A stretch of 44,752 bases of DNA, from positions 186,001-230,752 of the forward strand of contig JAXLNO010001097.1 in assembly GCA_038087875.1 (NCBI GenBank), written 5' to 3'. Both the position numbers and the translations under genes were made by a program. The notes under the pieces are model-generated. The model searched no databases, was not told the DNA's origin, and worked only from the letters and a program-made list of their open reading frames with translations. Source of the DNA: Malacoraja senta (lineage: Eukaryota). Below, one piece after another: positions 1 to 44,752 of this stretch; positions within the stretch are counted from its first letter, which is position 1, and each line of letters opens with the position of its first letter.

Positions 1-290
1 TCCTCCCTGTAGGAGGAGGGAGAGCACTAGGACCCAGCAGAGTCATCACTACTGATGGGTCTTCCGTGTAGGTGGGGGGGAGCACTAGGACCCAACAGAG
101 TCATCACTACTGATGGGTCTTCCCTGCAGGAGGGGGGAGAGCACTAGGACCCAGCAGAGTCATCACTACTGATGGGTCTTCCCTGCAGGAGTAGGGGGAG
201 AGCACTAGGACCCAGCAGAGTCATCAATACTGATGGGTCTTCCCTGCAGGAGGGGGGGGGGCGGGGGAGCACTAGGAGCCAGCAATCAGA
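1..290. repeat. ~60-bp minisatellite, about 4.7 copies
   Basis: Unit AGCACTAGGACCCAGCAGAGTCATCACTACTGATGGGTCTTCCCTGCAGG+G-run recurs at 23, 81, 140, 201 and 268 (periods 58, 59, 61, 67); the length variation lies in the G-run. Confidence 0.95.
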
Positions 291-720
291 CCATGTGCTG
301 TCTGCATGGTTTAGGTTGTGGGCCTGGTGCTATGCCAGGAACTCTGGTGAGGTGATGGCTCTGGCCCGCTGGTGGCCGGTGGAGAGGCGAGGGTCGGCAG
401 AGTCGCTGGTGGAGGCCCGTGGGGAGCTGGAGTAGAGATATGGGCAGCAGCATCATTGGCTTTCTGAAGACAGTGAAGGTCGGCGACAGTGGCTGCGGTG
501 GCCTCGCCCGGGGAGGTGGTGAGAGTCAGGAGCCGTGGCTGTTTCAGTGGTCCGGGCCTGGGTTTGGGTCAGTGTGTGGATGGGTGGGTGTGAGTGAGTG
601 GGTGAGGGTGTGTGTGTGTGTGTGTGTGGATGTGTGTGGGTGTAGGTGAGTGAGTGTGTGTCTGAGTGTATGTGTGTGTTAGTGGGAGGGTGAATTTTAT
701 AAATGAAGTTAAAACCATTA
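291..720 (-). mobile_element. Fragment of a repeat family, probably the low-complexity C-terminal region of a non-LTR ORF1, with (TG)n tracts
   Basis: Homologous to 29655-29883 (AGACCATGTG...TTGTGGGCCTGG...GGAACTCTGGTG). The minus frame is Thr/His/Pro-rich. The family assignment is an inference. Confidence 0.5.
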
Positions 721-914
721 GATCTGTTGAACTTGTTAACAGACTATTGACTTGGTAACCTGTTTCCAAATGTTTGTGTTAGCTTCAGAATACTATTAAC
801 AATTCCAGCAACAGTAGCTTCTACAGAGGTCATTTAGCAAACTCAAGCTGATTAAGAATTATTTAAGGTCGACATTGTCTCATGAATGTCTTGTGGATTT
901 GGCCAGGCTAAGTA

Positions 915-1400
915 TTCAAAGTCAAAGTCAGTTTTATTCATCACATACACCCGAAGGTGCAGTGAAGTGAATTTGCCAGCAGTGATACACGTAAAAAGAA
1001 CACACAATACACAATAAAATTGAACACAAACATCCACTACAGCATTCTTCACTGTGGTGGAAGGCAACAAGTTTCAGCCAGTCCTCCTCCTTTGTTCACC
1101 TGTGTTCGGGGCCATAACCCCTCCGTAGTCGCATCTAGGGACGGACCAATGTACAAGGCCCTCTCGTCGGGATGATCCAAACTCTGACGTTGGGACGGAC
1201 AAACACACTCTGCGGCTTGGAGGTCCCGACTCGGCACTTTCCTACTGGAGACCGCAGCTTCAGGATGTTATAGGCCACAGGCCAGCGGTTCGAGCTCGTC
1301 TCTGGTGATCCCCGGCGAGGGATCCCAGGATCCGGATGGTAAGTCCACGCCACGCCCGCGGCTAGAAGCTCCGCAGACCACAGCTCCACGGTGTCAACGT
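915..1400 (-). repeat. GC-rich dispersed repeat with a LINE-like 3' tail (copy 1)
   Basis: Shares TTTATT..CACATACACC...AAACATCCA...CTCACTGTG..GAAGGCAA and GATGGTAAGTCCAC with 3995-4715 and 10230-10740. Confidence 0.7.
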
Positions 1401-2017
1401 ATTGAATCAATAGTATTGAATCATACATTGCCAGAACAATACATTTTCATGCTGTGATTTGACATTTTTCACACAAAAAAGGCCAGGAAAGCTCTTTATA
1501 TAAAGTAAATTTATATAATAAAAGTAAAACTTTTACTTTTTACTAATAATTATGTCTTTTGATGATATGATCTGCATTGAAACATAAAAGGATGTTTCAA
1601 TGTGAATTCTTTCTCCTTATCTGTATTGTAGCATAAACAAAGATGTTCAAAACAAAGGTAGATAAAATGCTGGAGAAACTCAATGGGTGAGGCAGCATCT
1701 ATAGAGTGAAGGAAAACAAATGTGCTTGCTGATCCTTTTATTTTATTTATATTTATTTATATTTATCATGGAGGGTGTATAGGGACATAAGGCATCAAAT
1801 GCAGAAAATCAACAGAGCGCCCCATCCCACCCCTCTCTCATCTTCCATACCCCTTTTTGCCGTGCAGGCTACAGCTCATGGCATAAAACTAGCATAGTGG
1901 ATAAAAACAGGATGACTAATGGAGAAGGGAAGGGGGCCCAAAAGAAACTTTGTACCCACTGATAAAATTCCTGTGAGGCCCTGCGTATACACGCACAAAC
2001 AGTGTGTGTTGTGAACC

Positions 2018-3905
2018 ATGTCTTCCAAGACGCGCACGTATAGTGAAACATTTCTCAAGTTCGGCTTCACAAGCATTGTTCCAAATCCGTGGTCAAGCCG
2101 CAATGTGTTCTCTGTGCCAAGGTTTAGAGTCACGAGAGCATGAAGCCCAGCAAACTGAAGATCCATTTGGTGTCTTGTCACAGCAACCTGGCGGGGAAGA
2201 GCGTGGACTCTTTCAAACGAAAAGAAGCCATACTCAAGGGTTCCCGCATCTATTCAACGGGTCACTCGCTCATCAAAATGAAGCAGCGTTGCAGGCTTCA
2301 TACCGGATTGCTTATCGAATCGCACAGACTAAGAAACCTCACAGCATCGGTGAAGAGCTTATCAAGCCATGCCTTCTCGAAACAGCGAAGTTGGCGCTGG
2401 GGGAAGAGCAGTCAAACAAGTTCAGGCAGATTTCCCTTTTGAATGACACAGTCAAAAGTAGAATCTCGGATATGAGTAATGATATTCTGCTGCAAGTAGT
2501 GAGGGCTGTGACGAGCAGTCCAGTGTATTCACTGCAACTGGGCGAGTCAACAGATGTTGCCTCATGTTCCCAACTGCTAGTCTACATTCGTTACCTCGAT
2601 GGAGTAGCCATGACGGAGGAGTACATGTTCTCGGAGCCATTGGCTACTACCACTCGGGGAGAAGATGTGTTCAGAATGCTGGAAGCCTTCCTCATCAAAC
2701 ATGAGCTTGGCTGGAAATGCCTTGTTGGGATGTGTACAGATGGGGCACCTTCCATGGTCGGTTGCAGATCCGGTTTCCAAGACTTCGTGAATGATGTCGC
2801 TCCACATGTCTCCTTCCCCCACTGCATGATACATCGCTATGCTTTAGCGATGAAGACTCTCCCTCTTGGTCTTCGAGAAGTGCTTTCAGATGTGGTGAAG
2901 ATTGTGAACCACATCCGAGAGAGTGCAACAAACTCAAGAAACTTCAAGCGATGTGTGAAGAAATGGGCGCCGATTTCACTATTCTGTTATTCCACACAGA
3001 GGTGCACTGGCTTTTGCGTGGTAAAGTTCTCAATCATGTGATTCAACGTTGAGAGGAAATAGTGTTGTTCTTGGAGAGAAGGGGTACTGAGAAGGAGAAT
3101 CAGCTTCATGAAAAGATGCAAGTTGAACTGTTTGTGATGAAGGTTGCTTACTTGGCTGACTTCTTCGCTGAGGTGAATTCCTTGAACCTGTCGCTTCAAG
3201 GAATCCTCCCAATGGCAAAGTGGCAGCATTCAGGAGGAACCTTTACCAGAGAAGAGTCCAGGACGGTGACATGGCTATCTTCCCTGAGATGATGACTCTC
3301 CTGGATGCTATGCCTGATGCTGAATGCCACTTCCACGAGGAGATCTCAACCCACCTTCTGGCAATTAGTGAAGCCATCGAACGTTACTTCCCCAGACTGG
3401 ACGACCGCTCTCGTGATGAGTGGATGCTCTGACCCTTTTCCGTTGAAGACGGTGGCATCAGCAATACTGACGTGACCGAAGGTTGAATTTTACTGAATTC
3501 GTGAAGATGCGCAACTCAAGAGTGACTTCATGGAACAAGAGCTCGCCACGTTTTGGCTGAAAGTGAAGGAATGTCCTGCTCTTTCGAAGAGGGCCCTGAC
3601 CCTATTGGTCCATTCCCCCTCAACCTCTCACTGTGAGGGTGGATTCTCAACTATGGTAACTCTGAAAACGAAGGTACGCAATAGGCTTGTGATCGACACT
3701 GACATGAGATGCTGCCTGTCGAGCATTCGTCCATGTTTTGATTGCCTGATGACTGCGAAGCAATTTCAGCCATCCCATTGACTGAGCATTGGCAGACATG
3801 TTTTAATAAATCGGGCTGTTTTTTTTCAAATTTTGTTTTAGAGGTCACGGTACTGATCAAGAATGCCTGATGGGGTCGTGGGGCCAAAAAGATTAAGAAC
3901 CACTG
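2018..3905 (+). mobile_element. Degenerate hAT (Buster/ZBED5/FAM200-like) DNA transposon; 3' end intact, 5' TIR missing
   Basis: Frameshifted transposase at 2018-3781 with BED finger (CVLC...MKPSKLKIHL), KPHSIGEELIKPC, SLQLGESTD, CTDGAPSM, HCMIHRYAL and CEGGFSTM. The terminus ...AAGAACCACTG (3905) is followed by CTCTAAAG, an NNNTANNN Buster-type target. Confidence 0.92.
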
Positions 3906-3994
3906 CTCTAAAGCTTAAAACTAAAGGGGCTAATAAAGGCCACAAAGTGGCTTTAGTGAGTCGGATTACAGAAAATCCCACATCTTTTTCATGG

Positions 3995-4715
3995 TTTCAT
4001 GGTTAGTTTATTGTCACATATACCAATTAAGGTACATTGAAATGCAGACTACCATACACCGTACTAAAAAAAAGCAACAAGACACACAATAACATAAAAG
4101 TTAACATAAACATCCACAACAGAGGAGCCCGCACGTTCCTCACTGTGAGAGAAGGCAATAAAGTCTAATCTCCTTCCTCTTTATCTCCCGCAGTCGGGGC
4201 AATCAAACAATCTGCAGTCGGTGGTCGAAACCCCCGTTGGGGAATCGAAACTCCCACGTCGGAGCGGTCGGAGCGGTCGAAACTCCTGCGGCTTGGAGGT
4301 CCCGGATGTCGGTCTCGACCGTAGACCACGGGCTCCGCGATGTTAAAGTCTTGCAGGCTCTCACAGTTGGAGCCCTAAAGTCGATCCCCGACAGGGATCG
4401 CGAGCTCCATGATGGTAAGTCCACAGGCTCCTGCGATGGATCTCCCGGTCGATCTCTAGCAAAGGCCGCCATTCATCAATGTTAGGCCGCATTGTGGACG
4501 GAGATACGATACAGAAAATATCGCATCTACGTCGAGGTAAGAGATTAGGAAAAGTTTCCCACAACTCCCCCAACCCCCCCCCCCCTCCCCACCCCCAAAA
4601 CAAGCTAAAGAACACTAAAGAATATACATTTAACACGTACAAAACAGACACAAAGAAGGAAGGGACAGACGACTTTTGGCGAGGCAACCATTGCAGCAAA
4701 AGGTGGATTGCTTAA
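3995..4715 (-). repeat. GC-rich dispersed repeat (copy 2)
   Basis: Same tail as 915-1400 and 10230-10740, plus GATGGTAAGTCCAC at about 4411. Confidence 0.7.
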
Positions 4716-4784
4716 GGATATAGAAGGGAATATGTGCTTGGAGTTTGGCGAGGTTTGGTTTCACCAAGGAAGACATGTAGAATA

Positions 4785-5605
4785 GTAAGGACCATTAATA
4801 GTAAGTACATCATAAAATCCTCCAACATTTTTGCCACCTCCAACGGGATCCCACTACTGATCACATCTTCCCATCTCCACCCATTTCTGCTTTCCGCAGA
4901 GACCGTTCCCTCCGAAACTCCCTGGTCAACTCGTCCCTTCACACCCAAACCACCCGCTCCCCGGATACTTTCTCCTGCAACTGCAGGAGATGCAACACCT
5001 GTCCCTTTATGTCCCCCCCTCGACTCCGTCCAAGGACCTAAAGTCTTTCCAGGTGAGGCAGAAGTTCACTTGCACCTCTTCCAACCTCATCTACTGTATC
5101 CGCTGTTTCAGTTGTCAACTTCTCTACATCAGTGAGACCAAGCGCAGGCTCGGCGATCGTTTTGTTGAACACTTCCCCTCAGTCCGTCTTACCCTACCCG
5201 ATCTCCCGGTGGCTCAGCACTTCAACTCCCCCTCCCATTCCCAATCTGACCTTTCTGTCCTGGGCCTCCTCCATTGTCAGAGTGAGGCCCAGCCCAAATT
5301 GGAGGACCAGCACCTCATATTTTGCTTGGGTAGTGTATACTCCAGCGGTATGAACATTGACTTCTATTACTTTCGATAGCCCTTGATTTCTCTCTCCATC
5401 CCCTCCCCCTTCCCAATTCTGCCACCAGTCTTACTGTCTCCGCCGACATTCTATCTTTGTCCCTCCCCTGACATCAGTCTGAAGAAGGGTCTCGACCCAA
5501 AACAATGCCCATTCCTTCTCTCCAGGGAAGCTGCCTGACCCGCTGAGTTACGCCAGCATTTTGTGTCTCTCTTCGATTTTAACATCTGCAGCATCTGCAG
5601 TTCTT
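4785..5605 (+). mobile_element. Penelope-like element 3' fragment (GIY-YIG endonuclease plus pLTR with a minimal hammerhead remnant)
   Basis: ORF 4990-5379 reads FTCTSSNLIYCIRC...LYISETKRRLGDRFVEH...PVAQHFN. CTGAAGAAGGGTCTCGACCCAAAAC lies at 5479-5503. Confidence 0.9.
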
Positions 5606-5624
5606 TCTTACACATGGAGAATCA

Positions 5625-6175
5625 ATGTGGAGAATGCTAACATGCAGGGACACTTTGAAGTTAAGCAAGAAGGAGATGTTGGATCACTTGAAGAGAAATG
5701 TGGATAAATCCCCAGGATAGAGGGGTGTAGTGGATGATAATAATAATCGTTGAAAACATTAGTGCCGTGCTGGTTTCCGATGGGCACGGTGACGGACGCA
5801 CCACACATCTCTCCTCCATGCAACTGGCAAGCTCCTCTTTTATCTCTACACATGCGTCTTCCATCAACGTCTTCTGCATCATCTTGATTGGCCGTCCTGG
5901 GTCAAGTCTTCCATGGGTGGGTTCCCACAGCACAACCTTGTTTGCTGGCATTTCTGGGTGGCGGAGCCAGTGACCTGCGAGCCTCATCCTTCTCAACGTG
6001 ATCTTCTCGGTCAGAGGTGGATTCTCCCCATAGAGCTGGGCGTTGGTGATGTGGTCCCTCCATCTGACATTTTGAACTTTTCCGAGCATTCGGGTGTAGG
6101 TACCATCGAGAGACTAGGACAGTGCTGGAGTGAGAGTCCATGCCTCACACCCGTACAATAATATGGTCTCTACAG
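5625..6175 (-). mobile_element. RTE-clade LINE 3' fragment
   Basis: VRWRDHITNAQLY...RRMRLAGHWLRHPE...GRP is the typical RTE C-terminal motif set. Confidence 0.8.
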
Positions 6176-6347
6176 TTGTACGGAAGGCCAAATATTCAGG
6201 CTGTAGTTCAGTGACAAGTAGAGTTCTGCAGGGATCTGTGCTGTGACCCTTGCTACTTGTGACATATATAAATGACTTGGACCCTGGTGTTCAGAAATTA
6301 CCCAGTCATAACAATTAATCAAATAATGATTTTTATTTTTATTTCAG

Positions 6348-6621
6348 ATTATCACTACGTTCAAGGACAGTTTGGTTGTGAGGTGAACGATCACAGTCCC
6401 ACTGTAGGGATATTGAAGTTGGCTTTTGATGGAAGATATGCATTTAGTTTTGATAAGGACAAACTAAAGTGGACGGTGCATGATCCAATAGCTGAGCTTC
6501 AAAGAGAAATGGGACAAGAATGAAAAAATGAAGCGTTATTTCAAGAGCTTGTTAGAACATGACTGTGTGGATCTATGGCTTACATACTATGCAATTGGAA
6601 AGACATACCTGACCAGAAAAG
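6348..6621 (+). pseudogene. MHC class I-like alpha2 exon, frameshifted (274 nt)
   Basis: Acceptor TTTCAG at 6347 and donor GTGAG at 6622. Reads DYHYVQGQFGCEV...AFDGRYAFSFDKDKLKW...ELQRE, then shifts frame to KWDKNEKMKRYFKSLLEHDCVDLWLTYYAIGKTYLTRK. The Cys pair equivalent to C101-C164 is present. In-frame TGA at 6521-6523 as sequenced. Confidence 0.9.
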
Positions 6622-6939
6622 GTGAGTTCAGAACAAAGGATGTTGTTTTGTGATGGTAGGCAATGAGTAATATTTCACTCTGAGGCAATGAGTAATATTA
6701 TCTCTGACCCAATCATGACAGAGGGAAAGGTCATTCGGCCCATTGATTCTATGCTAGTTTTCTATGCAATGTCGACAAACTGTTCCACAGCTCTCTCTCA
6801 CAACTTGCACTCAGCTCCCTCGGATTCTCCTTGCATTCAGCTCCACGACGGATAATTTGCAATGTCCAACTAACTCACTGGCTCGTCTTTGGTATATTGG
6901 ACAAAACTGGAGCACATGGAGGAAGCCAACTGAGTCATA

Positions 6940-8880
6940 AGGTCATAAGTGATGGCTGCAGCATTAGAACATTCGGCCCATCAAGTCGACTTCGCCAGTC
7001 AATCATGGCTGATCTATCTCTCCCTCCTAACCCCATTCTCCTGCCTTCTCCCCATAACCCCTGACGTGCATACTAATCAAGAATTAAAAGTATCCATTGA
7101 CGGACTCCACAGCCTTCTGTGGCAAATAATTCCACAGAATCACCACCCTCTGACAAAATAAATTCCTCATCTCTTTCCTAAAGGATTGTCCTTTAATATT
7201 GAGACTATGACCTCTCGTCGTAGACTCTCCCACCATTGGAGACATCCTCTCCACATCCACATCTATCCAAGCCTTTCACTATTTTTTATTTAAAAAAAAT
7301 ATATTGTTATTAGAAGCATGTGCATATCATAATACAAACATTTCTTATATATCAATCCTACTTTGCTAATAGGTGGGAGTCCAGGTATCAAAATAATAGT
7401 GGTCCTCCTTTATCAATTGTATATTAAATCTGCTTCTATTTAGGTTTTTTTTTATAGATAGAAAGTGAGAAATTAAAAAAAAAGGCATGAAAAAGAAGAA
7501 TGGAATAATTTACCAATAATACAACTTTGGAGATAGGTCCGTAGGTTATAAAGCATAACTATTCATCTAATCCTGAGCTTGGATTTCAGTCAGATTCCTA
7601 TGCTGAACCAATTTACCCTTTCAAAAAATCAATAAATGGAGACCATATTCTATTAAATAATTCATGTTTTTCAATTAAGACAAGTCTAGTTCTTTCCAAA
7701 TGTAAGGTCTCCGATATTTCCATAATCCACATTTTAATTGTGGGGGTTATAGGACCTTTCCAAAATTTTAATATTAATTTTTTCCCAATTATTATACTAT
7801 AATCAAGAAAGTTTCTTTGGTTTATTGTAAGTCTTAGGCTTTGTTCTGATATTCCTAATATTATTATGAGTCGGGATCCAATTGGGTATTGACTAATTCA
7901 GAAATTATTCTGAAAATGTCCGTCCAGAAATTTTTGATTTTTATACAATTTACAAAGGTATGAGTTAAGTTAGCCTCTAAATGCTGGCATTTATCACAAA
8001 TAGGAGAGATATGTGGGAAGATTCTATTTAATTTTGTTTTAGAATAATGTCATCTATGTAATACTTTAAATTGTATTAAGGCATGTCTGGCATTTAATGA
8101 GCATTGATGTATATATTGTAGACTTTCGTCCCAAATATCTTTCGTTATGGGTTGGCCTAATTCATTTTCCCATGTGTGTCTATATAAATCCGTCGGCGGG
8201 ACCTCACTATCTAAGAGGGTATTATAAATATGAGATATTAATTTTTCTGTATTAGGATGTTTATTCAAACATTCATCAAGGATTTCTGGTTCCCTAGTTC
8301 TGTAATCTTGTGTATTTGATTTAATGTAATCTCTAAGCTGTAAATATCTAAAAAAGTTATTTGAGTGTGGTCCGTAAATCTGTTGTAACCCCTGAAATTA
8401 CAGAAAAGTGCCTTTCCTATAAAGATGTCCCATCTTTTTAATTCCATAATTTTTCCATTGTGTAAAGCCTTTATCCAACATGGAAGGTTTGAATAAAGGG
8501 TTGTTTATAATGGGGAGACAGTGACAATTATCCAATTTTAAAGTCTTTTTTAATTGTTTCCAAATTCGTATACCACTATATATTATAGGATTTTCACTAT
8601 AGGTGTTTTAATGCAATTTTGTGGGAGCAAACATAATCGAACCAATTTCAAAAGGCAAACAGTCTTTCACTATTTTGTATGATTCAATGAGGTCCCCCCT
8701 TATTCTTCTAAACCCCAGCAAGTACAGGCCCACTGCCATCAAATGGTCATCATATGTTAACCCATTCAATCCTGGGATCATTCTTGTACACCTCCGCTGG
8801 ACCCTCTCCAGAGCCAGCACATCCTTCCTCAGATATGGTGCCCAAAATTGCTCACAATGCTCCAAATGTGGCTTGACCGG
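6940..8880 (-). mobile_element. CR1 LINE 3' fragment interrupted by an L1 insertion
   Basis: CR1 tail at 6940-7285 continues at 8664-8880 (PHLEHCEQFWAPYLRKDVLALERVQRR). Confidence 0.85.
7286..8663 (-). mobile_element. 5'-truncated fish-type L1 with a 13-bp TSD
   Basis: ORF2 C-terminal remnants (HQCSLNARHALIQFKVLHR). Direct repeat CTTTCACTATTTT at 7273-7285 and 8664-8676. Confidence 0.85.
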
Positions 8881-9237
8881 CGCCTTATAGAACCTCAGCA
8901 TTACATCCCTGTTTGACAGGGAGAAAGTGTAATTGATGTCTTTCATATTAGTTAACCATGGATTTTCTTGACCACAGTTGACAGCCCCTAATGGGATTGC
9001 ATGTCTATCACACGTCTCTATAGAGCACAGCATTAAGCTTCGAAGGGCAAAATTTACACGAGATGTGCAGGTCAAGTGTTTTTTTGCACAGAGAGAGCTT
9101 GATACCTAGAATGCGCTACCAGGAGTGGTGGTAGAGGAGGACATGATAATGGTGCTTAAGAAAGTTTTGGACAGGCTCGTGGGTATGCAGGGAATACAAG
9201 GATATGGAACACATGCAGGCAGTGGAGATGAGTTTTG

Positions 9238-9525
9238 GTTTAGTTTAGAGATAGAGTATGGAAACAGGATCTTTGGGCCACTGAGTCTGCACTGACCAGC
9301 AATTGCCCATTCACTATTTTTGTCCTACAAGCTAGGGACAATTTACAGAAGCCAATTAACCTACAAACCTGCACGTCTTTTGTATTTGGGAGGAAACCGG
9401 AGCCCCCAGAGAAAACCCACAAGGTGACAGAGAGAACGTACAAACTCCGTCCAGACAGCACTCTAGTCAGGATCGAACCCGGGTCTCTAATGCTGTAAGA
9501 CAGCCACTCTATCACTGCGCCACTG
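9238..9525 (-). mobile_element. tRNA-derived HE1-like SINE (representative copy)
   Basis: tRNA-like head (GAGACCCGGGTTCGATCC), central GGTTTCCTCC core and CR1-derived tail. Other copies lie at about 11770-12050, 17735-18040, 18118-18412, 18565-18820, 19310-19600, 27860-28085, 28125-28370 and 40625-40825. Confidence 0.85.
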
Positions 9526-10229
9526 TTTTGCCTTAGTTTAACTTGGTATCCTGTTCGACATGGACATTGCAGGCTGAAAGTCCTGTTCTTGTACTGTTCT
9601 ATGTTCTATATATTCTCATTGGACATGGCAGAGTTTTCCACTCCTCCAGCCTCCATGTTGAATACTTACTCCCAGTTTAGATCTGATTCAATTAGTCAAT
9701 CCATTTCTCCCTCCCCTCCTGCCCTGATCCCCATTCTATATTTTGAAATAGTCATTCCCTTTTTCACTCCCTGGTCTGTCTACTATCCCCACAACTTTCC
9801 TCTACTTTCCTGTCTTGGTGCATGCAACATCTATCCATTTACCTCTTCCCTTCCCACTGTCCATAGACCCAGGTAGTTCTTCAAAGTGAAACAGCGTGAA
9901 ACACTTGCACTTCCAGTCAAATCTACTGCATATGGTTTTCATGACGTAATCTTCCACATTGCATCAATGAAACAAATAGAATGGCTGCTTTCTGGAGAAC
10001 CTGCATTCAATCCATGGGACTTTCTAAGATTCCTAATTCCTGCCACTTTAATTCTCCATTCAACACCCACCATGATCCATCCATCTGTACCTCTTACACT
10101 AGGATAACAAGGGTGAAAGTAACCTTGAGGACCAACAACTCAGCTTCTACCTTGACATGTTGCAGCCTTTCACACTCCATTCCACGTTCAACGAGTTGTA
10201 TTCCCTGTCAATAAAAGAACTGGTCATTT

Positions 10230-10740
10230 CATAAGTTCATGTTCATTTATTGTCACATACACCAATTGGTGTAGTAAAATTCACTGGCCAGGTCAGTCAT
10301 ACAATTTAAAAAAGCAACAGACTCAAAAACACATTTTGACATAAACATCCATCATAGTGACTCCTACACATTCCTCACTGTGATGGAAGGCGAAAATAAA
10401 GTTCCAAGTCCTTCCCTTGTTGTTCTTCCTTGGTCGGGGGCCTCGAGCCCCCCGTTGAACGGACGGTCTTGAGTCCCGTAGCCGGCGGCGTTCGGGCCCT
10501 CCGCATCGAGGTGATCAGCTCCCGCATCGGGGGGATTGTCAGCTCCCCTGCGCCGGGCGATCGACCCTCGCGTCGGGGCTGGACGAACCTTCTGTGGCGT
10601 TGGAGCTCCCGACTAGCCTCTCCCGAGACTGGGAGCCCTTGATGGTAAGTTCGCAGGCCGCGGTGGGAGCGATCCCAGGCAAGGGATCCGCTCCGATGGT
10701 AAGTCCACGCCCCGTGGTGGGGCTCACGACGGTCCTTTTC
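10230..10740 (-). repeat. GC-rich dispersed repeat (copy 3)
   Basis: Same tail as copies 1 and 2; carries two GATGGTAAGT motifs (about 10640 and 10695). Confidence 0.7.
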
Positions 10741-11550
10741 AACTGTTAAGTTGAAGTCAGAAAGAACAGATGCAAGAAGTATGAAGAAGGACACCAAGCT
10801 GAAACATTACGTAACCATGTCTTCCAGATGCTGCCTGAGCCACTGAGTTACACCTGCACGTTTTTGTGTTTTTTAATTACAGTTAAGTTATCCAGCTGCA
10901 AAATCATGACAGCCTGACCTACTTGAGTACTGCAGTATGTGCTGCATTTTATATAACTCTGTTTAGTTTCATGCATGCAGAGATGCAGTGAAATGGTTTG
11001 GATGGAACAGCAGATGCTGGACACCCCGTCCCTTCTCTCCAGAGATGCTGCCTGTCCCGCTGAGTTACTCCAGCTTTTTGTGTCTGTCTGCAGTGAAATG
11101 GTTGTTCTGCATTCTCCCCAGTCAAGTCATACTGTACATAAGTACAATTCGTCCTCTTCTGGAACAGCACGCAGAGATCCACCACATTCCAGGACTATCT
11201 TGCAGCTTCCAAGTCTCTGAGAAGTCTGATTTTGCCCTAAGGAAATACCCAATTTCACATTTTCTCATGTTAAGGCCCAGTGTCATAACAGCACTGGATT
11301 GATGAAGTAGAGGCGCCTGCCTCAGTTTAAGTTTTTCTGTTTCAAGATTGTGATCAAACCCTCGTCACTGGAACTGTGTCGCAGTGCCACCCATTACGTA
11401 TCAGTCCCAATTATCTTTCAACATGCTGGAATCACTTGTTTTTTATCCTTTTTAGACTTTTTTCATGAATTGTTCAGCTTAAACAGTTATGCTACAGCAG
11501 TTAAGCGCAGCTACCACTTAGTTCCAGAGACGTAACAACATAAGAGATAG

Positions 11551-11736
11551 TGTTGGAAGAATGATCAAACTCACACATAGTGGTTAGAATCCATAGTCTT
11601 TTATTAGTAACTCTGCAGAGGAAACACAAGGTGCTTTCTTCTCAGCATGCTTACTACCAGTCTACCAGAGAGAGAGAGAGAGAGCTGTCTAATAAGCCTG
11701 TGGGCGGAGCCACAGTATGAGTGACACTAATCTACA
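11551..11736 (-). mobile_element. Solo LTR (186 bp) with a 5-bp TSD
   Basis: TG...CA termini (TGTTG / CTACA), flanked by GATAG at 11546-11550 and 11737-11741. AATAAA on the minus strand near 11600, a GC box and a (GA)n tract inside. Confidence 0.75.
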
Positions 11737-12789
11737 GATAGGCACAGGGATAAGTTTCGGTTTATTATTGTCACGTTTAGTTTCGAGGTACAGCATGAAA
11801 ATAGGCCTTTTGGCCCACTGAACCTGTGCTGACTAACGACCACCCAAATATTAGTTCTATCCTACACACTAGGGACAATTTACAGAAGCCAAAAAACGTA
11901 CAAACCTGCACGTCTTTGAATGTGACGGAACTGTAGCACCCGGAGATAACTCACATGGTCACAGAGAGAATATATGAACTCTATATAGACAGCACCCATT
12001 GTCAGGATTGAACTTTGGTCTGTGGTACTGTAAGGCAGCAACTTTCCAGGTAGTTGCATGCTATCCAATTGGATGAGATAACAACATACATATATATGAT
12101 CAAGTCAACTCAAGAACTGAAGGTAGAGCAAAGGGGAAGGTACAGAGTGTGGCATATAGTTCTCAGCAATGTAGCACACCAGTTCCATTAGATAAGGGTT
12201 TTGACACAAGACGTGACACATTCCTTCTCTCCAGAGATGCTGCCTGACCCGTTGAGTTACTCTAGCATTTTGTGTCTATCTGCGGTTTATAACAGCATCT
12301 ACAGTTCCTTCCTGCATAGTTCCATAAACAAAGTCCGCTGTCTGTAATGGGGTAGTGGTCAATTGGACAGTACCCTAGCTTATGGAACGATCATTCAGAA
12401 GCCTGATTTTCTCCTGAGTTATCAAGTAAGCCATTTGGTCCTCTAACCTGCCCACCATTCAATATGACCATGGCTGTCGTTCCTCAGGCATCAACTCCTG
12501 TTCGGTGCCAGTTCCTCATTGCACTCAATTCTCCAATCTTTCAAAAGTTTAACTACCGCCATATTAAATGCTTCCAATGATTTTGTCTTCACAAATCTCT
12601 GGCGCCAGAGAATGACCACACTCTGCAAAAAGAGATTTTGTAAACAAATGACTGGTCTCTTTTATCTCTTATTGAAGAGGAGTGAAAATACTGCCAATTT
12701 TAAGCTTGTCCCCTCCCCAATTGGCCCTCATTTCATAACTTGTCAATTATTCATTATTGTCAATAATGTGCCCTAGTGAAAAGATTTAC

Positions 12790-13150
12790 TGTTGGTATTA
12801 GTTTATTATTGTCACGTGAACTGAGATATAGTCAAAAGTTTGTCTGTGTGTTATCCAATCAGATCATACTTCACATGTGCAATCAAGCCATCCACAAGTA
12901 GATCAGTGCAAAGAGCAAAAATATTCAGAGTGCAGAATATCGGGTTACAATATCATAGCATTACAGTTGCAGAGAAAGTGCAGATCAAAAAGAGTAGCAA
13001 GGATCACAATGAGATTGGTTGGAAGATCAGGGCAACATCTTATCTTACATGAGAACCATTCAGTAGTCCAATAACAGCGGGGAAGAAGCTGTTCCTGAAT
13101 TTAATGGTACGTACTTCCAAACTTTCTTGTGTACTGTCTTAACAGGGAGC
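12790..13150 (-). mobile_element. Rex1/L2-type LINE 3' end fragment
   Basis: Minus strand ends in ...GTGACAATAATAAAC and contains TTCAGGAACAGCTTCTTCCCC, a recurrent Rex1-like 3' motif. Confidence 0.55.
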
Positions 13151-13313
13151 GTGCGATCCCTTTTAAACCACGTGTTTGGGTGATGGGACGAAAGAGGCAA
13201 AATGGGGCAGATGCGGACAGTAACTTGGTGGTTGTAGTAGATTGAAGAATATTTTGTGATGGGTGACTGCACGTTTTACTGAAGATGAAAATAACCAACT
13301 TACTGTCTTGTAG

Positions 13314-13580
13314 TTTCCCCTGAGGTCACTCTCGCTGCCCGCCCTGATGATCATTCAGTCCTGTACTGCACTGTGTTTGGATTTTACCCACCGGCCATCA
13401 AAGTCAGCTGGTTGCAGAATGGTCAACATGTCTCTGAGACCAAATCTTCTGGGGTCATACCCAACAACGATGGAACATATCATCTAAGGTCTGTCCTTGA
13501 GTATGATCCGTATGATGGGAAACAGTATTCCTGTCATGTCGATCACAGCAGCCTGCCTGGTGGGAAGACCATCATCTGGG
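13314..13580 (+). CDS. MHC class I-like alpha3 (Ig C1) exon, intact, 267 nt, phase 1/1
   Basis: TTGTAG acceptor and GTAAG donor. Reads VSPEVTLAARPDDHSVLYCTVFGFYPPAIKVSWLQNG...IPNNDGTYHLRSVL...YSCHVDHSSLPGGKTIIW. The PxxDGT motif is class I type, not the class II beta DWTF. Confidence 0.95.
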
Positions 13581-13655
13581 GTAAGAACGTTAAATATTCT
13601 TTCATAGATAATCATTATCTTCTGTTGTTTCCATTTTAATCATTGTGACTACATC

Positions 13656-14698
13656 TAGGTATGTTACAAAACTTACCTTCAGCGGCGCTGCAGTTCTGTC
13701 ACTGCCCGTGTGCGCGACTTTGGCGCCTTTGAGAGGGGGGCGGGTTTAAAATGCGATATTTCGGCAGCCTGTTCTAAACGATCTTGAACAGGCTAAATAG
13801 TTGATGAAGAAAAATTGCTTTGACTGCGTTTTATTAAGTTTATTAATATTAGCGCTTTATAATTTAATTGGTGGAGTAAAATTAAAATCATCTTCAAATG
13901 CCGTAAACGCCGACAACGGGGACGGATTTCACGCACGGGACAAGGCAAGGTACACCATTTATTTTTTCATATAAACTTGCTTCTTAGGATGCCTTTAATA
14001 AAAATGTCAAGTTGCGAAAATGTGATTATTTAAATATACCAACCGGCAGTATTTTTCCTGCCGATATTGGGGTTTAATTCAGTGCAACCGCAGCGTTCCA
14101 AACCAGCGCGTTCCACAAAATCCCACTCGCAAGATGATTTAAATGGCCATTAATTTACAGGAATTAAACACTAAATTCCTTCCATTTGGCCTATAAATTA
14201 ATGACAATGAGATTTAAAAATCATGTTATATTGTGAATTCTTGTGTGAATGTTATTTGGACACTTAGGCTTTTTAAAAATGTTAACTTTTTCTTAAGAAA
14301 TGGATAGATATTTAGATCTAGTAATTGAATTTTGTAATTAGCTACAATTGGGTAACTAACTAATTATATGCTTTAATTTCAGGTCATCCAAGTAAGATTG
14401 TTTCATATTTGTTTCAGAATGCTTCAATCTATAATAACTGAAAATGTCATTAAGTTCTCTTAATTTTTAAGAAAGTTATGGGCTTTTGACTGTCCTTGAT
14501 CACAGCTTTTGTGTTAAGTCAATGGAAAAGCAATAGGGAACAAGATGCTAATTTCCGAGTATGAAAATGGCCAAACTTTTTTAATACAGAAGATATGAAA
14601 GTGGATTAGGTGTCAAATTAAACTTCTTTTTATGCTTTATCTGATGGGATAAATTGCAGACTTGATTTTTTAAATCTCAAAATTTTGTGACATTGCTA
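13656..14698. mobile_element. Non-autonomous DNA transposon (1043 bp), Academ-like
   Basis: Imperfect TIRs TAGGTATGTTACAAAA / TAGCAATGTCACAAAA (13/16 identical), TAG...CTA termini, flanked by CATC at 13652-13655 and 14699-14702. Confidence 0.7.
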
Positions 14699-14989
14699 CA
14701 TCGCATGTAGTACATCCCATATTCCAAGATGCTTAAACTTTCTTTGTTTAGTGGTGTTGCTCTAAGTAATCACGTAATCAGCACCCACTCTCCACATGAG
14801 CAGAAGACTTTGTCAACAGAAAATGTATTAAAAGTAAGTAAATAAATAACTAATATACAAGGAAGGAGTAGTTGGGATTCTCAGTGGTGGAACTGATATC
14901 CATGAAAGGTATGTTTAAATATAAAATGAATCTTTCCTCATGATGTGATTAACAGCAAGGCACTGGGGGAGTACATGCCCCAATCTGAA

Positions 14990-15690
14990 TCAATAGTCTG
15001 AAGTGGAAATGATTGAGAGCTTCGTGTTCCTTGGCATGAATTTATCCAATATTCGGTCATGGACTGACCACATAGCCAAGGAGGCACACCAACACCTCTA
15101 CTTCCTCAGGAGACTGAGAATATTCATCATGTCTCTGGTGACTCCAGCAAACATCTATAGATGCCGCTAGAGAAAGCATGTTGTTGGGTTGCATCACATC
15201 TTGATTTGGGAACTGCACTGCCCAAGACTGCAAGAATATACAAAGAGTTAAAGATCATCACACAGGCCAGAGTTCCCACTGTTGACCCAATCTACACCAG
15301 GTTGCCTTGGAAAACGAGACTTATCACACCTTTCTCACATTCCTCCTTCCTGCTCCCATCAGGCAATAGGTACTGAAAGTTGAAAATAAGCACTGCCAGA
15401 CTCAGGAACACCCCGTTTCCACCTGTTACCAGGCTTCGGAAGGGTCCTTCCATAATGTAGGTTTAATGCGCGATTCACCTCAACCTCATTGAACATTGAA
15501 CATTGTCCATGGAACTGATGTGTTACAATGCTGAGAACTATATTCTGTACTCTGTATCCTCCTCTTTGCTCTATCTATTGTTTTTGAGTTTTTTATTTAT
15601 CTATAGTATTATCTAATTTGTTTGGATAGCATACAAAACAAACCTTTGCACTGTATCTTGAAAGATCTGACATTAATAAAACTAAACCTA
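14990..15690 (+). mobile_element. Rex1/Babar LINE 3' fragment
   Basis: Degenerate ...KEAHQHLYFLRRLR... followed by the FSLLPSGNRY region and a 3' tail with AATAAA. Confidence 0.75.
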
Positions 15691-16153
15691 ATGAAGTAAG
15701 TTCCCTGACGCAAGTTACAGCTTCAGCAACAACAAATATAACTGCCTGACAAACAGCGATCGTAGTAGTTTGATTCCAGGTATGCTGCACTAACCTACAC
15801 AAATGTTCACTTTTGAAGATTCCCTCGAACAATGCACAACTAAGGAATCTGATGTTTCACTCTGAAGACTGTTGACATACTCCAGAACTTAATTTCCAAC
15901 CTATCTATGTATCATCAGCAATCTAGGCTACAGCACCACCAGGCCCTTCATCTGCTCTTAATACTAACGATAAGTAGTTCACTTTCTTGCATTGATTCCC
16001 ATCCTGCAGTTGCAGTTTCCCAACCTGAACACTCCTTTAAGACTCTGCTTGCTCTTAATTGTTTTTCCATTCATGCTAATTATTACCCCCAATGTCATAA
16101 GCCATGTGCCTTTGCATCACTTGATCAGATATCTTATGAAAATCCAGATATTG

Positions 16154-16172
16154 TGGCGACATCTGGTGGTCA
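16154..16172 (-). promoter_or_regulatory. Candidate CTCF site
   Basis: Minus strand TGACCACCAGATGTCGCCA has one mismatch to the CCASYAGRKGGCRS core and lies in apparently non-repeat intron sequence. Confidence 0.3.
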
Positions 16173-16554
16173 GGCCACTTATTGCTAGAACCCTCGTCAG
16201 GGGAGCTGGGACTATCACATGACAGGGTTTTGGTGGGAGTTGGTGATGAATCAGTCGCCAGTCAACTGGTGTGCCCGATTACAACGGCAGGAACTTTGCT
16301 CAAGTCCTTACTAAACACGAGTGTGCCAAAACTGTATTTCTTTAAAAAAACATTGATTTGTTCACGAAGCTTGGATCTCTACAATATATTGTATTTCTTT
16401 TGTTTCTCATTCCAATTTTGTTACCTATTCTGCTTTTCCATCATTTTGTTTTTGAATTTTAGGCTGTGCACACCTGCAAACTACTGCTGCTCAAATATAC
16501 ATTGTCTACGGGTTCCTGTTGCATTTTCAAAGAATTCTAATCAATTTCTCAAAC

Positions 16555-16795
16555 AAAGTTTGAAGAAGGGTCCGTAAACGAAATGTCACCTGTCCATGTG
16601 TAGGGAGAAACTGCAAATGCTGGTTTACACTGAAGATGGACACAAATTGCTGGAATAACTCAGCTGGTCAGGCAGCATCTCTGGAGAAAAAGAATAGATG
16701 ATGTTTCGGGTCACGATCCTTCTGAATGAGTCCATGTTCGCCAGATATGTTGCCTATTCCGCTGAGTTACTCCAGCATTTTGTGTCTATCATGTA
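16555..16795. repeat. Penelope pLTR-derived short repeats with decayed hammerhead motifs
   Basis: Inverted pair of GCTGGAGTAACTCAGC...GGCAGCATC modules; similar modules at about 12200-12320, 17185-17290 and 18875-18950. Confidence 0.65.
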
Positions 16796-17369
16796 TATTC
16801 TTTCCACTGACTGGTTAGCACGTAACACATGCTTTTCACTGTACCTCAGTACTCGTGACCATAAACTAAACTAAAGCTTTTGTGTAAATCAGTATCTGCA
16901 TCTCTTTCTTTCTACAATGTTCCTGTTAATGCCCTATTAATGCACTTTATTGTTTTGTTATTACTCAAATGTTCTGCCATTATTGAAAGGAATCCAGCAT
17001 TTTCTCCTAAACAGATGTTAGTTTATATAGGGTTAAAGCTTTCTGCTTTCAATTCGCCTTCTTTCATGAATTAAGTTGTGGCTGTGATGGTGCCACAGAT
17101 CATAGAGTTGTACAGAACAGATATTGTCCCTTTGCCATGCTGCAGATCTCCGTGATTCAAAACAACATATTTATATATGTTGAAAAGTGCCAAAGATAGA
17201 CACAAAATGCTGGAGTAACTCAGCAGTCAGGTAGCATCTCTTGAGAAAAGAAATAGGAGGCATTTCGGGTCGAGACCCTTCTTCACCCTGAAGTCTTCAG
17301 ACAGTGCCAATCTATTTAGCTGCACAGCTTAACAAATGATATGTAAAATTATGCATTCTTATTTTTCAG

Positions 17370-17476
17370 AAGGAAATAGGAAGAAAGACAGGCACATAGG
17401 CCTTATTGCCGTGTGTGTGCTGATATTGCTGGCTATTGTCTTGGCAGTAATTGTTTGGTGGAGAAAAAGAGGAGAG
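17370..17476 (+). CDS. MHC class I-like connecting peptide/transmembrane exon
   Basis: TTTTTCAG acceptor and GTAAG donor at 17477. Phase 1 entry matches alpha3. Reads EGNRKKDRHIGLIAVCVLILLAIVLAVIVWWRKRGE, a hydrophobic helix followed by a basic stop-transfer sequence. Confidence 0.85.
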
Positions 17477-19602
17477 GTAAGATGGAAAAATTGTGATGTA
17501 ATTGTTGCTAGTAAAGGTATTGGGCTTGAAGAAATGATCGATCTCAAGTAGGATAAGGCAGCAGCTACACTTCAAATGCTTCGACAGTCACCACTGTCAA
17601 CTAGCCTTTGTGCTGTTGTTAAATGTTTCTGATGATCAGATATTTGAAAATTGTGAATTCAGTGTAAGAAAAAAAGTTAAACATTATGGATTCACTGCAC
17701 CAAATCCTAGAGATATCATTGAGTCATTAAAAAGTACAGCATGGAAGCAGTCCTTTCAGCCCACCGTGTCCATGCCAACCACCAACCACCTGTTCTCATG
17801 AATTCTATCTCATTGCACCTTCTCATCCAGTCACCCACCCACTAGGGGCAATTTACAGTGGCCAATTAAACTATAAACTGACACATCTTAGGATGTGTGA
17901 GGAAACCGGAGCCCCTGGAGGGATCCAATGCGGTTACACGGAGAACGTGCAAACTCCACATAGATGGCACTCAAGGTCAAAATTGAACCCGGGTCTGGTC
18001 GCAGTGAGGCAGCAGCTCTACGAGTTGTGACACTGTGCTGCTCTGTTGGGGGCTCGCACTGTTCATGATCCAAGTCAGTTACGAGGCAGATTGGTTGCAG
18101 TTTAACATTTACTAGTTTTGTTTAGTTTAATTTAGAGATACAGTGACGAAACAGGCCCTTCGGCCCATCGAGTCTGCGCTGACCAGTGATCCCCGCACAT
18201 TAACACTATCCTATACACACACACACACCATGCCAATTAACCTACATACCTGTACGTCTTTGGAGTGTGGGAGGAAACCTTAGATCTCGGAGAAAACACA
18301 CGCGGTCATGGGGAGAACGTACAAACTCTGTACAGACAGCATCAGTAGTCGGGATCAAATCCGGGTCTCCGGTGCTGCAAGCGCTGTAAGGCAGCAACTC
18401 TACTGCTGCACACAGTAGCCGCCTCCGTGGCCACTGTTGCTGGAAGACTCTATGTTTCTATGACTCAAAATTAAGTGGGAATGTGAGTAGTGGGAGAAAT
18501 GGTTCAAAGTGGAAAGTCGAATGAATGAGCAACAACATGACAGGTGGACTACAATGTGAAACAGGGCAGCACTGAGTCAGAGACCTTAATTAAATACCGA
18601 CATCTGTGGAGTTTGCATGTTGTTCCTGTGACCATGTGCGTTTCCCCAGGTGCTCTGGTTTCCTCCCACATCCCCAAAACATGTTTTGGAGGTTAGTTGT
18701 CCCCTGGATTGTGCATGATACAATGTGGGGAGAGCTGATGAGAATGTAGGACAAATGTAGGATTAGTGTACATGAATGGTTGGTGCAGGTCAGTGGGACA
18801 AAGGCCATGTTTATCTATTTCCATGACTCTTTATGATGTAGATGCTGACTATTTTTGAATTATAAGATTGGAAAAGACTGTGAGGGATGGTGCTAGAGTA
18901 ACTCAGCAGGTCAGGCAACATATAGGTGACATTCTGGTTCGAGACTCTTCAGGCAAATTACAATGGGTATTCCTCCGCTTAAGTCTGATAGTAGTGCACA
19001 GATGCACCTCAACCACTGACGTGCTCAACAAGTGCCCCAATGAGTTGAATTAAAGTATGTTTGGAGTAACATGCAGCAGTCCTTAAAATCTACAATTTCC
19101 TAAATCCCAAGAGAGCTGGATGATCAGGGTTTTAGTGTAAATTCAGTCATCTATATCACTGGTTTCTTGCCTGTGATCACACTGTTGTAAGATATATTCT
19201 GGTGATGAATTGCAGTTCACTTTCCTCTTGTGTAAAGGAGTTATTGTGTTGAATATAACAAGTGGAAGGGAAAGTCAGTGTAGGATTTAGAGTTTGTATG
19301 TAATGCAGCATGGTAGTGCAGCTGGTAGAACTGCTGCCTCACAACACCAGAGACCCAGGTTCCATCTGGACCTCGGGCACTGCCTACGTGGAGTTTGCAC
19401 GTTCTCCTTGTGACTATGTGGGCTTCCTCAGGGAGCTCCGGTTTCCTCCCATATCCCAAAGATGAGCAGGTGTGCAGGTAATCATCCTCGGTAAGTCACC
19501 CTGGTAGTGTAGGGGGTGGATGGGAAATCTATTATGAAAGGGTGATTGCTGGTCAGTATGGATTTGGTGGCACAAATGGCCTGTTTACACACTGTATCAC
19601 TG

Positions 19603-19775
19603 TTTTCAAGAGAGAGTTAGATTTAGCTCTTAGGGCTAAACGAATCAAGGGATATGGGGGAAAAGCCAGATCGGAGTACTAATTTTAGATGATCAGCCAT
19701 GATTGTATTGAATGGCGGTGCTGGCTCAAAGGGCCGAATAGCCTATTCCTGCACCTATTTTTTTATGTTTCTATC
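19603..19775 (+). mobile_element. CR1 3' end
   Basis: GATGATCAGCCATGATTGTATTGAATGGCGGTGCTGGCTCAAAGGGCCGAATAGCCTATTCCTGCACC tail. Confidence 0.8.
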
Positions 19776-20329
19776 TTTCTATTAAATAAACTATATTGGA
19801 AGACAGAAGGTATTGACTGATGCATCTTCACGCCCGCTGTAAATGTCATAAACTGAGAATTGATTGCAAATGTTATACAATATTATAAACTAAACTGGGT
19901 GATCAAAATGTCAAGATGGATGAAGAGCAGAGTTTTCATTGAAATAACAGACGTGCTGCTTGCTCGAGCACTTGGCCTTGGTTGTGTAATATTTCCTCTT
20001 CAAAATACAATGTTCCCTGGCATTGCTGGTCTGAGACACCATTCAGCAAGTATATTTCCTGAAACGGAGGTTCTGCTTTCATGGTATCAAGATGTCTAAC
20101 AGCTCCAGCACCCAGATCAGAACCAAACCATTTCTCACCTTGCCAAAACTAAGAATGCAGCAACAATTTAGTCATTGAACATCAACGACATGCATATTTG
20201 AACTGAGGCAATGGTTAGCTTATTATCACTGGAAACCAGTCATGGTCATGGGTCTGCCATTGTGGTCACTATTAGTGAGGGTGATTAACTATCATTTAGC
20301 AGGGAAACGGAAAAGAATTGGCTTTTCAA

Positions 20330-20875
20330 GCCCACGGAGCCATAGAGTCATACGGCATGGAAATGGGCCCTTTGCCTCAACTTGGCCATGTCAACCAAGA
20401 TGCCATGTTTGAACTACTACTTTCCTGCAATTGACCCATATCTCACTGAACCTTTCCTATCTACAGTATGTACCTGTCCAAGTGTGTTCTAAAATGTTTT
20501 TTAATACCTGCCTCAACTCCTTCCCCTGGAATGTTCTTCCATATTTCCACTTCCTCTGGTTCCGAGTAACTCGTTTCCTTCTCACCTTAAACCTAAGTCC
20601 TCTGGTTCTTGATTACATAAGGCTGGTTAAAAGATTCTGTGCATTCAATCTATCTATGCTCCTTGATTTTATAAACTTCTATAAGATCACCCCTCAGCCT
20701 CTTGCGTGCCAAGGACTAAAGTCCAAGCATTCTCATCCTCTCCCTGAATCACAGGCCCTGTTAATGACATCCTTCCGATAGTGGAGTGACCAAAACTTAA
20801 CACAATACTCCAAATGTGACCTCACCAACATCTTGTACAACTGTAGCAGAACATCCCAACTTTTTTATTCAGTAC
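20330..20875 (-). mobile_element. CR1 3' fragment
   Basis: Typical CR1 tail and RT C-terminal remnants on the minus strand. Confidence 0.7.
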
Positions 20876-21358
20876 CTTTCTTTTAAAATCTTTTTATTGT
20901 TTTTTTTCCAACAAGCAAAAACAAAAATGAAACATAAAAAACAGAGCAAAAAGAATAATGATAAACATAACAATGGTATTGATACATAGGGATCAGGATT
21001 ACATTAATAACAGGTATAAACTAATATGAGACCAGTGTCAAAATACCCAATGAATATAGACCTCTCCGTCTCTATGTAAATATAGTTAAATCTTTAAAAG
21101 GAAACATAAATGTTAAAAAAAAGCAAAGATAAAAAGACAAAAAGAAAAACAAAAAACAAAACCCCCCTAAACTAAAAAAAAAATTAAAAAATTGGATAAT
21201 AATAAAATAAGAATAAAAATAAAATAAATAAATAAAAACAAAACAGAGCAAACCCGAATCTGAACTGAGAAGTTCAACAATTTAAGTCTGTTTGTCGTCA
21301 AGTCCGTTCCACTCTATGAAGGTAAAATATGTTTTATAACGGTTAAAGAGGGAACAAT

Positions 21359-24300
21359 TTATGTTGTATGAAAGTGTTCAATAAATTTTCCCCAAGTCTT
21401 ATCAAATTTAACCAAGGGTTCAACAATGTCACTTCTGATTTTTTCTAAATTTAAACATGATATCGTTTCAGAATACCACTGGAGTGTGGTCGGAGGGTTG
21501 GAATCTTTCCATTTAATGAAAATAAATCTTCTGGCAATTAATGTGGTAAAAGCAATCAACCGATGGGCGGAGTGGGACAAATGAATAGGATCTAACATTG
21601 GTAACCCAAAAATTGCAGTAATAGAATGAGGTTGTAAATCTATACCTAAGACTACCAAAATAGTATCAAAAATATCTTTCCAATATTTTTCCAAAAGAGG
21701 GCAGGACCAAAACATATGGGTCAGTGATGCCACTTCAGAGTTACATCTGTCACAGGTAGGATTTATATGACCATAAAAACGAGCTAACTTATCTTTTGAC
21801 ATATGAGCTCTGTGAACCACCTTGAATTGTATCAAAGTGTGTCTTGCACACATTGAAGAGGTATTAACTAATTGAAGGATCCTCTCCCATTTCTCTATAG
21901 ATAAAGAAATTTGGAGTTCTCTTTCCCAGTCATTCTTAATTTAATCAAATGTATCTATTTGTAATTTTCAAATCAACTCATGTATAGTCGTTATTAATCC
22001 TTTCTGATAAGGGTTCAACTGTAAAAAAAAATCCAAGATTTTGGGTTGATGTGGTAGCGGAAAAAGGGGTAGTTCCTTTTGTCTAATTTGTAAATATCTA
22101 AAAAAGTGTGAATTAGGTAAGTTATTGGAGAGTTGTTCGAAAGACATAAAACAACACTCCAAAAACAAATCACGAAAAGCTACTAATCCCTTCCTCTTCC
22201 ATAACAAAAAAACTTGATCAGTACTAGATGGTTGGAAGAGAAATTTGGATAAAATCAGATAGTCCAAAAAACTTATGAAATTGAAACCGTATTCGGAACA
22301 TATGTCTTATTATTGGGTTCATCATATATTTATTCAATCTCGTAATTGTAAAAGGTAACGAGGTCCCTAGAATAGAAGCCAATTATAGCCCTTGTAAGGA
22401 ATCACGTTCTAGGTTTATCCATCCAGGGCATTGGGTATCTTCTAAATCTTTTGTCCAAAATGTTAAATAACGAACATTGACTGCCCAATAGTAGAGTCTA
22501 AGGTTCGGCAATGCCAAACCACCAACTTTTTTTGATTTCTGTAGGTATTTTTTACCTAGTCTGGCATTTTTATTCTGCCATATGTATGAAGAAATTTTAG
22601 TCTATAATATCAAAGAAAGGTTTGGCAATAAAAATTGGTATCGTCTGAAATAAATACAGCAATTTAGGTAAAATGAACATTTTAATAGCATTGATTCGGC
22701 CAATTAAGGATAAGGACATTGGTGACCATTTAGTGAACTGATGTTTAATATGGTCAATTAAAGGAATAAAATTAGCTTTAAATAAATCCTTGTGTTTCTT
22801 GGTGATCTTAATACCTAAATAAGTAAAACTTTCGGTAGTCAATCTAAATGGAAACTGTCCATAACTCGAAACAAAATTATATAATGGGAAAGCTCACTCT
22901 TACTAAGATTTAGTTTATAACCAGAAAAACTACTGAATTGATTAAGTAATGCTACTATTGCCGGAATAAATTTCTCAGGGTTAGAAATAAATAATAACAG
23001 ATCATCTGCATAAAGAGATAGCTTGTGTGTCTTATTCCCGCGGACAATACCAAAAATATTAGGGGATTCCCTAATAGCAGTGGCTAAAGTTTCCAAAGCA
23101 ATATCAAATAGTAAAGGACTTAAGGGACAGCCCTGTCTAGTACCTTGAAAGAGCCTGAAAAAAGGGGATCTCTGATTATTAGTAAATACAGAAGCATGAG
23201 GTATAAGATATATCAGTTTGATCCAAGAGATAAATTTTGGACCAATCTTAACTTTTTCAAGTATATTGAATAAGTATTCCATTCTACTCTATCAATAGCC
23301 TTCTCGGCATCAAGTGAGATGACACTTTCTGGGGTTTTATTAGACGCTGTATATACAATATTTATTAATCTCGTAACATTAAAGAATGAGTAACGATTTT
23401 TAATAAAACCTGTCTGATCTTCAGAGATAATTTGCGGTAAAATCTTTTCCAATCTCATAGCTAATATTTTGGAAAGAATTTTAAAATCTACTTTTAACAG
23501 TGATATAGGTCTATATGATGTCACTTCAGTAGGGGCTTTATCTTTTTTTTTAATTAAAGAAATAGATGCTTCATAAAAAGATTGTGGTAATCTATTCCTT
23601 AAAAAGGCTTCTTTAAATACCTTGCATAGCCATGGAGACAATAAATTTGAGAAATGCTTTAAAAATTCTACTGTAAACCCATCTGAACCGGGAGCTTTAC
23701 CAGAATTCATTGAAAAAATTGCTTTCTGTATTTCTTCCGTGATGGGTTCATCTAACAACAGAGACTCATTGTATGGTAAATTTGGTAAGTTCAGTTTCTT
23801 TAAAAACTCATGCATTATATTGGAATCAGTAGGAAAATCTGATTGGTATAGGGAGGTATAAAACTCCTGAAAGGATTTATTAAGTTCGTCATGGTCTACA
23901 GTTACTGTACCATCCCGTTTACACACTTTTGTAATCTGACGCTTGGCCAACACTGCTTCAATTGATTAGCAAGTAATTTACCAGATTTTTCGCCATTTAT
24001 ATAAAATTGAGTTTTGGTTTTAAGTAACTGGTTCTCAATCGGTGATACTAATAACAAATCATATCTCAATTGAAGTTCAACTCTATTCTTATAGAGCTCT
24101 AAACTAGGAGCTTTTGAATATTTTGTATCAATTTCTTTAATCTCGTCAGCCAATGTGCGTATTTCTTTTTGTGTTTGTTTTTTTAATCCCGCGGAGTATG
24201 AAATAATTTGTCCACGAATATATGCCTTAAAAGCATCCCAAACTATACCATTGGATATCTCTTCATTAGAATTTGTCAAGAAGGCTCCAATACCAACTAT

Positions 24301-25702
24301 AAATATGTGGATTTCAAATATGTTTGAAACATTACACCTAGAAGAGATAAGACTCCTCCTAGCAGGTAAACCAGATCACTTCCACCTGACGTGGTCTGCA
24401 TTTATAGAATTATTACAAACATAGGGTGCAAAAGTACTTTAAAAAAAATAAAAAATTGTGGTCAGGTAAGGGGGGATGATAGTTGAAGAGTTGGTATGTC
24501 CTATTTACGTAATGCTCAAAAAAAAATTGTTTTCTTTTTTTTTTTTTCCTCTCTCTCTTTCTCTTTTTTTTCCTAGGGCCTATTTCTTAACTCTTTTTCT
24601 TTTGTTTTTAATTTCGCTCTTATAGGGTCTTCGTCCTTTTTTGTTGTTACATTTTCTACACTTATCTACACTTTCACTTTTTCCTTCACTTTCTTCTTTC
24701 TTTCAATCTTTTCCTTTTCTAGTGTAAAAAAATAAATAAAGGGAGTACATTAATTGTAAGAAGATATAAATGACGAGTATTAATGTATGTGGTTGTAATG
24801 TAATGTACTTCTAATAAATAAAAATTTAAAAAAAAAAAAATTTTTAAAAGAAAAAAAAGAAAAAAAAAAAAAAGAATTTGTCAAGAAGTAAAAAGCAATC
24901 TGATCTTTCATAAACTTAATAAAGTTTAAGTCTTGAAGCAAAGTAGCATTAAATCGCCATTGTTTAGCACTAAACTTGGAATCAGGTAGTTTGATCAATA
25001 GTTTCACTGGTGCATGATCAGAAATAGCAATTGTATCATACTCACATGCAATGACCGATGGAACTAGCCGAGAATCTAGTATAAAATAGTCGATCCTAGA
25101 ATAACTATGATATACATGAGAGAAAAATGAAAATTCTTTGTCATTTGCGTGTAAGAATCTCCAAATTTCTAACATTCCCGAGTCAAGTAAAAAAGAATTA
25201 ATAAAATTAGCTGATTTATTTGGAAGCACATGATCAGATGTAGACCTATCAATCGAGGGATTCAAACAGCAATTGAAGTTTCCACCCATTATTAAAAAGT
25301 GTTCATTTAAATTGGGAAAGGATGCAATTAACTGTTTAAAAAACTCAGGGTGATCAATATTTGGTGCATAGACATTCACCATATGACTTTTTGCCTATAA
25401 AGGACACTGGTAATCACCAAGAATCTGCCATATGGATCAGAAATTGTTTCATGGTGAACAAACGGAATTGAGGAGTCAATAAAAATAGAGACTCCTTTCA
25501 CCTTAGCCTGTGAATTTGAATGAAACTGCTGTCCTCTCCAAAACTTGAAAAATCGTGACTTGTCATCTTGCCTTACATGAGTTTCCTGAACAAAGATAAT
25601 CTGAGCATTTAGTCTGTGAAGAACTTTAAAAATATATTTCCTCTTAATGGGATGGTTCAAGCCATTCACATTTCATGAAAGGAAATTAGTAACTTTATCC
25701 AT
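21359..25702 (-). pseudogene. L1 ORF2p (APE endonuclease plus RT), multiple stops and frameshifts, split by the nested L1
   Basis: FLS*NVNGLN, FVQETH, NVYAPN, GGNFN, SRIDYF, SDHAPV, KAPGSDG, SLDAEKA, GTRQGCPLSPLLF, LYADD, CARHTLIQFK, HMFWSC. Confidence 0.92.
24284..24872 (+). mobile_element. 5'-truncated L1 of a different family nested in the L1 ORF2
   Basis: ORF2 C-terminus (PTINMWISNMFETLHLEEIR...TWSAFIELLQT*), 3' UTR, AATAAA and poly(A). Perfect 16-bp TSD AGAATTTGTCAAGAAG at 24268-24283 and 24873-24888. Confidence 0.93.
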
Positions 25703-26284
25703 ATTGCTTGTAAAAAATCATGTGGGATGTAATGGGTTAATTTCTTGAAGCCTAAAAGTTCATAATACTGGAAGAAGAAAAATCTAGGGCGGAGCCAGAA
25801 GTGACGATATTTCAGCCAATTTTGTAGTTCAGAAATTGCACAAATGGAGATCACAAAATAGGGAACAAAAGACCCCTCCCCCCTCCCCCCTCCCAGCCCT
25901 GTAGAACCCCAAACTGACCAAAAGACAGTCAGCAAACTACCTAATCCCCTCCCCAATCCCATCTCTCCCAGTAACAGCGCTCAGCATAAAATGAATAATA
26001 TTTAACCACTACGTCATAACACATTTGTTATTATCTCTTTGAGAGAGAGAAGGAAAAAAAATACAGACTGGCATGGAATGATGCTTATTATTATCCAAGG
26101 TCAAGATATGAAAAACAAGAACTGCGTTCTCTTAGTTTGTCCAACGACAGGGGAACACGAATTAACAAAGAAATTCTTAAAAGAATATATATAAAAGAAA
26201 AACAACACGTCCAGTTAAATTCTTAATCATTATCAAACGAAATGTTGTCAAAATAGGAACAGTAAATCTCCAATTATAACTTAA

Positions 26285-27168
26285 TCAGCTATCAATTACT
26301 CCCCTTCCTCGTCGTAGCTCTTCAGACGCAGCTGGAGGCGTCTTGAGGACTGTTAAAAAATCGAAAGTTACCATTGAAAAGCCGAATACGCAATCTAGCT
26401 GGTGATAATAAAGCTGGGCGCCGTTTTTCTTATATAAATCAGACATTACATAATAAAACGTCTTTCTTATTTCCAAAAGCTCGTAACTATAATCAGGGAC
26501 AAACCGAAACTTACATCCTTCATATTCAACCACACCCAAATTTTTTGCTGCCTGGAGAATATTCTCCTTCATTTGAAAAAAATGAAACCAAATGATCAAG
26601 TGTCTCGGTTTATTACTGGATTTCTTCCCAATCCTGTGTGCGTTATCCATGAATGGAAGGTTTTCATTGTGCTCAATGTTGAATGTTTCCTTTATCATTT
26701 TAGAAGCATATTTTATAACGTTATTTCCTTCTTGGCCTTCCGGCAAACCAACAATTCGTCAATTCAAACGATGGCTTCTGTTTTCTAAGTCCATATTTTT
26801 AGACTTGTATTGCTGAAGTGCTCGAGTGTTTTATTCATTCTCCGTTCCAATTTTTCAATCTTCAAATCTCTCTCCTGTCCCAGGGTGCACAAGATATCAA
26901 TTTGATCCTTTTGTTCACGAAGTTCATCTTGTAACAAAGACAGTTTTCCTTGGACTTCCTTCAATTTGGTCGAAACTCCTTTCACCATTTCTTCCAAACT
27001 GCCAAATCTTGATTTCATTTCATTTTTCAGCTCATTTTTCAATTCATCGTTCATTTTCGATATTGCTTCTATGATGCTGGAATCAGAAGCTGCAGCTGTG
27101 GTTGTGGCTTTCCCCGGTTCCTTCTTTGGGGATCCTCCTTTCCTTCTTGTCTCCATCCTTTTCACCAT
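26285..27168 (-). pseudogene. L1 ORF1p (coiled coil plus RRM), disrupted
   Basis: MVKRMETRRKGG...coiled coil...GMPEGQEG...DNAHRIG...PRHLIIWFH...FRFVPDYS. Confidence 0.85.
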
Positions 27169-28500
27169 TAAGGCGTGTAAAAGTGTTATCAACACTTTAT
27201 GAACAGTTAGACGGTGTCTTGAAGTCAAATAGTCACCAGTAACATTGAACGAGTGGTCAGTGGAAGTTAAAAGTTAAGGGAGCAAACGAGTTTGCAACCT
27301 TACAGCATGCTGCCTTACACAAGGAGAGTCTAGTTATTGACATGTTATTGATGTTCATGATTATTCTGTTCTTTGTGCCTGGCCATTTTGACTTTGTCAC
27401 ATTTTACTTGGTTTATGATATTGTACAAGATTTGCAATCACACCTCCCAATTGACTAAAATTATCCCAATTAACTAAATGCCTACTATGGCATTTAAATT
27501 ATTGCATTATATTCAGTGCAGGGTAGAAGCTGCAGTTTTTAAAAAGGGCAAGTTTTTATTACATACTATGTGGTGTGTGCCTGGAAAGCACTGCCAGGGA
27601 TGGTGGCGTCTGGGGTGCACCTTCGTGGGTGCATGGAAATGCAGGGGTTTGAGGGACATGAATCATTTGCAGGCAGATGCTGCCGAACTGGTGTCTGTCC
27701 GACTGATCTGGAGGGATCTGATGGTCAGGCAGGGAATATTTCCAGTGACCCAATGGTGCTGAGTTCGTTGAATTTTACAGTGAATGGGAATGCCCCTGTA
27801 ATAGAGGAACAGGTCCTTTGTCCAACAACGTTTGTGCTGAACATGACGCAACCTGAGGCAGAGTGGCGCTGCTGATAGAGCTGCTGCCTCAGTGCGTCAT
27901 ACACATCAGATCAATCCTAACCTCGCTTGTCGGCTGTGTGAAGTTTGCATGTATTCCCTATGACCGCATGGGTTTCCACTGTCCTCCAGTTTTCACACAC
28001 TTACTAAAGATACCAGGTTTTATGGGTTAATTGGTCTCTGTAATTTGACCCTAGTGTGGAAGCGAAAGTTAGATAACATAGAACTTGTGTGAACGAAACT
28101 ATTTGAAGGAGTATTGAGTTTTTTGTTTAGTTTAGAGAGAGAGCATTGAAACAGACACTTCGGTCCCACTGAGTCCGCACCAACCAACGATCACCCACAT
28201 AAGCTAGGGACACAAGTCAATTAACCTACAAACCTGCACATCTGTCTTTGGAATGTGGGAGGAAACTGGAGCACCTGGAGAAAACCTATGCAGTCACAGG
28301 GAGAAGGTACAAATTCCGTACAGACATCACCCGTGGTCAGGATCAAACCCAGGTGTCTGGCGCAGTGCCTTTATATCTGGAAGGAAGATGTTATGTGGGA
28401 TGAATCAACAGTTAAAGCGAATAAACTAGTTGCATCTTTCTGAGTTCTGTTCTCTGCTATGCCATTTCTTTGTTGTCTAATATTTAATTTCCCTCCTCAG

Positions 28501-28598
28501 ATTATCAAAATATTCAACCAAAGCAGAACGTGCACTGCTAACCAATCGCTGAGTAGAAGATTTCATGGATGTGATTAAAACGCAGGAACTGAAATAAA
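28501..28598 (+). CDS. Candidate terminal (cytoplasmic tail) exon of the MHC-like gene
   Basis: Strong acceptor TTTCCCTCCTCAG with an upstream TCTAAT branch-like motif. Phase 1 gives xYQNIQPKQNVHC* (stop 28539-28541); AATAAA at 28593-28598. The linking exon is unresolved. Confidence 0.45.
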
Positions 28599-29518
28599 TG
28601 GAAAGATTTAAATTAAGTTTATCAAACATGACAGAAATTCTCAATAGACTGCCCTGCATTTATACAAATTAGAGCTATCTAGCAATTTATGTTGATAACA
28701 GCTGATATGACTGAGGCCTCAATTCCTTTACTGTGCTTATTCCACATAAGACACAATTCCCTGTTCTTTTAGAATATATCCACGCATTATCCATCAATTC
28801 ACCACCACATCATGCCTCTTTAATACATTCATAAGGTTAACTCTGTTTCTTGTCATCTCCAAGGGACACAGAACCAGTGATTTCAGCCATTCATGGTTAG
28901 GCAACACTTGCTTATTCCAGAAATCTCTTCTAGCTGATATCAAATATTAATATATCCTTTCTTAAATTTGAGGACCAAGCTGTGCACAGTGCTCCTGATA
29001 TGTCCTTAGCAACATCATGTACCATAATTACAATAGTAACCTACCTTTGAATGTTAATCACCTTCTGAGTTGTGTGCTGCATCTACCTGCTGGCTTTTTG
29101 TTTTGCACTTTAAACACTTGAATCTCTTGTACTCCACTCATTTGCAATCTCACTCCATTTAGATAATAGCTTCTTTTAATTGCTCTTACCAGAGTGTGTG
29201 AGCACATATTTTCCATTATTAAACTCCATTTGCCATGTTTATGTTCATCTAACAAAGAGTCATAGAGCCATATAGCATGGAAGTAGGTACTTCAGCCTAA
29301 TGCTCCAAGCTGAACAAGATGCTACATTTAGGTTAGTCACATTTGCCAGCATTTGGCCCACATTCCTCTCAACATGTTCTATCCATGTACCTGTCCAAGT
29401 GTCTTTTCAATGTTGTTATTCTGCCTTCGCTGGCAGCTCATTCCATACACCCAGTAACCTCTTAGTAGAAAAGGTTGCCTCTCAGGTTCCTACTAAATCT
29501 TCCTCCTCACCTTAAACC

Positions 29519-30158
29519 CAGGGGTGCAGTGCTGCCGGAGCTCACCTGAGCACCGATCCGGCACCTCTGTTAAAGAAAAAATAAACAGGGTGGAATTTTA
29601 ACTAGCGGATGTGTGGTCGGGGTAACCTGATTAAAAGAGGGGTAAGGGGAAGATCCATCACTACTGAGGTTCCCTGTAGGAGGAGGGGAACACTATGATG
29701 CAGCAGAGACAGACCATGTGATGTGTGCATCGTTTGTGGTTGTGGGCCTGGAGCTGAGCCTGGAACTCTGGTGGGTGGATGAGTGGGTGGGTGTGTAGGT
29801 GAATGGGTGTGAGGGTGAGAGTGTGTGTGTGTGTGTGAAGGCCCAGAGCTGTGGGATAGTCAGGGCGAGTCGGTGTCTTGCCAGCACCTCTGTAAAAATA
29901 CATGATAACAGTCTTTTTCTTTACTTGCTTCATAATTATATTTCATGATAATCAGTGAGTGCAACCGTGCAATATTTTGTCATAATTAAATTAAGTATTA
30001 TATGTTTTAAAGTACTAGCTATACACTGGGATGTAGTAATAGGCTATAATCTTGTTTGACCCTCTAGGGAAACTAGCTTGCCCCCCCCCCCCCCCAGCAA
30101 AATCGGAAATGCCCCTGTTTGACAGCTCCGACACCTAAAAAATTAGCATTGAACACTG
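29519..30158. mobile_element. hAT-type MITE (640 bp) with an 8-bp TSD, inserted in a CR1 remnant
   Basis: CAG...CTG termini with short imperfect TIRs; CTTAAACC at 29511-29518 and 30159-30166. Confidence 0.8.
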
Positions 30159-30991
30159 CTTAAACCTGTTTTTGCTGGTTCTTGATTACCCTACCCTGGG
30201 TAAAATAAATCCTGATCAATCGCCCTCATGATTTTAGAAAGCTCTCTAAGCACCAATTAAATGGTTTCAATTATAGATAGAGTAAGACTTTGTGGTTATT
30301 TCCAACAAGAAGTTTAGACTAAAGAAAGGCCAGTGGAAGTACTTGGTCAAACAGCATCTGTGGAGGCAAATGACATATACCAACATTTCAAGGCAAGGCA
30401 CTGCATTAGAATTGAAGGAGAGGATGGGAAGATTCTAACAGTTTGAAGGAGGAATGGGGCAGAGGCTGGTATGTGGCAGGTGGAATAGTAAGATTAAACG
30501 AGAACTTACCAAGTTTGAAGTTTGATCTTTATTTTATGAGGAGTAACGTTGAGGGATTACGTGAAGAAGCCCCGTCCAGCCGCACACGCGTCAATCTTTC
30601 AAAGCAGCGGAGTGACAATCACAGACGATAATTACTGAAGTATGATAGTAAGATGCATAAAGACTTAGAACTACCAGCTTGATCCTTTTATGAGGGTGGG
30701 AGCGGAGGGCACGTAATCCCTCAACGTTACTCCTCATAAAATAAAGATCAAGCTTCAAACTTGGTAAGTTCTCGTTTAATCTTACTATTTTACTTCGGAG
30801 TCACGTGAGTGATTACGTGAAGATTTCAAAGCTCTGTGATTTCACACCGTGGATTCAAATCCAGGTCTTCACTGCATCGATTGACTCTTATTTGAGTAAG
30901 CACAATCAACAATGCATAACCACAACATTTGAATGTAATCAGTTAATGGTTTTATTTATTTTAATAAAAGTAACAAAATTAGGCCCATTTA

Positions 30992-31931
30992 TTATAATGG
31001 GGGATTTAATACTGTATCCCGCACGGCATTACCAAACCCTCTGAGATCTTTAATCTCCTTGTGGTAATACTTGTGAAACATCTGTTCACTTGCCCATCCT
31101 GCGGCCGCGAGAATAAGGTCTATTGTCTGAATCCCTGGCCGCTGATGTTGATGCCGCCCTGGTGGAATGAGATTTAAATTTATCAGTATCAATACCTGAA
31201 TATCTCAACACCTGTTTCAACCATCGTGAAATTGTTTGTGTTGACACTTTCTTATGAGGCTTTTTATGACTAATAAAAAATGCCAATTCGGCGCCTCTTA
31301 AAACTTTTGTTGTTTCTATGTAACATTTCACATATGTTACTACACACAGTCGTGGATCTGTAGGATATGCTAAAAATTCCAACTTGCATCCTGTGAACCC
31401 AGGTCTACTTTGCTTCAGTAAATCATAGACATAGAATGTCACGGCATTTTGCCCTACTTTCATTCTATCAATTCTGAGTTTCTGTAATGTGTGAACTCTC
31501 TGTGCTGAAACTAATGCCATGAGCATAACCAATTTCATGGTAATTTTGGATAATGACAGAGTTTCAACTGGATTCCAATTCCTTAGGAACATCAGTACAT
31601 CTTTTACATTCCAAATTTCTGTATACCTGGGTCTGGGAGGATTAGAGTTGAAAATTCCTTTCATAAACCTACAGACCCAAGGATGTGCTCCAATTGGAGT
31701 TTGTTCTGATTCACTGCTTAAATATGCAGAGAGTGCACGTCGTGCAGTATTAATTGCACTATAACTTAATTTCAATTCATAGTGTAGAGTTGAAAGAAAC
31801 TCTATTACATCTGAAATTTCTGCTGTGTTATATGCAATATTCTTTCCTGAACAAAACACCTCCCATTTCTTTATATAGGAAATGTACTGCTTCTGGGTAC
31901 TATTCCTCCAGGCTGCTGTCATAACCTCCAC
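30992..31931 (-). pseudogene. DIRS tyrosine recombinase, frameshifted near the C-terminus
   Basis: SAQR (R), HSTR (H-x-x-R), then AAAGW and KYY in the adjacent frame (ORF 30992-31192). Confidence 0.92.
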
Positions 31932-31969
31932 CGTACGGTCTGATAATCCTTTTCCAAGATATGCCTTCT

Positions 31970-33960
31970 TAGAATCTGCAAATCAACAAACCAATACGAT
32001 TATGTAAAGGATGTGATTCATTAGTCACAGGGTGTACAAGCAGTTTAATCTGCTTTGGAATAACCATAAGGGGGGTTTTGGGTTTTTTCCCCCCATTTTT
32101 AACACCAGTGGATACCACACGTGTGTAGGCCAATCTGGTACTACCAAAATCCCTGAGGCTGAATCTTGTTTAATTTTCTGTATGCATTTGTGGATTAAAC
32201 AAAATGGTGGAAACGCATACAGAAACATACCACCCCAATGTAGCGAGAAAGCATCCACCACTACTGCACCAGGATCAGGTTCCCATGACACATACTTAGG
32301 CAACTGGTGGTTCAATCTTGATGCAAACAGATCAATTTCTGGCATTCCAAATTGTGTCATAATTTGTGTGAATATTTTCCGATTTAACATCCATTCTGTA
32401 TTATCATTAAATTTATGTGATCTTTTGTCTGCAATTGTATTAATTTTTACCTGGTAAATATTGCTGACAGCCACATTTTTCTGGCAATACCCCAGGTCCA
32501 AATTTCATTTGCCAATTTATCACATGATTCTGATTTTATACCACCCATGTGATTTATGTATGCTACAGCTGTAGTATTGTCAACCTGTACCTGAACATGC
32601 ACATTTCCCATATCAGTGCAATAAGCTCTAAGGCCGTAAAATGCGCCTAATAGCTCTAGGTAATTGATTCCCAGTTTTTCCAGCAAAGGTACTTCATTCA
32701 CATTCCACCTACCTCCACAGCTGGAAATCATGTTAGTAGCGCCCCAACTCAGCGCACTTACATCAGTCTGTCGAGTGACGGAAGGTGTTTCTACCAGAAC
32801 TTTTCTGGAAGCATTAGAAACATTGTTAATCCACCATTCTATTTCTGTAATGGATTGAATTGTTAATTTCATGGGCCTATCAAAATGCCCTCTATTCATT
32901 TTTAACGCTTGTACCTTAGCTCTCTGTAAACATTGATAATGCAATGGTCCAAACGTGACCGCTGGAAACCCTGCAATTAATTTGCCTAGCAAGCTTGCCA
33001 CTTCTCTAATTGAAGATGTGTCCTCGTTAATGAGTTTTATGCAACCTTCAATTAACTGCAGCTTTTTATCTTTTGGCAAAGTGATTACCATGTGTTCGGA
33101 GTTAATTGTGAACCCTAGGTAATCAATCTTTTTGCTTGGTAACAATTTAGATTTTTGTAGGTGAATAATGAAACCTAATTTCTCAAAATGTATTTGACTG
33201 GATACTGACAATTTTGCAGCAGCCAAAGTGTCCCCTACAATGAGGATATCATCTAAATAAGCCATTAATACATGGCCCTCAGCTCTTAACAGAGCTAAAA
33301 TTGGTTTGAGCAATTTAGTGAATAATCTTGGTGCTGAAATCAGACCATTGGGCAATGCTTTAAATTGCCATAACTGACTCATCCATCTAAATTTCAAATA
33401 TCTTTGATCATTACCATGCATTGCCACAGAATAATATGCATTTTGCAGATCTATGCTTGCCTTGTAGCAATTCTTTGTGACTAGCTAAATGGCATTAGTA
33501 AATGTTTCCATTTTGAAATGTTTCTATTGTACATAAAGGTTAAGATTTGTCAGATCGGAAATGATTCTACGTCCACCATCCCTTTTCTAGGAGAATATTC
33601 CTAGGAGAATATTTGACACAAACTGATGGTGTTGTTCTACTGACATTTATATCATCCTTTTCTGCATAACATTTTTCAATTCTCCTTTGATCTACCCATT
33701 CTCTTCCTTTGAAAAAAATCTGTGACCAGTTTGAATTATGCTGAATTGGAGGATCCAAAAGTGGAGAGAACTCAATTTTGAATCCAACAATGCTACATAG
33801 AATAAATGAATCATTTGTTATTGATTGCCATTCTTTTAGGAAGAATCGTAACCTTCCCCCTATTTGTGAGTGTGAAACATTTGTTGTGTTTCTTACCAGA
33901 CCAAGCCCCCTAACCTCAGGGTTTGCCACCGGCAGTTGTTGTCCCCTTCTAGTAGGCACA
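31970..33960 (-). pseudogene. DIRS pol: RT, RNase H and Dam-like methyltransferase domain
   Basis: GGRLRFFLKEWQSIT; KASIDLQNAY; FKALPNGLISAPRLFTK; AYLDD; RH motifs TDVS, INYLELL, DNTTAVAYIN; MT motifs IDLFASRLN, DAFSLHW, YAFPPF, LVVPDWP. Stops and frameshifts are present. Confidence 0.93.
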
Positions 33961-35287
33961 TTGTAACCTCCACGTATCCTCGGTGCAGCACGTCAACGTG
34001 TATACGAGAATGATAGGATTGTTCCTTCTCCAGCACCACATTTCGCCTGTAGGGATACTGCCTTCTCACCGCTCTCCTCAGCATAGGTGATCCTTTAGTT
34101 TCTTTGTTAGATTTTCTCCAAAACAGATTTAGGCATTTGTATATTGGATGGTTTGCAGAGCCTGCATACTTAGGATGAATATTTGGTCTTATTGCATTTT
34201 TATGAATACAATTTATTTCAAAGTGCGCACTACACATGAGTGCTAAGGCATTTTGTTGTGAATACGATATATAACCTTCATCCAAACCACTGACCCCAGA
34301 AATTTCAGCACTTGTGTAATTTCAATTCTTGTGAGCGTAAACCACTGCTCAAATTACCCATATCAAGTTTATTCACTGCTGTAACTGCTACAATTTCCCG
34401 GGTCTCATATTTTTTTTGTCTCATCCATGGTTAATTCCTGGGGCTGATGGGAGAGTAGATAATTTATAGTCATAGCTATTTCCTCTCTCAAAGGTTCCCC
34501 TGTTACTCTGGGAACAGCAAAGTTTTGTGCCAGCCTTGGAACATTTGTGGCTCTGATAATGGGCTCTGGTCCTCATTTAAATCATCATCTAAATTTAAAT
34601 ATTCATTTTTATGTTGGGTAATTTCTGGCTCCCCTGTTTCAGGTAAGTCTCTGCCAGATTCCCCCTGCGCGGGCTCTCTTGTAGGCCCACGGACAGGCAG
34701 CCCTGCTTCAGGTGCTGCTGGCGCTGGCTCAATTCTAGGCCAACGCTTCATTATTTTTACACTTTATATTTGTCGGTGCTGGCACATTTATCATTGCACG
34801 TTTGTGCTGCCTTTTGTTCAGGCATTTCTAGTACTGGCTCTCCAATAGGCCAACACATAACTTGCCTTTTTTATGGCATTTTTGGGCACTGGCTCTCCTG
34901 TAGGCCAACCTCTTTAACGTTTCTGCACAGGCACTGATGGCTCTCCTGTAGGCCACCCTTGTGCCTGTTCCAAGGCACCTCCTGTGCTATACTTCATTGG
35001 CCAACACCGACTTAAATCCTCCTGTGGGGGTTCTTTACAAATCATCTGCCCCATAAGGAGTTATAACGTTTTTGACCCTTGCAGTGTAATACTCTTTCCT
35101 GCCTCAGGTGGGCATACCTCCGGGTCTGACTCATCCGAGTCTACAGGTCGAGCCGATTTTTGCCTTGCGCCCGCCCGCGGCGGTTTAACGCACATTCGAC
35201 CACAACTGGAGTTAATGGCTTCGCTGCCACTGACTCCCCTGACTGACACCCGCTACCCTTAGGATCTGGGGTTTTACTACGGTGCAT
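33870..35287 (-). pseudogene. DIRS gag-like ORF1, degenerate
   Basis: Occupies the position upstream of RT, starts MHRSKTP, and is broken into several frames. Boundaries are approximate. Confidence 0.55.
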
Positions 35288-37787
35288 CCCTGGCCGCCTC
35301 TCCTTCCCATTTCTCCATAATAAACTTGTGTGGAGTTCCACCAAACAAGTCTAAACGGGAAGGAAACGCTCCTGTAAGTGAAAAGTAACTCACTTACCTT
35401 CCGACTTTTGTTTTACTCACCGGCTGGAGGAGCTCCTGCTCCTCCACACACGGTCATGAACGCTATGCGTCTGATCGATAATGACGCGTGTGCGGCTGGA
35501 CGGGGCTTCTTCACGTAGTCACTCACGTGACTCCGAAGTAAAATCAGCTGGGGAGGGGATGATGGGCAGATGGAGCAAAGTTGGTGTATGGGTGGTTGTG
35601 GGAGAACAAATGAACACCAGTGGTATGGATAAGCTGAAATGTGAAAACTTTATATTCATATAAAGTTACCCAGGTGGATTATCAGATATTTTACTTAAAA
35701 CTTTCTGTGCCCAAGGTTAACGACAGATGGGTCAGTGTGTGAGTGGGAAGGGGTATTAAAATACCATACAACAGATCTCAGGATGATCTTTACTTCAAAG
35801 GGATGTGCTGTACAAAATGGTTGACATCTAAGCTAGTTTCTCCACAGTGTGAGCAATGATTGCAGTAGAGAAAGTTGAAAGAGATGCAAGTGAACCTCTG
35901 TCTCATTTGAACAGTTTATTCTCCTGTTGTTCACCTCTTCCTCCTCCTCTCCTACCTGTTTCCATCCACCCATTATCCTCTCGCCACCTGGTTCTACGTT
36001 TGATCTACCAGCCTCTGTCCTATCCCTCCCTGATTGCTATATATTGGCAATTCATCCTCTTCCCTCACAGGCCTGGTGCAGGTTCTTGACCCTATTTGTG
36101 ACATCAACCATTTGTCCCAATAATTTTGCTTGAGCCATTGAATGCTTTCAGTCTTCTGTTTTTAGTTGCAGATTCCATTAGCTACAGTCATTATTGGATA
36201 GAATATATTTTGTTTTAACACTGCATTTAGTCTGAGACACAGCACCAATAAATGTTGTTACATAACGCTTGGTTATTTGATGTCAAAAGTCTTGATTGTT
36301 TGTACTTTGTACATTTCTAATCTAATGCAAAGAATTTATCATCCATATGAATATAAAATTGTCCACAGTGACTGGTGGCACAGTGATCAAGTTCATTTTA
36401 TGTGGCTCATTTGGTACAAGTTCTGCTCTTGAGATTTCACCTAATAATAGTTGCCTGTAGAATGTGTTTGATGAATAGACCATTGCGTATAAGATTTTTG
36501 GAAATAGATTGGCATGAAATCCAAGTAAACACATTGGATTGCACCCTGTTTTATAGTGGCTTCATGTTGCCAAGTAAAGGCAAGATATATGGAATGTGCA
36601 AGATATAATATGAAAGATATAATATGCAAGGCGCAAAATTAAATTGTTGTTAAGAAAATGTAAGGCCTCCATTTATTTGCAACAGCATCAATCACAGTAT
36701 TCTTACGTCAAAGTTGATTTTGTATTTTTTAAAGAATGAATGGGAACAAAATGATCAAAAATGAATTGGCAGTCAAAGTAATACAAGGTTGTAGTGGAGA
36801 CAAGTGTGTAGGAACAGGCCACTCTGCCTATCCTGCCAATACTGGTGCATATGGTCCACATGAGCCTCTTCCCACCTTATGCGATCTGCAACATGGTTGG
36901 CAAGTCTATGCTGGATTCTCCAATGTAGAACCGACTATTCTTTTCTCTTTTGTGTTTGCCCAGCCTTCCCCTAAATGCAATTCATTGATCTGGATCCTCA
37001 TTCTCACCTGTATTGGGTGGGAGGGGAGGAGAGGGAGCATTCTCTGTAGAATTCCCTGCTGGATTTTATGGTGGAAATGTTTTCACCATAGTGATTCATT
37101 TAAAAGCTTTATGTATTTTAATATCTCCCTTCAGCCACTTCTCAAAGGGGTGGAGGGCAGGGGGTGGATGACTTACCCAGGGACATTTGATGACCGTGTT
37201 TTGTTTATTTTATCCAAACATTTTTTAATATAGATTAATATAGTATTTTTTTTTGTATCTTGGGTAAGCACATTGAAATAGCAATGGATGGCGTGTTCAG
37301 AAAATTATTTCTGATTTGTCCTCGCTTTGTGAACACCAAACCAATGTATGCAGCTGCAAAAAGTCATTGGCAGCAGGGTCTCAGTTCCTTTTAAGCATCC
37401 CAGTTATCATGTTCTTCGATGCAGAGGAAATGTGGCCACGATAAATACAAAAATGTTGAAATGCAGAATATAAAAGTAATAGGAATTCAGGCATTTGAGC
37501 CTCAACTATTATTCCATGTGATCAATTGTGACATAAAATTTATACCTTGATCCTTTTATTTCTCTGATCCTTTGACCATACAAATAACATATAACTCCTT
37601 GTATAAATTCAATGATCTGTGTTCAACTGCTTCCAGTGGTATAACATTCCACACCTTCATCATTCTGTGGGAGAAGTAATCGCTCTTCATCTCAACTTGA
37701 AGCCTGATCATCAGATTGTGACCACTGGGTCCTGAACTGACCGGATTTCCCTCTTGAATATATGTATGCGTACTTTTCTACACATAT

Positions 37788-37788
37788 A

Positions 37789-37821
<33 letters not shown>

Positions 37822-37822
37822 G
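37788..37822. repeat. Compound (TG)n(TA)n microsatellite
   Basis: Directly visible in the sequence. Confidence 0.9.
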
Positions 37823-39954
37823 TGCACATTGATTTTGTTTTTCTCTTTCTCGTTTTTCATATTGTTTACCATGTACTATGTTTACATATTCCGTTGTGCT
37901 GCAGCGAGTAAGAATTTCATTATATTATCTGGGACATATGACAATAAAATACTCTTGACTCTCTTCAATCTGTACAGACCCATAAGAATGTTGTAGTTGA
38001 TTTTGAATGGTCCTAATCACAATGTAAAACTAATCGCCCAAATCGCCCTTCATACATTAGTCCTCCCATCCCTGAAATCTGATCAACCTTCACGGCACTC
38101 CCTCCATAACAAGAACATTCTTCTTAAGATCAGGAGACTAAAACTGCAGATGCCATGGTCTTGGCAAGCACATTTCTCAGAATAACATGATGTATCTTTA
38201 GAAAGGGATAAGGAGGAATCTCAAGAGTCAGAGGGTGGTGAATCACATATTAAGTTCTTGGAGCTCTGGAAAATTATCAATCTTTGATGGGAAGAATGGA
38301 TAGGGAGGCTGCTCACTTTGCTGGAGGGTTTGAGAGTGGACAAGGAATTCTATGCAACGTGCGTTTGGAATATCAAGTGTATGGCACGTAGATGTTGTGT
38401 AATTGGCTCCATTATGCCCTTAGTGCATTGGAAAAGGTAAACGGGGTTTTCACCTAAGATGACATTTTCTGCTAACTGCACTTTATGGTAAGCAAGTAGG
38501 CTGGCTTTGGGAAACAATTAGATGATTGAGGGCTCACTTAGAATAACTGGGAAATGATGGAGCAGCCTACAAGGATATTTATTGTAGCTAAAGGATAAGT
38601 TAAACCTTTCTTTTCTCCGAGACATGCAAGAATAGCACGGTGCTTGATTTAATGCAGAACCTTTGAAGGACAGTGGCTGGGCCTGCAAGATCTCCACACC
38701 AGCCATCATAAATAGGAGTCTCCAATGGGAAGAAGACTGTGAGACTTGATGGTATTTGCCACGGCTTCTATCATTTAACACATTGAGCTGAAAGCCATGA
38801 GATTCATTGCTTTTTTAATGCTTTGTCTTGTAATTTGACGTAATAAAGATAGTCATTTGTACCCTTGAAATTTTCTTTCTCCGTTCATTGATCCAAATCC
38901 TATTTATGTTTCATCACAAAGAGAGAATTGGATAAACTAATTGTGAGCAAAAACATGCAAAACTACAGTCTAAGGGCTGGGGTTGAACGTGATTTTCTCC
39001 AGTAGAGAGGTGGCATTGGCCTGATAGGATGAATGGTCTCCATCAGCACAGTAAACATTTAAATGATCCATTGATTTGTATTTATCATCGTATATCAAAT
39101 AAACTTATGGATACGGAAGGAGAAATATTTTGGCCTGTTTATATGGTGCAAAATAACCCACCCCAGAACAATAAATAGTTGTGAATTTACACTTAATATT
39201 ACCTGTCACTGAAGCAGAGTGCAGAGGTTCTCAAATTCATTTAAGAAATAGTATTAAGGCGACTGTATAGAAAATGGTGGGTATTGCTTGGCGGCAAGAT
39301 GGGAGTAGTATTGTAGTGGTTGTGATGAGGTGTTTTGATGGCAGTGATCATAATTTAGCATGATTAAAGTAGCAATGTACACTAGGAACGCAGGTTCGCA
39401 GCTGAGGTGAAAACATTTCCAAGACTGCAACATAATTTAACAGAAATGTAATACAAAATGTAATAAAATAGGGCAATTAAATGGTGACAGTTAACAGATC
39501 TCTGGCGATACTAGAAACTGCAGATATTGGATCGTTGAGCAAAACTGTTGGAGGAACACAGTGGGTCAGGCCACATCTGTGGGATGGAATGAACCAACGA
39601 CAATTCAGGCTGGAACTCTTGTTCAGACTGGTGACTTCAAAACGTTGTCAGTCGATTCCCACCACAGATGCTGCCTGACCCACTGAATTCTTCATGCACT
39701 TTGTTTTTAACACACCAGCTGGAAAGAGTCCAGAGAAGATTTACAAGGAGACTTGATAGTGGCATTTGAAGTCTTTAGAAAGGCATAGATATGCAGGGAA
39801 AGGATGGATATGGAACATGTGTTGGTGGAGGAGATTAGTTCAACTTGGCATCACGTTTGGAACAGAAGGTGTGGCCCCAAGGGCCTGTTCCAATGCTGAA
39901 CTGTTCTGCAAGTCACTGAGTCTCTGTTCAGGGAGGGTGAGGTTGAGAAGGCTC

Positions 39955-40625
39955 TGATTTCAATAGAAAATAGGTGCAGGAGTAGGCCATTCGATCCTTC
40001 GAGCCAGCACCGCCATTCAATGTGATCATGGCTGATCATCCCCAATCAGTACCCCGTTCCTGCCTTCTCCCCATATCCCCTGACTCCACTATTTTTAAGA
40101 GCCCTATCTAGCTCTCTCTTGAAAGCATCCACTGCCCTCTGAGGCAGAGAATTTCACAGACTCACCACTCTCTGTGAGAAAAAGTGTTTCCTCGTCTCCG
40201 TTCTAAATGGCTTACTCCTTATTCTTAAACTGTGGTCCCTGGTTCTGGAAATGTGGCCCCTGGTTCTGGATTTCATTCCTTAGAGTGCAAAAGGATGGGG
40301 TGATCTGAAAGAGGTTTACAAAATTATGTGAGCAATCAATCAGGTAAATGCGCTTGAGTTTTTTGCCCACAATAGGGGACTCGAGAACCAGAGGATATAG
40401 ATTTACGGTGAGAGGTGGGTGAGTGTGGAGATTTAATAGGAACCTGGGGATAACATTTTTACACAAAGAGTGGTGGGTATATGGAACGAGCTGCCAGAGG
40501 AGGAGGTTGAGACAGGTACTATCATAACAATAAATATACAATTGGACAGGTACATGCATAGGATAGGTTTAGAGGGTTATGAGCCAAGCGTGGGGAGTTG
40601 GGACTAATGTAGATGGGGCATGCTG
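39955..40625. mobile_element. Two opposed CR1 3' fragments
   Basis: A minus-strand CR1 tail at 39955-40250 meets a plus-strand CR1 fragment at about 40270-40625, with a ~21-bp tandem duplication (TGTGGYCCCTGGTTCTGGA) at the junction. Confidence 0.75.
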
Positions 40626-40824
40626 TGCCGAAAAGCCCATTTCGACGCAGTCTTACTAGGGGCAATTTACAAAGGGCAATTAACCGATAAACCTGCACGA
40701 GTTTGGAATGTGGGTGGAGACCAGCGCCCGGAGAAAACCCACGTACGACGTTCACACAGACAGCGTCCGTAGTCGGGATCAAACCCGGGTCTCTGACGCT
40801 GCGAGGCATCCGTTCGACTGCTGC

Positions 40825-41063
40825 GAATTTTGTTTGTATTTTCTGATTTAAATCAAAGATGTTGGTATAGATATGAGTTCCATGTTTAGGAAATGTGTGA
40901 ATGTCAGCAAAGTTGTTTGCAGGTGTAGTATTAGGCAAGATGTAAACTGCCTTGTCATTCAATAACATTACCAAGCTAACTCCTCCGCCATCAATCTCTG
41001 TTCCAATAATAATTGAATCACCGTCTTTTTGACCAGACAGTAGGACTCGCGTGAACTTGGAAG
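40825..41063 (-). pseudogene. Possible orphan MHC alpha1-type (class II alpha / W-category alpha / divergent class I) exon, truncated by a SINE
   Basis: Acceptor TTTTCCCTGCAG, phase 1, 79 stop-free codons: ASKFTRVLLSGQKDGDSIIIGTEIDGGGVSLVMLLNDKAVYILPNTTPANNFADIHTFPKHGTHIYTNIFDLNQKIQTKF. Pattern-level similarity only. Confidence 0.35.
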
Positions 41064-41774
41064 CTGCAGGGAAAATGACTAATTTGGACTGGTGTTACTT
41101 TTGGCCACTGAATGGAAGATTATAATCATTTTCCTCTGGACGGTGGAATCAACACCCTTTCGCTTTCCAAGCGGGCAATTAGTGCTGTTCTCCCTTTGAA
41201 ATCTACCGTGTAAAAATAGCACCTGCAGATCAAGATCCAAATTGACCGCCATTCTGATTTGGAAATATGTCCTGATCCTCAGTATTGCAAATGCCGAATC
41301 GCCCCATGCCGACAGAATATTGTACTGGCGCATGGAGGTCTTCAGCGGTGGAAAAAAAGATGGCTCTTCACTGTAGATGAAATGTGCATGTACCTTTAAC
41401 ATAGTGACCTCACCACTACTAACCACTCCCCACATCACTGGTATAATTACAACCTTCCCACCCAGTTCTCTCTCTCTCTAGTTCCAGTGACAGACCACGG
41501 ACAGCTAGGGCAGCAAAGTATGTTTATTATGAACAAACAGTAGTAACGATACAGTGCATTATGACCCATCTTTACATTCACCACGTAGTCAAAGGCAAAA
41601 AGGAAATGTTAATACAACCTTGCTACCTGCTTAAAATAAACACTGGGTGTTGCAATCGCTAGATACAACGTGTTGGTTTATTATTGACACGGGTAACTAG
41701 ATACAGTGAAAACCCCTTTGCGTGGTATTCAGCCAAATCATACTATGCATGAATACAATTAAGCCATACATGAG

Positions 41775-42328
41775 TGTGAGATGCAAAATCACAAACGCTT
41801 TTAGAGGCAAAGTCGGCAAAGAAGCTTTTTATTTAAATCATATTCTGCAGAATAGGTGCCTCTCCTCTGATGTCCCCTAGAGGCACACCAAGGATCGGGA
41901 TATCTTCTATCTTTATACATTTCATGGGTATCATTGTCACACCCTCATCCCTCCCCATTGAGCTTCTTCCAATCATAACATAAAGCCCACATTCCCACGA
42001 GAACGTCCTGGAACGTCCACCCGACGTCAAAGACACCTCCCATATCATGCATCGCATGTGCATTTAAATTAGGCATCTTGTCATAGTGGCTGTGTGTACA
42101 TATTCATGTAAGTTCATTAGGCATGCACAGATTTGTTTGACCTTATGTACTTTCTCTCTTTCTACTTCTCAAATCTTCTGCTGAATTTGCTACCTTTTAT
42201 CTAGAATTTCTCTCTGTTCTATATATCGTTATTTTCTATTTTACCAGCAGTCTGGCTTCTGCTGACACCACAAGCCATTTTTCTATCCCTAGTATAAATC
42301 AACCATGTCTGTTAACTCTTTCCTCACA
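41775..42328 (-). mobile_element. ERV 3' LTR (554 bp)
   Basis: TGTGAG...CTCACA inverted termini; PPT (AAAAAAGAAAAGGGTGG) just upstream; TATAAA at 41912-41917 and AATAAA at 41828-41833 on the minus strand. Confidence 0.9.
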
Positions 42329-44272
42329 ATCCACCCTTTTCTTTTTTGCTATGCAACCTTTGATTTATACTATCTTCCTTTTCTAATGCTAGCAGCAGAT
42401 TCTTCGCCTCCCTATCCCCCTCTCGTTGGTTATACTGTGTTCTGAAGGCCATCATGGTGGCGGCCCTGTTCTTTGTCAGGGCTGTTTCTATCAATCGCTG
42501 AGCCAATCCCCGTACGCAGGGAATCATACAACATCCGAACAAACACAGTAACCCCACCATGACTACCACTGATGTTAGAGCTGAGGTAAAGATGTGCTTC
42601 CATTTCCCAAACCAGGATTCTAGAAACCCAGTCCAGGAGTTGTCTACTCCAGAGTTCTCAGCCAATTCGATAGTCAGAGAGGTGAGACCTGCTAGGGCTC
42701 TTGACACTGACCCATCCGGAGCAGTGTTGTTGGGGATGAATGTGCAACATTGTTCGCCAAACATTACACACACCCCTCCCTTCTCAGCCAGTAGCATGTC
42801 CAAGGCCATGCGATTTTGCCAGGCCATTTGGCTGGTAGCTGTCAGTTGTTCCGCTAATCCTTCAACTGCATCTCGAGTGTAATTTATAAAGCGTTGTTGA
42901 TTGTAGTATAGGTAGTTGATCCAGTCCACATTTTTATTAATTGTGGACCACCAGAAGAGCATGGACTCAAAGCCCGCAGCTATCTGGTTTCTGGCTTTGA
43001 ATTCATCGGGTACCCCTCTTGTCACCCCTATCGCATCTATATATATATGTGTGTGTCGAATGATCCTTTCACCCCTCTCTTTTGTCGTTGGCTTCCTTCA
43101 TTGAGTTCTACAGCATGTTCTACTGCTATGGTGAAGGGCATCATCAGTTGTGTGAGGGTACAGGTTCCCGTCCATGACCCCAGTAACCGGGGCCACAGGG
43201 TATTCTCCCCGCACCACCACCAGACATCGGCTCTACTGACTATCTGTTTTTTTAGCCAGGAGCTATTGAACAGTGGTCCCTGTTCCTCAGCCGTTATGTT
43301 ATACGTCTGATTGCAGTTGAGCACCTTCCCCATATCCTGTCCCTCTGGGTTATTTCTTGTATAGCACTCAAACCCCTCCTCCCCAAGAGGACTGGTAAAT
43401 GGAGGAGGTCGAGGGTCTTCCCTTCGGCCCTTCATATTGTTGTTGCTGGTCGGAAATAGGTAATGATAACTCTGGCATATCACATTCTTTGGTAAGAGGG
43501 GATTCGTGAATAGCTGTAGTATACATGACATAGCCCTAGGTGTTCTATTCCAATTCAGGGGAAATGGTACTGGGACCAGCTGAGGCCTAGCTCCGGCGCA
43601 GGTGTAACAATTGGTTCATTGCATACTTCTGGCTGTGTACATCATCCAGGCAAGCCAGGTGTTGGCTCCTTTTCCCCCTGTTGGTATTCCCTTCTCATAT
43701 AACTGCCTTAATCCTGTTTCTCCTTCTACTATCATTATCTTCAGATCCTTAGACTCATTCTCCCTGGTGACTTTGCTGACTACCGGTGGTGCTGGTGTTG
43801 CCCCGGGATCCCTATTCTGACTGTCATCTATCTTCAACACCTTTCCCCTATCCTCATATCTTACCATCTCCCCATCCCGCTTCACTTCTATCTCAAACTT
43901 CAGACATGTGTCCTTCCCTGTTTTATCTGCACATATCCAATACCTACCACTTTCCTGCATTTGAACACTCTGTATGCTCACATATATACGTCCTGGCAAT
44001 TTCTCGTTCGGGTTTTGATATATTTTCCACCTATCAGTTTGATAGGTGGTTCGATGCCACCCATCTCTTGATGAAGTAAACACCGCGTGCCAATTTCTAC
44101 AGGGATGGGTGCATACATACATTCTATAGCCACACCACCATTTTCCTTTACATACATTAAATGGGATGGTGGTGGACCTTCTATTCTGTGGTATTGTGAT
44201 TTTTATGCATGTTATATTACTCACGAGTTGGGTAACCACCCAACACACGGCCCACCAACACGAAATCTTCAT
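42324..44272 (-). pseudogene. env: Gamma-type retroviral envelope (~648 aa if repaired) with an N-terminal Ig V-like domain
   Basis: Signal peptide MKISCWWAVCWVVTQLVSNITC; SU CYTC (CxxC); furin site RQKR; ISD QNRMALDMLLAEKGGVC; CX6CC; TM anchor. One in-frame TGA (43616-43618) and one +2 shift (about 43040). Confidence 0.95.
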
Positions 44273-44577
44273 TTTTCCCGCGGGTTCTTGGTAAATATTA
44301 AAGTCAATGGTTCCTCTCCTTTGCGCACAGTCCACGGGCTGATATTGTCTGGTGGGGCCTCCACAGGACCCTTAACTCGACTTGCGTGTGTCCACCCTTT
44401 CTCTTTTGTTCGCACTGCCGTCTCGGTGATTAGTAACACCAGGTAGGGTCCAGTCCACTTAGGTTGCAGCTTTTCTTCTTTCCACGTTTTTATTAATACC
44501 CAGTCTCCAGCCTTGACTGAGTGTATCGGGAAGTCCAGTGGTGGGCTCTGGGCCAGCAATCCTTTAATTTTAGTTCT
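44269..44577 (-). pseudogene. pol: Integrase C-terminal (GPY/F) remnant of pol
   Basis: GDWVLIKTWKEEKLQPKWTGPYLVLLITETAVRTKEKGWTHASRVK. Its TGA overlaps the env ATG (ATGA). Confidence 0.92.
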
Positions 44578-44752
44578 ATATCATGCATCGCATGTGCATT
44601 TAAATTAGGCATCTTGTCATAGTGGGTGTGTGTACATATTCATGTAAGTTCATTAGGCATGCGCAGATATGTTTGACCTTATGTACTTTCTCCCTTTCTA
44701 CTTACTTCTCAAATCTTCTGGTGAATTTGCTACTTTTTATCTAGAATTTCTC
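44578..44752 (-). mobile_element. U3 portion of the ERV 5' LTR, fused directly to the integrase tail
   Basis: Matches 42042-42213 with 6 substitutions and one 4-bp indel. Confidence 0.9.

Follow-up and report, generated by a model that had tools for sequence, protein, structure and literature searches.

The receptor-binding domains (RBDs) with which the present locus is best compared belong to gamma-type retroviral envelope proteins (Env), the entry mechanism of which is described in the available sections of Hogan and Johnson (2023, PMC9967133). The RBD of EnvP(b)1 is a beta sandwich with some similarity to the V-type Ig fold, and the accessible text of McCarthy (2020, PMC7683403) treats the origin of its features as untraceable for want of sequence conservation, raises as a question the existence of equally compact RBDs, and reports for EnvP(b)1 no related sequences in non-primate genomes. 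IgV topology has been assigned both to this structure (6W5Y) and to 1AOL in the available part of the IgStrand study (PMC12051499). In the accessible portion of a 2024 preprint (Hotzel, bioRxiv 10.1101/2024.03.17.585361), the class was named RBD-C, with absence of the B-F disulfide as a class trait and with a tetrad of residues (Tyr119, Trp144, Trp154 and Asp217 in MLV) beside the Cys121-Cys141 bond, the Tyr-Asp pair forming a structural hydrogen bond under the two Trp. The same portion assigns the RBD of ZFERV, by modelling, to the Pb(1) type, sets out an Fc type that is compact, reports recent capture of SIRP as the RBD of alpha-like envs, and calls the host IgV donor of RBD-C unidentified; the terms pIgR, polymeric, CMRF35 and CD300 each occur 0 times in it. 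No statement of a CD300/pIgR origin for retroviral RBDs was found in the literature searched, a body of work outside which most subscription journals lie.

The window analysed here is a stretch of 44,752 nucleotides of Malacoraja senta (assembly GCA_038087875.1, contig JAXLNO010001097.1, positions 186,001 to 230,752), and its features of interest lie close to its end, where the contig terminates (Table 1). Our reading of the domain that heads its env gene, which we consider probable, is that of an N-terminal domain from an endogenous retroviral Env of gamma type, homologous to RBD-C of the EnvP(b)1 type and very compact, predicted to be IgV-like and likely descended, with its whole class, from an ancient host domain of CD300/pIgR type rather than recently captured. 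A first-pass annotation of the window had identified a 108-aa Ig-like domain heading a gamma-type env, after a signal peptide and before a proline-rich linker, WLAW and CYTC. Translation confirms this arrangement: the minus-strand segment is free of stops and yields the 108 aa quoted there, the start Met lies at 44272, and leader, domain, linker, WLAW, CYTC, furin site and TM follow in that order. The domain also sits, as had been claimed, at the receptor-binding position of SU, ahead of the CxxC-bearing C-domain to which a proline-rich linker joins it, as in RBD-C of the Pb(1) type. The frames downstream of the domain match Pfam TLV_coat (TM, E 2.8e-11), and the frame upstream of env matches the Pfam MLV integrase C-terminus (E 3.2e-11). 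All the marks of a gamma-type Env are present (CxxC in SU, a furin site, CX6CC and an anchor in TM), in a copy that is itself broken: a premature stop at 43616-43618, immediately ahead of CYTC, and a frameshift near 43040-43080, between SU and TM, leave it unable to encode a full Env, with the 108-aa domain intact. Elsewhere in the window are transposon remains (1977-3041; 21359-27273; 31086-33484), which we take to be a hAT-like transposase, a LINE-1-like element and a DIRS-like element with a tyrosine recombinase.

Table 1. Retroviral features near the end of the window, numbered from its first nucleotide
Feature	Position	Strand	Basis or remark
3' LTR, 554 bp, TG...CA ends, polypurine tract before the LTR	41775..42328	-	
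TM subunit: immunosuppressive motif, CX6CC, membrane anchor	42327..43075	-	off the SU frame after the frameshift
SU C-domain: WLAW, CxxC (CYTC) 43598-43609, furin site RQKR 43076-43087	43076..43750	-	
Linker, including proline-rich stretch 43778-43810	43751..43882	-	
Compact RBD-C (IgV-like receptor-binding domain) of SU, 108 aa	43883..44206	-	translation, fold prediction, profiles
env start codon and 22-aa hydrophobic leader	44207..44272	-	putative signal peptide, from position and hydrophobicity
pol 3' tail (integrase C-terminal domain), overlapping the env start	44269..44580	-	
LTR (U3) fragment fused directly to the integrase tail	44578..44752	-	gag and most of pol absent

The broken copy belongs to a family that is widespread in its host genome. 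At least 150 env matches were scored (from 375 candidates, at 72-100% identity), numbers that are not copy numbers because some matches are duplicate contigs of one insertion, and open env frames of 657-694 aa occur in 14 of the 150. The junction of LTR fragment and integrase tail is common to nine of ten other loci checked, the tenth having two whole LTRs. Target-site duplications of the element measure 4-5 bp, and its primer site is presumably similar to the one for tRNA-Pro in MLV. In 19 stretches of 10 kb, the two LTRs of a pair are 93-99.8% alike; one stretch still has gag, pro-pol and env in open frames, gag and pol being separated by a stop, and since its LTRs are 99.8% alike the family must have been active very recently. 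Pairwise dN/dS over 13 copies with open env is 0.37 for the domain (codon bootstrap 0.20-0.76), 0.30 for the SU C-domain and 0.23 for the TM ectodomain, estimates drawn from non-independent pairs of copies chosen for their open frames; evidently, the domain was constrained by purifying selection while the virus spread. Other env families of the genome are too fragmentary for comparison, and contigs from four sequencing runs that match env at 80-99% are uninformative about expression.

Several variants of the element accompany these copies. An abundant non-autonomous subfamily (L046-L050, L053, L057-L059) carries out-of-frame deletions that take out much of the domain and linker; a 394-aa open frame is kept in many of its copies, several also lack the membrane anchor, and some stand in tandem, about 5.9 kb apart. 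This subfamily was considered as a form of env predating any capture and was rejected as such, its out-of-frame deletion being derived and the remainder about 96% identical. Short elements of about 6.9 kb between LTR ends (L026, L030, L032, L033), with gag and pol largely replaced, have an env that is fully open and under purifying selection, and are possible env-donor or co-opted copies. On contigs C1715 and C2611, proviral copies form head-to-tail arrays with a spacing of about 8.1 kb.

Within the domain, the residues that define RBD-C can be recognised directly. It has six cysteines (positions 19, 25, 32, 36, 92 and 101), which probably pair as Cys32/Cys36 (C-C'), Cys19/Cys25 and Cys92/Cys101. 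The canonical cysteine positions of the B and F strands are occupied by Phe16 and Ile91, so the B-F disulfide is absent, a loss that had been noticed at the outset and that the accessible text of Hotzel (2024) gives as a trait of the class. The tetrad, as located by sequence, consists of Tyr30 (44117-44119), Trp39, Trp50 and Asp99 (43910-43912). With all four residues in place the architecture is therefore a known one, and its identity as RBD-C is held with high confidence. The IgV topology of RBD-C is already published; the donor signal discussed below seems to be new.

Assigning a fold to so short and divergent a domain depended on its relatives. The single sequence, and likewise near-identical copies of it, gave no Pfam V-set match and no meaningful PDB match, these searches yielding only a weak match to Herpes_gI (E 0.11), and AlphaFold run from 13 near-identical copies only reached a pLDDT of 40 with no significant fold match. 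AlphaFold2 with a 67-row virus-only alignment, in which three EnvP(b)1 orthologues and two canonical-V envs were included, produced a confidently predicted sandwich (pLDDT 87.9, pTM 0.80), and the top ESM Atlas match of the domain was a V-set cluster (0.90, 182 of 256 features), followed by an FCAMR-like cluster (0.88). The IgV fold proposed in the first-pass annotation is therefore borne out by model and atlas and finds no echo in single-sequence searches; we describe the domain as a predicted IgV-like sandwich. Foldseek placed 6W5Y first against the model (E 3.3e-6), then CD300lf, CD300a and pIgR, such that the CD300/pIgR proteins named by the annotation did rank high, behind a viral RBD. 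In the VIA comparison, the best 8 of 48,161 chains (Z 10.6-11.6, rmsd 2.1-2.8, 92-108 residues aligned) were seven pIgR/CD300 entries and 6W5Y, namely pIgR D2, CD300lf (two entries), pIgR D1, 6W5Y (Z 11.0, rmsd 2.7, 108 aligned), CD300a, teleost pIgR and sIgA-bound pIgR. When Foldseek's list was re-scored, CD300a led (Z 12.1), with TREM2 and CD33 at 11.1; TREM2, CD33/Siglec and VpreB all lie within about 1 Z of the CD300 matches. The MLV and FeLV RBD chains (1AOL, 1LCS) were not among the best 50 matches of the fold comparisons, and among the matches listed at E<=10 for a 67-row whole-env profile there was neither a chain of CD300/pIgR nor an RBD from MLV or FeLV; the link to MLV therefore rests on the published work and on the Pfam TLV_coat matches.

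The domain had been read as a host capture by this virus, a view that its relatives do not support. Searches with the conserved part of env (the C-half of SU plus TM) recovered 548 related envs, and the 120 listed span sharks, teleosts, bichir, frogs, birds, a marsupial and primates, including EnvP(b)1 itself (P0085, which matches the solved RBD 6W5Y at E 7e-93); the same domain heads shark, teleost, frog and bird envs, as it does EnvP(b)1 of primates. Of the 120, the 65 that have an N-terminal domain were aligned, and these domains correspond strand by strand with the query. Conservation at the query's columns is high for three cysteines (Cys19 57/65, Cys32 60/65, Cys36 57/65) and extends to the tetrad (Tyr30 57/65, Trp39 55/65, Trp50 49/65, Asp99 37/65) and to Arg59 (46/65), Gly87 (41/65), Tyr89 (41/65) and Gly97 (52/65), whilst the column of Glu85 holds Asp in 51 of 65. 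As the query shares the conserved residues of the family, the V-set-like motifs from which a host capture was first deduced are family traits. On a profile of 58 other, longer env domains, built without the compact ones, the query scores 21.6 bits (best of 1000 shuffles, 11.8), and the profile-profile probability (hhalign) is 97.6%; on a profile of CD300 exons from its own genome it scores 4.8 bits, a value reached by 8 of 1000 shuffles. Pfam TLV_coat matches extend into the region of the N-terminal domain in 4 of 28 relatives.

What distinguishes the query within this family is its size. It has 108 aa against a median of 141 among 58 complete relatives, of which P0067 alone is shorter; the Cys-Asn-Pro loop motif found in 37 of 65 relatives and the VRA/VRB expansions are absent, and the F-G hairpin carries an extra pair of cysteines, shared with P0056, the domain of which is about 30% alike. 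Three further envs of the same lineage keep canonical V-set cysteines in this domain: P0164 and P0176 (ENA) at both the B and the F position, and P0067 (Logan), whose domain clears the Pfam V-set threshold. In the domain tree, P0164 and P0067 lie outside the RBD-C clade, which would make them either forms like the ancestor or products of separate recapture of a pIgR-like exon.

Set against known systems, the domain is closest to the EnvP(b)1 RBD (6W5Y), with which it shares its env lineage by C-half tree, its position, homology by profile and by fold, and the lack of a B-F disulfide; it differs in its length (108 versus 144 aligned residues), in lacking the expansions and the loop motif, and in having the extra hairpin cysteines and the full tetrad. 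With the MLV and FeLV examples of RBD-C, and with the ZFERV model, it has in common IgV topology, the tetrad and the C-C' cysteines as the papers define them, whereas MLV and FeLV have long variable loops and an extra strand, and direct searches gave no match between them and the query. According to the accessible text on the Fc type (HERV-Fc), that type is likewise compact with VRA/VRB not discernible, but lacks the tetrad that the query has. The V domains of CD300lf, CD300a and pIgR (1ZOX, 2Q87, 1XED, 4NOF, 5F1S) are the best host matches by fold and by profiles of compact domains, and share with it Tyr-x-Cys on the C strand, the D-strand Arg, the acidic-x-Gly-x-Tyr motif and an F-G hairpin of the same length with Gly-x-Asp. 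Unlike them, the query has a shorter C-C' loop, is 15-21% identical and forms part of a viral env rather than a host receptor gene; as it lacks both the B-F disulfide and the C-strand Trp, it does not belong to the CD300 family. Finally, the SIRP-like RBD of alpha-like envs is also an IgV domain that heads a retroviral Env, but on the available description it was captured recently, shows identity at BLAST level and keeps the canonical disulfide, none of which applies here.

That precedent nonetheless frames the first alternative, in which the virus recently, and in its own lineage, swapped its RBD for a host CD300/pIgR-like exon. The V-set features of the domain, the FCAMR-like second match in ESM Atlas, the 23-29% identity to a teleost pIgR-like protein described below and the SIRP case are all in keeping with such an event. 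In a tree (LG+G4) built on 98 columns from 24 viral and 28 host rows, however, the query is nested within a 22-row viral clade that includes EnvP(b)1 (support 100/99); a separate capture of the query lowers lnL by 13.8 and is not rejected by the AU test (p 0.19). In a recent capture, host proteins would be the next matches and the canonical disulfide would be in place; the nearest relatives of the query are viral RBDs, its score on their profile far exceeds that on the CD300 exons of its own genome, and it shows features of RBD-C that are absent from CD300 (Phe and Ile at the B-F cysteine positions, Cys19, Trp39, Trp50). The CD300/pIgR-like exon cluster of the host, moreover, is only about 24% alike. 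We therefore regard a recent, lineage-specific capture as very improbable; any capture was likely ancient and shared by the whole RBD-C class. Of the host capture originally proposed, what survives is the resemblance to CD300/pIgR; a novel, virus-specific acquisition is not supported, the domain being the standard RBD-C of its env lineage, shared with EnvP(b)1.

The trees are less decisive about the donor. The branch joining RBD-C to the CD300/pIgR side has a support of only 84/91, and, besides separate capture, AU tests do not reject a single clade of all viral rows (p 0.49), nor an antigen-receptor (p 0.43), TIM (p 0.16) or B7/nectin/NKp30 donor (p 0.16); with none of five alternatives rejected on 98 columns, the donor is not proven by trees. 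In a quick tree of the C-half, the family of the query pairs with P0056 (95) and adjoins the clade (80) in which EnvP(b)1 is grouped with envs of sharks and birds, whilst compact domains are scattered over four places, a distribution compatible with an old state having been retained or with shrinking and recapture on several occasions. In the same tree, bird and shark envs (P0064, P0076, P0058, P0065, P0070) form a well-supported clade (99) with primate EnvP(b)1 (P0082-P0085), in contrast to the absence of non-primate relatives given by McCarthy (2020).

Evidence on the donor comes from the fold comparisons above and from profiles. A library-wide profile search with the domain gave 35 matches, of which one was a member of its own family and 33 were bacterial repeat proteins, discarded as artefacts with scores summed over many short stretches. 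The last, P0020, is a teleost five-domain pIgR-like protein (best PDB matches, pIgR) that is 23-29% identical to the query at a pairwise E of 3e-6, a value to be read in the knowledge that P0020 was found with this query. Used in turn as query, P0020 located a CD300/pIgR-like exon cluster in the host genome, which also carries Ig and TCR V exons and must therefore be that of a jawed vertebrate; the cluster is a large tandem array on contig C5 (0.67-1.74 Mb, L060-L095). The viral domain aligns to one of 30 such loci, about 24% alike at E 3.7, and thus no close host donor was found in its own genome. When six compact viral domains were combined into a profile, its matches were pIgR (E about 1e-12, a sum over several domains), teleost pIgR (9e-8) and CD300lf (1.5e-7), with antibodies far behind. 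Since P0067 and P0164, two members of this set, retain the canonical F-strand cysteine, the test was repeated with eight domains that lack it, leaving out EnvP(b)1 orthologues and the two canonical-V envs; both sets were selected by eye. This time the leading match was 6W5Y (3.9e-7), CD300lf ranked second (6.7e-4, 100 positions aligned) and antibody-type rows reached 0.012-0.016 at best; the F-G hairpin aligned to that of CD300lf ungapped, with Gly at +3 and Asp-Pro at +10/+11. P0164 alone, as query, has pIgR as its first match (E 3e-4).

Such rankings could also arise if RBD-C were an ancient IgV derivative of some other, or an unrecoverable, V-set family, with short loops and a convergent C-C' disulfide drawing it towards CD300/pIgR. 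The differences in Z between V-set families are under 1-1.5, no AU test is significant, and C-strand cysteines occur in TIM domains too. By hhalign, 64 viral domains together favour CD300-type exons (89%) over light-chain-like V (76%) and TIM, IgH, TCR and B7 (<=18%), but the 58 longer domains alone produce a tie (58.5% versus 56.3%). Against this stand the lead of CD300/pIgR in three different comparisons, despite thousands of antibody chains in the library, and the ungapped hairpin, whose Gly at +3 and Pro at +11 occur in 13 and 12 of 18 host CD300-type exons and in 1 of 33 other V exons each. On balance, another donor family is a real but lesser possibility, and a donor of RBD-C within the CD300/pIgR clan is given somewhat better than an even chance. 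The domain looks more like CD300/pIgR than like the other host families tested, and the annotation's choice of these proteins as its closest host look-alikes is upheld by Foldseek, VIA and the compact-domain profiles alike.

The resemblance to CD300lf extends to residues with a known role. In CD300lf, Lys94, Gly96 and Asp98 hold a metal, and Tyr34, the Cys36-Cys44 bond and Trp89 line a phosphocholine pocket (Nelson 2018, PMC6166816, available text). Tyr34, Cys36, Gly96 and Asp98 align to the Tyr, Cys, Gly and Asp of RBD-C, and in the query, by a mapping made through the profile and by eye, Tyr30, Cys32, Trp90, Lys95, Gly97 and Asp99 take the places of Tyr34, Cys36, Trp89, Lys94, Gly96 and Asp98. 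These six residues might suggest that the domain still serves for attachment by binding calcium and phospholipid as CD300 does, or acts as an immune decoy, instead of binding a protein receptor. This we think unlikely. Firstly, the cysteines of its putative C-C' pair stand 3 residues apart, as opposed to 7 in CD300lf, so that this wall of the pocket is missing, and with a C-C' loop four residues shorter a working lipid pocket is doubtful. Secondly, the corresponding Tyr-Asp pair of MLV is a structural hydrogen bond covered by two Trp (Hotzel 2024, accessible text). Thirdly, the CD300-like exons of the host itself mostly lack the F-G Asp (present in 2 of 18). By analogy with the biology of MLV and FeLV, and from its position and homology, the domain of open copies would instead be tethered through the proline-rich linker to the SU C-domain and would bind a cell-surface receptor; binding may then trigger isomerisation of the CxxC/CX6CC disulfide, followed by fusion through TM.

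The domain described here is a compact variant of RBD-C and a plausible missing link to an ancestor of CD300/pIgR type. A broader proposal, to which we attach an even chance, is that all type-C/Pb(1) RBDs (MLV, FeLV, EnvP(b)1, ZFERV) go back to a single V domain of the CD300/pIgR family, captured from an early jawed vertebrate, with the Tyr, the C-C' disulfide and the F-G Asp of the RBD as relics of the CD300 calcium/phospholipid pocket, and with compact fish-type envs and P0164/P0176 as missing links. The family offers RBD-C in a minimal form together with a pointer, at the level of sequence, to CD300/pIgR, through which the origin of the gammaretroviral entry domain becomes a testable question with a concrete prediction, that of a relic metal/lipid site.
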